A DNA stretch of 64,000 nt, from IMG/VR virus record IMGVR_UViG_2690315711_000004. The stretch is one strand, 5' to 3'. Below are positions 1 through 64,000 of the stretch, piece by piece. The position numbers and the translations under genes are program-made. Source of the stretch: an uncultured virus (IMG/VR IMGVR_UViG_2690315711_000004). Taxonomy: Duplodnaviria; Heunggongvirae; Uroviricota; Caudoviricetes. The stretch's first letter is position 1; every line of letters begins with the position of its first letter. The notes beneath the pieces are model-generated. The model had not been told where the DNA came from, searched no databases, and saw nothing but the letters and a program-made list of their open reading frames with translations.

Positions 1-1128
1 TTAAATCACGATTTTTATCCAATCTTTCCCTCGATCATCATGGTATTTATCCGTTTGAATTTGGTTTTTATGACCTAGTAAATCTTTAGTGTTTATACCT
101 TGTGCTCGATATAACCTTTCAGATAAAGAGCGCTGTTCATGAAATGTTGCAGGCGTTCCTTCTCCCCAATCAATATCCGTTTTATTTCTCGCCTTTTTAA
201 AGTTAGTCGTTAGCGTATTTGCAGTAACTTGATCACCACGTTTAGATTGTGAAGTGGTATGAAAATAATGAATAAGATAAGGGCTAATAACGCGATCACG
301 ACAACGAGCAACAACTTCACGTAATGACATATTTAATTGTTCAGAACGTAGTGATAATGGAATAGCTAATTTGGTGCCAGTTTTTTCTTGGATAATATGT
401 AAATGATCATCCCAAATATCACTAAACTTCATTGCCGAGATATCACCTAATCGTTGGCCTGTAATAAGTGCAAGCAACATGGCATTGCCCATATAACGAT
501 GTTGTTTGTCAGCAATCTCAAATATCTTTTTCCATTCATCAAAATTAAGGCGTTGGCGAGTTACTTTTCGTTTCGGTTGTTTAGTGGCGAGGGCAGGGTT
601 ATAACCAGGAGGAACTTCACCTGCATGTTGTGCTTCTTTAAATACATCAATTAAAACAGAACGAATAACTTGTGCCATTCTGTGCTGGCCATTAGATTTA
701 TATTCATCAAGGATCCCAGCAATATCTCTGGCATCAACTGCGGGTAATGGTTTCATGGATAAGGCTTGCCTCATTAAATCGACTGGCTTCCTTTTTTGTT
801 TATAGGTATTTGGCTTTATATCACCTTCTTTTAAACGCTCTTCTTGAATAGCCCAGTATTTATCTAACCAAGTATTAACCGTGATTTCTTTACCTTTAAT
901 TTTTGCCACTCGATCACTAATAGCCATAACTTGTCGGCTTCGTTGTTCTGCTAATCTTGTATTAGCTTCAATGGCTATTGCTTTCGCCTCGGCTTCATTG
1001 TCACCGAGGGCATGATATTTACCTGTTACAGGATGGCGATAACGCCAATAAACCTTGCTGGATTTACGACTAAGTAATGGGTAAAGATTAGGAATATTGA
1101 CGTTATTTTTACGAGGTCTGGCAGCCAT
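1..1128 (-). CDS. int: Tyrosine integrase, e14 IntE-like
   Basis: N-terminal arm-binding region MAARPRKNN..YWRYRHPVTGK; catalytic TGQR, HEQR, LLGH..Y motifs. Confidence 0.95.
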   Translation of the reverse strand: MAARPRKNNVNIPNLYPLLSRKSSKVYWRYRHPVTGKYHALGDNEAEAKAIAIEANTRLAEQRSRQVMAISDRVAKIKGKEITVNTWLDKYWAIQEERLKEGDIKPNTYKQKRKPVDLMRQALSMKPLPAVDARDIAGILDEYKSNGQHRMAQVIRSVLIDVFKEAQHAGEVPPGYNPALATKQPKRKVTRQRLNFDEWKKIFEIADKQHRYMGNAMLLALITGQRLGDISAMKFSDIWDDHLHIIQEKTGTKLAIPLSLRSEQLNMSLREVVARCRDRVISPYLIHYFHTTSQSKRGDQVTANTLTTNFKKARNKTDIDWGEGTPATFHEQRSLSERLYRAQGINTKDLLGHKNQIQTDKYHDDRGKDWIKIVI

Positions 1129-1351
1129 CTTTGAGGATCCTCTGTAAAATAAGGTTATCGTTGTTATTGATAACCGGTGATGTCAAATTACCGACAAGGT
1201 CGGCATCTTCTCTCACGCGCCAAATGCCACCTTCTTTCCTTGCTGGTGGGTAGAACAGGCCACCACGAGCATATCGTTGTAGCGTTCCTAACTTTGGTGG
1301 ACGACTTTTATATCTTTCTTGCGCCCACTCCTCTAAAGTCAACATTTGCAT
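1109..1351 (-). CDS. xis: Excisionase
   Basis: LTLEEWA...YARGGLFYPPARKEGGIWRV lambda-Xis-like pattern; overlaps int start; ATG at 1351 follows GGAG. Confidence 0.85.
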   Translation of the reverse strand: MQMLTLEEWAQERYKSRPPKLGTLQRYARGGLFYPPARKEGGIWRVREDADLVGNLTSPVINNNDNLILQRILKDGCQTS

Positions 1352-1412
1352 ATTTTTCTCTCCACACTGTCCGTACACAGTTTAAATAGATATTAGTCAA
1401 TGCTGGTGGTTA

Positions 1413-1943
1413 TTAGCCCTTTTTCTCTTTATAAAGTTCATTAAAACGGCGTAAGAATAGGGATTTTGCTTGTCGAGGGGTTAGCGGGGTGACAGCAAAA
1501 TCGCTAGCTGGAATACCTTCAAGCATTAACCAGTTACTACCTGCATCAATGTCTAAATCACGCTTTTCTGTGGCTAACATCACTAGGTCTGCAAAATGGA
1601 CTTCATCAGATATATTTTCAGGTAACCCAAACTTTTTGCGGATCATTTTTTCCACACGCAATTCAATTAATTTATATTCAGGCAATAACTTTTTAAGTGG
1701 TGACGGTAGGTCTTTGACATAAGCTTCACTGGCATCATGAAGTAGGGCCTCTAAAGCAAATTCAGGTGCAACTAAATAACTTGCATATACAGAATGCTGA
1801 GCAACAGAATAGAAATTATCAATCTGTCCATTAAAGCGACACTCATTAGCTAAACCTGTCGCAATATCTTGAATGTCTATATCTTCGATCCGTACATCTA
1901 GGTAATAGAAATGTTTATTTGTTGCTGTTGCAATATAAGACAT
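1413..1943 (-). CDS. HD-domain 5'-deoxynucleotidase, YfdR-like
   Basis: RFNG..FYSVAQHS and LLHDASEAY motifs. Confidence 0.85.
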   Translation of the reverse strand: MSYIATATNKHFYYLDVRIEDIDIQDIATGLANECRFNGQIDNFYSVAQHSVYASYLVAPEFALEALLHDASEAYVKDLPSPLKKLLPEYKLIELRVEKMIRKKFGLPENISDEVHFADLVMLATEKRDLDIDAGSNWLMLEGIPASDFAVTPLTPRQAKSLFLRRFNELYKEKKG

Positions 1944-1999
1944 TATTCTCTCCACACAATTTATAAATGCCACCAAGTTAGTGGCATTTGTGCGATTAA

Positions 2000-2827
2000 T
2001 TACGCTGAAAATTTACCAATGAATGTTTCGATTTTGCTTTCATCGAATTCATTGCAAAGCATATCTCGAAACTCTTGAGCGATTTGTTCTTCAAGTTTTT
2101 CAAGTTGAATGATTCGAAGAACTAAAACGGGAATATCATCACCAGTGAGTACGCTATAACGTAATTTAATGCTACGTTCTTTTAATTCGTCATAAGGAGT
2201 ACAAGTAAACTGGAATGTAGCAGGCATAATGTCTTTGCTTCTTGCTTCAACATTTTCTAACACTGAGCGTTTAGCACTAAAATCAGCATCTTCATGTTCA
2301 GCAGAGCGTGTTGATTCAATCGTAATACGACGAACAGCAGAAATAGCTTGTTTGATATCTAAAACATTACCGTCAGCATCAAATGCCATTAAATAATCGT
2401 GCCAATCTTCTAACCACTCGGCTAATTGTTTTTGACGATATTTAACACCATCCATTTTTAATAATGCTGTGAATGGGGCGGTTTGTTTTAATTTCACAAT
2501 AGCAGTGTTATCAGCATGACCTGCTTTACCTATTGTGCCGAGATTAAAAATAGTTTCGGCACTCATTTCATCGGCATCAATAAAGCAGCTAACACCTTCA
2601 TCAATTGCATTCTTGATTGAGTATTTAACAAAGTCGCTGATACTGGTTGTTTTCATTTCCCCGCGAAAACGGAAACGACCTTCTTGTAAATTTTCTAAAC
2701 TACTTACTTTAAAGTCATTCGGAAGCACAATCGCTGGACAAAGAGATTTTTCTATTGCTTCGAGGCTTAATGAAGCCACGGTCATATCTTGAATTTGCGA
2801 AATAGCATTACCGTCTAATTGAGACAT
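2000..2827 (-). CDS. YfdQ/DUF2303 family phage protein
   Basis: MSQLD..AI..I start, RFRFRG motif; close homolog at 56655-57482. Confidence 0.8.
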   Translation of the reverse strand: MSQLDGNAISQIQDMTVASLSLEAIEKSLCPAIVLPNDFKVSSLENLQEGRFRFRGEMKTTSISDFVKYSIKNAIDEGVSCFIDADEMSAETIFNLGTIGKAGHADNTAIVKLKQTAPFTALLKMDGVKYRQKQLAEWLEDWHDYLMAFDADGNVLDIKQAISAVRRITIESTRSAEHEDADFSAKRSVLENVEARSKDIMPATFQFTCTPYDELKERSIKLRYSVLTGDDIPVLVLRIIQLEKLEEQIAQEFRDMLCNEFDESKIETFIGKFSA

Positions 2828-2892
2828 GAGTAGACTCCTACTTATTTAAAAGTATTAAATTAAATGGATAGGTTTAATTAAAAATAAGAAAA

Positions 2893-3267
2893 CTAATTAA
2901 TGGCTTTTAATTTACCATCGGGCTGACCTTGTAAAGAAAATAATTGACCTTGATCTTCTTGCATAATGGTCAACTTGCCGCCTTTACCCACGTACATAGG
3001 TGTTTTGGTGGTATCTTCCTCAGTCCGTTTTCCTCTAGGTGTTGGTGCAGAGAATTTAAGCTTATGAGTTATTTCAACTCGTTTTTCTTCCATTGAATTA
3101 CTAAGGCGAGCAAAATCTAATTCAATAGTGACTTTGCCTTTTCCACCATTATTTAAAACGCCTAAAGCCACATCATTTAAAACAGCAGAGACTTTATTTT
3201 CAAAAACGCCAGCATCTAATTCAGAAAGAAAGTCAGGGACATTTGTCTTACGATCTTCTTGGCTCAT
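2893..3267 (-). CDS. YfdP-like phage protein
   Basis: TNVPDFLSELDAGVFENK..TPMYVGKGG; precedes yfdQ-like gene; near-identical copy at 57548-57922. Confidence 0.75.
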   Translation of the reverse strand: MSQEDRKTNVPDFLSELDAGVFENKVSAVLNDVALGVLNNGGKGKVTIELDFARLSNSMEEKRVEITHKLKFSAPTPRGKRTEEDTTKTPMYVGKGGKLTIMQEDQGQLFSLQGQPDGKLKAIN

Positions 3268-3604
3268 TTCTATAACCTCATGTTATCTCTTCACACAATA
3301 AGAAAGGGCACTAGCGAGTTGATACAACCCGGATAAGACATTTCACAAGTAATATTAGTACCCTTACTTATTGTTAGAGTCATAATCAAAAAGAGTGGAC
3401 CACCTGTGGTTGCATCAGCCCGATTGGGATTCGGATTTCTAGCTGACTGCGGGTTACTTTTTTTCACGCCCACGCTCTTTGGTTATAAAACTAACTTTAT
3501 AAAAATGGCTGACTGAGCAGAACATTATCACCACAACCCCTTTTAATGGTAAAAGACTCAGTCAGCCATTGTTTCTCTTCACGCGTTCTCTTCACACATA
3601 AAAA

Positions 3605-3808
3605 TCATTTACTTTGTATCTGAATAGCGCTTTTACTGATGTACTCTGCTATTTCGGCATCTAGCTTTTTTACATCGCTCATTAGTCTTTCTCGCTTACC
3701 GTGTAAAACAGGGAGATAATCTATGCACTGCAACTTGCCCCTCATCCACTTTGCGATATCTTCGTTAGTGAAACCATCTGGCGCTATGATTTTTGGTTCA
3801 GTTGTCAT
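3605..3808 (-). CDS. Hypothetical first pL gene
   Basis: 67-aa ORF with GGAG RBS; homolog at 58259-58462. Confidence 0.65.
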   Translation of the reverse strand: MTTEPKIIAPDGFTNEDIAKWMRGKLQCIDYLPVLHGKRERLMSDVKKLDAEIAEYISKSAIQIQSK

Positions 3809-3868
3809 GATATCTCCCGTAATTCAATTCATTTTTCATCAACGGTTGTTATCTTATAGATTTAGTAT

Positions 3869-3898
3869 ATGCATAACACGCAAATGCGTCAAGCGCAT
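3869..3898. promoter_or_regulatory. OL operators of prophage 1 (two 15-bp sites)
   Basis: ATGCATAACACGCAA and ATGCGTCAAGCGCAT resemble the OR palindrome ATGCGTATAACGCAT. Confidence 0.7.
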
Positions 3899-4010
3899 AT
3901 ATTATTTTTATCAAAATAGAACGGACGGGTTTTATCCGTTTGACTTTTATTTATGTCTTTAAAAATCTCAGATTGGAATGCAGATCACTTCTTTGGAGGG
4001 GAGGGAGCAT

Positions 4011-4035
4011 AAAAAAAGCCCTCGCGGGGAGGGCT
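4011..4035 (-). terminator. Intrinsic terminator after the cI-kinase-HIRAN genes
   Basis: AGCCCTC..GAGGGCT stem followed by T7 on the minus strand. Confidence 0.75.
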
Positions 4036-4058
4036 CGTGGGGTGTTCTGATTATTGCA

Positions 4059-4802
4059 TTACTCAACAATTGGCATATATGCTACGTTGCTTTTAATTGC
4101 GTTTAATGTGCTATCGCTTGCCTCTCCAGTTAGCTTGCATAGTAATTTGTAGTTTGTAGGAGCATCCTCACTCAATTGTTCTACAGTTACTTTAATTGTC
4201 CCTAACGGATCGTTTAGCATCAGTGAGATATCTTTATTCAGAAATCTAGGGCAGTAACCAATTAGCTCCATTGGATTCATAGCTGACACCGCGATTGCGT
4301 AGTTATCATGTTCATTTTGTGGATCTGGCAATAGCCTTAATTCATCACCTTTCCTTAAGGAATTAACTCGGTTTTCTGCTGACTCACTAAAATGTTTGAG
4401 TCCATGAACAAAAAAATAAACCTCTACCTTCCCATTTTCATTTGGATCGATTTTTTTAAACACTTGCAGTTGGTCTGTCGCCCTAATCCCGCCACTTCTT
4501 GCCAAAACCTCCATTGGTGAGGCATTGTCATTATTCAATCCTAACCACTTAATGAAAAATGGATATTCTGGCCTTCTGCTGGATAGCAATCTATTCTTAA
4601 ATAAAGGAAAAAGCTCTTCTGAAATATAAATCTTATCTAGCTCTAGCATTCCACTAAAGGGGTTGAAGTTTTTAGCTTCATAGACTCCCTTAGTATAATT
4701 AAAAGCATACCCTGATTGATGTTCTTGTAGTCTTCCTACAACATGCCACCCTCTAGATTCAGGGCATTGCCACGCAACATATACAGAGTTACTCATGTTC
4801 AT
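4059..4802 (-). CDS. HipA-N/HipS-like plus HIRAN domain protein
   Basis: N-terminal VGRL..YAFNY...LFPLFKNRL resembles the HipA N-subdomain; C-terminal LRLLPDPQNEHDNYAIAV..IGYCPR is HIRAN-like. Confidence 0.8.
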   Translation of the reverse strand: MNMSNSVYVAWQCPESRGWHVVGRLQEHQSGYAFNYTKGVYEAKNFNPFSGMLELDKIYISEELFPLFKNRLLSSRRPEYPFFIKWLGLNNDNASPMEVLARSGGIRATDQLQVFKKIDPNENGKVEVYFFVHGLKHFSESAENRVNSLRKGDELRLLPDPQNEHDNYAIAVSAMNPMELIGYCPRFLNKDISLMLNDPLGTIKVTVEQLSEDAPTNYKLLCKLTGEASDSTLNAIKSNVAYMPIVE

Positions 4803-5775
4803 CTCCTAAGAAAAACTGCTTCAACAGCCTTTTTCTATTTTCTTTTACCATCTCAAATGCAAATTTTCTAGAAACTTCAGAAATGCATTTTTCATCTAAT
4901 CTAGCAAAAATATCTTTTAGGCATTCATCATTTAGGTCATGTAGCTTTGATATCCAAAAGTTCATTACCTCTTTTCGTGTTTTTACTGCCTCTTCGAATG
5001 CTTCAATGGTAAGTAATCTTTTAGTATCTTTTTGTGTTCTAAATAACTCAGACCTCGCCTTGGTTACAAATTTAGATATAGAACGGTTTATATCTTTAGT
5101 ATTAAGTCGTTCATTTTTTTCTCTATCTGTCATTTCTCTTCCTAGGCTAGCTGCATGATCGTATGTTGGGCAAAGGTATCTTTTACCCGACTGGTCATCT
5201 TGCATAATTGCCCAGTTTTCATGGTGCCTATCTTGATTACTAATTAACACATCAAGCATCAAATAACCACAGAAAACATCACCAGAAGTTAACCCTGAAA
5301 TGTCATAATTATGAAATATAGGTGGTAATATCTTGTTTTCCAAACAAGATAATACTCTAGTAACTGTATGTTCTCTTACCCTAACTTGCTTTTCAACATC
5401 AGATACTGGTTTTGGGTATCCGGGGGTATGATTATGAAGAACTTCGTTACCCATAACCATTCTGAAATTATGAGGAATAAAATTTGGTGATATCACCCCC
5501 CATCTATCTCCACACAACCCTATATCGTATGTAGCATGCGGAATTCCAAGTACTTTACAGATCTCTTCCGCGCACTTTTCAGACCAATGCTCACCAGTGA
5601 CGCTTTTTGTGTACTTAAATAAGTATTTGTTATTTTTATAAGTAAACCAAAATTTCTCTTTTGTACCTAATTGTTCTAATGAGTCTGGAGATGTATTTAT
5701 TTTAATAATTGCAAATTTATCCATATTAAAACGATTCCTATTAATCATTAGAATTTTTAGGTTAATACTACCCAC
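4789..5775 (-). CDS. HipA-family Ser/Thr kinase (probable start 5724, MDKF)
   Basis: LGTKEK loop, YLFK, catalytic NQDRHHENW and PTYDH motifs. Confidence 0.88.
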   Translation of the reverse strand: MGSINLKILMINRNRFNMDKFAIIKINTSPDSLEQLGTKEKFWFTYKNNKYLFKYTKSVTGEHWSEKCAEEICKVLGIPHATYDIGLCGDRWGVISPNFIPHNFRMVMGNEVLHNHTPGYPKPVSDVEKQVRVREHTVTRVLSCLENKILPPIFHNYDISGLTSGDVFCGYLMLDVLISNQDRHHENWAIMQDDQSGKRYLCPTYDHAASLGREMTDREKNERLNTKDINRSISKFVTKARSELFRTQKDTKRLLTIEAFEEAVKTRKEVMNFWISKLHDLNDECLKDIFARLDEKCISEVSRKFAFEMVKENRKRLLKQFFLGDEHE

Positions 5776-5805
5776 ACCCTAAAACGTGTCGTCAGGCCAT
5801 TGTGA

Positions 5806-6480
5806 CTAGTCAATCAATGGTGGAACAAGGGTTAGTTTTGTTTCACTTTCGCATTTATCAATATATTTTGTAGGCTTAACGATAGCTGATACATAATGCA
5901 TAGTATCAACTTGGCCTGGAGATAAAGTTATTGGCTTATGTGAGTTATTGATGCTGGTAAACTGGTAGTCACCATCTCTTGTCTTGTTGAAGATCTTAAT
6001 CATATTGTGTCCTTCAACGGTGCGAACAAATACTTCATCACCAGATCTGACATTGGTGTTTGGTTCAACGACAACAAATTCACCAGATTGAATGCGTGGC
6101 CACATACTGTCGCCTTTAACTTTTAGGCCGTATGCATCAGCATCGTCACTATATATTTTTAGCCAGCCGTTGTGGTCCTCAATCATATCAACAGCGCCAT
6201 CAACACCCAAGAACGCCTCACCTCGAACTTGAACTAAACCAGAAGGTATCTTACCAATCAGTTCTATTCTATCTGGCTCTGGTGAATTTTCAGTAAATAA
6301 ATCAGCAACAGATACGCCTAGTGCTTCAGCTATCTTTACTAAAGTGTTTTCTGTGTAGCCTTGTATATTTCTTTCAAGGCGAGAAATGTTACCCACATCG
6401 CTATTAATAGCGGTGGCCAGCTGAAGGATTGTTAATCCTTTTTTCTTTCTTAGTTCTCTAATTCTTGTTCCTATTTTCAT
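5806..6480 (-). CDS. cI: CI-like repressor (HTH plus S24 peptidase)
   Basis: N-terminal XRE HTH; VKGDSMWP and IK catalytic motifs; divergent from cro. Confidence 0.92.
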   Translation of the reverse strand: MKIGTRIRELRKKKGLTILQLATAINSDVGNISRLERNIQGYTENTLVKIAEALGVSVADLFTENSPEPDRIELIGKIPSGLVQVRGEAFLGVDGAVDMIEDHNGWLKIYSDDADAYGLKVKGDSMWPRIQSGEFVVVEPNTNVRSGDEVFVRTVEGHNMIKIFNKTRDGDYQFTSINNSHKPITLSPGQVDTMHYVSAIVKPTKYIDKCESETKLTLVPPLID

Positions 6481-6500
6481 TCCTCAATTCAACTTTATTT

Positions 6501-6562
6501 ATGCGTACAACACAAAGCGTGTTGCGCATATTTGATTCTATGATAATATGCGTATAACGCAT
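6501..6562. promoter_or_regulatory. OR operators of prophage 1 (three 15-bp sites)
   Basis: ATGCGTACAACACAA 6501, AAGCGTGTTGCGCAT 6515, palindromic ATGCGTATAACGCAT 6548 between cI and cro. Confidence 0.75.
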
Positions 6563-6576
6563 TCAAGGGGGGCTAT

Positions 6577-6804
6577 ATGCAAACACCATTAAGGAAAATT
6601 CGGGTAGAGCTAAACCTAACAATTTCAGAAGTGGCTAATGCCATTAATTGTGATGTAGGAAATCTTTCACGATTAGAAAGAGGTATTCAAACAGCTTCTT
6701 TGGAACTGGCTGAAAAATTAACAGCTTTTTATCGAGGAAAAATAACTGAGTTAGAGATCTTATACCCACATCGTTATCAGCAACAAAATAGCAAAACAGT
6801 TTAA
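6577..6804 (+). CDS. cro: Cro-like HTH regulator
   Basis: Small HTH; recognition helix DVGNLSRLERG nearly matches CI DVGNISRLERN. Confidence 0.88.
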   Translation: MQTPLRKIRVELNLTISEVANAINCDVGNLSRLERGIQTASLELAEKLTAFYRGKITELEILYPHRYQQQNSKTV

Positions 6805-6842
6805 AGCAGTTAACTACAAGAATCTATCAATGGTGGTAGGAA

Positions 6843-7301
6843 ATGAGTTGTCAATCAATAAAACAGGTAGTGAAAGCGATGTGTGAGGCGACAGCTGGTG
6901 GACGTGAAGCAATGGCTGGTGCGCTCGGTCTGTCTTTAACATCATTCAATAACAAGCTTTATGAGAAAAACGGTTGTCGTTCATTTGATTTAAATGAGTT
7001 GTTAGCGATGCAAGATATTTCTAAAACCGTTTTGTTTGCTGAGTTTGTTGCTCGTGAATCCAATCGCTTGTTAGTGGATAGAGTCAATCCAGCTGAACTA
7101 GACACAACCGAGTTATTCACATTACGCAGCAATGTTGATGAAATGCAAGGGCATTTAGCGTTACTGATGAAAAATAGTTTGGCTGATGGTGTTATTGATA
7201 ACGAAGAAGAGCAGAAAATAAAAATGATGCTGGATGGATTAATTTCGCAGATCCGCACATTTATGAATGCGTTTGTTTCGTTGCATCAAAAGAGAAATTA
7301 A
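6843..7301 (+). CDS. YmfL/CII-like regulatory protein
   Basis: GGREAMAGALG..FNNKLYEKNGCR pattern; position after cro. Confidence 0.8.
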   Translation: MSCQSIKQVVKAMCEATAGGREAMAGALGLSLTSFNNKLYEKNGCRSFDLNELLAMQDISKTVLFAEFVARESNRLLVDRVNPAELDTTELFTLRSNVDEMQGHLALLMKNSLADGVIDNEEEQKIKMMLDGLISQIRTFMNAFVSLHQKRN

Positions 7302-7390
7302 AGATGGCTATATCCAGAAAGGGTGAAGCCAAAGGTGTACGGCCTCTGGCTTCGGTTTGCCAAATTTCAATTGTGTGAAGAGAAATTAGC

Positions 7391-7600
7391 ATGAGTAGAT
7401 TAGCGCATTTAGTACCTAAAAAGCAATTCCGGTGTTTACCTGTCTCAGGTCGTCAGTCATTTCGCTATGTAGAAATCATAGTCTCTGACAAACAACCAGA
7501 CAACTACAAGAAACCTGCATGTTTGGTAGATAGGCAGGCTCTTAAAAAGGCGTGGACTGATTTTTATTTTTCAAGTGGAGGGCGGGGCAATGAGCAATGA
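7391..7600 (+). CDS. Hypothetical phage protein
   Basis: Conserved in prophage 2 (60210-60419). Confidence 0.6.
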   Translation: MSRLAHLVPKKQFRCLPVSGRQSFRYVEIIVSDKQPDNYKKPACLVDRQALKKAWTDFYFSSGGRGNEQ

Positions 7601-7760
7601 GAACCCAAACCAACTTAATCGCTACTACAAAAATCACCGAGGTGTTGTTGTTCGTTATGACAGAGAAAAACAGCGCGTTATTTTTATGCTTGATGGTTGT
7701 GACGACCCACAGTGTGAACCTGTACAGCGTTTTAAAGAGAAGTACACAGGTATTAAGTAA
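7590..7760 (+). CDS. DUF4222-like small phage protein
   Basis: YKNHRG.V.RYD..RVIF pattern; homolog at 60409-60588 (this copy lacks 3 codons). Confidence 0.65.
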   Translation: MSNENPNQLNRYYKNHRGVVVRYDREKQRVIFMLDGCDDPQCEPVQRFKEKYTGIK

Positions 7761-7772
7761 TGAGGTGGCAAG

Positions 7773-8864
7773 ATGAGTTTATTATTACTAAAAAGTCGCC
7801 CTTTAGTCGTTATTCCTGAGTTAGCGGTACGTCTTGGTTTAAATGAGGCGATGCTGTTACAGCAAATTCAATATTGGTTAACTGAAACTACTTCAGGTGT
7901 TGAATATGACGGCTCACGCTGGATTTATAACACCGTTGAGGAGTGGAAGGAGCAATTTCCTTTTTTCTCTGAATCAACGATTAAACGCGCTTTTGCTAAT
8001 TTGAAAAAGCAGGGTGTTTTACGCATCGAGCAAATTAATAAATCGAACCATGACCGCACTAATTATTATGCGATTAATTACGATCACCACTTGCTAACCG
8101 ATGAGGTCAATATGACCCAATCGAACAGTGATAATTCATCTAATCGAATAGTTCAAAATGACCTTATCGATAAGCGCAAATTGAAACCGTCAAACAGTTC
8201 AAAATGCGCTGTTCTGAACAGGTCAAAATGGCCTGATCTTACAGAGAATACAACAGAGATTACTTCAGAGAGTACAACAGAAACAGATCATTCGTCGCAG
8301 AATTCTGACGAATCCAGCGACCAGCCGAAAAATGATTTTTTAACTCGTTATCCTGAAGCAGTGATTTACAGCGCTAACTTCCAAAAATGGGGCGATGAAG
8401 GTGATTTAAAAACGGCGAAATGGATGTTTGGTCGTGTTAAAAAACTAAATCCATCTGCGCTAGAGCCTACTTGGTATGACTGGGCGAACGATATTCGTTT
8501 GATGCGTCAAATCGATGGGCGTACCCATGAGCAAATTTGTGCCTTGTTCGATTGGGCCAACAAAGACTCATTCTGGTACCAAAACATTTTAAGTCCTCGT
8601 AAGTTACGTAAACACTTTGATGAACTATTCGTTCGTAGTCAAAAGCCAAAGGATGAGCTAAAGGTTCAAGTTGACACCGTTGAACGTGATAGTGCCTTTT
8701 CCCGCTTGATTGGCTCTCGGTCTAAACCTAAAAACCGCATTGAAGAAATTGCACTTGAGCTAGCAGGTAAAACAGGCATTCGTCGTATGAGTGAGTTTTC
8801 AGGTCGCCAAGCATGGAACAGCATTTGGAAGCAAGCGATAGAAATGTTACAGGAGACTCAGTAA
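7773..8864 (+). CDS. Replication initiator (O-like)
   Basis: N-terminal wHTH (LGLNEAMLLQQIQYW, WIYNT), internal iterons, C-terminal FW..NILSP.KLRK motif. Confidence 0.88.
   Translation: MSLLLLKSRPLVVIPELAVRLGLNEAMLLQQIQYWLTETTSGVEYDGSRWIYNTVEEWKEQFPFFSESTIKRAFANLKKQGVLRIEQINKSNHDRTNYYAINYDHHLLTDEVNMTQSNSDNSSNRIVQNDLIDKRKLKPSNSSKCAVLNRSKWPDLTENTTEITSESTTETDHSSQNSDESSDQPKNDFLTRYPEAVIYSANFQKWGDEGDLKTAKWMFGRVKKLNPSALEPTWYDWANDIRLMRQIDGRTHEQICALFDWANKDSFWYQNILSPRKLRKHFDELFVRSQKPKDELKVQVDTVERDSAFSRLIGSRSKPKNRIEEIALELAGKTGIRRMSEFSGRQAWNSIWKQAIEMLQETQ
8104..8285. repeat. Replication origin iterons inside the O-like gene
   Basis: Repeated (G/T)TCAAAATG-type units followed by 12-bp ACAGAGA(A/T/G)TAC repeats at 8241-8283; same block in prophage 2 (~60932-61112). 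Confidence 0.7.
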
Positions 8865-8944
8865 TGCTAACTAAATACATTTTGTTCGTTGGTTTTTGGT
8901 TTGTAGTGACATTATTGATTGGGTTATGGGGTACTTATGCCTGA
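8864..8944 (+). CDS. 26-aa hydrophobic microprotein MLTKYILFVGFWFVVTLLIGLWGTYA
   Basis: TAATG coupling to upstream stop; copy at 62692-62772 differs at 8 codons, 7 of them synonymous. Confidence 0.75.
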   Translation: MLTKYILFVGFWFVVTLLIGLWGTYA

Positions 8945-9017
8945 GTTGATGTTAATGGATATTGTGAAGGAGAGAATAATCTGCCCATTTAATCACGTGA
9001 TGTACGGTCACGAGTAA
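8937..9017 (+). pseudogene. Internally deleted rusA remnant
   Basis: Encodes MPELML...FNHVMYGHE, matching the N- and C-termini of the intact RusA at 62765-63148. Confidence 0.8.
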
Positions 9018-9020
9018 AAC

Positions 9021-9743
9021 GTGGAGAGAAATAGCATGATGCAAAAAATAATGGAAGTTTCAGTATTACCCATAATGAATCGTGAATTAACTATGTCGAG
9101 TCGAGAGATTGCCAGTTTAACGGGAAGTAATCATTCCGATGTTAAGCGTTCTGCCGATAGGCTTTTTGTTGCTCAAATTTTAACCCAGCCATTGGCTGAG
9201 TTCCCTTTTGAACATAACGGCAATCAATATACTGAATATCGTTTTAATAAAAGAGACTCTCTGGTGTTGGTAGCTCGATTGTCACCTCAGTTCACAGCAA
9301 AAATAGTTGATCGCTGGCAGGAATTAGAATCAAAAATGCAGCCAGTCATTCCTCAAACATTACCAGAAGCATTGCGATTAGCAGCAGACTTAGCAGAAGA
9401 AAAACAAAAATTGGAAAGTGAACTGGCGATTGCGACACCTAAGGCTCAGTTTGTTGATAATTATGTTTTATCCCATGGTTCTATGACATTTCGACAAGTG
9501 TGTAAATTACTGCAGGCGAAAGAAACCGATTTTCGTTGTTTTTTAATTGATAAGAAAATTATGTATCGCTTGAATAATACGTTTACGCCTTATCAAACTC
9601 ATGTCGATCTTGGTCGCTTTGAGATAAAAACGGGAACGAACAAAAAAAATAACCACGCTTTTGCACAATCAAGGTTTACTACTAAAGGTGTGAAGTGGAT
9701 TGCAGGGTTATGGGCTGAATATAAAGTTGAGGATGAGATTTAA
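9021..9743 (+). CDS. Rha/KilA-C antirepressor-like protein
   Basis: TMSSREIA N-terminus, PQTLPEALRLAADLAEE, KilA-C-like FTTKGVKWI. Confidence 0.85.
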   Translation: MERNSMMQKIMEVSVLPIMNRELTMSSREIASLTGSNHSDVKRSADRLFVAQILTQPLAEFPFEHNGNQYTEYRFNKRDSLVLVARLSPQFTAKIVDRWQELESKMQPVIPQTLPEALRLAADLAEEKQKLESELAIATPKAQFVDNYVLSHGSMTFRQVCKLLQAKETDFRCFLIDKKIMYRLNNTFTPYQTHVDLGRFEIKTGTNKKNNHAFAQSRFTTKGVKWIAGLWAEYKVEDEI

Positions 9744-10768
9744 TGAAACTACTCTTAACGCCCTATATTCAGTCTGACCTTGGCGTTGTTTTATTGAAGC
9801 CTGGAGCGGAGTTGCTTAAGCAATTTAAACCACATTCGCGCGTGATTATTAGCGATGTACCAAAAAGTTTAGATAAATGGCCTTCTGGGGCATTAACAGG
9901 AAATGAACAGCCATTATTGGATAACAAGGGCATTGTTGATTTTTTGAATAATAAAAAAGTTCTCCAAGCTATGGGAGGATTGTCATCGATGAATATGTGG
10001 ATAGGCAGAAATATCCATTGTTGTCAGATTAACGATAAGCATGACAGTTATCATCATCATGAATTAACAACCACATGGCATAAAGACGGTGTGATACGGA
10101 CTTGTTGGTACCATGATAATCATATTCGCCATTCATCAGCTGAATGGGTTGCTGAATTGGCTCATAAAAATCGTATTGCTTGGATGGTAGATACTATTCG
10201 TAGTCGTTTGAGATTAGATGATAGCCATTCGCTGACGATACCTGATTTTTTTGCTTTTGCCGTGATGCATAAACTGGTTGATAAATTACCTGATGCTATA
10301 TTGCGCCGTATCTTAAATTGGCCTGATAAAACTAAAGATCGTAGAGTGCATGGCGGTTTTCCTGAAGCTGATATTGTTCCAAATGAAGTGACAGCACTAT
10401 CAGCAATGAATGCGCGTTTAGATGCTATAAAACCCGTTATTAATGTGACTGTCGATCCTGAACCTCCAGCCTCATTTCTTCTTAAACCTAAAATGTGCCG
10501 TTGGGAGAATACCCAATGGCTTCAATGGGTAAAAACACAGCCATGTTGTGTTTGCGGACAACAAGCTGATGATCCACATCATATCATCGGCCATGGTATG
10601 GGAGGCATGGGAACGAAAGCTCATGACTTATTCACTATTCCATTATGTCGTCAACATCATGATGAATTGCATCATGATCCGAAATTGTGGGAAGCCACTT
10701 ATGGCAATCAAATCGAATTGTTATTTTCTTTTTTAAACCGTTCATTAGGAATGGGGGCATTGGTTTAA
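9743..10768 (+). CDS. DUF968 (YdfU-like) protein with C-terminal HNH-like zinc motif
   Basis: PCCVCG..ADDPHH..GMGTKAHD..IPLCRQHH. Confidence 0.85.
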   Translation: MKLLLTPYIQSDLGVVLLKPGAELLKQFKPHSRVIISDVPKSLDKWPSGALTGNEQPLLDNKGIVDFLNNKKVLQAMGGLSSMNMWIGRNIHCCQINDKHDSYHHHELTTTWHKDGVIRTCWYHDNHIRHSSAEWVAELAHKNRIAWMVDTIRSRLRLDDSHSLTIPDFFAFAVMHKLVDKLPDAILRRILNWPDKTKDRRVHGGFPEADIVPNEVTALSAMNARLDAIKPVINVTVDPEPPASFLLKPKMCRWENTQWLQWVKTQPCCVCGQQADDPHHIIGHGMGGMGTKAHDLFTIPLCRQHHDELHHDPKLWEATYGNQIELLFSFLNRSLGMGALV

Positions 10769-10795
10769 CGTGTATACGGCACGGGGAGTATTAGT

Positions 10796-11194
10796 ATGAG
10801 AGATATGCAGGAAGTTTTATCACGTTGGGGGGCGTGGTCAGCTAATGAGGGAAATAGTATCGATTACTCATCAATTGCCGCAGGTTTTAAAGGATTAATT
10901 CCAAGTTCAAGACGAAGCCGAGAGCAATGTTCTGATGATGATGGCTTAAAAATAAATAAAGCGGTATTACATTTAAAGGTAAATAATAGTTACTTGTTTC
11001 AGTTGGTTATTATGTACTATGTGAAGAATTATCCTTTACGCTCAATGGCTTCAAAACTTGGCATTTCTCATAATGAAGTGGCTAAGCGATTGCAGACAGC
11101 AGAAGGATTTATTGAGGGGTGTCTATCGGTTGATAACGTAAAATTAGATATGGATAAAATAATTAGAAAACACAGCATTTATAGTCTTGTGTAA
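10796..11194 (+). CDS. Late antiterminator Q
   Basis: MRDMQ.VL.RWGAW, CSDDDGL, AEGFIEGCL; upstream of lysis region. Confidence 0.9.
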   Translation: MRDMQEVLSRWGAWSANEGNSIDYSSIAAGFKGLIPSSRRSREQCSDDDGLKINKAVLHLKVNNSYLFQLVIMYYVKNYPLRSMASKLGISHNEVAKRLQTAEGFIEGCLSVDNVKLDMDKIIRKHSIYSLV

Positions 11195-11327
11195 TTACAA
11201 AACACAATATATTGTGTTAATAATGATTTTGATGTTACATGATTTATCTATTAAAAACCTCGTGAGTATAGCGGGGTTGTGTTTTTTATAGGTCTACTTA
11301 AGCTGACTTACCGCTAAAAAATAAAGT

Positions 11328-11534
11328 TTGCTATCTGCATTTTTCTATGGCTTAATAGCGTCACTGGTTTGGAAGTACAGACCTATTTATGTTAGTCAGT
11401 TTAAAGTTGTTCCCGTTTAGCGTTATCCTCGATACCTCTTCATTGTGAATTCCTTCTAATTAATTCCCATAAGTAAAAATACAAAACAAACCGCCTATGC
11501 CTTATGGCAAATTAAATAAATTAAAGGAAATTCT
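11328..11534 (+). promoter_or_regulatory. cspA-type promoter and long 5' UTR with cold-box-like sequence
   Basis: TTGCTA-17-CTTAAT (11328-11356), then GGTTTGGAAGTACAGACC similar to the cspA cold box; ~170-nt leader. Confidence 0.7.
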
Positions 11535-11747
11535 ATGTCTAATACAATGACTGGTACAGTAAAATGGTTTAACGATGATAAAGGTTTTGGTTTCATCACT
11601 CCTAAAGATGGAAGTAAAGATGTATTTGTACATTACTCTGCAATTCAGAGTGATGACTTCAAATCTCTGATGGAAGGCCAAGAAGTTTCATTTACCATGG
11701 AAAATGGTATGAAAGGCCCAGCAGCAGGCAACGTGGTGGCTCTCTAA
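11535..11747 (+). CDS. Cold-shock protein, CspA family
   Basis: [15 protein letters not shown] (RNP1), VFVHYSAI (RNP2). Confidence 0.97.
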
Positions 11748-11916
11748 AGGCGCTATTACTATTCGCCTCTATTTTAAATGCCCTTGTTGTAGCGGTTCAC
11801 AATATAGAACATCACAATTTGATGTCACAGTGAACAATCCACACGGCGCAAAATGTATCTTTTGCAAAAGTGTGATGACAGCACAAATGAGTTAAGCATT
11901 AAATAGTTGAATATAC

Positions 11917-11943
11917 AAAACCTCGCTTCGGCGGGGTTTTTTG
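11917..11943 (+). terminator. Intrinsic terminator
   Basis: AAAACCTCGC-TTCG-GCGGGGTTTTTT. Confidence 0.8.
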
Positions 11944-12291
11944 CTATCTACGATCTCATATTGGTTAAAGATAAAAAATTTAGATTTTGGGGCTTTAAAT
12001 TGTATAGGGAGGCATAGATAAAACATAACTAGACTTGCCTGCTTAGTTTGAACTCACAACGAAATGCATACTTTTTCCTCATAGGAAATACTGTAAGACC
12101 GAAAATAAAAGAGGTGTTTTGCTGATATTCTTACTATCAGTTATGCCCAAGATATAAAATCTCTCAGCTTATATTGCTATTAATAAATTTTTCAAGAAAA
12201 TTAAAAAGTTATATATTATGACAGAACCTTCATTAATCTCATATCCAATCGAGTACACTATATGTACATACAATTGAAAGGATAAGGATTT

Positions 12292-14493
12292 ATGGCCATA
12301 CTCACTCTCCGAAATGTTAAAAGCTATTCTGCTGATAAAGATGTAAATATAGATCTAAGTAAGCCTGTTACCCTCATTTATGGACAAAATGGTGCAGGAA
12401 AATCAACAATTTCAAGTTTTTTTTCAGGTTTTCAACAAGAAAAATACCAGCATTGTCATTTTGCAAGTCGTGAAAATTTTGCTTATTTTGTATTTAATCA
12501 GGAATATATAGAACAGAAGTTTCACCAAGAAATATATCAACCTGGTATTTTTACATTGAATGAGAAGAATGATGACGTTAACGGTAAAATTGAAAGTAAT
12601 AAGAGAAGAATTACTGAAATAAACAACTTACTAAACACTTTGGATACAGAGATAAAAAATAAAAATGATGCAAAGTCTACTGTTATCGAAAAGTACTCTA
12701 AAGTTATTTTTAAAAAAACTATCAATGATCGGCAATCGTTAGATTATTTTCTAGATAGAGCTAAACGAGTAAATAATTTTTATCAAAAAATGAGGGAAAC
12801 TTCATTAGGAATTCAAAAATATGAGCTGGTACAACTTACAGAGAGACTGGAGTTGTTACTTAATAGTGAAGGAACTCAATATACAGAGATTATTGAACCA
12901 GAGGTTTATGGCCTATCTGACGAAATGCTGACTCTACTTCAAAGTTCGTTGACAGCATCGTCCGATACACCATTTTCAGCCATTATTCAGCAGTTAGGTA
13001 ACGCTGATTGGGTTCATAGTGGAACAGGTTATATTAAAGATAATATTTGTCCATTTTGCCAACAAAAATTTGATTCTCAGCATCTTCTTCATGAATTGAC
13101 ACTCATGTTTGATAAATCTTATGAAGATGCTCTGGCAACGCTTACCCACAGTCAGACAGTCATTTCCCATGAATTAGACTTATTGGAGTCATTCCATGAG
13201 CATTTACGACAACACCCTGTAGTTAGTGATGATCACCAAGTTTTTAGTATTATTAAATCTCTGCAACAAACTTTACGTAATAATCTACAATCACTCAGAC
13301 AAAAGCTACTACAGCCTTCGCAATCCATACAACCTGACGTTATTACAGATATACGTCAGCATTTGAACCAGATACTGGTAACTTTAAATAGTAACATTAG
13401 AGACAATAATCAGTTGGCAGCCAATTTTAGTCAGGAGCGAGCTCGCTTGGCGGCAGATTCCTTTGCATATCTTAGAGAAGTGAGTGATCCTTATTTGCGT
13501 CAATGTGATCAGGAATTAGCAGAAATACAACAACAATTGCAAGCTGAGATAAATCAAGTTGATTTATTGAGAGATGAAGAGCGAGCACTTTCGGTCGAAA
13601 CTACTCATCTTATAGGGCAATTATCAGTTATACAGCCTACAATTGATAACATTAATTATAATCTGACACAATTAGGGATCAATGATTTCAATATTATTTG
13701 TCATGATGAGAGCTTGAAACTATATCGCTTACATAGACAAAACCAGCCAGATGATTCTGAGGTCTTTAAATCTTTGAGTGAAGGCGAAAAAACAATCATA
13801 TCTCTTCTCTATTTCCTAGAATCATGCATTGGTCACGTACCTGATAGCCAGACAATACAACCTAAACTGATTGTTATTGACGATCCTATTTCCAGCCTGT
13901 CACATAACTATATTTATGAAGTTGCTTCGATGATAAAACATAAATTAATTTTACCGAAGATTGCGCAACACATTGTTATATTGACGCATAATATATTTTT
14001 CTTTCAAGAGATTCTACTTTCAGTTTATAAACGATTGGCTCCCGAACGTACAACACCAAAGGGGTGTGCACTTTATCGCATCATTAAAGGAGAATATAGT
14101 GATTGTATCCCATTATCGATGCACGACATGCTGAATGAGTATCAGGCTTTATGGCAAACCATACGGGATGTCCGCGATGGAAGAAGTTTACCGGTAGTAT
14201 TACCTAATACAATGCGAAATATTCTTGAGTACTATTTCAGTTTTTCTTGCAAACAGGAAAAACTGGATAAAGCGCTAAATAAGCTAGCAGTTGAATATTC
14301 AGCAGGGGAATATGACTCATTTTATCGAGCAATTAACCGTCATTCCCATTCTGATGGCAGAAATATCATGGCTACAGGAGTGATTAATGTAGAAATGTAT
14401 TTCCGTTTATTTCAGAAAATTTTTGAAGAAACGAAGGATTCTGATCATTACAACACGATGATGGGGATTACTGTTGAGCAAACAGAAGGTTGA
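12292..14493 (+). CDS. rloC: RloC-like Rad50/ABC ATPase with zinc hook and C-terminal HEPN-like nuclease domain
   Basis: Walker A GQNGAGKS, CPFC hook inside coiled coil, LSEGE signature, IDDPISSL Walker B, LTHN, then RNILE and RAINRHSH. Confidence 0.78.
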   Translation: MAILTLRNVKSYSADKDVNIDLSKPVTLIYGQNGAGKSTISSFFSGFQQEKYQHCHFASRENFAYFVFNQEYIEQKFHQEIYQPGIFTLNEKNDDVNGKIESNKRRITEINNLLNTLDTEIKNKNDAKSTVIEKYSKVIFKKTINDRQSLDYFLDRAKRVNNFYQKMRETSLGIQKYELVQLTERLELLLNSEGTQYTEIIEPEVYGLSDEMLTLLQSSLTASSDTPFSAIIQQLGNADWVHSGTGYIKDNICPFCQQKFDSQHLLHELTLMFDKSYEDALATLTHSQTVISHELDLLESFHEHLRQHPVVSDDHQVFSIIKSLQQTLRNNLQSLRQKLLQPSQSIQPDVITDIRQHLNQILVTLNSNIRDNNQLAANFSQERARLAADSFAYLREVSDPYLRQCDQELAEIQQQLQAEINQVDLLRDEERALSVETTHLIGQLSVIQPTIDNINYNLTQLGINDFNIICHDESLKLYRLHRQNQPDDSEVFKSLSEGEKTIISLLYFLESCIGHVPDSQTIQPKLIVIDDPISSLSHNYIYEVASMIKHKLILPKIAQHIVILTHNIFFFQEILLSVYKRLAPERTTPKGCALYRIIKGEYSDCIPLSMHDMLNEYQALWQTIRDVRDGRSLPVVLPNTMRNILEYYFSFSCKQEKLDKALNKLAVEYSAGEYDSFYRAINRHSHSDGRNIMATGVINVEMYFRLFQKIFEETKDSDHYNTMMGITVEQTEG

Positions 14494-14971
14494 TGAAATT
14501 ATCACCTGCGGGCACCACACACTCAACGGATCGGGAGCGAGCGCATATGCTTACGCACATGTTCTACGCGCCCGAAACGAAAACGAGTGTACCAACGAAC
14601 TGGTACGATTTTCGGTCTCATAGGGCTATCCTTTTACAAACCGACTACTGCCGGAAGTCCCTGTACCCATTACAGGCATGCAATGATATAGAGAGGATTA
14701 CCCGAGGTGATAACCCCTTAATAATACACAGTTCCATAAAATAAACCACCTTTCTTTGAATAATGTAGTCATTCTATGTCTTCGTAGTGTTATACATAGT
14801 TGTAATTGTAGTTGTCCTCAGAATGAAGGGTTGAAGTCAGTAGAATGGCCTAAAGTTATTCATCAAAAGATAGTATGCTCAGGTTGTCCTTGTTGAACTA
14901 AATACAGTTTTAAATAGTTTTATCTTAATTCATTAATTTAATTGATATAAAAGATATATAATACAAACAAT

Positions 14972-15078
14972 AAAAAAATGCCGATACGCTAGGAGTCATA
15001 TCGGCATATAAAATAAACGCAAGAAGCAATGTAAGTCATGTCGTACTAATCCGTATCAAACCTGTCAATTTGATATAC
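14972..15078 (-). ncRNA. Candidate Fur-repressed RyhB-like sRNA, copy 1
   Basis: Minus-strand ACGACATGACTTACATTGCTTC (19/22 to the recalled E. coli RyhB core), 5' hairpin, terminator 14972-15007, promoter under a Fur box. Confidence 0.72.
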
Positions 15079-15081
15079 CTG

Positions 15082-15112
15082 TAATGATAATTATTATCAT
15101 TAATATATTCAA
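15082..15112 (-). promoter_or_regulatory. Fur box overlapping a sigma70 promoter
   Basis: Perfect palindrome TAATGATAAT-T-ATTATCATTA 15082-15102; TTGAAT-17-TATCAT on the minus strand. Confidence 0.85.
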
Positions 15113-15405
15113 CCCTAAATTAAATAAGGTTACTTTGTAGCCTTTTCATTTACGCCGACCACAGAATCAACATCCACTTATATCATTCACACAAGAGCTG
15201 TGAGTCGGCATCTTATTGATTAAATTTTTCGTTAATTTAGTTGAGTTTTACTTTAAGAGAGTTAGGTATGGAGTATTTACTTTGAAGAAGGAAATGAAAA
15301 TCTCAATGTGTAATGATAAGTCTCTTAAATAATAGACCCCAATTATTTTTGGGGTCATATATTGAGATTATTGAATTAATATCCCTGATATTGATTTATT
15401 ACGAA

Positions 15406-15741
15406 TTAATTTTCAGGTGCAATAGCATCCAATACTCGAGCAGAATAAACCATCGCAGCACCAGTATTTAATGCAACAGCAACACCGAGTGCTTCTGCAA
15501 TTTCTTCATGACTAGCACCCAACTTTAAAGCGGTGTCAGCATGTACGGCGATACAACCATCACAGCGTGTTGTGACTGCAACTGCTAATGCGATTAATTC
15601 TCTTGTTTTTGCATCTAAATGATTAGTTTTTTTACCTGCATTGGAAAGTGCTTGGTAGCCAGTAACCGTATCAGGTGTTAATTTTCCTAACTCACCAATA
15701 CGTCCCATTAATTGTTTTCGATATTCATTCCAATTAAGCAT
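15406..15741 (-). CDS. AhpD/carboxymuconolactone decarboxylase family protein
   Basis: LDAKTRELIALAVAVTTRCDGCIAVH with CxxC. Confidence 0.9.
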   Translation of the reverse strand: MLNWNEYRKQLMGRIGELGKLTPDTVTGYQALSNAGKKTNHLDAKTRELIALAVAVTTRCDGCIAVHADTALKLGASHEEIAEALGVAVALNTGAAMVYSARVLDAIAPEN

Positions 15742-15844
15742 GATATTAACCTTATTGAGTTAACTGAATTATTGGTTGACATTATGGGATGAAAAAAAAG
15801 ATGATGACATCATCAAACGAATCAATTTTTAGTGAATTAGTCTC

Positions 15845-16771
15845 ATGGATACGTTGAGCCAACTCTTATACCTTTCTCAAGGGCAATTGCAATTAGATGT
15901 GTTTTGTCAAATGAAAGGACATTTTTCCTTACCGCATGTTTCATCTGTTGAACATGAAACTATTTTTCACTTAGTTCTATCAGGGCAGTGTTATGTTCAA
16001 ATTGAAAAATCAGCCCCTATAGTTTTATCCGAAGGTACTTTTTTAATGTTAAACAGAAGGCAATCACATACCCTTTGGAGTGGAGAACGAGATATAGAAC
16101 CTCCCCCTTTTTTGCATAAAAATAATGGCTTCTTACCTGTTAAGTACACAAAATCTGAAGATCAGACTCAACATGTTGATTTGCTTTGCGGGCGAATGGC
16201 TTATGCTAAAGGAAGCGGGTTACTATTATTAAATGGGTTTCCTGATATGGTAGTGGCAAATTTGGTGGAAATGCCAGGGCTAACAGTATTGAATTTATTT
16301 AGCCAGTTGCTTCGAGAGGAAGCCATTAATGCAAATCAAGGGGCGGCTGCGATACTAAATGGGCTTGCTCAGACTTTATTCGCTTTTGCATTACGTGTTT
16401 ATGGGCAAAAACCAGATATAAACTCAAGTTGGTTAGCATTATTAGCTGAACCTCGGTTAAGTCGTGTATTTAATTCTATGTTAAATGAACCACAAAAAGG
16501 GTGGACACTTGATTCTTTAGCTAATGTCGCTTCAATGTCACGAGCGACTTTTGTGCGTCAATTTAAAGCAACGGCGAATACGACACCTGGCGAAGTTCTA
16601 CAATCCATTCGTATGCTAAAAGCACTTTCATTATTACAACAAAATAAATATACATTATCAGATATCGCAGAAAGAGTCGGATACCAATCTGAAGCTGCAT
16701 TTAGTAAAGCATTTAAAAGTGTATTTAATTGCAGACCAGGGCAGTGGAAGAAGCAACAGAGTAAAGTGTAA
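15845..16771 (+). CDS. AraC-family regulator with cupin sensor, RclR-like
   Basis: MDTLSQLL start, Cys21 and LLCG cysteine positioned like the RclR sensor cysteines; C-terminal AraC double HTH (GYQSEAAFSKAFK). Confidence 0.85.
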   Translation: MDTLSQLLYLSQGQLQLDVFCQMKGHFSLPHVSSVEHETIFHLVLSGQCYVQIEKSAPIVLSEGTFLMLNRRQSHTLWSGERDIEPPPFLHKNNGFLPVKYTKSEDQTQHVDLLCGRMAYAKGSGLLLLNGFPDMVVANLVEMPGLTVLNLFSQLLREEAINANQGAAAILNGLAQTLFAFALRVYGQKPDINSSWLALLAEPRLSRVFNSMLNEPQKGWTLDSLANVASMSRATFVRQFKATANTTPGEVLQSIRMLKALSLLQQNKYTLSDIAERVGYQSEAAFSKAFKSVFNCRPGQWKKQQSKV

Positions 16772-16811
16772 AAATTTGCACAGAGTAAAGAAGAATTATT
16801 ACTTTCTTTTG

Positions 16812-16833
16812 AAGTCACTTCGGTGACTTTTTT
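16812..16833 (+). terminator. Intrinsic terminator
   Basis: AAGTCAC-TTCG-GTGACTTTTTT. Confidence 0.8.
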
Positions 16834-16965
16834 GTTATCTAAAGTAAAAACGAAATTATATTTGCGCTTAAATTAATCGCTGAGTAAGGGAATTGAGAAG
16901 CAGAAGAAGTTCACTATTACTTAAGTGACGGGAATGCTGTTCGAGTTATCATTCCCGATTTGAGT

Positions 16966-17085
16966 AAAAAAAAGCCGACGCGCTAGGAGTCATGTCGGCA
17001 TAAATCTTCGGGAAAAGTGTTAATAACGAGAGCGATCATTAACTATAAAGCAATGTATCAATATCGGAGAAAAAACAGACACGTT
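16966..17085 (-). ncRNA. Candidate Fur-repressed RyhB-like sRNA, copy 2
   Basis: Minus-strand CGATATTGATACATTGCTT seed-like segment; terminator nearly identical to copy 1 (loop CGCTAGGAGTCA on the plus strand). Confidence 0.62.
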
Positions 17086-17089
17086 TAAG

Positions 17090-17118
17090 AATAATAATCA
17101 TTATCATTTAATTGTCAA
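17090..17118 (-). promoter_or_regulatory. Fur box overlapping a sigma70 promoter
   Basis: AATAATAATCATTATCATT 17090-17108 (1 mismatch to AATGATAATCATTATCATT); TTGACA-16-TATTAT on the minus strand. Confidence 0.8.
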
Positions 17119-17178
17119 TTATATGAGGTCACTACAGTGACCTTTTTCTTGTCTAAATATGATATATATCAATAAAAG

Positions 17179-17616
17179 GTGTGTGTTATGTCAAAAGAGA
17201 TAAGCGAATTACAGTTTAGTCTTCACTATGCCTCAGAAACAGACAGTGAAAAGAATACCTCCGCCATTTTAACGGCGAATATCCATACGACTGATGGTGA
17301 AACTCAACAACTGACACAATTAATTTGCACGACATCTTCCGCAGGTAAAAAGCAATATCGAATCGGCTTGCAAAAAATTAGTGATGCTGGTGCTCCATTG
17401 CTGGTGGCGATTGAATCCTATTGGCGTAAAAACACACAAGAGAGTTGTGTTTATTTGTTAGAGAAAGCGAGGCAATTTATTCAGGGACACTTACAACAAA
17501 CGAATACATGGATATCCATGTACGGCCTTGTGATTGTTTCTAATGCGTCACTTGAAGAGCAGTTGCCTGAGGCTTTATTAACATTAATTCATTCAAAATA
17601 TGCTAGTCTTTCTTGA
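17179..17616 (+). CDS. Hypothetical protein (probable start 17188)
   Basis: Long ORF with AGGTG RBS; no recognised motif. Confidence 0.7.
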   Translation: MCVMSKEISELQFSLHYASETDSEKNTSAILTANIHTTDGETQQLTQLICTTSSAGKKQYRIGLQKISDAGAPLLVAIESYWRKNTQESCVYLLEKARQFIQGHLQQTNTWISMYGLVIVSNASLEEQLPEALLTLIHSKYASLS

Positions 17617-17768
17617 ATGTAACTTATTGGTTTAAATTAACTTTATAAGCTATCTAATATATGAGTCTTTTAATGATCGTGATCTTATAATAAAAACATC
17701 TTTAAAGTAAAAAGACTAATAAGTATTATTTTTATATTGATGAGGCTTGAATAACAATAAGAGGCGAT

Positions 17769-18020
17769 ATGAAAATTAAAGAACCAGATGAGCTTATAGC
17801 GGATGCGGATAAATATGAGTCAAAAGTAATGTTTAAATCAATGAGAATAGCTTGGTTGATATTTACCATTGTACTACTTAATTTAATACCAATGCTTATT
17901 CATGGAGGAGTATTGTCATTATCTAACTTTTTGATTTTCAATGTGTTTGTTATTTGTATTATGTTATGGATATATATCAGAAAAATATTTTATACATATT
18001 CCAAGAGAAATTCACATTAA
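17769..18020 (+). CDS. Small membrane protein with two hydrophobic segments
   Basis: GAGG RBS; two predicted transmembrane stretches; AT-rich. Confidence 0.65.
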   Translation: MKIKEPDELIADADKYESKVMFKSMRIAWLIFTIVLLNLIPMLIHGGVLSLSNFLIFNVFVICIMLWIYIRKIFYTYSKRNSH

Positions 18021-18457
18021 GATAATGTTACTCATAGTGTGAGTAAAAAGAATTTTAAAAACAGTTTTTCTAAAGGTATTACTTAAATTTTAGAAGAGAC
18101 AACCTTACCTTAGATAATGAATACTGTGATTTAGGGAGAGTAATGATCGTTTCATGAGATTTATAAAAAAGAAGCCCTCGGATGAAGGCTTTAATAGCGA
18201 TACTATATAATAATTAGAAGCAATCGATAACTAAAATAGATTAGTTATATATCAACTAAACATTAGCTATCTCTCATAGTTTACTCGTTTTACTAATGTA
18301 GAAACTTGCACTAAGTCAAATAAGTTTTTTTTGTAAAAATACTATCCTTAATAGAACTGTAAACTTTCGTTTTAATCTAAATCATAACGTTAGTTCAAGT
18401 TTCACCTTCACATGTTTAACTCTTTCACACTAATCATCAACGGACACTCCTCAGGGG

Positions 18458-18733
18458 GTGACTATGCGTATGGAAAAATTAACCAATGTAACTTATGGAA
18501 CCGCAGGCTTAACGGCCTTTTTTGCCAGTCTTTCGTTATATGAATGGGGATTTGTTATCGGGATGGCGTTCAGCATGCTTCTCGGTTTAGCCACTTACTT
18601 TATGACTCGTCGAGAACAACGAAAACGCACTCAATTATTTGAAGAGATTGTTCGACATGTTGACCCACAAAACCCAACTGAAACCCTAAAAAGGCTTGCT
18701 GAATTAATGGTGAAAGCGCCAAAGGATATTTAA
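18458..18733 (+). CDS. Holin (HP1-family-like)
   Basis: Small hydrophobic protein immediately before the endolysin; M-R-M possible dual start. Confidence 0.82.
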   Translation: MTMRMEKLTNVTYGTAGLTAFFASLSLYEWGFVIGMAFSMLLGLATYFMTRREQRKRTQLFEEIVRHVDPQNPTETLKRLAELMVKAPKDI

Positions 18734-19203
18734 TGTCTCTCAAACAGAAAATAGCGGCGGTAACAACAGCAGGAGCCACAGCCATCGCGTTAGTAGTAAT
18801 AGCCCATTTTGAAGGTGTACGTTATGAACCTTATCGTGATGTGGCGGGTGTTCTAACAGTTTGTTACGGACACACAGGTAAAGACATTATTCAAAGTAAG
18901 ACATACTCACAACAAGAATGTGATGCGTTATTACAAAACGATTTTATTAAGACACAACAGCAAGTCGATGCATTAATCAAAGTACCACTCGATGACTACA
19001 CCAAAGCCGCTTTATATTCCTTTGCTTTTAATGTGGGAACGACCACATTTGCTCGCTCAACATTACTTAAGAAACTAAATGCGGGTGATAGAGCGGGTGC
19101 CTGTGAAGAAATAAAACGTTGGGTATATGCGGGTGGAAAGGTTTGGCGAGGTCTTGTTAGTCGTCGAGAGGCGGAGTCAGTACTATGTCATGGAAACCTT
19201 TAA
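18733..19203 (+). CDS. SAR endolysin (GH24 lysozyme)
   Basis: N-terminal Ala/Gly-rich SAR helix; E-x8-D-x5-T triad (FEG..YRDVAGVLT); GLVSRR. Confidence 0.93.
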   Translation: MSLKQKIAAVTTAGATAIALVVIAHFEGVRYEPYRDVAGVLTVCYGHTGKDIIQSKTYSQQECDALLQNDFIKTQQQVDALIKVPLDDYTKAALYSFAFNVGTTTFARSTLLKKLNAGDRAGACEEIKRWVYAGGKVWRGLVSRREAESVLCHGNL

Positions 19204-19343
19204 TCATCATTATCAGCTTTATTCTTGCATTACTCATTACAGTCGCTGGTGGCATTTATCTCTTGATTGATAACTCATGTACTAAAGACCAAGTGAGTTT
19301 AGAAAAGCGCTGTCAGATTGCACTCTCATATCATCGGTACTAA
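19185..19343 (+). CDS. 52-aa single-TM protein with C-x10-C, between endolysin and spanins
   Basis: MSWKPLIIIISFILALLITVAGGIYLLIDNSCTKDQVSLEKRCQIALSYHRY; GGAG RBS; fills the gap to Rz. Confidence 0.7.
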   Translation: MSWKPLIIIISFILALLITVAGGIYLLIDNSCTKDQVSLEKRCQIALSYHRY

Positions 19344-19345
19344 TC

Positions 19346-19807
19346 ATGAAATACGAAAAACTCTATGCCGTCATTGCGATGGTAGGCATTATTGTGGGAG
19401 GCTATTGGGTGATTAATTGGCAAGCTAACAGAATTAATCTATTAGTAGAAACAAACAAAGAACTAACGGAGGCTCTCGAAGAACAGAAGTCTATTAATAC
19501 TGACTATCAAGCACGCATAATGCGATTAAATCAGTTGGATATTCAATATACGCAGGAGCTAGCGAATGCTAAGAATGAAATTAGTCACTTGCGTGATATT
19601 AGTGAGCGTCATCCAGAGCGGGTGTACATCAAAGCCGAGTGTCCCAAAGTCAAAACCACTCCCTCCACCAGCTTGGCTTATGCAACCACCGCCCGACCTA
19701 CTGACACCGCTATCCGAAATTATTGGTTACTCAGAGAGCGAATTGCAGAGTCAGAGCAAATGATTTTGGGGTTACAGGATTATATTAGAGTGGAGTGTGT
19801 GAACTAA
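19346..19807 (+). CDS. Rz-like i-spanin
   Basis: N-terminal TM, coiled coil, YWLLRERI..LQDYIR..C ending. Confidence 0.9.
   Translation: MKYEKLYAVIAMVGIIVGGYWVINWQANRINLLVETNKELTEALEEQKSINTDYQARIMRLNQLDIQYTQELANAKNEISHLRDISERHPERVYIKAECPKVKTTPSTSLAYATTARPTDTAIRNYWLLRERIAESEQMILGLQDYIRVECVN
19566..19763 (+). CDS. Rz1-like o-spanin lipoprotein embedded in Rz
   Basis: Signal ending in SG-C, proline-rich PPPAWLMQPPPDL, +1 frame within Rz. Confidence 0.85.
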   Translation: MLRMKLVTCVILVSVIQSGCTSKPSVPKSKPLPPPAWLMQPPPDLLTPLSEIIGYSESELQSQSK

Positions 19808-20430
19808 AAAAAGCCCAGCATGAGAAGCTGGGTAATACTAACAAGATATCAATTAAATAAAATAGTATGGATATGTAATGTCGTCAAAAATGAGAATTAG
19901 AGTAAAATATTTGTCACCAAATAAAGTAAAAAAGTAGCCCTGTGAATTGGGCTCTCACAGGGGGCTGAAAAAAGTAAATGAAACAACAAAATTGTAGTTA
20001 TTTTTATACAATATAATTTCTTTTCGTATTATGCAAATAGTCAGCGTCGCATTGTCGCTGTTCTCATACATTAACGATGACATGTTCTCCTCACATTGAG
20101 TGTGTAAGAGAAGTCAAAAACAGCGAATACCACCGTTTAGTTATTTTTTCGGTCATTATCAGCAAAGTCAGCTGTAGGTAGAAGAAGGGGCGTGATGATG
20201 GAGAGACATCATCTACAAACGTCATTCATTGAGTGGTGTATACAGATAGCCATCAGGTAACCGCTGGTGGTTTTTTTACGCATTTCATTGCTCATTCACA
20301 GAGCAATTCTAAAACGTCGAATCCAATCACTTTGATATGAGCCTTCGAGAAAGTCAGTTATAGCTGGCGAGCTTCGACGGGCTGATTTTCTATGTGAACG
20401 AGGGTTCATTTCAAATGAAGGTAATACGCT

Positions 20431-20625
20431 ATGAATAAATCCTTAGTTTTTAAAGGTGATGAAATCCCTCTATTTGATAATGGTGATGACCAACAGGCAA
20501 CTTTAAGAATTACTTGCGTACAAAGATGAGCCATCAGTAACTCGTATCTTTAATCGAAATAAAGACGAGTTTACCGACAGTATGTCTCAAATGGTCAATT
20601 TTACCTTTAGTAGGGATAAGCTAAT
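20431..20625 (+). pseudogene. Degenerate Bro-N/antirepressor-like remnant
   Basis: MNKSLVFKG start with RBS, then frame-disrupted VTRIFNRNKDEFTDSMS segment resembling phage Bro-N proteins. Confidence 0.5.
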
Positions 20626-20814
20626 AAAAGTGAATTTTCTTTGAAAGGAAATAAAAAAGAGCTCACAGCCAAGAGATAATGAGGCTCAACGTAATGAATA
20701 TACCCGTTTTGTTATTTTCTGGGCATTATCAGTAACGTCAGTTGTTGGTAGAAAAAAGGGAGTGAAATCATTTTGTCAATCATTCACTAATATCATTAGG
20801 CTAGATCGCACATC

Positions 20815-21111
20815 ATGAGTCGATTAAAAGTACTAAAACCACGTATTCCCGTGTTAAAGACGAAAGTGGTTAAACCATTAGATGTTGTCACAAGGCGAGT
20901 GACTGGATCACAACGGCAAAAACGAAGGTTATTAAAGTGGCAAGAGAACCCGCATTGTGCCGCATGTGGGAGCTTGTTAGCTTTCCCTGATGGATTTGAA
21001 TTAGACCATATCATTCCTCTATTTAAAGGTGGAAAAGACACCATTGAAAACTGTCAGGTACTTTGTATTGAATGTCATCGAAAGAAAACAAAAGAAGAAT
21101 TATCTTGCTAA
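20815..21111 (+). CDS. HNH endonuclease (terminase-associated, HK97 gp74-like)
   Basis: CAACG, ELDHIIPL..GG, NCQVLCIECH; directly upstream of terS. Confidence 0.92.
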   Translation: MSRLKVLKPRIPVLKTKVVKPLDVVTRRVTGSQRQKRRLLKWQENPHCAACGSLLAFPDGFELDHIIPLFKGGKDTIENCQVLCIECHRKKTKEELSC

Positions 21112-21245
21112 TGTGAGGCTAACAGCAAAGAAGGGGGGGAGGTGAAAAAAATAAAAATAGATCGCCTCGGCTACCTCGCCCCCTCTCATTCAGAGAAAAA
21201 ATTCTGTTTTTTGAAAGAAGTTAACCTTATTTAGGTAAGGATAAA

Positions 21246-21848
21246 GTGATGCTAACAGGGCGAAAAAAGAAATTTGCACAAGCCCTGAAAAAAGGGATGA
21301 CGCAACGAGAAGCCGCGATTGAAGCGGGATACAGCGAGAAAACTGCTCAGGTAAAAGGGAGTCAGTTAGCCAAAGATCCGGATGTAACAGCTTATCTAAG
21401 GCGCAGTATTAATGGTAATACTAAAGTTAATACTCATTTAAATCAAAAAGTTAACTCTAAGGTTAATTTTGACGTTAACACTGAAGTTAATTATCATTTA
21501 AATCATGAGGTTAGCAATAAAGTTAACCCTACAATTAATCGAAAAATTAACTCTAGAGTTAACTCCAATGTTAATTCTGACATTAACGCTGTTATCACGG
21601 ATAAAGAGAGGTCGTCACAGGTACACGACTATCCTGATCCTCTGGCCGTGATTGCCGAAATCATGATGAAAAATAAAGACATCGACCCTAAATTATCGCT
21701 TGATGCCGCCGCAAAATTGGCACCTTATCTGTGCAGTAAGAAAGGGGACTGTGGCAAAAAAGACGAAAAGAAGAAAGCAGCGAAAAAAGCCGGTAATCGT
21801 TTTTCACCAATGCCTCCCCCAAAATTAATCATCAACAACAAGGGTTAA
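21246..21848 (+). CDS. Terminase small subunit
   Basis: AAIEAGYSEKTA HTH pattern; upstream of terL; internal x-x-V-N repeats. Confidence 0.88.
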   Translation: MMLTGRKKKFAQALKKGMTQREAAIEAGYSEKTAQVKGSQLAKDPDVTAYLRRSINGNTKVNTHLNQKVNSKVNFDVNTEVNYHLNHEVSNKVNPTINRKINSRVNSNVNSDINAVITDKERSSQVHDYPDPLAVIAEIMMKNKDIDPKLSLDAAAKLAPYLCSKKGDCGKKDEKKKAAKKAGNRFSPMPPPKLIINNKG

Positions 21849-21851
21849 ACT

Positions 21852-23513
21852 ATGCCATATTGGACTACCGCTTGCCCTGACTGGGAGGAGCGAATAAAGC
21901 ATGGGCGCTCGATCATTCCTCCACCGATATATCCTGAACAGGCAGAGCTTGCGTTAAATATCTTTAAGCAATTAAAAATAGTTGATGCTCCGGGCAGCCC
22001 AACGTTTGGTGAAGCTTGTGCTCAATGGATATTTGACTTAGTGTCTGCGCTATTTGGCTCGTATGATGCGCAAACGGGACGGCGATATATTACTGAAGTT
22101 TTTGTCCTTATCCCAAAGAAAAATTCCAAATCCACGTTAGCTGCGGGGATCATGATGACAGCGTTACTGTTAAATTGGCGCCAAGCTGCAAGTTATACCA
22201 TCATTGCACCTACTGTTGAGGTCGCGACAAATGCTTTTAACCCTGCAAGGGATATGGTGAAGTATGATGAAGATTTGGATGATTTGTGCCAAGTACAGAC
22301 ACACATTAGGACCATCACGCATAGAAATACGGATACCACACTGAAAGTATTAGCCGCCGATGCGAATACGATCTCAGGTATTAAGTCAGTAGGAACGCTG
22401 ATTGATGAACTGTGGTTGTTTGGCAAACAAGCGAATGCGGACGATTTGCTTCGCGAAGCGATAGGGGGGTTGGCTTCTCGACCAGAGGGATTTGTGGTGT
22501 ATACCACGACTCAATCCAATGAGCCTCCATCAGGGGTATTTAAGCAAAAATTACAGTATGCCCGTGATGTGCGTGACGGCAAAATTCATGACCCTAACTT
22601 TCTCCCTGTGATTTTTGAACATCCACATGACATGGTAGAAAGAGGAGAGCACTTGTTAGCGGAAAACATGGCCATGGTAAATCCCAATTTGGGGTATTCG
22701 GTGGATGAAGTTTTTTTAATGCGAGAATTCCGCAAAGCAAAAGAGACAGGAGATGCCTCTTTTCGCGGTTTTATGGCAAAACATGCCAATGTGGAAGTGG
22801 GGCTCGCATTGCGTTCTGATCGTTGGGTGGGCGCGGACTTTTGGGAGCCACAAACAGATGACACTTTGACGCTTGACGAAATCCTTCGTCGTTCAGAGGT
22901 GGTTACTGTCGGTATTGATGGTGGCGGATTAGATGATTTGCTCGGTTTATCGATAGTGGGGCGATGTAAAAATACGCGTCAATGGTTGTCATGGTCTCAT
23001 GCTTGGGGGCATTCATCGGTGTTTGAGCGTCGAAAAAGTGAAGTGGCCAAATTGCTCGACTTTGAAAAAGACGGTGATTTCACCCTCGTTGCACAAATAG
23101 GGGATGACACGAAGGAAGTGGCTGATATTGTTGAACGAATTTATCAGACAAGGTTGATGGATAAAATTGGCATTGACCCTTCAGAAATTGGGGGATTACT
23201 TGATGAAATCGTGCAAAGAGGCATTGAACAAGATGCTATTGTGGGGATTTCTCAAGGGTGGCGGCTAGGCGGTGCCATACAAACCACTGAAAGAAAACTG
23301 GCTGAAAAAGTGTTATTTCATGCTAAACAGCCCTTAATGAATTGGTGTGTGGGTAATGCAAGAGTTGAACCTAAAGGGAATGCCATACTGATTACCAAGC
23401 AAGCCAGTGGTCGATCGAAGATAGATGCACTGATGGCGCTGTTTAATGCGATATCACTGATGGCATTAAACCCTGATCCTCCGCAGAAACAATACAAATC
23501 TTATTTTATTTAG
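21852..23513 (+). CDS. Terminase large subunit
   Basis: PKKNSKS Walker A variant, IDELW Walker B, VGIDGG and KIDAL nuclease motifs. Confidence 0.95.
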   Translation: MPYWTTACPDWEERIKHGRSIIPPPIYPEQAELALNIFKQLKIVDAPGSPTFGEACAQWIFDLVSALFGSYDAQTGRRYITEVFVLIPKKNSKSTLAAGIMMTALLLNWRQAASYTIIAPTVEVATNAFNPARDMVKYDEDLDDLCQVQTHIRTITHRNTDTTLKVLAADANTISGIKSVGTLIDELWLFGKQANADDLLREAIGGLASRPEGFVVYTTTQSNEPPSGVFKQKLQYARDVRDGKIHDPNFLPVIFEHPHDMVERGEHLLAENMAMVNPNLGYSVDEVFLMREFRKAKETGDASFRGFMAKHANVEVGLALRSDRWVGADFWEPQTDDTLTLDEILRRSEVVTVGIDGGGLDDLLGLSIVGRCKNTRQWLSWSHAWGHSSVFERRKSEVAKLLDFEKDGDFTLVAQIGDDTKEVADIVERIYQTRLMDKIGIDPSEIGGLLDEIVQRGIEQDAIVGISQGWRLGGAIQTTERKLAEKVLFHAKQPLMNWCVGNARVEPKGNAILITKQASGRSKIDALMALFNAISLMALNPDPPQKQYKSYFI

Positions 23514-23549
23514 AACCCGCCAATGGCGGGTTTTTTTTAAGGAGTCTGC

Positions 23550-25493
23550 ATGGAAAATCAACGTTCCTACAGTCTATTAACGATTAAATCAGTGAATGAA
23601 AAAGACAGAGAAATCGTGGGCATGGCGACAACACCGTCAACTGATGCTTATGGCGATATTGTCGAGCCAGAAGGTGGCGTATTTACACTACCGCTTCCCT
23701 TGCTATGGCAGCACAACATGGAACAACCTATTGGCGAAGTTATCGACGCGAAAGTCACACCACATGGGATCAAAATTAAAGCAAAGATAGCCCAAATAGC
23801 CAGTCCACCGGGATTATCTGCACGACTCGAAGAGGCGTGGCAATCCATGAAGTCTGGGCTGGTGAAAGGGCTTTCTATCGGATTTAAACCGTTGGAATAT
23901 GCTTTTTTAGATGAGGGAGGGATCCGATTTACCAAATGGGTGTGGACGGAATTATCTGTCGTGACGATCCCCGCCAATAAGGATTGTCATCTTCAAACCC
24001 TTAAATCGATGTTTCAACCGCCGGCTGCGTCTGGCTCAAGGCGAGTTGTCCATTTATCTTCTCAATTATCCGCTGGTGTTTCAGCAAAAAATGCATTTAA
24101 TAAGGAACATACGATGAATATTGCCGAACAAATTAAATCATTCGAAGCGAAAAGATCGGCCAATGATGCGGCACGATTAGATATCATGAACAAAGCAGCT
24201 GAAGAAGGTCGTACTTTGGATGTGGAAGAATCAGAGCAGTACGATAATTTAACCTCGGAAATCAAGGCAGTAGATAGTCATTTAGTGCGTTTGCGTGAAA
24301 TGGAAGCCTCCCAAGCCAAACAAGCTAAGCCGATTGATGTTGAGCAAAACTCATTTCGTGAAGCCTCTCAATTGCGAGGCGGGATTATAAAAGTAGACGA
24401 AAAATTAGCGCCAGGCATTGAATTTGCTCGTTATGTGAAATGTTTAGCCGCCTCAAAAGGTAACACAACACAGGCGTTGGAAATTGCAAAATCACAATAC
24501 CCAGAGCAACCCCGCATACAGAATGTACTCAAAGCGGCGGTAAACGCAGGGACAACGACCGATCCACAATGGGCGGGGACATTGACGGACTATCAACATT
24601 TTGCGGGTGATTTTATTGACTTTTTACGCCCTAAAACCATTATTGGTCAATTTGGTATCGGGGGGATCCCGTCATTGTTTCGTATTCCGTTTAATGTGCG
24701 TATCCCTGGACAAATCAGCGGAGGAAAAGGGTATTGGGTGGGGCAAGGTGATCCCAAACCACTGACTAAATTTGATTTTCAATCTATTCAACTTGGCTTT
24801 GCAAAAGTCGCAAACATTGCCGTGCTGACGGATGAATTAGTGCGCTTTAGCAACCCCGCGGCGGATACCCTTGTACGTAATGCCTTGGCGGCTGCCATCA
24901 TTGAACGCATTGATATTGATTTCATCGATCCTAACAAAGCCGAAGTCACAAACGTGTCACCCGCTTCCATTACGCATGGTGTGAAAGCCATCCCATCAAC
25001 AGGCAATCCTGAAGCGGATGTTGAGGCAGTGTTTGAAGCCTTTCTGAAAGCCAATCTTTCGCCGACAAGTGGTGTTTGGATCATGTCTTCCATGACAGCA
25101 TTAGCCTTATCAAAAATGAAAAATCCATTGGGTCAGAAGATGTACCCTGATTTGAGTTTCCTCGGTGGGGCTTTCCAAGGCTTACCTGCGATTGTGTCAC
25201 AGTATGCGGGGGAACAGTTAATTTTGGTTAACGCGCAAGATGTGTATCTTGCCGATGATGGTCAGGTGGTAATTGATGCGAGTCGTGAAGCGTCTTTACA
25301 AATGGAAGATAGCCCAACTAACAGCAGTAAAACGGGGACCGGAGCCCAATTGGTGAGCATGTTCCAAACCAACAGTGTGGCTATTCGTGCAGAGCGCTTT
25401 ATCAATTGGCGCAAACGTCGCCCAGAAGCAGTGGCCTATGTGTCGGGTGTCAACTACCGCACAGTCACAGGGGGAGATAAAAGCCCAAAGTGA
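23550..25493 (+). CDS. Fused prohead protease-major capsid protein (HK97 fold)
   Basis: LLWQH, GLSIGF, ELSVVTIPAN protease motifs followed by a capsid domain. Confidence 0.92.
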   Translation: MENQRSYSLLTIKSVNEKDREIVGMATTPSTDAYGDIVEPEGGVFTLPLPLLWQHNMEQPIGEVIDAKVTPHGIKIKAKIAQIASPPGLSARLEEAWQSMKSGLVKGLSIGFKPLEYAFLDEGGIRFTKWVWTELSVVTIPANKDCHLQTLKSMFQPPAASGSRRVVHLSSQLSAGVSAKNAFNKEHTMNIAEQIKSFEAKRSANDAARLDIMNKAAEEGRTLDVEESEQYDNLTSEIKAVDSHLVRLREMEASQAKQAKPIDVEQNSFREASQLRGGIIKVDEKLAPGIEFARYVKCLAASKGNTTQALEIAKSQYPEQPRIQNVLKAAVNAGTTTDPQWAGTLTDYQHFAGDFIDFLRPKTIIGQFGIGGIPSLFRIPFNVRIPGQISGGKGYWVGQGDPKPLTKFDFQSIQLGFAKVANIAVLTDELVRFSNPAADTLVRNALAAAIIERIDIDFIDPNKAEVTNVSPASITHGVKAIPSTGNPEADVEAVFEAFLKANLSPTSGVWIMSSMTALALSKMKNPLGQKMYPDLSFLGGAFQGLPAIVSQYAGEQLILVNAQDVYLADDGQVVIDASREASLQMEDSPTNSSKTGTGAQLVSMFQTNSVAIRAERFINWRKRRPEAVAYVSGVNYRTVTGGDKSPK

Positions 25494-25548
25494 TCACGGT
25501 GGACAACGCCGAAGTGACAACAGACACAACACATAGGAGGATAAATTA

Positions 25549-25767
25549 ATGGCTGTCATTCAGAAAATTAATGTGGGCGAAAAAGCCAATGATGGCACAG
25601 GCGATACGTTGCGAGACGCTTTCGTAAAAGCCAATCAAAACTTTGAAGCCTTAAATACTGCTGTGCAGAAAGGGGGAGCTGATCCGAACGGTGACTTAGG
25701 AAAAGAGCTTTCTAAGGAGCTTGAGGCACTCACATTACGTGTCGAATCGCTTGAAAAGACGAAATAG
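25549..25767 (+). CDS. Small virion structural protein (possible head fibre/decoration)
   Basis: INVGEKANDGTGDTLRDAFVKANQNF motif; AGGAGG RBS; followed by a terminator. Confidence 0.7.
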   Translation: MAVIQKINVGEKANDGTGDTLRDAFVKANQNFEALNTAVQKGGADPNGDLGKELSKELEALTLRVESLEKTK

Positions 25768-25817
25768 TAACATAAGGGGCGGTATAGCCCCTTTCTTTTT
25801 CATGGGTTGGGGACTTT

Positions 25818-27134
25818 ATGCCAATATTAACGAACATTGCCCAGGCCGTGGTTAAGAGACTGGCTGGTCTCGGAGAAGGTTGGCTCACGATTTTCAGAGA
25901 ACCTTTTACTGGCGCTTGGCAGCAAAATATGGCGCTTAGCCGAGAAGAGGTATTAACTTACCATCCTGTTTTTTCCTGTGTGACATTAATCGCCTCAGAT
26001 ATTGCTAAAATGCCCTTGTTATTAAAACGAAAAGGGCATGATGGGGTATGGCACGAGCAAAATAAAGGTGCTTACACGGTGATAGTGACACCTAACTCGC
26101 TACAAACCAGGAATCAATTTTTTGAAAATTGGCTCAATTCAAAATTGACGACGGGGAATACATTTGTTTTTAAGGTGCGAACACCTAAAGGAAAAGTGCA
26201 AGAACTGAAAATACTGGATCCAAACCGCGTTAAACCACTGATAACCGATAAAGGGGAGGTGTTCTACCAATTATCTACGGATAATATTTCAGGAATAGCG
26301 CAATCGGTGACGGTTCCCGCTAGAGAGATTATCCATGATAGATTTAATTGTCTCTATCATCCCTTAATGGGGTTACCGCCTGTTTATGCGTGTGCATTAT
26401 CCGCGGCACAAGGGACAGCGATCATGAAAAATGCCACACATCTCTTTGTGAATGGGGGTAAGCCCAGCGGTGTTATCGAAGTGCCTGGCAAAATCAGTGA
26501 AGAGGACGCTCACACGCTAAAAAAATTATGGGAGACGAATTATGGTGGTAAAAATGCGGGTAAAACAGCAATATTAACAGAGAATGCCAAGTACAAAACT
26601 CTTTCATTTAACCCAGTCGATTCTCAGTTAGTTGAACAGTTGAAATTGACGGCTGAAATTGTCTGTTCGGTGTTTCATGTTCCTTTGTATAAAGTCGGGC
26701 TAGGAGAGGTTCCCTCATACAATAATGTTGAAGCATTAGATCAGCAATACTATTCCCAATGCTTACAGTCTCATATCGAAGCTATTGAGATCTTATTGGC
26801 TCAAGGTCTTGATTTACCGTTGTCTGAAAAAATTGAATTTGATTTAGACACATTAATGCGAATGGATACCGCAACACGCTTTAAAGCTCACAATGAAGGA
26901 ATTAAAGGTGGGTGGTTATCGCCGAATGAAGTGCGTAAGAAGGAGAATTTAGCGCCTGTCGAGGGCGGAGATACACCTTATTTGCAACAACAAAATTATA
27001 GTTTGGCGGCATTATCATGGAGAGATAAACAAAAAATGCTGACATCCTCTGATAAAAGCGAGTTATTTGTGGAGACCGTGAGCGAAGCATCGGTGCAGGA
27101 CGAAAAACACTATTTTGCGGAGTGTATCAAGTGA
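25818..27134 (+). CDS. Portal protein, HK97 family
   Basis: VFSCVTLIASDIA, EIIHDR, VFHVP, LSPNEVRKKENLAPVEGGD. Confidence 0.93.
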   Translation: MPILTNIAQAVVKRLAGLGEGWLTIFREPFTGAWQQNMALSREEVLTYHPVFSCVTLIASDIAKMPLLLKRKGHDGVWHEQNKGAYTVIVTPNSLQTRNQFFENWLNSKLTTGNTFVFKVRTPKGKVQELKILDPNRVKPLITDKGEVFYQLSTDNISGIAQSVTVPAREIIHDRFNCLYHPLMGLPPVYACALSAAQGTAIMKNATHLFVNGGKPSGVIEVPGKISEEDAHTLKKLWETNYGGKNAGKTAILTENAKYKTLSFNPVDSQLVEQLKLTAEIVCSVFHVPLYKVGLGEVPSYNNVEALDQQYYSQCLQSHIEAIEILLAQGLDLPLSEKIEFDLDTLMRMDTATRFKAHNEGIKGGWLSPNEVRKKENLAPVEGGDTPYLQQQNYSLAALSWRDKQKMLTSSDKSELFVETVSEASVQDEKHYFAECIK

Positions 27135-28312
27135 ATCAACGTGAAAAACAATTTACAGATAACTTGATTGAGGCTGTGAATAATGCGTTAGCGAAGCGTG
27201 ATGCGCGTATTGATAGCTTAATGGAACAGCTGTCACTTTATCAGCAACTGCTCCAGAAACAAGAGAATGATATTGCTGCCTTACTCTTGTTGTTAGAAGA
27301 GCAAGCCAGTGCCTCACTGAATCGCCTTGAACAGTGGTTTGATGCTGAAAAAAATAGCTTTGAACAATCCTTACATGCTTTTCTTATTCAGCAAGTCAAG
27401 GCTATTCCTATACCTAAAGATGGTAGAGATGGTCACAGTGTGACATTAGAAGATATTAAACCGCTGATTGATTCGGCGGTTAATTTGGCTATTTCCGCGC
27501 TTCCCAAACCCTTAGATGGTAAAGATGGAAAAGATGGTCATAGTGTGACATTGGAAGAGGTAAAACCGCTGGTTGATTCGGCGATTAATTTGGCTATCTC
27601 CGCGCTTCCCAAACCCTTAGATGGTAAAGACGGAAGAGATGGTCATAGTGTGACATTGGAAGAGGTAAAACCGTTGGTCGATTCGGCGGTTAATTTGGCT
27701 ATTTCCGCACTCCCCAAACCCTTAGACGGTAAGGATGGCAGAGACGGTAAAGACGGCTCGAGTGTCACCGTAGAAGAGGTTAAAGCATTTGTCATGTCTG
27801 AAGTGAGTGCTGCGGTAAAAGCACTTCCTGTGCCGAAAGACGGGAAAGACGGTCGAGATGGCAAGGATGGTCGAGATGGTAAAGATGCCTTTAATATTGA
27901 CATCCTTCCCGATATTGATGAAACCAAAAGTTATGCGCGTGGCACTCTAGCGACACATCATGGGGGATTATGGCGCGCCTACGAGCAAACAAAAGGGATG
28001 CATGGTTGGGAGTGCATTGTCAGAGGGTGCAGTAGCCTAGCTTGGTCACTTCAAGATGAAAGGACCTTATTAGTTAATTCAATACTAAGCAATGGGGAGA
28101 TGGTACAAACCAAATATGTTTTCCCAACAATGATATATCAAGGTGTTTTTGCCATAAACAGAGCGTTGCCTTATCAAAAAGGGGATGTAGTCACTTGGGG
28201 AGGCTCATTGTGGCACTGTAATGAACCCACCAAGGACAAGCCAGGGGAATTACATTCCAAAGGCTGGACGTTGATAGTGAAACGTGGACGAGACGGGAGA
28301 GACACGAAATGA
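27122..28312 (+). CDS. Head-associated protein with GKDGRDG collagen-like and 35-aa tandem repeats
   Basis: Coiled-coil N-terminus, repeats, C-terminal YQKGDVVTWGGSLWHC domain. Confidence 0.75.
   Translation: MYQVNQREKQFTDNLIEAVNNALAKRDARIDSLMEQLSLYQQLLQKQENDIAALLLLLEEQASASLNRLEQWFDAEKNSFEQSLHAFLIQQVKAIPIPKDGRDGHSVTLEDIKPLIDSAVNLAISALPKPLDGKDGKDGHSVTLEEVKPLVDSAINLAISALPKPLDGKDGRDGHSVTLEEVKPLVDSAVNLAISALPKPLDGKDGRDGKDGSSVTVEEVKAFVMSEVSAAVKALPVPKDGKDGRDGKDGRDGKDAFNIDILPDIDETKSYARGTLATHHGGLWRAYEQTKGMHGWECIVRGCSSLAWSLQDERTLLVNSILSNGEMVQTKYVFPTMIYQGVFAINRALPYQKGDVVTWGGSLWHCNEPTKDKPGELHSKGWTLIVKRGRDGRDTK
27428..27742 (+). repeat. Three tandem 105-bp in-frame repeats
   Basis: GATGGTCA(C/T)AGTGTGACATT recurs at 27428, 27533 and 27638. 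Confidence 0.92.
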
Positions 28313-28635
28313 TGAACATCGTTACATTGCAGGAGGTGAAATCTCACTTACGTATTGATCATGATTTTGATGATGCGGATTTGCAATTAAAAATTAACGC
28401 GGCGACAGCAGCTGTCCTTGATCATGTGAAAAGTTGGGTAGAACGATTTCAAGGAGACGAAACGAAACTTAAGCAATCCCCCGATTTTTATCGAGTAAAG
28501 GATGCCATTTTAATCTTAATTGGTATAAGAGATAGGGATAGAGAAGGTGTCGATATTGCGCTTTATCCCCAAGGAATGCTGCCTTATCCCGTCACCTGTT
28601 TGTTGGGGTCCATGCACAAACCGACTATTTTGTGA
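28309..28635 (+). CDS. Head-tail connector (HK97 gp6-like)
   Basis: VTLQEVKSHLRID..DDADL. Confidence 0.88.
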   Translation: MMNIVTLQEVKSHLRIDHDFDDADLQLKINAATAAVLDHVKSWVERFQGDETKLKQSPDFYRVKDAILILIGIRDRDREGVDIALYPQGMLPYPVTCLLGSMHKPTIL

Positions 28636-28642
28636 GGTGACA

Positions 28643-28987
28643 ATGATAGGAACTGCTGCAGGACGATTTCGTCATATCATCACCCTTCAACAACCTGAGC
28701 CCAAGCCTAATCGGATAAGTGGGGATGAAGTCATTTGGCGTGACGTGTTAAAAGATATTCATGCAAGTGTTGAACCTCTACGTGGACGTGAATATTTTCA
28801 GGCGCAACAGGTGCAAAGTGAAACTACTTTCAGAATACGTATGCGCTGGTTCCCTCAGGTAAAATCCACTATGCGCGTCTGTTTTGGCTCACGTATATTC
28901 AATATTGTTGCCATTATTGATCCTGAAGAGCGTCATCGTGAGCTTCAATTGATGTGCAAAGAGGGCGTGAATGATGGGGGAGATTAA
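28643..28987 (+). CDS. Head closure protein
   Basis: AGRFRHIITLQ, A.VEPL.GRE, RIFNI. Confidence 0.85.
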   Translation: MIGTAAGRFRHIITLQQPEPKPNRISGDEVIWRDVLKDIHASVEPLRGREYFQAQQVQSETTFRIRMRWFPQVKSTMRVCFGSRIFNIVAIIDPEERHRELQLMCKEGVNDGGD

Positions 28988-29444
28988 AATCAGTGGGTTA
29001 GCTGAACTCTCGCAATACTTAAAAGCGTTGGAGAAAAATGTGGGTAAACGTATTGCCCGAAAAGCGATGAATGCGGGAGCGATGGAATTAAAGCAGGAAA
29101 TCAAACATCGAGTGCCTATTCTTAAGGAAACGGTGCCTCATCGACGCAAAGGCACTATCAAGCGCAATATTCATTCTAAAACGAAAGTACAACGCAATGG
29201 GCAAGTCAAAACGCGCATTTGGGTGAAATCATTATCGGGTAAAAAGGTGTCTGCCTTTAAACAGGCAACGGGGAAAAGTGCAGCATTGAACCCGAATGAT
29301 CCATTTTATTGGTGGTTCGTCGAGTTTGGTACCGCCAAGATGTCCGCACAACCGTTTATGCGTTCCAGCTTTGAAGCGAAAAAGGAAGCGACGGCTAAAG
29401 TGATTGTTCAAACACTCAAAGAGGATATTGAAAAAGCAAGGTAG
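28971..29444 (+). CDS. HK97 gp10-like tail completion protein
   Basis: ISGLAEL, FYWWFVEFGT.KM.AQPFMR. Confidence 0.88.
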   Translation: MMGEIKISGLAELSQYLKALEKNVGKRIARKAMNAGAMELKQEIKHRVPILKETVPHRRKGTIKRNIHSKTKVQRNGQVKTRIWVKSLSGKKVSAFKQATGKSAALNPNDPFYWWFVEFGTAKMSAQPFMRSSFEAKKEATAKVIVQTLKEDIEKAR

Positions 29445-29449
29445 AGACC

Positions 29450-29791
29450 ATGATACAGCAATTAAAAGAGACCCTTTCACTGCTTGTCGATGGAAGGGTT
29501 TTTTTTCAGGTATTACCTGAAGGCAAAGGGCAGTATCCCGCCATAGTGATCCAGTTTGCCAGCATCACGCCTAACAGTGCGCTGGAGGATACGGATTTAG
29601 ATAACTATCGCGTGCAACTCGATGTGTATGCGCCCCAGCCACAACCCCTGATGGTATTGCGTAAAAAAATCGAGGCTCAGATTGTTGCGACAATCCCATT
29701 TGCACAACGGGTGAATGCGGTCTTTGGGTATGAAGCGGATGTCAAATTGCATCGGCTTGTTCTTGAATTAATGATTTCATCAGATAAATAA
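29450..29791 (+). CDS. Tail terminator (DUF3168-like)
   Basis: RVQLDVYA motif; position. Confidence 0.75.
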   Translation: MIQQLKETLSLLVDGRVFFQVLPEGKGQYPAIVIQFASITPNSALEDTDLDNYRVQLDVYAPQPQPLMVLRKKIEAQIVATIPFAQRVNAVFGYEADVKLHRLVLELMISSDK

Positions 29792-29794
29792 GGA

Positions 29795-30466
29795 ATGGAT
29801 ATGGCAAAGTCAAAAAACCATAAAGCGACGCCTTTCCTCGGCACGAAGATCTTTGTGCAAACAGGCTTAGGGGAGGCGATGACCGTGACGGAAGCGACGT
29901 TATCACCCGCAACCATTACCATCACCAATAATAAACTGAAAGCGGATGACATGATTATGTTATCGGGTTTAGGGGAGTTAGATGGGCGTTTTCCCATTGC
30001 ACAGGTTGATGGCAATAAAGTGACCTTGTGCGACGAAGTGGATTGGAGTGATAAAACACTACCTACGGATTTTTTAAACGCCAAAGCACAACGTATTCAA
30101 TGGTCTAATAATTTCTGTGCGGTAAAAAGTTTCAGCAAAGACGGTTCGACAACCGAACAAATTGATGTCACCACTATTTGCAGTGATGGCAAGGAATATG
30201 AATCGGGCGATACGGAATACGGTTCAATTAAATTGACCTTTTTCTTACGGTATAGCTCCAGTGAGGTGCAGCGACTCTTGCGTAAATATGAAAACAGCAA
30301 AGAAAAATTTGCGGTGAAAATGGTCTTAACGCGAGATGAAGGCTCCATGTTTTATTACGGCTCTGTCGAGACAGGCATGAACATTGATGGCAGTGTGGGG
30401 CAAATGATGGATTCGGGGATCTCGATTAAATTGTCTGGCCGTGATTATTTGAATGCGAAGAAATAA
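29795..30466 (+). CDS. Major tail tube protein
   Basis: IDVTTICSDGKEYESG motif; precedes the chaperone genes. Confidence 0.82.
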   Translation: MDMAKSKNHKATPFLGTKIFVQTGLGEAMTVTEATLSPATITITNNKLKADDMIMLSGLGELDGRFPIAQVDGNKVTLCDEVDWSDKTLPTDFLNAKAQRIQWSNNFCAVKSFSKDGSTTEQIDVTTICSDGKEYESGDTEYGSIKLTFFLRYSSSEVQRLLRKYENSKEKFAVKMVLTRDEGSMFYYGSVETGMNIDGSVGQMMDSGISIKLSGRDYLNAKK

Positions 30467-30524
30467 CCCCTAATTCACCTCTTTCATTATTTCTCTTCTC
30501 CCTTCTCGATAAAAAATCTTAGGA

Positions 30525-30947
30525 GTGATTATGTCTAACGCTTTATTGCGAGAATTAGTGTTAAACCAAGCACTGAAAGTGACGCCTTTTACCTATTTAG
30601 ACAACACCTTTTATGTCAAAGAGTTGGATGTTGGCACCATGAATTACATTCAGCGCAAACTTCGCCAAATTAAAATCAAGCTCGCTGAGGCGCAGGACAT
30701 TTATTTAGACGAAGACGATCCCGAACAATTTAATGAGGCGATAAATCGTGTCTACGATGAATATGATGTCGCCAGAATGTTGGCTTTTAAGTTGTGTGAT
30801 GAAAAAGGGGAACTGCTTTTTGATGCAGAAAATGAAGAAGACTTAAAAGGTCTTAATCGTTTAGGACAAGGGTTCTCTAATGCGGTGTTTACAGCCGAAG
30901 CGGGGAATAGCGAAAAAAACTTGGAGAACGGCGACAATTTCAATTGA
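30525..30947 (+). CDS. Tail assembly chaperone G
   Basis: Between tube and tape measure genes; slippery A AAA AAC at 30914-30920. Confidence 0.85.
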   Translation: MIMSNALLRELVLNQALKVTPFTYLDNTFYVKELDVGTMNYIQRKLRQIKIKLAEAQDIYLDEDDPEQFNEAINRVYDEYDVARMLAFKLCDEKGELLFDAENEEDLKGLNRLGQGFSNAVFTAEAGNSEKNLENGDNFN

Positions 30948-31222
30948 TATTGTCGCTGGCATTGGGAAAAACCCTCGCGGAAATCGAGCAAATGCCCGAA
31001 AGCCACTTGTGTGAATATGAAGCTTTTTATCGCAAACAACCCTTTGGTTTATGGCGAGAGGATTATCGGATGGCACAAGTGGCGCATCTTCTTGCGATGA
31101 TAAATCGTGATCCGAAAACGTCTCCGCCTGAATTGATGGATTTTATGCCTATGTGGAAGAAGAAAATCACGGAAGAAGAGCTGTGGGATAACGTTACTGA
31201 GAGTGTATTAGCTAATCGATAG
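30917..31222 (+). CDS. Tail assembly chaperone T segment (-1 frameshift product GT)
   Basis: Open -1 frame from the slippery site; LALGKTLAEIEQM..PFG..REDYR. Confidence 0.8.
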   Translation, partial: KLGERRQFQLILSLALGKTLAEIEQMPESHLCEYEAFYRKQPFGLWREDYRMAQVAHLLAMINRDPKTSPPELMDFMPMWKKKITEEELWDNVTESVLANR

Positions 31223-31246
31223 CCCCACATCAGTGGGGCTTAATCG

Positions 31247-31438
31247 TTAACCACCGCGAGACATTTTCTCAATTTTTTTATCCGTATTGTATTGAGAAAG
31301 CGCATAAACCGACCAGATAGCCGCAGGGATCCAGCCAATTAATGTGATTTGTAGGATAAGGCAGAAGATGCCAGCAAATGGGCGACCAATCGTGAAAAAT
31401 TGTAACCAAGGTAGTAATAACGCCAGAATAAGTCTCAT
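31247..31438 (-). CDS. YqaE/Pmp3-family small membrane protein (moron)
   Basis: ILALLLPW..LQITLIGWIPAAIWSVY; opposite strand to the tail operon. Confidence 0.8.
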   Translation of the reverse strand: MRLILALLLPWLQFFTIGRPFAGIFCLILQITLIGWIPAAIWSVYALSQYNTDKKIEKMSRGG

Positions 31439-31565
31439 AAAACCCCCCTCTATTATTTGAAATTTCAGTTTATCAATAATTAAATCAATAGCAAATAACA
31501 AGGAATATTGCATTTATTCAGGGTGAAAGTTTGCTTTTGTAGTGTTCATACCAAGGATTGAATTT

Positions 31566-34500
31566 ATGGCGGGAGCATTAGGTAGATTAAATATTGATTT
31601 GACGCTGAATACGGCAAATTTCACAAATGCGATCAACCGTAGCCAGCGCCAAACAGAACAATTTGGGCAAAGTATTCGCGTCAGCCTTCAAGCTATCACC
31701 GTGCAACAAGAGCGAATGGTATCGCAAACCGCAAAATCTTCGGCGCTTTTTGCCCGTTTTGCGAGTGTCACCGCAAGTGCATTATCCATTCATCAAGTCA
31801 TTAATTATGCCGATAGTTGGACGGAATTACAGAACCGCTTAAAACTGGTGACAGAAAGCTCCGTTGAGTTAAATAAAGCCACACAAGCCGTCTATGATAT
31901 TGCCCAAAAAACCTATCAATCATTGGATGCCACAGCACAGGTTTATCAACGTTTTGCAGATAATGCCGATCGCTTAGGCTTAAGTCAGCAAAAAGTCGCT
32001 GAACTCACGGGAACCGTCTCAAAAGCCGTGGCGATTTCAGGAGCGAGTGCAACCGCAGCCCAAGCGGCGTTAACTCAATTTGGTCAAGCATTAGCCTCGG
32101 GGCAGTTACGTGGCGAAGAGCTGAATTCAGTGATGGAGCAAACCCCTGCATTAGCGAAAGCTATCGCTGACGGAATGGGTGTCAGTGTGGGCGAATTAAG
32201 GAAGAAAGCCCAAGACGGTGAAATGACGATTGAGAAAGTCATTCAAGCCTTAGAACGTGCAGCCGACAGTGTGGATAAAAAATTTGCTACCAGCGTGACA
32301 ACGGTTAGCCAAGGTTTCACCAATCTTCAATCGGCGATAACAAAATTTATCGGTGAAGCGAATCAAGGTACAGGTGCGACTCAGCTTTTTACCACAGGGA
32401 TGACCACTCTTGCCGATAATCTATCGTTAGTCGCTAAAGTGGTTGAAGGGATCGCCGTCACGGCATTGGTAGCAAAACTTTCTCAATGGACGAAAGCCAC
32501 TTATCTGAAAAATCAGACAACGTTGAATGAAGCCAAAGCCACATTACAGAGTGCAGAGGCAAACAGTGTGGCAGCAACCAGTGCCGTGAGGAAGGCATGG
32601 GCAGATAAAGAAGCCGCCACATCGGCGCTCAATAGAGCCAAAATGGAATATCAAGTTGCTAGAGGCACTAACGCGGAAAAAATCGCACTCGATAACCTTA
32701 TCGCCACAAAGTCACTCGCAAGAACAGCCTCTTTAAACTATACACAGGCATTAACCGCAGAAAACGTTGCTCAACGTGCATTAACGACCGCTCGGCGTCA
32801 ATCAACGGTGGCGGGGCGAGCGCTCAACAGTGTTATGGGATTAGCGGGTGGCCCTATTGGATTAGTGTTGACCGGTATGGCGGCATTGGGCATGGGACTG
32901 TATGAATACAGCGAAAATGTCAAACAAGCCAAACTCGAATCGATTGAATTTGCCAATTCTCTTGATACATCAACAGAAGCGTTAAACAAAATGAGCAATG
33001 CCACGTTAGTGGCGAATTTAAGCAAAGTTTCATCGGGCATTAACGCGCAATTGGAGAAAATCGAGGAACTTAAACAACAGGTTATTTCCTTACAAGGTCT
33101 ATCAAAATACAGCGTTGAGAGTGAAAAGGCGTTTACTGAACAAGGTGTGGGGGATTTATACCTTAAACGAGTAGCTGAAAAGCAAAAAGAGCTTGATGCT
33201 GCGATGGGGACATATGCAGAGCAAGTTAATAACTTAGAGCGTCAGCGAGCCAATATGCAAAATATGTTGGCGACACTCAAAGAAAAAGTGGGCGATCAAG
33301 CCCCTGAATATAGACGCTATGCCACCGAATTACAAAATGTTGATGCCGTTATCAATTCACTTAAGGCGAGTTTAAAGAGTTTAGGCATTGAATATGAATC
33401 ACTCATTGATATCACGCTTCAGGCGACAAATAGCCAAGTGAATGCCGCCACGGCGATTGCTAAACAGATTGATGAATCGATTGAAAAATCGCAACGTTCA
33501 GTGGCAAAAGCGCAAGCCACAGGGAAGGCATTAGCGAAATTAAATGCAGAAGATGTATTGGCTTCACGCAAAATTACGCCAGATATGCAAGGCTACGATA
33601 AAGCCTTACAAGCGGAAATTGAGGCACAACTGGCACAGCAAGCCAAACGGACGTATAAGCCCAGCCATAAATCAACCATTGATTATGCCAAACAGTACAC
33701 CAAAATCTTGACGGAATTAGAGGAAAAACAAGCCTCACTGATTGCGGATGGGCAAAGTATTCAGCGGTATGGCACTACCTCTTCCTTTAATGAATACACA
33801 TCCGCCTTAGCCGATATCAAACAGAATAAAGATAAGTTTGATGCCATCTTAAAAATCGATCCCAACGCCATTGAGACGATCAAAGAAAAAGCGAAAGCCA
33901 TTGATGACTTAGCGCGTGCCAATTCGGTCGCGCAATTTGCTTATGATCGCGGTAAAGAAATTGAGCAGATGCAATTTGAAACCACCCTGATAGGAAAATC
34001 ACGCGCAGAGCAAGAAAAGCTTAATGCCCTTCGTCAGATTGATGTGCTGTATCAGCAAGCCAGTGTGGATTTAGGTGAGAAAGAGCTGGCGAACTTACAA
34101 CGTAATGTTGAACTCACTAAACAGCAGATTGAGGAAGAACTGAGGAAGCGAGAGGCCATGAAAGGTGATCCGATGGTGGGATTAAAACAAGGCTTATCGG
34201 ATTTCAGTGAGTCAGCCATGGATGTGATGGAGAACGTCAGAAACGTCACTACCAATGCGCTTAATAATATGTCTGATGCGTTAGCCGATTTTGCTTTAAC
34301 GGGGAAAGGAAGCTTTAAAGATTTTGCCAATGCGGTGATCTCCGATATCACTCGAATGGTGATGAAAATGCTGGTTTTCAAAGCCATTGAAGCAGGCGGG
34401 CAGGCAATGGGCTTTGATATGGGATGGATGAGCAAAGGGCATGCTTATGGTGGCTATACGGGGCATGGCGGGAAATTCGAACCTAAAGGGATTGTACATG

Positions 34501-34841
34501 GTGGCGAGTTTGTTTTTACCAAAGAAGCGACGGCTAAATTGGGGGTCGGCAATCTCTATCGCTTAATGCATGCGGCGCAAGATTATGCTTCGGGGGGCTT
34601 TGTGGGGGCGGTCGCAGGGCGAATACCGATTACACCGCAACCGACGTTAGCCCGTGCAGGCGGGGTGCAAATGACGGTCGTTAATCATATTACGGTGACA
34701 GGAAATGGTGACGCTGTACTTGCTCAAGCAATGAAAGAAGCCGCACAACAAGGGACAGAAGCAGGCGCACAGAAAGCTCACGCGATGATGTTACAAGACT
34801 TTCAAAGTAATGGCGCAGCACGCAGAACATTAGGAGTTTAA
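31566..34841 (+). CDS. Tape measure protein
   Basis: Long Ala-rich helical ORF, LRGEELNSVMEQ, GGYTG.GGKFEP.GIVHGGEFV. Confidence 0.95.
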   Translation: MAGALGRLNIDLTLNTANFTNAINRSQRQTEQFGQSIRVSLQAITVQQERMVSQTAKSSALFARFASVTASALSIHQVINYADSWTELQNRLKLVTESSVELNKATQAVYDIAQKTYQSLDATAQVYQRFADNADRLGLSQQKVAELTGTVSKAVAISGASATAAQAALTQFGQALASGQLRGEELNSVMEQTPALAKAIADGMGVSVGELRKKAQDGEMTIEKVIQALERAADSVDKKFATSVTTVSQGFTNLQSAITKFIGEANQGTGATQLFTTGMTTLADNLSLVAKVVEGIAVTALVAKLSQWTKATYLKNQTTLNEAKATLQSAEANSVAATSAVRKAWADKEAATSALNRAKMEYQVARGTNAEKIALDNLIATKSLARTASLNYTQALTAENVAQRALTTARRQSTVAGRALNSVMGLAGGPIGLVLTGMAALGMGLYEYSENVKQAKLESIEFANSLDTSTEALNKMSNATLVANLSKVSSGINAQLEKIEELKQQVISLQGLSKYSVESEKAFTEQGVGDLYLKRVAEKQKELDAAMGTYAEQVNNLERQRANMQNMLATLKEKVGDQAPEYRRYATELQNVDAVINSLKASLKSLGIEYESLIDITLQATNSQVNAATAIAKQIDESIEKSQRSVAKAQATGKALAKLNAEDVLASRKITPDMQGYDKALQAEIEAQLAQQAKRTYKPSHKSTIDYAKQYTKILTELEEKQASLIADGQSIQRYGTTSSFNEYTSALADIKQNKDKFDAILKIDPNAIETIKEKAKAIDDLARANSVAQFAYDRGKEIEQMQFETTLIGKSRAEQEKLNALRQIDVLYQQASVDLGEKELANLQRNVELTKQQIEEELRKREAMKGDPMVGLKQGLSDFSESAMDVMENVRNVTTNALNNMSDALADFALTGKGSFKDFANAVISDITRMVMKMLVFKAIEAGGQAMGFDMGWMSKGHAYGGYTGHGGKFEPKGIVHGGEFVFTKEATAKLGVGNLYRLMHAAQDYASGGFVGAVAGRIPITPQPTLARAGGVQMTVVNHITVTGNGDAVLAQAMKEAAQQGTEAGAQKAHAMMLQDFQSNGAARRTLGV

Positions 34842-35438
34842 ATGTCTATTCTTGAATGGCCAAAAGCGGTGATCCCCATACAGGAAAACTGGCAATTATT
34901 GAGTAACAGCAAAACCTTTACCTCGCCATTTAATGGAAGTAGCCAGACGGTACGCTTTCCAGGAAGTCGTTGGCGTTGTGAGCTGACATTTAATAATTTA
35001 AATGAAGAGAAATCGCGCCAGTTAGAAGCGCTAGTGGCTTCATTGGATGGCATGTCGGGACGGGTCAAAATATCAAGCTGGATAAGAAAAGGGCGTTATG
35101 GGTATGGTTCGCCTCGTATTGCAATACCGAGTCAATTGGGTAATCGGCTAGAAACAAAGGACTGGAAGCGCAATATGCGCGTATTACAGCAAGGGGATCG
35201 CTTAACTGTGGGTAATGAACTCAAAATGGTGGTGGCGGATGTGGTCAGTGATAATCAAGGACATGCCATTATTCTTATTTCGCCGATGTTAAGAACATCA
35301 CCTACCGTCAATGAAATGCTCGAGGTTGAGCGTCCTTTTGGGGTTTTTCGGCTCGTTGATAATGAACAGGGTAAATTTCAGCATCGTCGCTTGGGGTATA
35401 CCTATATCACGTTATCTTTTGAGGAGGTGTTGTACTAA
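34842..35438 (+). CDS. Distal tail protein
   Basis: FTSPFNGSSQTVRFPGSRW; follows the tape measure gene. Confidence 0.75.
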   Translation: MSILEWPKAVIPIQENWQLLSNSKTFTSPFNGSSQTVRFPGSRWRCELTFNNLNEEKSRQLEALVASLDGMSGRVKISSWIRKGRYGYGSPRIAIPSQLGNRLETKDWKRNMRVLQQGDRLTVGNELKMVVADVVSDNQGHAIILISPMLRTSPTVNEMLEVERPFGVFRLVDNEQGKFQHRRLGYTYITLSFEEVLY

Positions 35439-36019
35439 TGCAATATCATCCATTTTCTGACGCCATGGTCAACGCGATTAATGAGGGGGCTTATATCGTC
35501 TTAGCCGCCAGACTCGATTTGAAATCAGGCGTCACCTGTGCGCATACCGGTGTTGGGCAACTGATTATTGCGGGGGAAACTTATTTGGGCGTGGGCAGTT
35601 TAGGCGAAATCAGTCAGCTAAAAGAAAATAAGACAACCAGTCCTCCACAATTACAGCTTAAATTAGCCGGTTTTGATAAATCGCTGATGGGAATGGTGAT
35701 GAATGAGCAAAGTCGAGGACGCGAAGTCCGGTTGATGATGGTCGCCATCAGTGAAGAGGGAAAACCGTTGCTTGCTGAAGTCTTATTTGTCGGACAAATC
35801 ACATCGATTAATGTGGTGTCTGGCGAAGAAAATGCCGTATGTGTTAATGTTTCTAATCGATTCGAGCGATGGTCAATCGGGTTACCCGATAGATTCACTG
35901 ATGAATCTTGGTCGTCAAGAAGGCAAGGGGATCGCATCTTTCGCTATGTCGCTCAAATGGCTGAACGGGCGATTTATTGGGGCAGCAAGAAAGATGCACC
36001 TGCATTTATTTATAAGTAA
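35438..36019 (+). CDS. Minor tail / tail tip protein
   Basis: HTGVG..GETYLGVGSLG motif; position. Confidence 0.72.
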   Translation: MQYHPFSDAMVNAINEGAYIVLAARLDLKSGVTCAHTGVGQLIIAGETYLGVGSLGEISQLKENKTTSPPQLQLKLAGFDKSLMGMVMNEQSRGREVRLMMVAISEEGKPLLAEVLFVGQITSINVVSGEENAVCVNVSNRFERWSIGLPDRFTDESWSSRRQGDRIFRYVAQMAERAIYWGSKKDAPAFIYK

Positions 36020-36030
36020 CAGGATTAGAA

Positions 36031-36336
36031 ATGAGAAAATTTCACTTAATTATCATTATGATTTGTTTTCATTTAGTTAGCATTCAAGCTGCTAATGCAG
36101 AGTCAATCTTAATTAGTACAGCTAAGTTAGTTTGTGAAGATAAAGAAACTCCAGAATTAGTGAAAAAGTGCAAGTTGATGGTATACAAAATTGGTGAGTC
36201 TTCATTTAATTTAGGCAAGGCAACAGCGGCTTGTGAGTTAGCCAAAAAAAATAATAAAGATTATGATGGTGATCAAAAACGGGCATGTGAAGAAATTTTC
36301 AATATGGCTAAGGATTTTTTAACCATAACATATTGA
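36031..36336 (+). CDS. Secreted small Cys-containing protein inserted in the tail operon
   Basis: Signal peptide ending ANA; four Cys in the mature part; AT-rich relative to neighbours. Confidence 0.65.
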   Translation: MRKFHLIIIMICFHLVSIQAANAESILISTAKLVCEDKETPELVKKCKLMVYKIGESSFNLGKATAACELAKKNNKDYDGDQKRACEEIFNMAKDFLTITY

Positions 36337-36367
36337 AATCATTTTTAAATAAGAAATATAACATACC

Positions 36368-36766
36368 ATGAAACAACAAAACTGGACACTCCAGTTACCA
36401 GAAACGATAAGGGCGGCGATGAGTCGCCCTTTTTCATGGGGTGAATTTGATTGTTGTATTTTTGCCTCTGAATGTATTTACGCACAATGTGGTTTCTCGC
36501 CAATAAAGCCTTATCTCAATCACTATAAAACCAAAGCCGAAGCCTTCAACCTGCTCAAATCTAAATTTGGCTCCTTAGAGAAAGCCGTATCACGCTATTT
36601 CAAATCCATTGAGATTGAGCGCGTTCAGCGTGGCGACCTTGTACTGTTCAAAGGTGAGGACGGTGACAGTTTAGCGGTGGTCTGGGCGAGGCATTATTGG
36701 GGCGTAACCCCACAAGGCGTGAAGCCGGTGCAGATTAACCCAATCAAAGCGTGGAGAGTGGAATAA
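36368..36766 (+). CDS. NlpC/P60-like tail tip assembly protein
   Basis: PFSWGEFDCC and RGDLV motifs. Confidence 0.75.
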   Translation: MKQQNWTLQLPETIRAAMSRPFSWGEFDCCIFASECIYAQCGFSPIKPYLNHYKTKAEAFNLLKSKFGSLEKAVSRYFKSIEIERVQRGDLVLFKGEDGDSLAVVWARHYWGVTPQGVKPVQINPIKAWRVE

Positions 36767-39700
36767 TGGGTGGGAGTGGTGGATTAATTTCAAAAGTCGT
36801 GGGTGCGGGCTTAATGATTGCGGGGCTATTTACTGGAGGCGTCACCTCTGCGATGGGCATGGCGCTGATGGCAGCAGGCGTCGCGGTGCAAGTCGCAGGT
36901 TCGCTTATCTTTAAGCCTAAACTGCCTTCCATGAATTATCGAGATACCAGTGAACGCAAACAGATGTTACGTTCATCGTCTGCCCCTGAAACCGTGATCG
37001 TCGGAAAAACAGTGATATCGGGTTTGCTTTTCTTCGCCGAAGAAGAGGCGGGTGAACAAGATGAAAACGAAAAAATCACACTGGCATTAGCGTTAGCAGG
37101 GCACCCCATAGAGAAAATTGGGAAAATCTGGTTAGGGGACGATTTAATTGAGACTTTTGGTGATAAAGCCTCATGGGAATTACATAACGATAGGGAAGAT
37201 GCCGATCCCTTTATGCTTAAAAATTGCCCGTCATGGAAAGAGGATATGATTGGTCGAGGTCTAGCGTGGTTACGTGTGACACTCACGTTTGACCAAGAAA
37301 AATTCCCCTATGGATTACCCAATGTGAAATGTGAAGTTTGGGGAAAACATCTGTTTGATCCTCGCACTGGGCAAACTGTGTGGGGTAACAATGGGGTCTT
37401 AGTGATTTTGGATTATTACCGCCATTATTTAAAAGTACCTGATACGGATATTGACTTTGACAGCTTTAAACAGGCGGCCGATTTATGTGATGAAAAAGTG
37501 AGTCTGCCAGAAGGCGGATTTGAGCCGCGATATACCCTTAATGGCGCCTATGATTTAAATGAGAGTCCATCCAGTGTCTTGGAGGCGATGCACAAATGTA
37601 TTAACGCGGAACCAACATTCACCGCAGGAAAACACGGTATTCAAATCGGCGCTTATTATGGGCCGGCAATAAAAACCATTACCGAATCACAATTGATTGG
37701 CACCGTCACGTGTACCCCTGAAACAGGATTAAAAGACGCGACCAATGCGGTGTATGGCACGTTTATTGATGCCGAACAGTTGTACACAAAAACGGATTTC
37801 ACGCCTGTGATTGTAGACGAATGGGTGAAAGAGGATGGCTTAGAAATTCGAGAGAACATCGACTATCGTTTTGTCACCAGCCCTTATCAAGCCCAACGAT
37901 TAGCTCGCCAATATCTTCGCAAAAAGAAAGCGGGAAGACGGGTTCAACTCACGATGAACTTAGACGGCTATGCTTATCGTCCGGGGGAAGTTGTGCTTTT
38001 AGCATTACCTTCTTTGGGGATTAGTGGGCTGGAATTCCGTATTGCCGAATGGTCTTTCCATGCATTAGACGGTGTGGCTTTAACGTTGGAAGAGGATGGT
38101 GCCTATTTATATGAAGATGTGATTGGTAAACCGTTTGAGCGTCCGCCGTTTGTGAGTTTACCCACTGGCGGTGTTGCTTCCCCTATTAATCTTGCTTTTG
38201 TTCCACTTGCCGTCAGTGACATTGTTCAAGGTATGCTTTCTTGGCAGAATGTGGCGTCTGATGTGCGCTACAACACGGTTAATATCCTTCAAAACGGTAG
38301 AGTGATTCAATCTATTCAGGTGCCGGGTGAGCGCGTTGATATTAACGGATTAGCACGAGGAACTTATCGTGTTGAAGTTAGAGCGACGAATATGGCGGGG
38401 GCAATGTCGGCACCCGCTATCAGTGATTTTGCTATCCAAGCACCGCCAGCTCCCATTAAGGTTGATGTTACTTCGGGAATGTTCAGCCTCACCGTCTCGC
38501 CAAAACAAGGTGATAGTGCTCTCTTGGGTTATACCTTTGAATTTTGGTTTAGTGAGGAAAAACTCGCTAATCTTTCTGAAAATGAAGTGATCACCAAAAC
38601 AAACAAAGTTGGCCAAGGGAATTTCTGGACGCAAGAGAATTTAAAAGCAGGACATACGTATTATTTTTATGTTCGAACAATCAACAGCTATGGCAAATCA
38701 CCTTTTGTGGAGGCTTCTGGTGTTTGCTCAGCTCAAACCGATTTAGTTCTTGAAGAATTAGCGGGGCAAATCAGCCGAGACCAACTCGCACAAGACTTAT
38801 TGGGTGAAATTAACAGTAAAGCTAACCAAATCGATATTACTGAATTACATGAGTTGATGAGGATAAATCATGACAAGATTTTATCTGGGTTGATGAGGCA
38901 TGGAGCAACGATTGAAGAAAGTGAAAAAAAATGGGAGGAGGCAGGAAAATTACTGGCTGAGCGGATAAATCAAGTTTCAACGGCAACAGAAGCACAGGCA
39001 GCCGCAATTAAACAAGAGCAACAAGCACGTATTGAGACTGATAAAACCGAAGCACAACAACGCCAATTCTTAGCCACTCAACTTCGTGGTGATTATACCG
39101 GTAATGATTTATCGAAAGTCACCGCAGGACTCATTTCCGCAGAGAAACAAGCACGTGTTACAGGCGACCAAGCAGAAGCGAAAGCCCGACAATCACTGGA
39201 AACACGGATGAATGGGAATGTTTCCGCGATTAATAAATCATTAGAAACCCTCACCTCGAAACAGCAAGCACAAACGCAAGAGATTTCAACGCTCAATTCA
39301 AATCTTAAGGGGAAAGCTGATAGCAGTGTGGTGAATGCGTTAAATACGCGAGTAACTAATCTCGATGGCAAAGTGACGTCCGCAACCTCTCAGGTACAAA
39401 CGTTATCCAGCAAATTAGATACAGTGAAAGCCGATTTAACGGAGTCTGTGGTGGTGGATTTAGATTTATCTAAACTCAATGAAAACACCTATTATCCGAT
39501 TATTTTGCCATTAGTAACTTCTCGACGTTATGCCTTTAAGGTTTTTAGGACATTAGGGCAATATAGAGACAATAAACCGAGCTATGCGACTCACAATACC
39601 AAAGGTTTTGCCATGATTGTGGAATGGCAAGTGAGTGGTTCTGGATGGGGAACCCAGTCTGAAAACCGCATCATTGATAATTTTGATTGGCGATGGACAA

Positions 39701-40491
39701 ATCAATCCCCTGTGATGGGGCCAGCTCAATTAACGAATGGTTCTGTGGAATATATCTATTTGCGAGGAGGGGCTAAATATCAGCTCACTAAGCATAAAAG
39801 TGTTAACCATCAAATTATCACCCGCACTTATACCAATAACAAACAATCGGTGGCACCAAAAGGATTTGTGGCGAATGAAGTACCTAAGTCCAGCGAACAG
39901 AAAGCCAATGCAACGGCGAATGCGGTAAACCAACTTGAAACTAAGGTGACTGAGGTCTCAGGTAAAGTGACCTCTACCGCCCAGCAAGTCACTCGCCTTG
40001 AAAGCCAAGTGGGTACAAGTTCAGCCAAAATCGAACAAACGTCGAAAGTGGTCACCGACATAAATGGCAAAATTTCCGCATCATGGACAATGAAAGTTCA
40101 GCAAGATAGCAAAGGGAATAAAGTCATTACGGGCATTGGCTTAGGGTTTAATGCACAAGGAAATAGCCAATTTCTGGTCAATGCCCAAAACTTTGCAGTG
40201 ATATCGTCATTAAATGGCAAAGTGGTGACACCGTTTATCGTGAAGAATGGACAGGTGGTTGTTAATGAAGCTTTTATTGGTGATGCAACTATTACCAGTG
40301 CAAAAATAGCTAATGTATTGCAATCAACCAATTTCAGCCATGCAAACAAGGTGGGCTATCAACTTAATATGCGCACTGGTGAAGAAATTAAATATGGGAA
40401 TAACGCTCAGGGGTACTGGATTGAAACAAACATATTAAAACGTTTGTTTGATAAAAAAGGCACAATGCGTATCAGAATGGGGATATGGTAA
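36766..40491 (+). CDS. Central tail fibre / host specificity protein (J-like)
   Basis: Hub domain, FNIII-like repeats, coiled coils, C-terminal PFIVKNGQVVVNEAFIGDATITSAKI. Confidence 0.9.
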   Translation: MGGSGGLISKVVGAGLMIAGLFTGGVTSAMGMALMAAGVAVQVAGSLIFKPKLPSMNYRDTSERKQMLRSSSAPETVIVGKTVISGLLFFAEEEAGEQDENEKITLALALAGHPIEKIGKIWLGDDLIETFGDKASWELHNDREDADPFMLKNCPSWKEDMIGRGLAWLRVTLTFDQEKFPYGLPNVKCEVWGKHLFDPRTGQTVWGNNGVLVILDYYRHYLKVPDTDIDFDSFKQAADLCDEKVSLPEGGFEPRYTLNGAYDLNESPSSVLEAMHKCINAEPTFTAGKHGIQIGAYYGPAIKTITESQLIGTVTCTPETGLKDATNAVYGTFIDAEQLYTKTDFTPVIVDEWVKEDGLEIRENIDYRFVTSPYQAQRLARQYLRKKKAGRRVQLTMNLDGYAYRPGEVVLLALPSLGISGLEFRIAEWSFHALDGVALTLEEDGAYLYEDVIGKPFERPPFVSLPTGGVASPINLAFVPLAVSDIVQGMLSWQNVASDVRYNTVNILQNGRVIQSIQVPGERVDINGLARGTYRVEVRATNMAGAMSAPAISDFAIQAPPAPIKVDVTSGMFSLTVSPKQGDSALLGYTFEFWFSEEKLANLSENEVITKTNKVGQGNFWTQENLKAGHTYYFYVRTINSYGKSPFVEASGVCSAQTDLVLEELAGQISRDQLAQDLLGEINSKANQIDITELHELMRINHDKILSGLMRHGATIEESEKKWEEAGKLLAERINQVSTATEAQAAAIKQEQQARIETDKTEAQQRQFLATQLRGDYTGNDLSKVTAGLISAEKQARVTGDQAEAKARQSLETRMNGNVSAINKSLETLTSKQQAQTQEISTLNSNLKGKADSSVVNALNTRVTNLDGKVTSATSQVQTLSSKLDTVKADLTESVVVDLDLSKLNENTYYPIILPLVTSRRYAFKVFRTLGQYRDNKPSYATHNTKGFAMIVEWQVSGSGWGTQSENRIIDNFDWRWTNQSPVMGPAQLTNGSVEYIYLRGGAKYQLTKHKSVNHQIITRTYTNNKQSVAPKGFVANEVPKSSEQKANATANAVNQLETKVTEVSGKVTSTAQQVTRLESQVGTSSAKIEQTSKVVTDINGKISASWTMKVQQDSKGNKVITGIGLGFNAQGNSQFLVNAQNFAVISSLNGKVVTPFIVKNGQVVVNEAFIGDATITSAKIANVLQSTNFSHANKVGYQLNMRTGEEIKYGNNAQGYWIETNILKRLFDKKGTMRIRMGIW

Positions 40492-40853
40492 TGGGCATGG
40501 GTTTAGAAATATATGATGAGAAAGGGCGACTCATTATTGGAGAAGACACTATTATACCGCGCCACTTGGGGCAATTTGACCTTCCTTTGTCCCAATATGG
40601 ATCTCTTACTATTCCTGAGATTTCCTTAGGAGGTGAGGTTGTTTGCCATTTCTGGCTACGGTATCGCTCTCGATGGAGTGGTGAATTTCATGTAGATAAG
40701 CCTAATGAGAGAACAGAGTACTCCATATCTGGGAACACGTTAAATTACCGCGTTGATTACAATATCTATCGCTGGGAGAACAATGGCTCTGGTGGTGGGC
40801 AGACACAAGCGAATGACTCATTCTCAAGTCATGTTGTCGTATGGGTGGTGTGA
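40485..40853 (+). CDS. Tail-associated protein downstream of J
   Basis: GLEIYDEKG motif typical of post-J genes. Confidence 0.65.
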   Translation: MVMGMGLEIYDEKGRLIIGEDTIIPRHLGQFDLPLSQYGSLTIPEISLGGEVVCHFWLRYRSRWSGEFHVDKPNERTEYSISGNTLNYRVDYNIYRWENNGSGGGQTQANDSFSSHVVVWVV

Positions 40854-40854
40854 A

Positions 40855-41469
40855 ATGGTTGGTGTAGAAATTTACACAAATAATAGGCTGATACAATTAA
40901 CCGATAAACTCGAAACAATATGTGTTTTGAGAAAAGCAACTCCTGATGAACTAACGTCATCATCAGGCCCTCATGATAGCTATCCGAGAATCTATGCGTT
41001 AAATAGCCAATGGATGGTTGCTCCGATTTCCAAGGTAAGCATACCTCAACACGGAGTTGGTCTTGAAGTTTATGATGAGCAAGGGAAAATGAAATTTTCA
41101 TCTCTTGCTAAGTTGGTCTGCTTTGAGAAATATTATGATGTCAATACGGGGAGCGCTGGCAAAGGCTCATTAAGAATCGCAGGCAAAAGTGGTCATCGGT
41201 ATGGCATGATTAAGACTCGCTCTATGGGGTATTTTCATAATACAAACATACGAAGCTACATAGACCCTGACACGTGGGATGAAGTTTGGACATTCAAAAG
41301 ATATAGCGAGCGTTATGTCTTGGTTGATGATGTGGGAGGGTTAACATTTGAGTATCGATACGAGTTCTTAGGAGAAGAGGATGGCTGGATAAGTATGCCT
41401 CCGAGTCGAGAAGGTTCTGGATTAATGGAACAAGGGCTTATGATAGACGTTTCAATGTTAGAAGATTAA
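40855..41469 (+). CDS. Tail-associated protein
   Basis: GVEIY and GLEVYDEQGKMKFSS motifs. Confidence 0.65.
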   Translation: MVGVEIYTNNRLIQLTDKLETICVLRKATPDELTSSSGPHDSYPRIYALNSQWMVAPISKVSIPQHGVGLEVYDEQGKMKFSSLAKLVCFEKYYDVNTGSAGKGSLRIAGKSGHRYGMIKTRSMGYFHNTNIRSYIDPDTWDEVWTFKRYSERYVLVDDVGGLTFEYRYEFLGEEDGWISMPPSREGSGLMEQGLMIDVSMLED

Positions 41470-41518
41470 ATACCGCACTAATGTGGTTTTTTTGTATCTA
41501 AATTTTAGGAAATAAATC

Positions 41519-41779
41519 ATGATATACACAACAGGCACTGTTAGCACAGTGTCAGGGTCTGCTGTTGTCTCTGGCACAGGTACCATTATTTTAATTAAAA
41601 ATGGTAATGCTAATTTTATTTATATGGTGGACAGGGTTAATAGCGATACAGAATTAGTCATTTCACAACCGGCTACATTTACCGTAAAAAACACTAGTTA
41701 CAGCATTAATCTCACTGAGCCGAACTCATACAGCGACGCTAATAATCGTATGACCGCTATTGCATCAGATATTACGTAG
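41519..41779 (+). pseudogene. Truncated side tail fibre N-terminus
   Basis: YTTGTVS...VSGTGT..VNSDTELVI fibre-anchor pattern stops after 86 codons. Confidence 0.7.
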
Positions 41780-41914
41780 TTCTTAAACGAGCAACGAGTT
41801 ACGCTCGATGGTGTTAAAAAAGTGCTGGGGGATATTAGTAAAAAGTTAGATAAAAGTGGTGTGGACCTTTCAGGGATTTCGAAGTGCGATTACACGTAAT
41901 ACACAAATGGCTTA

Positions 41915-42457
41915 TTGTGTGTTTCGACAAAAATCCACCTTAAAGGCGGGCGCTATTGGTCTTTGCCGACAATATTATCGCATTTAGATAAGTGTGTTGT
42001 GTTTTATCATACCACCAACTCTCAAGCGGAAGTGAGCTATTTAGCGCATAAAAAGCAATTATACAGTTCAGCCCAAACAGACATTTATGTGTGTGTATTC
42101 GTTTCAGGAATGGTTTTGACCCCGAAGAGACGTTGGGGGTTATCACTGTACAGTGAAGATGGAGCACGGGTCTTTAATACGGACTATTTGCCTTTTACCC
42201 GAGGAAAATCAATGGCATTGTTATTACGGGAGGGGAGTGTAGAGACTCCATATAGTTTGCCTTTAGTCTGTGCAACCAGTCAGTTTGTGAATGCGTCTTA
42301 TCAGGATGATCCTATTGATTGGGCCAAGCGCAATACGGGGATACGTTTTCGGGGAAAACAGATTTTTGTGAGCGAACAAATACGTGATGCTCATCGGCAA
42401 CATCATGTAGAGCAACGTATTCCCTTTTATGTCCTTAATGGTTCACATTATTTTTAA
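41915..42457 (+). pseudogene. Fragment of a tail-associated protein
   Basis: WGLSLYSEDGARVFNT motif but no convincing start or RBS. Confidence 0.5.
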
Positions 42458-42479
42458 TAAAATGAATACCTGTCTATAT

Positions 42480-42794
42480 TTATGTGGGATACATGTCGCT
42501 TTTCTTTATTGGCATAATGCTTTCTGCTGATAATGATTGTTTTGCTTTAATCATTTCTTTTTCATTTGAAAATTTATAATTAGGCAATAGTTCTTTAGGT
42601 TTGACACCTAAAATAAACGCGATAGAGAATAAATGTTCTACTGTTATTTTGGTATGTCCATTCTCTATACGTGAATAGTGCTGTTGACTTATTTCCAATG
42701 AATGGGCTATTTCCCTCCCTGTCATCCCTAATTCTTTTCTTTTTTGCATTATTCTATAAGCAATAATGGAATTAATTGTACTCATGAACTTCAT
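42480..42794 (-). CDS. ucaJ: MrpJ-family XRE regulator of the fimbrial operon
   Basis: SQQHYSRIENG MrpJ-type motif; last gene of the uca operon. Confidence 0.85.
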   Translation of the reverse strand: MKFMSTINSIIAYRIMQKRKELGMTGREIAHSLEISQQHYSRIENGHTKITVEHLFSIAFILGVKPKELLPNYKFSNEKEMIKAKQSLSAESIMPIKKSDMYPT

Positions 42795-42885
42795 TCTCCA
42801 ACAATAAACAGATTTTTAAGTTTAACAGAGTAAAAAGCATTTGTTATAAAAGCATTTTACTCTACTTATAAAACTCAATTAATTT

Positions 42886-43968
42886 TTATTGATATGAAAA
42901 AGTAATCGTTGCTACTGCTTTTACACTTCCTGGCGTAATAGTATTTTCTGTTTTTATATAATTAGCTTTTAATTTTATACGTGGATTTATCTCTCCTCTA
43001 TAATTTGAAAAATGCCATTGATTTTGATTTCCTTTGTTAGGAGTGTCTGAACCATAACTAATCGCAGTTACTTCATTATTTTTATATAATCTTAGCCCAA
43101 CGCCTTTTGCCGTAGAATCCGTTGCTAATGTTAATATATCAGAACGATTCCCATGTTGGGTCGCATCATTTAATGTAGCATAAACATCAATACCGTCTTG
43201 GCATTGAAGTTGTATATTAACTTCCCCTCCTTGCACTTCTTTATACAAAGACGTGAACTGGGATTGATAGACAGTATTTAATGGAACAACATAATTCTTT
43301 TGATTCATCGAGCATGTTTGGCTTTGCACTTGGATGCGCCCTCCATTTAACATAACAGGAGCTGTTAATCTTTTATTATTCAAACTTGCCCGATTAGATT
43401 CCAATAAAATATGGCCCAGTTGTTTGGTTGGTATCGTTACATACCCATTAGGTAATCGTCCTGTTGCGACAAAAGCAACATATAAACGAGCACCAAAACT
43501 TCCAGTTGCACCATTATAAGCATTTGGATTTGTATTGGCGGCAACAGGATCAATATATATACTTGAGCTGTTTATGGGAACCAATGGCGTTGCAGGCCAA
43601 TAGCCCGCCATACCAATAATAATACCTAGCCCTGGAACTCCAGTATCAAATATATCGAAATCGGAAGATTGAGTGTTATTTCCTTGGCGAAAGTTATATG
43701 TGATTTTGCCTATTTTAGGTAATGTAGGAGTAAATTTTCCACGCATTAATGCTATTAAACTACCGCCGTTAAATATATATTGATTACTTGTTCCGGTGAG
43801 TTCCCCTATCACTCGTGGGTAAGTATGGGCATCAGCAGGACCAATAACAACAACAGGGAGGGTAGATGTGTTGATTGTTATTGGAGACGGTACGTAGTCA
43901 TCTGCACCAGCAACAGCTAGACTAGGGAATAGAGTTAAAAGAAATAATATGACAAAGATTCTTTTCAT
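42886..43968 (-). CDS. ucaD: Fimbrial tip adhesin
   Basis: 360 aa, signal peptide, lectin plus pilin domain ending ATITFSYQ. Confidence 0.88.
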   Translation of the reverse strand: MKRIFVILFLLTLFPSLAVAGADDYVPSPITINTSTLPVVVIGPADAHTYPRVIGELTGTSNQYIFNGGSLIALMRGKFTPTLPKIGKITYNFRQGNNTQSSDFDIFDTGVPGLGIIIGMAGYWPATPLVPINSSSIYIDPVAANTNPNAYNGATGSFGARLYVAFVATGRLPNGYVTIPTKQLGHILLESNRASLNNKRLTAPVMLNGGRIQVQSQTCSMNQKNYVVPLNTVYQSQFTSLYKEVQGGEVNIQLQCQDGIDVYATLNDATQHGNRSDILTLATDSTAKGVGLRLYKNNEVTAISYGSDTPNKGNQNQWHFSNYRGEINPRIKLKANYIKTENTITPGSVKAVATITFSYQ

Positions 43969-43977
43969 GGTTTGTTC

Positions 43978-46512
43978 CTAATTAGAGTGCGGTATACACT
44001 GAACAGGAATGGTTTGAGGTCGCATGTCAGTTTCATTGCGTGTCGCATGATATGTAAATGAGCATTTATCGTCATGATTTGGTCCCCATATCACATCAAG
44101 TTGACCTTGTTTAGGAAGACCGCGGGTAAATAAGCGTCCAGCTTGAGCCACATATCCGACTAACTGCTTATGCTCATCCAAAACCTCGGAAGCCATTGGA
44201 GGAGTACTACCATCTGGCATTCGAATATCAAATAGTAGGCTTCTCCCTGTTTGAGTATTAAATGTCACTAACGTGGCACTATTAGCGCGAGGAATGATTT
44301 CTTGTTCTGTTGCTGATAACTCAACATTCAAATCCAAATTAGTGGGGTCGATGCTAATTTGATTTTTTTCATAAGGCGTGACATAAGGCACAATACCATT
44401 TCCCCAAAAATCTAATCGGCTACCTGGTGCATTATTAATGACCGCACCTTGTGCTCCTTTTGCATGGATAATGGTAAAAGTATCACTTAAATCATTACTT
44501 AACGTCACTCCATAAGGATGTACGACAACGGCCCCCGACGCACCCAATGACATTTGACGATTATGTTGAGTATCTTGCCCGACGGTTGCGGTTACATTTA
44601 CATAAGGTGAACGATAGCCTCCATTCATCGCATAGCCGGAAGGTCCACTTTCCTGACTATTACCTGAAATACCATAAGAGAATTGATTATCTTCCCCAGC
44701 GATACCGCTGATGGATGTTTGAATGCTGTTTTTCTCGCCTTTATTATAATTTAAGACAGTAGAAAAAATGGGGCTTTGAACACGCTCTCCCAAAGGAAGC
44801 GTAAAGTTCACATAAAATCTGTCATCTCGGCGTTGTTGCTCATTATCTCGTGATTGAGAAAAGCCAATCTGATAACCAAGTTTTTTCCAAAAATGGCTAT
44901 ATCCCATTTGATACTCATTACGACTTCCTTTATGTTCCCAGTAATTATAAGTGGTACCAGTTAAAAATATATTTCCCCATTTTTCACCTAATTCTTGATT
45001 AATTGAAACTTGGAATTGATTTTTAGGGCGATAAAATGCGGCACTTTTTATGGAAACATCATCAATAAATTCACTGTGATTAGCCAATAGCGCATCTTTC
45101 AAATGGTAAAAATCTTTAGATGAATAACGATAGGCTGCTAACGTGATATTTGTACTCGTGGTCGGAATATTGACGCTATAGCTAGTATGTAAACTGTAGC
45201 CTTTACGCGTTACGTTAGAGTGATTAAATGTTGTTCTGGACAATGTAATGTCAGATGCAATTGCCCCAATCGGCGTGTTAAAAGCAACACCAGCCAATCC
45301 TGCGGTATATTTTGAGCTTGTGGTCAGTCCACTATTTAAAGTGATATCATTTGTCAAACCATATTGATATGTGCCTTGTGCAATTAAATCATGATATGTC
45401 TCATTTGCATAACGATAGCGTCCCACTGACATTTGCCAACGGCTAAATCCGGGACGAATAAGTTGGGCAACAGAAGCAAAAGGAACCGTAAATGTTCTTG
45501 TTTGTCCATTAGATTCGGTTATTTGCACAAGAAGGTCGCCAGCATATCCACTGGGATACAAATCATTAATGACAAAGGGGCCAGCAGGCACAGTTGTTTC
45601 ATAAAGGATGTGAGCATTTTGATAAATCGTAACTTTAGCATTACTATTAGCAATGCCTCGCACGATCGGAGCGTAGCCACGTAAAGAGTTGGGTAACATT
45701 CGTTCATCCGATGCTAATCGAATTCCCCGTAAGCTAAGGCTATCCATTAACTCGCCATTCGTATAAAAATCACCTAATGTGAATTGTGCCCGTAACTGAG
45801 CAATATCATGCGTCACATTTGTTTCGATATTCTGATACCCAGTAGAATGACCATTATTCCAGCTTTCACCACCACGGTGACGAAAAGCCCATCCCCATAA
45901 ATTGAGTCCCGCTTTTAACCCAAGGTAAGTCTGCTCATTATTTATATCCGGAGTATTGTATTGATAATAGTTAACATCATAGTTGACAAATGCGGCAGGG
46001 ACTCCACTTTGCCACTGTGCAGGGGCAATATATCCTCGAGGTCGAGTATTCACTTGTGCCTGAGGAATTTCTATATTCAGCTTTAAAGTGGATAAATCAA
46101 AATGAAATTTTGCTGAGGGGAGTCCTTCTGAGGCGGGATAACAAGTGGCTTTATAACTGTTTTCAGGAACAGTGCCTTTGACGACATCAATTAATGAAAG
46201 TAATTCCGGCGTTAGACATAACGTCGACGTATTCGCATTGTCAGTATATAAATACTGTACATTAGCTTTTCCTTTCCATTCATTATTGAGATAGATATCA
46301 GCGTAATACTTGCCCTCAGGAATAGGGTTGCCATAATTAAAGCGACGTATATCAATCGCATTCTTTCCTTGCACTGAATGCAAAAAGCTAGGATCAAATT
46401 CAGCTTCTTCAGCAGCGAATGAAGAAGTTGTTATCACCCCAATCCCTAAAGCGACACAAAACGGAAGAGAATAACGATAGGAAATGAGGTGTAATTGGTT
46501 ATTAAAATTCAT
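43978..46512 (-). CDS. ucaC: Fimbrial usher
   Basis: EFDPSFL, PEGKY.ADIYLN, VPAGPFVINDL usher motifs. Confidence 0.92.
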   Translation of the reverse strand: MNFNNQLHLISYRYSLPFCVALGIGVITTSSFAAEEAEFDPSFLHSVQGKNAIDIRRFNYGNPIPEGKYYADIYLNNEWKGKANVQYLYTDNANTSTLCLTPELLSLIDVVKGTVPENSYKATCYPASEGLPSAKFHFDLSTLKLNIEIPQAQVNTRPRGYIAPAQWQSGVPAAFVNYDVNYYQYNTPDINNEQTYLGLKAGLNLWGWAFRHRGGESWNNGHSTGYQNIETNVTHDIAQLRAQFTLGDFYTNGELMDSLSLRGIRLASDERMLPNSLRGYAPIVRGIANSNAKVTIYQNAHILYETTVPAGPFVINDLYPSGYAGDLLVQITESNGQTRTFTVPFASVAQLIRPGFSRWQMSVGRYRYANETYHDLIAQGTYQYGLTNDITLNSGLTTSSKYTAGLAGVAFNTPIGAIASDITLSRTTFNHSNVTRKGYSLHTSYSVNIPTTSTNITLAAYRYSSKDFYHLKDALLANHSEFIDDVSIKSAAFYRPKNQFQVSINQELGEKWGNIFLTGTTYNYWEHKGSRNEYQMGYSHFWKKLGYQIGFSQSRDNEQQRRDDRFYVNFTLPLGERVQSPIFSTVLNYNKGEKNSIQTSISGIAGEDNQFSYGISGNSQESGPSGYAMNGGYRSPYVNVTATVGQDTQHNRQMSLGASGAVVVHPYGVTLSNDLSDTFTIIHAKGAQGAVINNAPGSRLDFWGNGIVPYVTPYEKNQISIDPTNLDLNVELSATEQEIIPRANSATLVTFNTQTGRSLLFDIRMPDGSTPPMASEVLDEHKQLVGYVAQAGRLFTRGLPKQGQLDVIWGPNHDDKCSFTYHATRNETDMRPQTIPVQCIPHSN

Positions 46513-46521
46513 TATATTACC

Positions 46522-47301
46522 TTATTCCAAAGTAGATTCACCTTGTTGGTATCCACCATAATCATTAACAACAACCCAAGTGACTTTATTTGTTAATATT
46601 GGCTTCTCTTTAAGTGAAAATATTTTTGAAGAAAAAGGAGCTATCATCCCACTTTGTTCAACAGGCGTTAGCTGTTTATCCTGACCCACTGAGATTTTGT
46701 TGTAAGTGATGTAATAAGGTGTTGGGTTAATCGCTTTAATGCGTAGTGCTCCTTCCTGATGCCAAGTCACTTTTTGGTAAGCATCATCAGGCGTTACGTT
46801 GAGATTATCAGGGCGAAAGAAAAACTTAATGCGACTACGAACGGCTAATTGTAAGTAATTGTTATTTCCCTCTGAGTTTTCCGAATTTTCTTCCACTTTA
46901 GGTTTTGCTGGAATGTCTAAGACATTTAGATAGAAAAGAGACTCTCTATCTTGTGGTAATGATTCACCGGTATAGACAATCCGGATGGTTTGCCCTGATT
47001 TCGGCTCCATACGAAATATGGGAGGAGTAATGATAAAAGGAACGTGAATTGAATCTGGTGCTGCAGCTGCGTTTCCGGTATCTAACCAAGACTGAATTAA
47101 TGCGGGGGATTCATCGTTATTATTTAATTGAACATTAATGCTTTTTTGCGTTGCGGGATAAACAACGCGGGTCCCCATAATAACCACACTGGCTTGAGCC
47201 ACTGTGGATACAAACAGAGTCAAGAAAATAAGAATGAACTTTAACATAATACCTCTAGAAGGAAATGGGGCAGTTTTTTCTGCCCCGTAAAATAAAAGCA
47301 A
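46522..47301 (-). CDS. ucaB: Fimbrial chaperone
   Basis: GTRVVY, PQDRESLFYLNVLDIP, RIKFFFRP, NPTPYY. Confidence 0.92.
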   Translation of the reverse strand: MLLFYGAEKTAPFPSRGIMLKFILIFLTLFVSTVAQASVVIMGTRVVYPATQKSINVQLNNNDESPALIQSWLDTGNAAAAPDSIHVPFIITPPIFRMEPKSGQTIRIVYTGESLPQDRESLFYLNVLDIPAKPKVEENSENSEGNNNYLQLAVRSRIKFFFRPDNLNVTPDDAYQKVTWHQEGALRIKAINPTPYYITYNKISVGQDKQLTPVEQSGMIAPFSSKIFSLKEKPILTNKVTWVVVNDYGGYQQGESTLE

Positions 47302-47312
47302 TCCAATAAACC

Positions 47313-47855
47313 TTACTCATAGGCAATGGTGTAATGAACGGTTGCTTTTACATCCCCAGCGGTAGATTGTCCGGTTGCATAATATTGAGCAAAATATGGG
47401 AGGTTTACATTAGCATTGTCGATTTGTACTGGATGGACATCTTGTGTTGCAGAATCAGTACCTAACTGGATTGTTGTTGCTGCATCTGAGTTAAGTAATT
47501 GAACTTGAACATTATCAGCTTTAGTTTGTGCAGTATTTTTTAAGTTGTGTGTGGTTACATCAATGTCACTTGAAGGTTCAAAATATGTTTTGACACTTTG
47601 TGCACCATCCATACCAACAGCGCAACCAGTTAAATGAATAGTAAATGGAGTAAGACCTGCAGTAGCCGCATTTTCATTTAATGTAGTGGTGGATACTGTA
47701 GGTAATGTTACCGCTAAATTCTTATCATTTGTATTGACAGAGCAGGTTTGCGCAACAACTTTACCTGTAAATGTAATTGTTCCGTCATACGCCATAGATG
47801 AGCCAGCAAATGCAGCAGAAAGAATAGTAGCTAGTGCTATAACTTTCCTTTTCAT
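47313..47855 (-). CDS. ucaA: Major fimbrial subunit (F17-like)
   Basis: YDGTITFTGKVVAQTC mature N-terminus; ends VHYTIAYE. Confidence 0.92.
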   Translation of the reverse strand: MKRKVIALATILSAAFAGSSMAYDGTITFTGKVVAQTCSVNTNDKNLAVTLPTVSTTTLNENAATAGLTPFTIHLTGCAVGMDGAQSVKTYFEPSSDIDVTTHNLKNTAQTKADNVQVQLLNSDAATTIQLGTDSATQDVHPVQIDNANVNLPYFAQYYATGQSTAGDVKATVHYTIAYE

Positions 47856-49758
47856 ATATTTATGATTCCTATTTTAAATAAAAGTTAGGTTATTTTTATT
47901 TTTTTAACAAAAAATTAAATTACTATTTGAATAATGAATAAAATTTAAAAACAACAAAGTTATTTATTGATTTTCAAATATTAAAAATTAATAAAAAAAA
48001 GAGTAAAATTTTTAATTAATCTCCTGCAACAAATAATTAACCCTGGTGTTTTATCTTTTAATTTCTAAATTTAAATATCGCTTAAGTCAAAATGTTTTTT
48101 TCGATCGATCATCTTATTTTTGATAGATGTAACCTATCAATATATACAAACCGATCGATAAAAACGATCTATGTGGATTTTTTCAATAACTTACGATAAT
48201 AAGTAGGATTAAATCATCTGGTTTGAACAGCAATTTAATTTTTATTTTTTTAATTTTAAATAAGATTTATATTGAATATTTGTTTATTCTTATTTATAAA
48301 AACTAAGTATTATTAATTTATTTCTAAATAATATTTAGAACGATGTAGAATCAAGTATAGTAGAAGAGTATAAATAATTATTAATATAAAGGTGAGGGAA
48401 TAATTCTATTTAGGTAGGAATGATGTTCTATTGTGATTTTCTGGAAACCATTGAAACATTGGAAGAACTTAATGAAGTTTAAGATTAAAATTTACAAAAA
48501 CAGCTTAAATCATCAAAATAAGATAATAAATAAAAAGATGTACTATATCAAATATATATTTGATATATTTTTATATAGATAATTTTTCGTAATTAATATT
48601 TTTAACAGGAATAAAAATTTCTTTTGAAAGTAATCATCAGTGTTTATCTATTATTCTTCTTAAAAGTATATATTTCTTTTTTATTCATTGAACTTTAATT
48701 TAATAATAATATATTGCTCAAATCAGATACTTGATTTTATATTCTCCTTAAATAATGACTCTTTAATAATCTCATTTTGATTAAAGAATCTACGGATAAA
48801 AAATACTGATCTATCAACATCAGCTTTATGGCCCAATTTAGATTTCTTGTTATTATTGTACTTTTTAGCTATAAGAGGTAGTTGAGCCATTTTTAGCTTT
48901 ATAAGGTGTGCTATTTATGAGAATCATTTTTACGCAATACATCAAAAATCAGCTTGGCGAATTAGTCAATGAATATTTAATGTAAACCAAACTTGCTAAG
49001 ATTAACAAACGTAGTAAGTGTGTAGTTGTGGTCATATTTTTTGAAGAATATAAGTAATTTACATTGCTTAAGTTATAAAATTAAAAACTATTATTAATAG
49101 CGATATCAATTGAACGTGTACAATAATAATTAATATCATTAAAAAAACAATCTATTGTTGGATTTGAGCACAGAGACGCTCTTTATGCAAATGTAAGAGG
49201 TTTTCTTGTTAAAACTATAATATCTCTTATTAAGAGATTTCGAACATATAGAGGTATTATATTAAACTCAAGATCCAAATACTTATTTTTAATAAAATCT
49301 AAAAAATATTATCAATAAAAATTATATTTTATATAACTTATCTATAATTATAGTTTATCTTTTGGTTGAGGAAGTATTTGTCTAATTACCTTATTAAACA
49401 CTGTATTTTCAACAATATAATAATTGTTAATATTACCTTAATAGTATTATTATTAGTAATAATATTTTACCTTAAAATTAAAGTTTATCTTTTCTTATTC
49501 TTTAACTTATTCATTATATTTATTTGTATTTAAGCTACGACTGTTGTATGATATATTATATGGAATATATAAACCAATATATAATTCAGTATAATCATTC
49601 TAGCTGTTAAAATATTCTTATATGATATATAAGAGAATATAATATAAGTCAATGAAATATATAAGTCAATGAAATTTAATTTATTGCAGAAATAATAACT
49701 TAACTTAATTACATTAATATGATTTAAGTTATATTATGTTTTCGCAACTAATTTTATA

Positions 49759-51003
49759 TTGATAACGATTATGTCTTATAAATATAAACGTAAAATTTTT
49801 CTTGGAAAAAATGTATTAGAAGCTGCTCAAGAACGGATTAAGTGGATATTTGATACTTTTGAACAAATTTCACTCTCTTTTTCTGGAGGAAAAGATTCTA
49901 CCGTTCTTTTTCATCTTATTGCTACAGAAGCACGAAAGCGACATAAAAAGTTTAATGTAATGTTTCTTGATTGGGAAGTTCAATATTCAGCAACCATAGA
50001 GCACATTACAAAAATGAAATCTATCTACCAAGATTGTACGGAACAGTTTTACTGGATAGCACTACCTATCACCACTGAAAGTGGTGTTTCTCAATATGAA
50101 CCTACATGGACAGCGTGGGAGCCTGGTAAAAAATGGGTAAGACAACCGCCAGAAGATGCGATAACTGACCCTCACTTTTTCCCTTTTTATCATCCTAATA
50201 TAATTTTTGAAGATTTTACCCCTGCATTTAACCAGTGGATCACAGGTAATCATCGCAGTTCGATTATCCTGCTAGGCATAAGAGCGGATGAATCTTTAAA
50301 CCGATTTATTGCCATTAGTAATAATCGAAAGTTACGTTATGCCGATGATATTCCTTGGACAACAGCATCTCCAGAAGGTTTTTACTATATGGCCTACCCT
50401 ATTTATGATTGGCATGTTAAAGATATTTGGACTTATATTGCGCGTTTCAATTTACCCTATAACCCTATTTATGATCTGATGCACCAAGCGGGCGTTAGTT
50501 TAAGTCAAATGCGTATTTGCGAACCTTTTGGGCCAGAGCAACGCAAGGGACTATGGTTATACCATGTTTTAGAACCTGAGACGTGGAGTCTTGCTTGTGA
50601 ACGAGTGAGTGGAGCTGATGCCGGAATGTTATATACAAATCCTCGTAATAAATCAGGTTTCTATGGGCGACATCAAATTAGCAAACCATCCCATCATACC
50701 TGGAAATCTTATGCTCACTTTTTATTAGCCAGTTTACCAGAGAAAACAGCAGAACATTATCGTAATAAAATAGCGGTCTATCTTCGCTGGTATGCCGAAC
50801 GAGATTACCCAAATGGCATACCTGATGCACAAGAAGGTGATACTAGTAGTAAACAAATCCCTTCTTGGCGACGAATTTGTAAGACCATCTTGCGTAACGA
50901 TTTTTGGTGTAGAACATTAGCATTTAGTCCAACAAAATCACATTGTTATGATCGATATTTTAAACGAATACAAGAAAAACGAAAAAACTGGCAACTTATT
51001 TAG
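49759..51003 (+). CDS. IbrA/YbdN-like PAPS-reductase-family protein (probable start 49771)
   Basis: SFSGGKDS PP-loop, GIRADES, YPIYDW, MRICEPFG, PSWRRICK. Confidence 0.88.
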   Translation: MITIMSYKYKRKIFLGKNVLEAAQERIKWIFDTFEQISLSFSGGKDSTVLFHLIATEARKRHKKFNVMFLDWEVQYSATIEHITKMKSIYQDCTEQFYWIALPITTESGVSQYEPTWTAWEPGKKWVRQPPEDAITDPHFFPFYHPNIIFEDFTPAFNQWITGNHRSSIILLGIRADESLNRFIAISNNRKLRYADDIPWTTASPEGFYYMAYPIYDWHVKDIWTYIARFNLPYNPIYDLMHQAGVSLSQMRICEPFGPEQRKGLWLYHVLEPETWSLACERVSGADAGMLYTNPRNKSGFYGRHQISKPSHHTWKSYAHFLLASLPEKTAEHYRNKIAVYLRWYAERDYPNGIPDAQEGDTSSKQIPSWRRICKTILRNDFWCRTLAFSPTKSHCYDRYFKRIQEKRKNWQLI

Positions 51004-51009
51004 CAAGGT

Positions 51010-51657
51010 GTGAATATGACAATTGAAACTGTACTTTCTGTTTTAAAAGATTACCTAGTAAAACTAAACAATGAACAAAAAATTGAAGCACTCAATAAAA
51101 TAAAATTATCGCTTCATCAAATAAGTCCATTTAAAAATGAACCTATTGATTGTGTTCTTTGGATAAAGCGACAGCAGATTATCGCTAATGACTATAATCC
51201 CAATGTCATGTCTCCGACAGAAAAGAGATTACTAGAAACGTCTCTGGTAAAAGACGGTTATACTCAACCTGTTGTTGTATTACCTATTCAACAGTCCAAA
51301 AATAAACCATCACAATGGCAAGTTGTTGATGGCTATCATCGTTATTTACTGAGTAAAAAAAATAGCTTAAACAAGCGAATTAACGGCTATTTACCTATTA
51401 CTGTACTTGATGTTGAAAGTCATACTATGGCTGACCAAATGGCTGCTACTATTCGCCATAATCGGGCTAGAGGGCAACATCAAGTGGCGGCAATGTCAGA
51501 TATAGTCAGAGATTTATCAAGGCTAGGCTGGAATGATCAAAAGATTGGTGATGAATTAGGTATGTCACAAGATGAGGTATTACGTTTAAAACAGATTAGT
51601 GGCTTAGCTGAATTATTTTCAGAGCACGATTTTTCAGAAGCTTGGACTATTAAATAA
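51010..51657 (+). CDS. IbrB/YbdM-like ParB/Srx-domain protein
   Basis: ANDYNPN, DGYTQP, VVDGYHR, TIRHNRARG. Confidence 0.88.
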   Translation: MNMTIETVLSVLKDYLVKLNNEQKIEALNKIKLSLHQISPFKNEPIDCVLWIKRQQIIANDYNPNVMSPTEKRLLETSLVKDGYTQPVVVLPIQQSKNKPSQWQVVDGYHRYLLSKKNSLNKRINGYLPITVLDVESHTMADQMAATIRHNRARGQHQVAAMSDIVRDLSRLGWNDQKIGDELGMSQDEVLRLKQISGLAELFSEHDFSEAWTIK

Positions 51658-51943
51658 GAACATGAAATATTTATTCAGTGAGAATTTTATTAAAATTGCC
51701 ATGTCAATTAATTAGTTTACAATAGGAGTTATAATTAATTTTGTATTGCGTAGATATAGATTATATTTAAATGTTTTAGATGTGTTGTGAGAAATAAACA
51801 AAATTTCAGTGATTCCGATTGTAAAAGTAACGGGATGTGCTTTTTCTTTCATTGAGGGTAAGGGATTTAACCTACTATAGAGCAGTCAGGTTAATTATAT
51901 GGACATAGAGAGATTTTTCGTCCATATAATTTCACTCTGATGC

Positions 51944-52462
51944 TTATTTTAAACTGATATTATTATTTTTTGCCCATTTTCTTAATCTTCCATTAGCGTT
52001 AGCGTAAGGCGAAGATGTGTTAAATGAGATCATTCGTCCCATCGTCCATTTTGTGTACCATGACTTTCCATACAAAATATCATCGGTACGATCATTAATA
52101 AGCTTTACAAGCTCATTTTTTACAGTCTGAAGTTCAATTACTAACAATTTATAACTTAACTCACTATAATCCGAATAAAACTTTTGAGCAAGAAGGCCAA
52201 GCTGATTCCATTTATAGCCAGTTTCCGGAAAATCAACAGGTAGACCTTTAGCATCAGAAGTGATCCATTTTACAACAAGAGTATTCCATCCAATTAGATA
52301 CGAAACAAGGTCACGAACACTCATCTTCGTTCCTTTGGTGTGTCCAGCCATTGAGGGATCTGAAGTCATCTCCGGTGGGATTGCGTTGAGGTAACTAATT
52401 AATTTACTAAAATTTTTATCAATAGCTAAAAGTAGTTCGGCTTTTGTTTGTGGCACACTCAT
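51944..52462 (-). CDS. ClbS/DfsB-family protein (colibactin self-resistance hydrolase-like)
   Basis: VP..K.EL, LVSYLIGW, FPETGYKWNQLG.LAQKFY, KWT.GRMI.FNT.SPY match recalled ClbS blocks. Confidence 0.85.
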   Translation of the reverse strand: MSVPQTKAELLLAIDKNFSKLISYLNAIPPEMTSDPSMAGHTKGTKMSVRDLVSYLIGWNTLVVKWITSDAKGLPVDFPETGYKWNQLGLLAQKFYSDYSELSYKLLVIELQTVKNELVKLINDRTDDILYGKSWYTKWTMGRMISFNTSSPYANANGRLRKWAKNNNISLK

Positions 52463-52922
52463 AAAGAATTCTCTCTCATTTAAAACGAGACACCATAAAG
52501 ATATTATATGGTGTTTATAAATCAATTATGTACTACCTACCATAATACGTTGAGTCATCATCATTTTTAGCATTTCTTATTGCGGATTATATCTATCTTA
52601 CAATAAGGAACCAATAAGAGATACAAATAAAAAGGTTTATCATCCTGACGTATTAAGTAGGGGGTAGGTGACATGCATATTATTTCGTATTTAATGAATT
52701 AATATTGCTCTGAAATTCTTTCTAACGAAGGGATTGAATGAAATATTTTATTATACTTTGCTACAAATGGAAAACCCCAAGGAGTTACCCTCGGGGTCTT
52801 TATTCAAATGCACGTGCATTTCGCGTACACTTTCAAGTCCTTTTGTTGTCAGTGTGTAGTCTTAATGATTTCGCTAACTTTTTGTTTTTGAAACCGTTGT
52901 CCTATCACTGACCCACCAAATT

Positions 52923-52953
52923 TGGTGGTCTGGCGGGAGTTGAACCCGCGTCC
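52923..52953 (-). other. ssrA: att site: displaced 3' fragment of the tmRNA gene
   Basis: Minus strand GGACGCGGGTTCAACTCCCGCCAGACCACCA versus tmRNA end ...CCCGCCAGCTCCACCA; 90 bp from the integrase stop. Confidence 0.88.
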
Positions 52954-53043
52954 TGAGTTGTTCAACTGATTGTAATATAAGAGCTTATTATATCTGTCAC
53001 GCTACGCGTATGATTTACGGCTCAACTATAGTCCTAATTGTGG

Positions 53044-54216
53044 CTATCTGCTGTCTACTTTCTTTAAAATAGAAGTGTTGCCATCATACTCTTTCAAATA
53101 CGATCCATAATGTCTGAAAAGCATTTCAGGGCCTTTATGTCCCATCTGTGAAGCCAACCAAAATAAGTTAACTCCATTGCTAATATGCTTGACAGCAAAT
53201 GTATGTCTTGTTTGATATGGGTTCCTATATCGTACTCCAGCTTTCTTTAGTGTTGGTACCCATGCTTTTTTTCTAATTGCGTCAGCACCAGCCCAAGCCT
53301 CATTTGTTTTTGGATCTTCAAAAATAGTTTCATTTTTTAAAAAAGTGAATTTCTTTTGGGAGCTTATGGCTGAAATAGCATATTCATTCAATTCTATAAT
53401 TCGTGTTCCAGCTTTCGTTTTAGTGCCCTTAATCACGCCAACAACACTAGCTGATTTGATATGCGCTTTGTTGTTAATGAAATCAATATCATCCCACCTC
53501 AACGCACATAATTCAGAGCTACGTAAGCCTGTGTTGACTGCAAACTGAAATAAGTTTTTCCATTGATCATATTTTGTGGAGCTATATATTTTATCTACCT
53601 CTTCAGGCGTTAAAGGATCTACAACATAGTCACTCTCTAGCGAACTACTTTTTGTCTGATATCTTGATGCGGTTACTAAAGTTGCTGGGTTAGATAGAAT
53701 TAAACCATCAGTTACCGCCTCATCTAAAGCACTTCGTAAGAAAGATAATTGATTTCTAATTGTCTTTAATGACGTATTCTGTTTTTGTATCCATGTTTTT
53801 AATATCCCTGGCGTTAAATCAACAACTGATAAATCGTGTAATGCAGAAAGTGCATTTTTACATTTTTTATAACCAACAATTGTTGATGGTGACAACTCTC
53901 TAGTTTTACAAATATCTAAATACTCATCTAGATATTCATTTATGCTCCTTCCTTTGCATTTATTACCAAATATTTTTAATTTTGATGATTTAGGGAAATA
54001 TTCAACATAAGAAAAAATTCCTTTTTCTATTTTGTTATATATCTCACCTAATAAACGTTCTGCGTATTTTATGTTTTTAGAGTTTATTTCAAGATTAGAT
54101 AGAGGTTCACGGCAATGAACCCCTTTAAATGTGAATGAAATATTAATTGTTTCTCCTGATTTATGCTTACGAATCATAACTCCGCGGGGAAGTTTATTTT
54201 GTTTTGTCTGGCCCAT
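53044..54216 (-). CDS. int: Tyrosine integrase (unrelated to int 1)
   Basis: TGLRSSEL, YQTRHTFA, QMGH..Y motifs; N-terminal arm-binding domain. Confidence 0.95.
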   Translation of the reverse strand: MGQTKQNKLPRGVMIRKHKSGETINISFTFKGVHCREPLSNLEINSKNIKYAERLLGEIYNKIEKGIFSYVEYFPKSSKLKIFGNKCKGRSINEYLDEYLDICKTRELSPSTIVGYKKCKNALSALHDLSVVDLTPGILKTWIQKQNTSLKTIRNQLSFLRSALDEAVTDGLILSNPATLVTASRYQTKSSSLESDYVVDPLTPEEVDKIYSSTKYDQWKNLFQFAVNTGLRSSELCALRWDDIDFINNKAHIKSASVVGVIKGTKTKAGTRIIELNEYAISAISSQKKFTFLKNETIFEDPKTNEAWAGADAIRKKAWVPTLKKAGVRYRNPYQTRHTFAVKHISNGVNLFWLASQMGHKGPEMLFRHYGSYLKEYDGNTSILKKVDSR

Positions 54217-54380
54217 TTATTGACTTCCTTCATATCAATCCAGCGTTCTTTTACGCCTTCAATTTTCAATACGTGAACTCCCTCATGCCAGAATTGCCTT
54301 TGTAACCGCTTATTTATTGCGTCAGTTGATTCACCAAATAACTTGCAATACATAGAAATCGGTATGCATTCAAAGTACAT
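54174..54380 (-). CDS. Excisionase-like protein
   Basis: Small ORF overlapping int start; W.EGVH..ERWID..EV.KW pattern. Confidence 0.75.
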   Translation of the reverse strand: MYFECIPISMYCKLFGESTDAINKRLQRQFWHEGVHVLKIEGVKERWIDMKEVNKWARQNKINFPAEL

Positions 54381-54440
54381 ATTTTCTCTCCACACTGTCC
54401 GTACACAGTTTAAATAGATATTAGTTAATGCTGGTGGTAA

Positions 54441-54929
54441 TTATTTACTGATCTCCTTAAGAAAAGAGATCCAGTGCGTTTTATCGTTCTTACCTACACG
54501 CTGTACCGCTGTTGGTTTTTGGTCTGTTAGTGCTAAAATTTGTTTAACAGGTATTTGGGTTTCATTCCATTTGAACAGCAATGTTCCTCCTGGCCTAAGC
54601 ACTCTAAATGCTTCACTAAATCCTTTACTTAAATCTTCTCTCCATGAGTCTTTATTTAATGCGCCGTATTTTTTAAACATCCAGCTATTTTTGCCAACTC
54701 TAATTAAATGAGGAGGGTCAAATAGCACCTGATAAAAGGCATTATCTGGTAATGGAAGGTTTTTAAAATCAGAAATAATATCTGGTGTTATATTTAAAAT
54801 TCTTCCATCACATAAAATATGTTGTTCAGCTCTAATATCATTAAATAAAACTCGGTCGTCTTGTTTATCAAAATAAAACATGCGAGAGCCACAACACATA
54901 TCAAGTATCGGTTTCACTCTTAACCTCAA
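54441..54929 (-). CDS. Phage SAM-dependent (DNA amino-) methyltransferase
   Basis: ILDMCCGSRMF motif I, FDPPH, FRVLRPGG. Confidence 0.85.
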   Translation of the reverse strand: MRLRVKPILDMCCGSRMFYFDKQDDRVLFNDIRAEQHILCDGRILNITPDIISDFKNLPLPDNAFYQVLFDPPHLIRVGKNSWMFKKYGALNKDSWREDLSKGFSEAFRVLRPGGTLLFKWNETQIPVKQILALTDQKPTAVQRVGKNDKTHWISFLKEISK

Positions 54930-55122
54930 ATTTAATATTTGAATCTTTATTTATCGATAATCTTAAACACGTCTTGTCATGATAATAAGATAATAGATCC
55001 TCTTCTTTTTGTAGATTTATTGATGCTTCATTTCCCCAATATCTTAAATACCTAATTCGATACCAGTTATTACCAATTTTTATAACATCATTGGGATTTA
55101 ATTGGTTTATTGATTTATCCAT
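54901..55122 (-). CDS. Hypothetical protein
   Basis: Packs between neighbours; AAGGA RBS. Confidence 0.6.
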   Translation of the reverse strand: MDKSINQLNPNDVIKIGNNWYRIRYLRYWGNEASINLQKEEDLLSYYHDKTCLRLSINKDSNIKFEVKSETDT

Positions 55123-55124
55123 TA

Positions 55125-55829
55125 TTAAATCCTTTTAAACTCAATAACCCACACCCACGGATTAGACGACCAACTTCCATCTCCATATATTTCTTCCCAT
55201 AAAGTAGGAAATTGATCGCTAGGTGTAATAGCCTTATCGGGAACTCCACCTCCACGCCCATACCAACAACCTTCAGATTTAGCATCATCGTTACTGATAT
55301 CATTCAATCTCTCAACACGAACATCAGTGATCTCTAACGTAATACGTGAAGCCCAGCGAGGCATGTGTATAGATGGTTTCCAGCAAGAACGACCATCAAT
55401 ACAACCATCATCGTCACCCCACGTGAAATCACCATCAGCAGAGTAAATGACATGTCCAGTGAAATAACCATGACCATACGGCATTTCATGCACAGCTTTA
55501 GTTGGTCTATCAGGAACATAATCAATCATCAATCCATCATCATCAAACTCATGACTGACTACACTCCACGTTTCACGAACATAAAGACGATCGCCAACTT
55601 TACCTAGCGGGCAGTTAAGGCGAATAGGTTCTTTGAGTAGCGGTGAATCATCGATAGCCCAGCAAGCCTTTCCTTCATCTTTTGCGTGTGTGCTTGACGT
55701 TACCCAGCCATGAAAATTATGAGTTGCTGGTACGGATTTTATGATCCGACGAGTTTGAGTTTTACGTCCGTCAAGAATGGCACGCACCATTTCAGCATTA
55801 AAAATAATTCCACGCTCTTTCATATTCAT
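55125..55829 (-). CDS. ASCH/PUA-like phage protein
   Basis: MVRAILDGRKTQTRR, GDRLYVRETW, WKPSIHMPRWASRI, NPWVWVIEF. Confidence 0.78.
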   Translation of the reverse strand: MNMKERGIIFNAEMVRAILDGRKTQTRRIIKSVPATHNFHGWVTSSTHAKDEGKACWAIDDSPLLKEPIRLNCPLGKVGDRLYVRETWSVVSHEFDDDGLMIDYVPDRPTKAVHEMPYGHGYFTGHVIYSADGDFTWGDDDGCIDGRSCWKPSIHMPRWASRITLEITDVRVERLNDISNDDAKSEGCWYGRGGGVPDKAITPSDQFPTLWEEIYGDGSWSSNPWVWVIEFKRI

Positions 55830-55858
55830 TCCTATTCATTGCATCCCTGCGAGTTAAA

Positions 55859-56086
55859 TTATTTCAGCTGAATAGCGCCTTCTTCTGGATATTCAGTGCA
55901 GTAAAAAACAGGCTTTGACTTATCGAAGCAGTCTAAATTATGCTCATCATCTAGCGTGTATTCAGTTTCGTCATCAATGTCTAAACCGTGTGTGTCTACC
56001 TTTAAGCCAGCAAAATCAGCCATAGCTATTAATTGATTAGTTGTTAATGTAATAGTCATATCTATCTCCTGTTTGCATCCTTGCAC
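55859..56086 (-). CDS. Small acidic hypothetical protein
   Basis: AGGAG RBS before MTITL; ends EYPEEGAIQL. Confidence 0.6.
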   Translation of the reverse strand: MQGCKQEIDMTITLTTNQLIAMADFAGLKVDTHGLDIDDETEYTLDDEHNLDCFDKSKPVFYCTEYPEEGAIQLK

Positions 56087-56098
56087 TGAGTAAGTGGG

Positions 56099-56596
56099 TC
56101 AAACCACATTAATTAAATGGCGTGGATACATAAGCCCAATAGGTGCGAAGGGAATATCATCCTCAAAATCCATTGGTGGTTGACTACTCTGTGCTTGAGG
56201 TTGAGCCGGTGGCGGGTTTTGCTGTGCCGGTTGTGAACCTGCTGATTTACTAGCACCACCTAGCATTTGCATTGAACCGCCAATCTTTACAACAATTTCT
56301 GTTGTATAGCGTTTAACGCCGTTATCATCCCACTCGCGCGTTTGTAGTTGGCCCTCGATATAAACTTGGGAGCCTTTACACAAATAGCCACTGGCGATAT
56401 CTGCAAGCTTTCCAAACAAAACAACACGATGCCATTCTGTTTTTTCGCGATTTTCACCTGTTTGTTTGTCACGCCATTTTTCTGATGTGGCCACAGCTAA
56501 ATTGGCAACAGCACTACCAGAAGGCAGGTAGCGGATTTCAGGATCACGCCCTAAATTGCCGATAAGAATTACTTTGTTTACTGATCCGTTAGCCAT
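56099..56596 (-). CDS. ssb: Single-stranded DNA-binding protein
   Basis: [35 protein letters not shown] plus a short C-terminal extension. Confidence 0.95.
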
Positions 56597-56654
56597 TTTC
56601 AGTTATTCCTATTTGAGTAATATCGCCACCAATAAGATGGCGATTAATTAATAA

Positions 56655-57482
56655 TTAAGCTGAAAACTTGCCAATGAATGTTTCGATATCACTTTCATCA
56701 AATTCATCACAAAGTAGATTGCGAAACTCTTGAGCGATTTGTTCTTCAAGGTTTTCAAGTTGGACAATACGGAGCACTAAAACGGGAACATCACCGCCAG
56801 TAAGCACGCTATAACGCAATTTAATACTACGTTCTTTTAACTCGTCATATGGGGTGCAGGTAAACTGGAATGCAGTAGGCATAACATCTTTGCTTCTTGC
56901 TTCAACATTTTCTAATACTGAACGTTTGGCGCTAAAATCGTGATCTTCATGTTCAGCAGAGCGTGTTGATTCAATTGTAATACGGCGGACAGCAGAAATA
57001 GCTTGTTTGATATCTAAAACATTGCCGTCAGCATCAAACGCCATTAAATAATCACGCCAGTCTTCTAACCATTCCGCTAATTCTTTTTGACGATGTTTAA
57101 CACCATCAATTTTTAATAGTGCTGCGAATGGGGCAGTTTGTTTTAATTTCACAAGAGCAGTATTATCAGCATGACCAGGCTCACCAATTGTGCCGATATT
57201 AAAAATAGTTTTGGCACTCATTTCATCGGCATCAATAAAGCAGCTAACACCTTCATCAATTGCATTTTTGATTGAGTATTTAACAAAGTCACTGATACTG
57301 GTTGTTTTCATTTCACCACGGAAACGGAAGCGACCTTCTTGTAAATTTTCCAAACTACTCACTTTAAATTCATTTGGAAGAACAATGGCGGGGCAAAGAG
57401 ATTTCTCTATTGCTTCGAGACTTAATGAAGCCACTGCCATATTTTGAATTTGCGAAATAGCACTACCGTCTAATTGAGACAT
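56655..57482 (-). CDS. YfdQ/DUF2303 family protein
   Basis: Homolog of 2000-2827. Confidence 0.8.
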   Translation of the reverse strand: MSQLDGSAISQIQNMAVASLSLEAIEKSLCPAIVLPNEFKVSSLENLQEGRFRFRGEMKTTSISDFVKYSIKNAIDEGVSCFIDADEMSAKTIFNIGTIGEPGHADNTALVKLKQTAPFAALLKIDGVKHRQKELAEWLEDWRDYLMAFDADGNVLDIKQAISAVRRITIESTRSAEHEDHDFSAKRSVLENVEARSKDVMPTAFQFTCTPYDELKERSIKLRYSVLTGGDVPVLVLRIVQLENLEEQIAQEFRNLLCDEFDESDIETFIGKFSA

Positions 57483-57547
57483 GAATAAACTCCTACTTAT
57501 TTAAAAGCATTAAATTAAATGGATAGGTTTAATTAAAAATAAGGAAA

Positions 57548-57922
57548 CTAATTAACGGATTTTAATTTCCCGTCGGGCTGACCTTGCAAAGAAAATAATT
57601 GACCTTGGTCTTCTTGCATAATGGTCAACTTACCACCTTTACCTACGTACATTGGTGTTTTAGTAGTATCTTCTTCAGCCCGTTTCCCGCGTGGTGTTGG
57701 TGCAGAGAACTTAAGTTTATGAGTTATTTCAACTCGTTTTTCTTCCATTGAATTACTAAGGCGAGCAAAATCTAATTCAATAGTGACTTTGCCTTTTCCA
57801 CCATTATTTAAAACGCCTAAAGCCACATCATTTAAAACAGCAGAGACTTTATTTTCAAAAACGCCAGCGTCCAATTCGGAAAGAAAGTCAGGGACATTTG
57901 TCTTACGATCTTCTTGGCTCAT
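57548..57922 (-). CDS. YfdP-like protein
   Basis: Homolog of 2893-3267. Confidence 0.75.
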   Translation of the reverse strand: MSQEDRKTNVPDFLSELDAGVFENKVSAVLNDVALGVLNNGGKGKVTIELDFARLSNSMEEKRVEITHKLKFSAPTPRGKRAEEDTTKTPMYVGKGGKLTIMQEDQGQLFSLQGQPDGKLKSVN

Positions 57923-58258
57923 TTCTATAACCTCACGTTATCACTTCACACAATAAGAAAGGGCACTAGCGAGTTGACATAATCCTGATAAGACATTTCA
58001 CAAATAATGCCAGTACCCTTGCTTATTGTTAGACTCATAATCAAAAAGAGCGGACCACCTGTGGTTGCATCAGCCCGATTGGGTTCGGATTTCTAGCTGA
58101 TCGCAGGTTACATTTTTTCACGCCCACGCTCTTTGGTTATAAAACTAACCCTATAAAAATGGCTGACTGAGCAGAACATTATCACCACAACCCCTTTTAA
58201 TGGTAAAAGACTCAGCCAGCCATTGTTTCTCTTCACACGTTCTCTTCACACATAAAAA

Positions 58259-58462
58259 TCATTTACTTTGTATCTGAATAGCACTTTTACCGACGTACTT
58301 TGCTATTTGGGCATCTAGCTTTGTTAATTTATCCACCAGCTCTTCACGTTCTGCATTTAACTCACTGAGTGCTCTGATAGACGATAGTTTCTCTTTCATC
58401 CAAGCAACAACATCTGCATCAGAGAAATTAGCTGGCGGTATGATTACTGGTTCAGTTGTCAT
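58259..58462 (-). CDS. Hypothetical first pL gene
   Basis: MTTEP..KSAIQIQSK homolog of 3605-3808. Confidence 0.65.
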   Translation of the reverse strand: MTTEPVIIPPANFSDADVVAWMKEKLSSIRALSELNAEREELVDKLTKLDAQIAKYVGKSAIQIQSK

Positions 58463-58504
58463 GAGTATTCCCCTCGCGTCTAAACTTGCTTTAGAAATAG
58501 AATG

Positions 58505-58574
58505 CAACTAAAAGTAGATATTGTCAACAACTAAAAGTAGAAAGTGAGGGTGTAAAAAAACCAACTTTTAGTTG
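58505..58574. promoter_or_regulatory. OL operators of prophage 2
   Basis: CAACTAAAAGTAG at 58505 and 58528, CAACTTTTAGTTG at 58562; TTGACA on the minus strand between the first two. Confidence 0.72.
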
Positions 58575-58584
58575 GTTTTAATAT

Positions 58585-59274
58585 TTAGGCAAACTGTTTG
58601 AACGACATTGGGAGGCTTCTTATGAGTTTTCCATGAAAAAAAACTTCATGCATCTCATGATCATCAATGAAAAAAGGTGGGTAGAAATCATTATCTGATA
58701 TAACAGCTAATTTCCTGCCTTTTACACGCTGTAATCGTTTAATAAAAGTAGAGTCTTCGAAATTGAAAATATAAATTCCATCACCATTGAACTGGTTTAT
58801 TTTAGTATCTATAAAAAGTAAATCTTTAGGGTTTAGGGTAGGGGTCATGCTATCACCATCAACATTGATAATCATTACACCATCTAAAGTCCTACGACCA
58901 AATAATTCATAAACACGTTCTTGTGGTATTTCTATTGACCTGACGACCTCTGGAAATGGATTATTGATATAGCCATTACCAGCTGATGCAAATACCTCAA
59001 TTTGCCTGACTATCGCGGTATCTTTATTAAATTCATTTTGAGGATCTGTTTGTAAACCGACACCATAATCAAGATATGCGGGGGTTGAAAAAACGGTTTT
59101 AGCGACTAATTCCATCTTATCATCTCTAGGCTTTGCTGTACCCAGCGTATATCGACGTGCCATTTCATAAGACACGCCAACCTGTTCGGACAGTTGCCGA
59201 ATATCTATATTAGCTTCTTTCATTCGCTGGGTTAGTCGTTTAGCGAAACTACTATATTTATTATCTTCTACCAT
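58585..59274 (-). CDS. cI: CI-like repressor (HTH plus S24), probable start MVEDNK
   Basis: HTH, SAG cleavage-site-like motif, GDSM and IKRL catalytic motifs. Confidence 0.9.
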   Translation of the reverse strand: MVEDNKYSSFAKRLTQRMKEANIDIRQLSEQVGVSYEMARRYTLGTAKPRDDKMELVAKTVFSTPAYLDYGVGLQTDPQNEFNKDTAIVRQIEVFASAGNGYINNPFPEVVRSIEIPQERVYELFGRRTLDGVMIINVDGDSMTPTLNPKDLLFIDTKINQFNGDGIYIFNFEDSTFIKRLQRVKGRKLAVISDNDFYPPFFIDDHEMHEVFFHGKLIRSLPMSFKQFA

Positions 59275-59348
59275 AAGTAGAATTCTATCTACCAATTCTA
59301 TTGTTGTCATTTCTATTTTAAGTTGTTTTATTTGTCTACTTTAAGTAG
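59268..59348. promoter_or_regulatory. OR operators and pRM of prophage 2
   Basis: CTACCATAAGTAG 59268, CTATTTTAAGTTG 59313, CTACTTTAAGTAG 59336; ATGACA-17-TAGAAT on the minus strand. Confidence 0.7.
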
Positions 59349-59378
59349 TATTGATGTATTACTTAAGGAGAGGCATCT

Positions 59379-59612
59379 ATGCATCAAGAAAATTATACAG
59401 AAAAAGCAATCAGAACAATTGGGGTACCATCTGCAGTATCTCGAATGTTCGGCTTTAACTCCCCTCAGTCAGTTTTCAACTGGATTAAAAATAATAAAGT
59501 GCCTGCAGAACGAGTGATCCAATTATGTGAGTTAGGTGGTTGGGTCGTATCCCCACATCAACTGCGTCCTGATCTTTATCCAAATAAAACCGATGGCTTG
59601 CCAAAAGAATAA
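59379..59612 (+). CDS. cro: Cro/YdaS-like regulator
   Basis: SPQSVFNW..VPAERV..LRPDLY. Confidence 0.85.
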   Translation: MHQENYTEKAIRTIGVPSAVSRMFGFNSPQSVFNWIKNNKVPAERVIQLCELGGWVVSPHQLRPDLYPNKTDGLPKE

Positions 59613-59663
59613 CAAAACAGTTTAAAGCAGTTAACTACAAGAACTTATCAATGGTGGTAGGAA

Positions 59664-60122
59664 ATGAGTAACCAATCAATAAAACAAGTAGTGAAAGAAA
59701 TGTGTGAGGCAACAGCTGGTGGGCGTGAAGCTATGGCTGGTGCGCTTGGCCTGTCTTTAACATCATTCAATAACAAACTTTACGAAAAGAACGGCTGTCG
59801 TTCGTTTGATTTAAACGAACTATTAGCGATGCAAGATATATCTCAGACCGTTTTATTTGCTGAATTTGTCGCTCGTGAATCAAACCGCTTACTCGTGGAC
59901 AGAATTAGCCCTGCAGATTTAGATCAGACAGAACTATTCACATTACGTAGCAATGTTGACGAAATGCAGGGACGTTTAGCGTTATTGATGAAAGATAGCC
60001 TGGCTGATGGCGTTATTGATAACGAAGAAGAACAGAAAATAAAAATGATGTTGGATGGTTTAATTTCACAGATCCGCACATTTATGAATGCATTTGTTTC
60101 GTTACACCAAAAGAGAAATTAA
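59664..60122 (+). CDS. YmfL/CII-like protein
   Basis: Homolog of 6843-7301. Confidence 0.8.
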   Translation: MSNQSIKQVVKEMCEATAGGREAMAGALGLSLTSFNNKLYEKNGCRSFDLNELLAMQDISQTVLFAEFVARESNRLLVDRISPADLDQTELFTLRSNVDEMQGRLALLMKDSLADGVIDNEEEQKIKMMLDGLISQIRTFMNAFVSLHQKRN

Positions 60123-60209
60123 AGATGGCTATATCCAGAAAGGGTGAAGCCAACGATGTACGGTCGCTGGCTTCGGTTGCAAATTTCAATTGTGTGAAGA
60201 GAAATTAGC

Positions 60210-60419
60210 ATGAGTAGATTAGCGCATTTAATACCTAAAAAGCAATTCCGTTGTTTACTTGTTTCAGGTAGTCAGTCGTTTCGCTATGTAGAAATCATAG
60301 CCTCTGACGAACAACCAAACAACTACCAACAAAATAGCGAGTTGGTAGATAGACAGGCTCTTAAAAAGGCGTGGACTGATTTTTATTTTTCGAGTGGAGA
60401 GCGAGGCAATGAGCAATGA
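60210..60419 (+). CDS. Hypothetical phage protein
   Basis: Homolog of 7391-7600. Confidence 0.6.
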   Translation: MSRLAHLIPKKQFRCLLVSGSQSFRYVEIIASDEQPNNYQQNSELVDRQALKKAWTDFYFSSGERGNEQ

Positions 60420-60588
60420 GAACCCAAACCAACTTGATCGCTACTATAAAAATCACCGAGGTATCGTTGTTCATGTTGTTCGTTATGACAGAGAAAAACA
60501 GCGCGTTATTTTTATGTTGGATGGTTGTGACGACCCACAGTGTGAACCTGTACAGCGTTTTAAAGAGAAGTACACACGTATTAAGTAA
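60409..60588 (+). CDS. DUF4222-like protein
   Basis: Homolog of 7590-7760. Confidence 0.65.
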   Translation: MSNENPNQLDRYYKNHRGIVVHVVRYDREKQRVIFMLDGCDDPQCEPVQRFKEKYTRIK

Positions 60589-60600
60589 TGAGGTGGCAAG

Positions 60601-61662
60601 ATGAGTTTATTATTACTAAAAAGTCGCCCTTTAGTCGTTATTCCTGAATTAGCGGTACGTCTTGGTTTAAATGAGGCGATGCTGTTACAGCAAATTCAAT
60701 ATTGGCTAACTGAAACTACTTCAGGTGTTGAATATGACGGTTCACGCTGGATTTATAACACAGTTGAAGAGTGGAAGAATCAATTTCCTTTTTTCTCTGA
60801 ATCAACGATTAAACGTGCTTTTACTAATTTGAAAAAGCAGGGTGTTTTACGCATTGAGCAAATCAATAAATCGAACCATGACCGTACTAATTATTATGCG
60901 ATTAACTACGATCACCATCTGCTAACTGATGGGGTCAATATGACCCAATCGAACAGTGATAATACATCTAATCGAGCAGTTCAAAATGACCTTATCGATA
61001 AGCGCAAATTGAAACCGTCAAACAGTTCAAAATGCGCTGTTCTGAACGGGTCAAAATGGCCTGATCTTACAGAGAATACAACAGAGATTACTTCAGAGAG
61101 TACAACAGAGACTAACTCTTCTTGTCAGGTTCCTATTGAACCCGACAACGCTCCTGAAAAATTAATTTTGGATTATTTCAACAAGGTGACAAATTCCAAA
61201 TATCGTGAAGGAAAAACAACAACAGGGCATATCAAGGCGCGATTAGCAGAAGGATTTACCTCTGAAGACTTGATATTAATTACGGATTACCTGACAGCTA
61301 AATGGCAAAAAGATCCCAAGATGCGTGATTACTTACGCCCTAAAACATTATTTGTTCCTGAAAACTGTATTGAATACCAAGATAAGGCGATCAAATGGCG
61401 TGATGCAGGGCGTCCTGAATGTGTGAATGGTCGTTGGTTAAAGCCTGGAGAAGTTTCAGTGGAAATTAACACGGTTGAACGTGATGAAACTTTTAGAAAA
61501 ATGTTCACCTCAGGCTGGAAACCTGAAAATCGTATTCAAGCATTAGCAGTCGAGCAAGCAAAGAAAAATGGTCTTGGCCGTATGAGTGAAGTTGCTGGTT
61601 TAGCTTCATTCCGTGGTATCTGGAAACAGGCGACAGAACAAGTTGCACTGGAGGCTAAGTGA
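60601..61662 (+). CDS. Replication initiator
   Basis: N-terminal ~172 aa nearly identical to 7773-8864; different C-terminus with YLRPKTLF motif. Confidence 0.88.
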   Translation: MSLLLLKSRPLVVIPELAVRLGLNEAMLLQQIQYWLTETTSGVEYDGSRWIYNTVEEWKNQFPFFSESTIKRAFTNLKKQGVLRIEQINKSNHDRTNYYAINYDHHLLTDGVNMTQSNSDNTSNRAVQNDLIDKRKLKPSNSSKCAVLNGSKWPDLTENTTEITSESTTETNSSCQVPIEPDNAPEKLILDYFNKVTNSKYREGKTTTGHIKARLAEGFTSEDLILITDYLTAKWQKDPKMRDYLRPKTLFVPENCIEYQDKAIKWRDAGRPECVNGRWLKPGEVSVEINTVERDETFRKMFTSGWKPENRIQALAVEQAKKNGLGRMSEVAGLASFRGIWKQATEQVALEAK

Positions 61663-62300
61663 TGATTGATTACGCACTGAAATTACAGGAGTTAAAAAGC
61701 CAACCTGCTCATAAATTAAAAGAAATTGGTGACCAATGGCAATCACCAGATAACCTTTACTACGGTATTAACTCTAAATATGGACCGTTTACTTTAGATT
61801 TATTCACTGATGGTCAAAACAGTAAATGCCCGCATTTCTATACCGTTGAGGACAACGCACTCACTCAAGATTGGGCTGAAAAACTGAAAGAGATCGGCGG
61901 TTCAGCATTCGGCAATCCTCCTTACTCGCGTAGTTCATATCACGAAGGCCAGCCTTTAACAGGTGTTGGTCACATCATGAGCCATGCATTAGCTATGCGT
62001 GAACAATACGGTCGGTATGTTTTTTTATTAAAGGCAGCCACATCAGAAACATGGTGGCCAGAAGAAGCGGATCACGTTTGTTTTATCCGAGGACGTATTG
62101 GCTTTGACGTTCCTGAGTGGTTTGTTCCTGCAGATGAAAAGCAGAAACCAACGGGCGCATTCTTTGCTGGGGCAATAGTTGTTTTCGATAAAACATGGAC
62201 GGGTAAAAAATTCGATTACATTCATCGTGATGAATTAGAGCAAATTGGCAAAGCATTTATTGAGCAAATGAAGTGGCTGGCGTCGAGAGGTGTTGCATGA
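61659..62300 (+). CDS. Phage N6-adenine DNA methyltransferase
   Basis: DQWQSP, FTLDLF, GNPPYS, FIRGRIGF. Confidence 0.9.
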   Translation: MMIDYALKLQELKSQPAHKLKEIGDQWQSPDNLYYGINSKYGPFTLDLFTDGQNSKCPHFYTVEDNALTQDWAEKLKEIGGSAFGNPPYSRSSYHEGQPLTGVGHIMSHALAMREQYGRYVFLLKAATSETWWPEEADHVCFIRGRIGFDVPEWFVPADEKQKPTGAFFAGAIVVFDKTWTGKKFDYIHRDELEQIGKAFIEQMKWLASRGVA

Positions 62301-62692
62301 AAACGACAGAGCAAATACTGAACCAATATAAAGAGGGTGACAAGATTGATCGCCATATTGTGAGTCGTGATTTAGGCATTGCTCTATCTAGCTCATCGAG
62401 AGCATTGTCATACCTGAATGGGTTAGGTGCATTAGTACGAGTAGGCAATGAAGATCGCCCTGTACGTTACATTGTGACCAATGAGGCGGAGCACATTTAC
62501 CAAGCGATAATTGAAGAGCGCAAACTAGGTGAATCGGCCTACTTGCAAAAACTGAAAACACAAAAGGCCAAAAAGCGCGCATTACCCACAATCAAATGGG
62601 TAAAACATGCCACCTCTAATTTTGATCTCATGGGTAAATTGCCAACAGAGCCTTATGACTCATTAGTCAGAGCAGTAAGAGGTAATCACTAA
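62297..62692 (+). CDS. Hypothetical wHTH-like protein
   Basis: ATGA overlap with the MTase stop; SRALSYL..LGAL helix pattern. Confidence 0.6.
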   Translation: MKTTEQILNQYKEGDKIDRHIVSRDLGIALSSSSRALSYLNGLGALVRVGNEDRPVRYIVTNEAEHIYQAIIEERKLGESAYLQKLKTQKAKKRALPTIKWVKHATSNFDLMGKLPTEPYDSLVRAVRGNH

Positions 62693-62772
62693 TGCTAACT
62701 AAATATATTCTGTTCGTTGGGTTTTGGTTTGTAGTGACATTGCTAATTGGAGTGTGGGGGACTTATGCCTGA
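62692..62772 (+). CDS. 26-aa hydrophobic microprotein MLTKYILFVGFWFVVTLLIGVWGTYA
   Basis: Homolog of 8864-8944; TAATG coupling. Confidence 0.75.
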   Translation: MLTKYILFVGFWFVVTLLIGVWGTYA

Positions 62773-63148
62773 ACTTATGCTCATATTGCCTTTTCCACCT
62801 AGCGTTAACTCGTATTGGAGAAATATTAAGGGCCGAACGCTGATCAGTGAAAAAGGGCGTAAGTTTCGAATTAACACGATCGCCTCTGTCTATGAGCAAC
62901 TAAAACGAAAACCTAAAGCTATTAAAGAAAATGTCTCTGTCCTAGTTCGTTTATACCCACCAACAAAACAGCGCAGGGATATTGATAACTTTTTAAAGGC
63001 CCCATTTGATGCATTAACACATGCGGGTATTTGGGAAGATGATCAGCAGGTAAAGCATATGGATGTGATGTTAATGGAAGTCGTAAAGGGTGGAAAGTTA
63101 GAAATCACTATCCGCTCATTTAATAACGTGATGTACGGTCACGAATAA
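62765..63148 (+). CDS. rusA: Holliday junction resolvase RusA
   Basis: LPFPPSVNSYWR, RDIDNFLKAPFDALT..IWEDDQQV. Confidence 0.93.
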   Translation: MPELMLILPFPPSVNSYWRNIKGRTLISEKGRKFRINTIASVYEQLKRKPKAIKENVSVLVRLYPPTKQRRDIDNFLKAPFDALTHAGIWEDDQQVKHMDVMLMEVVKGGKLEITIRSFNNVMYGHE

Positions 63149-63151
63149 AAC

Positions 63152-63970
63152 GTGGAGAGAAATAGCATGAATGGATTAATTGTTATTGATGGTTTTCAGG
63201 TTCGTAGAGATGTAGCCGGTCGCTATTGTTTAAATGATTTACATCGAGTGTCAGGTGGTGAAAAACGACACCAACCATCGAACTGGAGTTCATTGGCTCA
63301 AACGAAAGAGTTAATTGATGAAATTTCTACCGCTCCTGAGATCACAGGAGCGCCTATTGCCACTGTCGCTGGTGGATATAACCAAGGGACGTATGTTTGC
63401 AAAGAATTAGTGTATGCCTATGCAATGTGGATTAGTGCTTCTTTTCATTTGAAAGTGATCCGCACCTTTGATGCTTTAGTGACACAACAGCACCAGGAGA
63501 AACTCAGTGATAAGGTTCAAGCGGGTGTGATACTACTGGAATCGATGTCTAAAAGTTTAAATTTTTCGAATTCATCAAAATTAGGGGCTTATCAAAAGTT
63601 ACAAGCCATGGCAGGATTACCTGAATTAGCCCCTGTGTATGCGATTGATGCACCAAGTGGATCTATGGATGGCTCCAGTCGTCCAACAGTTGCATTATCA
63701 ACACTGATCAACAAACACAACCTACCTATTTCAGCACAGCAAGCCTATAAGCGATTAGCCGAACTCGGAATTGTTGAGCGTTTATCACGTCCAAGTACGA
63801 AAACTGCCAGCAAAGTAAAAGAGTTCTGGTCAGTGACTGCACGAGGTTGTCAGTTTGGGAAGAATATGACGAGCCCTAATAATCCTCGTGAAACCCAACC
63901 GCATTTCTTTGAGAGTAAAACGGATGAGTTGATCCGTATGGTGATGTTGAATAAACAGGTGAGCGCATGA
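63152..63970 (+). CDS. KilA-N domain antirepressor-like protein
   Basis: GRYCLNDLH, GTYVCKELVYAYAMWIS. Confidence 0.88.
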   Translation: MERNSMNGLIVIDGFQVRRDVAGRYCLNDLHRVSGGEKRHQPSNWSSLAQTKELIDEISTAPEITGAPIATVAGGYNQGTYVCKELVYAYAMWISASFHLKVIRTFDALVTQQHQEKLSDKVQAGVILLESMSKSLNFSNSSKLGAYQKLQAMAGLPELAPVYAIDAPSGSMDGSSRPTVALSTLINKHNLPISAQQAYKRLAELGIVERLSRPSTKTASKVKEFWSVTARGCQFGKNMTSPNNPRETQPHFFESKTDELIRMVMLNKQVSA

Positions 63971-64000
63971 AGTTACTGTTAACGCCGTATATTCAAAAAG
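63967..64000 (+). CDS. DUF968 protein, 5' end only
   Basis: MKLLLTPYIQ, as in 9743-10768. Confidence 0.75.
   Translation, partial: MKLLLTPYIQK

Follow-up and report, generated by a model that had tools for sequence, protein, structure and literature searches.

RyhB is the Fur-repressed, Hfq-dependent, iron-sparing small RNA (sRNA) of enterobacteria and a textbook core-genome sRNA. The known case closest to the gene described here is the Salmonella RNA known as IsrE, RfrB or RyhB-2, a RyhB paralogue encoded on a genomic island with Fur sites over its promoter; as given in the available part of the source, the Fur sites of Salmonella ryhB and isrE match the consensus at 13-16 of 19 positions (PMC2330248). 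This paralogue is described, in the available portions of two texts, as having its own regulation and targets and a non-redundant function (PMC2330248, PMC4211561). The sRNAs of E. coli prophages, including DicF, the Pas sRNAs, svsR and the anti-sRNAs of Stx phages, act on host mRNAs according to two further sources (10.64898/2026.05.13.724894, PMC12803456) and other published abstracts. For Proteus, one preprint does no more than name RyhB as one RNA of a P. mirabilis isolate. Among open-access full texts, there was no report of an altered-core RyhB derivative as a genus-wide cassette of temperate phages, nor of such an RNA in Proteus or phages at all.

The locus described here lies in a 64-kb window, by which we mean the whole stretch of DNA that was analysed, and was described in an initial annotation, made from the sequence alone, as a prophage-encoded, Fur-boxed, RyhB-like sRNA gene. 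The host element is a lambdoid prophage, in line with that annotation, and the sRNA forms a discrete promoter-to-terminator gene situated between Q/cspA and the lysis genes (Table 1). At this late-early junction of the prophage, the genes leading up to Q encode a replication protein, Ant and a DUF968/HNH protein, while Q is followed by cspA, a gene for a 733-aa AAA_13 protein, an 84-aa ORF and then the sRNA on the opposite strand. Past the sRNA come an opposite-strand CMD-family gene, an AraC-family regulator and a second Fur-boxed sRNA (copy 2), followed by a phrog_2473 gene, holin, endolysin, Rz and terminase. The sRNA lies on the opposite strand to Q and the lysis genes, in agreement with the claimed antisense orientation. 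An insert of 1,958 bp parts it from the phrog_2473 gene, which abuts the sRNA block in most relatives. Having its own promoter and terminator, lying in the late region and being present in some genomes only, the cassette is a phage moron.

Several other elements were observed in the window. The prophage holds a full cspA gene with a thermoregulator leader (11363-11789, plus strand; 222.9 bits in Rfam), and weak, sub-threshold matches to istR and RsmY (26.2 and 23.5 bits) just past cspA (11847-11942, plus strand) probably represent the terminator region of cspA. At the edge of an apparent second prophage, a 390-aa ORF (53044-54216, minus strand) adjoins a fragment that matches the tmRNA model (52923-53000, minus strand; 20.4 bits, E = 0.0003), a position that would fit an integrase next to an attachment site in ssrA.

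Table 1. Coordinates of the sRNA cassette, its sibling and the neighbouring prophage features in the window.
Feature	Position	Strand	Basis
Q	10796-11194
Whole cassette	14971-15112	-	all features present
Predicted sRNA transcript, ~107 nt	14971..15077	-	promoter geometry, RNA-seq 5' end, terminator, Rfam RyhB alignment
Intrinsic terminator: 11-bp stem, 8-nt loop, 7 U	14971..15007	-	fold and terminator scan
U/A-rich linker UUGCGUUUAUUUUAU, directly before terminator	15008..15022	-	sequence
Core/seed ACGACATGACTTACATTGCTTC (= ACGACAUGACUUACAUUGCUUC)	15044-15023	-	sequence, RyhB alignment
5' hairpin UAUCAAAUU / GGUUUGAUA	15075-15054	-	fold
RNA 5' end, likely transcription start, 6-8 nt past -10	15076-15078	-	RNA-seq run X21
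-10 hexamer TATCAT, 17-nt spacer from -35	15089-15084	-	sequence and promoter scan
Fur box, perfect 10-1-10 palindrome TAATGATAAT-A-ATTATCATTA, overlapping -10	15102-15082		sequence
-35 hexamer TTGAAT	15112-15107	-	sequence and promoter scan; conserved in relatives
Conserved upstream block travelling with the sRNA	15113..15225		alignment, mean pairwise identity 0.92-0.95
Terminator-like hairpin in upstream block, then TTTTCATTT	15126-15144	+	terminator scan
Insert of 1,958 bp: CMD-family (AhpD-like) gene, AraC-family regulator, copy-2 sRNA	15226..17183
Sibling sRNA (copy 2)	16965-17118	-	promoter and terminator scans
Holin, endolysin, Rz	18458-19807 (holin from 18458)

The promoter, the 21-bp Fur palindrome, the 5' hairpin, the 22-nt core, the AU-rich linker and the terminator were all found where they had been placed, and the feature is real and its description confirmed, with two details in need of qualification. 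The terminator consists of a stem-loop at 15007-14978 followed by seven T at 14977-14971 according to the fold and the terminator scan, and its stem, previously given as 9 bp, has that length if the two closing A-U pairs are omitted but 11 bp in the fold. Similarly, the statement that the RNA contains no ORF holds for long ones, but a 16-codon ORF starting at 15039 and a 34-aa ORF with a TTG start are present. The minimum-energy structure consists of two hairpins with an open seed between them, and the energy of this single-sequence fold does not stand out (z = -1.77), with 9 of 200 shuffled sequences reaching an equally stable fold. The window contains a single occurrence of the core, compared to 0 expected. 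Like that of RyhB, the predicted 3' module is of the Hfq type, with an 11-bp stem, seven U and a preceding UUUAUUUUAUAU. In Hfq-dependent sRNAs the stretch just ahead of the terminator is the usual Hfq-binding site, and by analogy the linker may play this role here.

A consensus scan scored the promoter at 9 of 12 matches, and sequence and scans together upheld the claim of a promoter with this spacing under a Fur palindrome. The palindrome matches 16 of the 19 positions of the Fur consensus, in the version printed in the available part of PMC2330248. Sites with at most three mismatches to this consensus number 3 in the 64-kb window, compared to 0.09 expected, and all three lie at the promoter of this gene or at the sibling promoter near 17090. 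Most relatives carry AATGAGAAT... at the Fur box, one base off the palindrome. As in the RyhB family, a predicted Fur-binding site is therefore situated over the promoter. A third, weaker Fur-box-like site, with 2-3 mismatches to the box of the sRNA itself, was observed outside the prophage at 49122-49140, ~620 nt upstream of an ORF at 49759-51003.

Fourteen RNA runs hold all or part of the stretch, and three raw-read runs and one contig run were mapped on 14800-15300. In run X21 (107 reads), reads with the first mate on the plus strand reached a depth of 20-45 over 14800-15071, dropped to 7 at 15072-15088 and to 0 beyond 15089, and 13 of them carried non-templated, C/T-rich loose ends at 15076-15078; their assignment to the minus strand follows the usual library convention, the mapped stretch containing no known gene to check it against. 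Because the edge is sharp and the C-rich additions are those of reverse transcriptase running off an RNA 5' end, we read this edge as a transcription start. In one run, therefore, an RNA end is found where the promoter predicts the start, and the sRNA promoter appears active. The depth in X21 does not drop at the terminator, and a minus-strand signal of 28-45 continues beyond it, antisense to the cargo, which could reflect either read-through or loss of the 107-nt species during library preparation. Reads in the other direction had a depth of 12-18 that faded to 0 between ~15000 and 15200, suggesting plus-strand cargo transcripts that end near the hairpin of the upstream block. In X23, from the same study, the depth was 3-6x and no edge was present, indicating that expression varies between samples. 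Depth was similar in both read directions in X24, so that the strand could not be distinguished, and in the contig-only run X1 the stretch falls within one piece of 3,368 nt that carries no end or strand information.

The Rfam model of RyhB (RF00057) aligned end to end, over positions 1-67, onto 15050-14972 with 30.1 bits (E = 0.0017 in the 701 nt searched and E = 0.16 over the whole window). The gathering cut-off of this family is 55 bits, and on this point the proposed assignment fell short: at the gathering threshold the window contained no RyhB match, the sole match being that of the cspA thermoregulator. Since the Infernal score lies under the family threshold, the gene is a diverged derivative rather than an annotatable RyhB, and the same low score means that Rfam annotation at the gathering cut-off would miss genes of this cassette. 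Judged by architecture and alignment, the sRNA gene is RyhB-derived, although formal membership in the family fails by score.

As the source of host RyhB sequences we used G001, the nearest genome available to compare, which contains four RyhB matches above the cut-off (80.6, 72.7, 60.4 and 59.9 bits), all chromosomal and all carrying ACGACATTGCTCACATTGCTTC behind a Fur-box promoter. The core of the phage RNA is identical to the core ACGACAUUGCUCACAUUGCUUC of these four genes at 19 of 22 positions. Because all four carry ACGACATTGCTCACATTGCTTC, the RyhB core given in the initial annotation and its count of 19/22 were right. The 3 changes of the 22 all fall in the first of the two CAUUGC repeats and leave the second intact, and the 3' flank of the core is also altered (CUUCUUGCG in the phage, CUUCCAGUA in the host). 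In an alignment of eight sequences, the -35, Fur box, core and terminator are in register between phage and host copies, and the phage sequence resembles one host copy in its upstream TTATTTAATTTAGGGTTGA and has its terminator loop CUCCUAGCG in common with another. The claim of relatedness to RyhB accordingly rests both on the end-to-end alignment with the Rfam model and on the alignment with the host genes.

With regard to genomic position, two of the G001 copies lie 1.7 kb apart downstream of a cspA homologue. This homologue is 86% identical to the cspA region of the prophage, and the chromosomal layout with its paired RyhB genes mirrors the phage order of cspA, cargo and sRNA (seen in locus L009, 13051-14881). 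Another copy sits between pspF and a sap-like operon, and the syntenic copy (contig C47) between a pirin-like and a HI0933-like gene, near a gene for a PHO4-family phosphate transporter. Rather than at this syntenic chromosomal locus, the phage gene is found at a prophage site between Q/cspA and the lysis genes. The cspA-RyhB region of the G001 chromosome may have been the source of the phage cassette.

A scan for the exact core, made to describe the distribution of the gene, gave 8 loci from 6 named species of Proteus as well as 44 IMG/VR contigs; the assignment to the genus Proteus is based on the named records carrying the exact core. A distant-mode search of deposited phage genomes, with a 301-nt region as query, gave no match. 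By BLAST, the 151-nt gene was present in 15 of 21 species-representative genomes of the genus and absent from the species representatives of 177 other genera of the family (396 genomes). Its presence in 15 of 21 genomes, not in all, indicates that the cassette is dispensable for the phage backbone, as expected of a moron. Two additional scans were anchored outside the core, on a terminator pattern and on a pattern in the upstream block, to avoid circularity. The terminator-anchored scan returned 52 loci. Six of these are of the copy-2 type; of the other 46, 43 have the exact core and 3 differ in it by one change or by a deletion of 5 nt. In the upstream-anchored scan the core was exact at 39 of 44 loci, and the 5 variants include a deletion of 12 nt from the core.

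Conservation was assessed as mean pairwise identity among the 40 distinct sequences of the upstream-anchored scan. Identity was 0.92-0.95 in the upstream block, 0.95 in the Fur box and -10, 0.81 in the start and hairpin, and 0.97-0.99 in the seed, linker and terminator, and it fell to <0.5 within ~50 nt past the U-tract, so that conservation ends at the terminator. High identity among copies could partly reflect recent spread of one phage module. Across 25 relatives, pairing was retained in 92.8% of the paired cells of the 5' hairpin, with no compensatory change, in 98.9% of those of the terminator, and in 96.2% overall; the terminator shows one compensatory change from U-A to C-G and one U-G intermediate among relatives. 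A covariation test, in which the 1 compensatory pair was equalled in score by 52 of 500 shuffles, is uninformative because the copies are nearly identical.

Some copies deviate from the common form. One (L018) is without promoter and hairpin, one (L109, in the pair L109/L191) has a 5-nt deletion inside the core, and two (L193 and, on contig C53 of G001, L198) have a 12-nt deletion inside the core. A further copy, in genome G235 (L199), has the core ACGACGTAACTTACATTACTTC, with three further core substitutions. G001 carries both the 12-nt-deleted form and a copy-2 form.

Copy 2, the sibling sRNA within the insert, has a promoter with TTGACA (11 of 12 matches) and a Fur-like box at 17108-17090, and carries a single ACAUUGCUU motif. 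Its terminator is homologous to that of copy 1, with the compensatory change from U-A to C-G, and a terminator-like hairpin similar to that of the upstream block also precedes it. In Rfam it gave no RyhB match even at E = 10. The six further loci of this type among the 52 terminator-anchored loci are from IMG/VR, and one is present on contig C39 of G001.

The position of the cassette relative to its neighbours was examined at the 52 exact-core loci. At 35 of these its immediate neighbour is the phrog_2473 homologue ahead of the lysis genes, at 12 it is 47-48 nt from a cspA-like block, 4 share the 1,958-bp insert of the window, and the remaining one is L018, which has lost promoter and hairpin. 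On the other side, past the sRNA terminator, the flank is hypervariable in both content and orientation, as seen in the related loci L013-L064. From this terminator side we collected 63 distinct proteins of >=170 aa, 28 of which match PADLOC models at E < 1e-10. The matches include several Gabija pairs, SIR2-HerA, Lamassu, a retron RT-Toprim and AbiP2/DRT, as well as PD-T7-1, PD-T7-5 with AbiGi, a type II restriction-modification pair and bSEFIR. The cargo of the window itself (12292-14493), the 733-aa AAA_13 protein, which was scanned via a near-identical copy in locus L051, matches the PADLOC candidate system PDC-S06 and, weakly, PrrC. Given that the terminator-side flank is variable and rich in PADLOC matches, these results imply that the sRNA cassette forms the conserved edge of a defence hotspot.

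We also compared the pairing potential of the phage and host RNAs. Pairing with sodB of G001 was measured as contiguous helices, since unrestricted RNAduplex gave long, loop-filled pairings that did not discriminate. At the sodB start codon, ACAUUGC of the phage RNA would pair with GCAAUGU through the second motif (7 bp, -7.2 kcal/mol), compared to 8 bp and -10.1 kcal/mol for host RyhB (GACAUUGC/GCAAUGUC), and the changed core bases fall in the motif that gives host RyhB this best, 8-bp match. Searching G001 for the 13-nt complement of the new motif with at most one mismatch gave 5 matches, compared to 6 for the reversed control, and none of the 5 lies at a start codon. The wobble-coded complement of the 22-nt seed had 12 matches in G001 against 14 for the reversed control; 4 of the 12 are the ryhB genes themselves and the other 8 are not at gene starts. 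When both strands of the window were scanned for duplexes, no pairing fell in a start region. The best non-self duplex in the window is an 11-bp GCAAGAAGCAA inside the phrog_210 genes at 2000-2827 and 56655-57482. This sequence, at 2211-2245 and 56866-56900 (minus strand) in homologous genes of both prophages, pairs with the 3' part of the sRNA seed. We rejected it as a candidate target, as a match of this kind is at chance level (~0.8 expected, by a rough estimate) and is not at a start region. No target emerged from the searches of G001 and of the window.

Based on these data, this moron of a Proteus lambdoid prophage probably encodes an RyhB derivative that is repressed by Fur, acts in trans as an Hfq-type RNA and has a retuned seed. 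From the sequence we infer Fur repression, Hfq dependence, action in trans and all targets, along the following lines. When iron is present, Fur bound to the palindrome over the -10 would block the promoter, and iron starvation would lead to production of the ~107-nt RNA, in which a 5' hairpin gives protection, ~45 nt of seed region stay open, and a U/A-rich site of the Hfq type precedes the terminator and its U-tail. This RNA would most likely pair with mRNA start regions, in trans and with Hfq. In its predicted pairing segment the second RyhB motif, ACAUUGCUUC with the anti-start-codon CAU, is kept and the first motif and 3' flank are changed, so that the regulon of the RNA should overlap that of host RyhB without being equal to it. 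A bolder version, which we put forward tentatively and consider rather doubtful, is that temperate phages of Proteus took a host RyhB gene and reprogrammed its seed, with the cassette as the fixed edge of a defence hotspot beside the lysis genes. Under such reprogramming, the existence of several seed versions (the one described here, the single-motif sibling, the variant with three changes and the deletions) would mean that new targets were placed under the control of Fur and iron, and the genes concerned might be those of the host, of rival phages or of the adjoining defence cargo, which is overlapped in antisense.

Alternatively, the gene might simply be an additional RyhB copy that controls the iron-sparing regulon already served by the four chromosomal copies and matters by dosage only, in keeping with its promoter logic, the retained second core motif and the 7-bp pairing at the sodB start, and with sibling RyhB RNAs of Salmonella and Yersinia having largely overlapping roles, according to the available part of one source (PMC4211561). 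However, the host already has four canonical copies, the three substitutions lie in the motif that best matches sodB, the 3' flank differs (CUUCUUGCG as opposed to CUUCCAGUA), and it is the altered core, not the canonical one, that stays invariant across prophages; we therefore regard a pure dosage role as improbable. Much the same standing is given to the idea that the cassette is a recombination anchor or a decaying relic beside the site of defence-cargo exchange, and its RNA functionless. The hypervariable, defence-rich flank (28/63 proteins with PADLOC matches) and the decayed copies (the promoterless L018, the 5-nt deletion in L109, and the 12-nt deletion in L193 and on contig C53 of G001) fit an anchor or relic, but neither would need an intact Fur box, -10, seed and terminator all together, identity is highest exactly over seed and terminator and is lost after the U-tract, the promoter appears active, and intact copies outnumber decayed ones (39/44).

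Somewhat less improbable, yet still unlikely, is an element that acts mainly in cis, as an antisense RNA or a boundary, with convergent transcription at low iron altering the stability or read-through of the cargo or lysis transcript. With the cassette placed where the variable cargo region ends, plus-strand cargo transcripts and Q-dependent late transcripts would cross it, and either a fully complementary RNA or transcriptional collision could then come into play. The sRNA strand is indeed opposite to Q, cargo and lysis genes, the cassette has cargo on one side and a conserved neighbour on the other in every case, and in X21 the plus-strand signal crosses the sRNA gene at 12-18 and is gone by ~15200, near the hairpin at 15126-15144, while the minus-strand signal, antisense to the cargo, keeps a depth of 28-45 beyond the sRNA terminator. 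This coverage comes from one run, though, and the adjoining cargo varies in identity and orientation, so that no single cis partner is conserved; action in cis also leaves unexplained why the 22-nt core is the best kept part and why it resembles RyhB. By far the least credible alternative, and one we give very little weight, is a tiny protein gene or dual-function RNA, in which the ATG created by the altered core opens the 16-codon frame MTYIASCVYFICRYDS that ends in the terminator loop. The ORF exists, and its ATG is absent from the canonical core; nevertheless, the only Shine-Dalgarno-like element is a bare GGA ~10 nt upstream, the three natural core variants change an amino acid in two cases and delete the ATG in the third, and the sequences are too uniform to show codon-level selection.

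If the RyhB-derivative reading is true, the prophage would read the iron status of its host via Fur and act on mRNAs in iron starvation. Iron starvation is typical of Proteus infection sites. A rewiring of host iron homeostasis in iron-poor niches such as urine, as put forward in the initial annotation, would be a speculative extension of this reading. The natural seed variants would also provide a ready series for studying the evolution of sRNA specificity, and the cassette could be used as a marker for the defence-gene hotspot in Proteus prophages.

Compared to RyhB (RF00057), the phage gene shares a Fur box over the promoter, a length of ~100 nt, a core with the CAUUGC motif, a U/A-rich stretch and an intrinsic terminator, but it scores 30.1 bits against a cut-off of 55, differs in 3 of 22 core bases, in the 3' flank and in the 5' part, and is found in a prophage instead of the syntenic locus. 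Like IsrE, as described in the available portions of the literature, it is a horizontally acquired sibling of RyhB with Fur consensus sites over its promoter. In contrast with IsrE, which in those texts keeps the core (nt 37-69) and diverges elsewhere, the phage RNA has an altered core, and while IsrE belongs to a chromosomal island, the phage cassette is present genus-wide by the lysis genes of intact-looking lambdoid prophages. It resembles the E. coli prophage sRNAs covered by the accessible texts in being carried by lambdoid prophages, in some cases in the region from Q to lysis; none of those RNAs, in the same texts, is described as a derivative of a core-genome sRNA or as having a Fur box, whereas the phage RNA copies the promoter logic of a host regulator together with part of its seed. 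Finally, like other morons it has its own promoter and terminator, lies between Q and the lysis cassette and is flanked by terminator-like hairpins, but it differs from them in encoding an RNA and in being conserved next to variable cargo.
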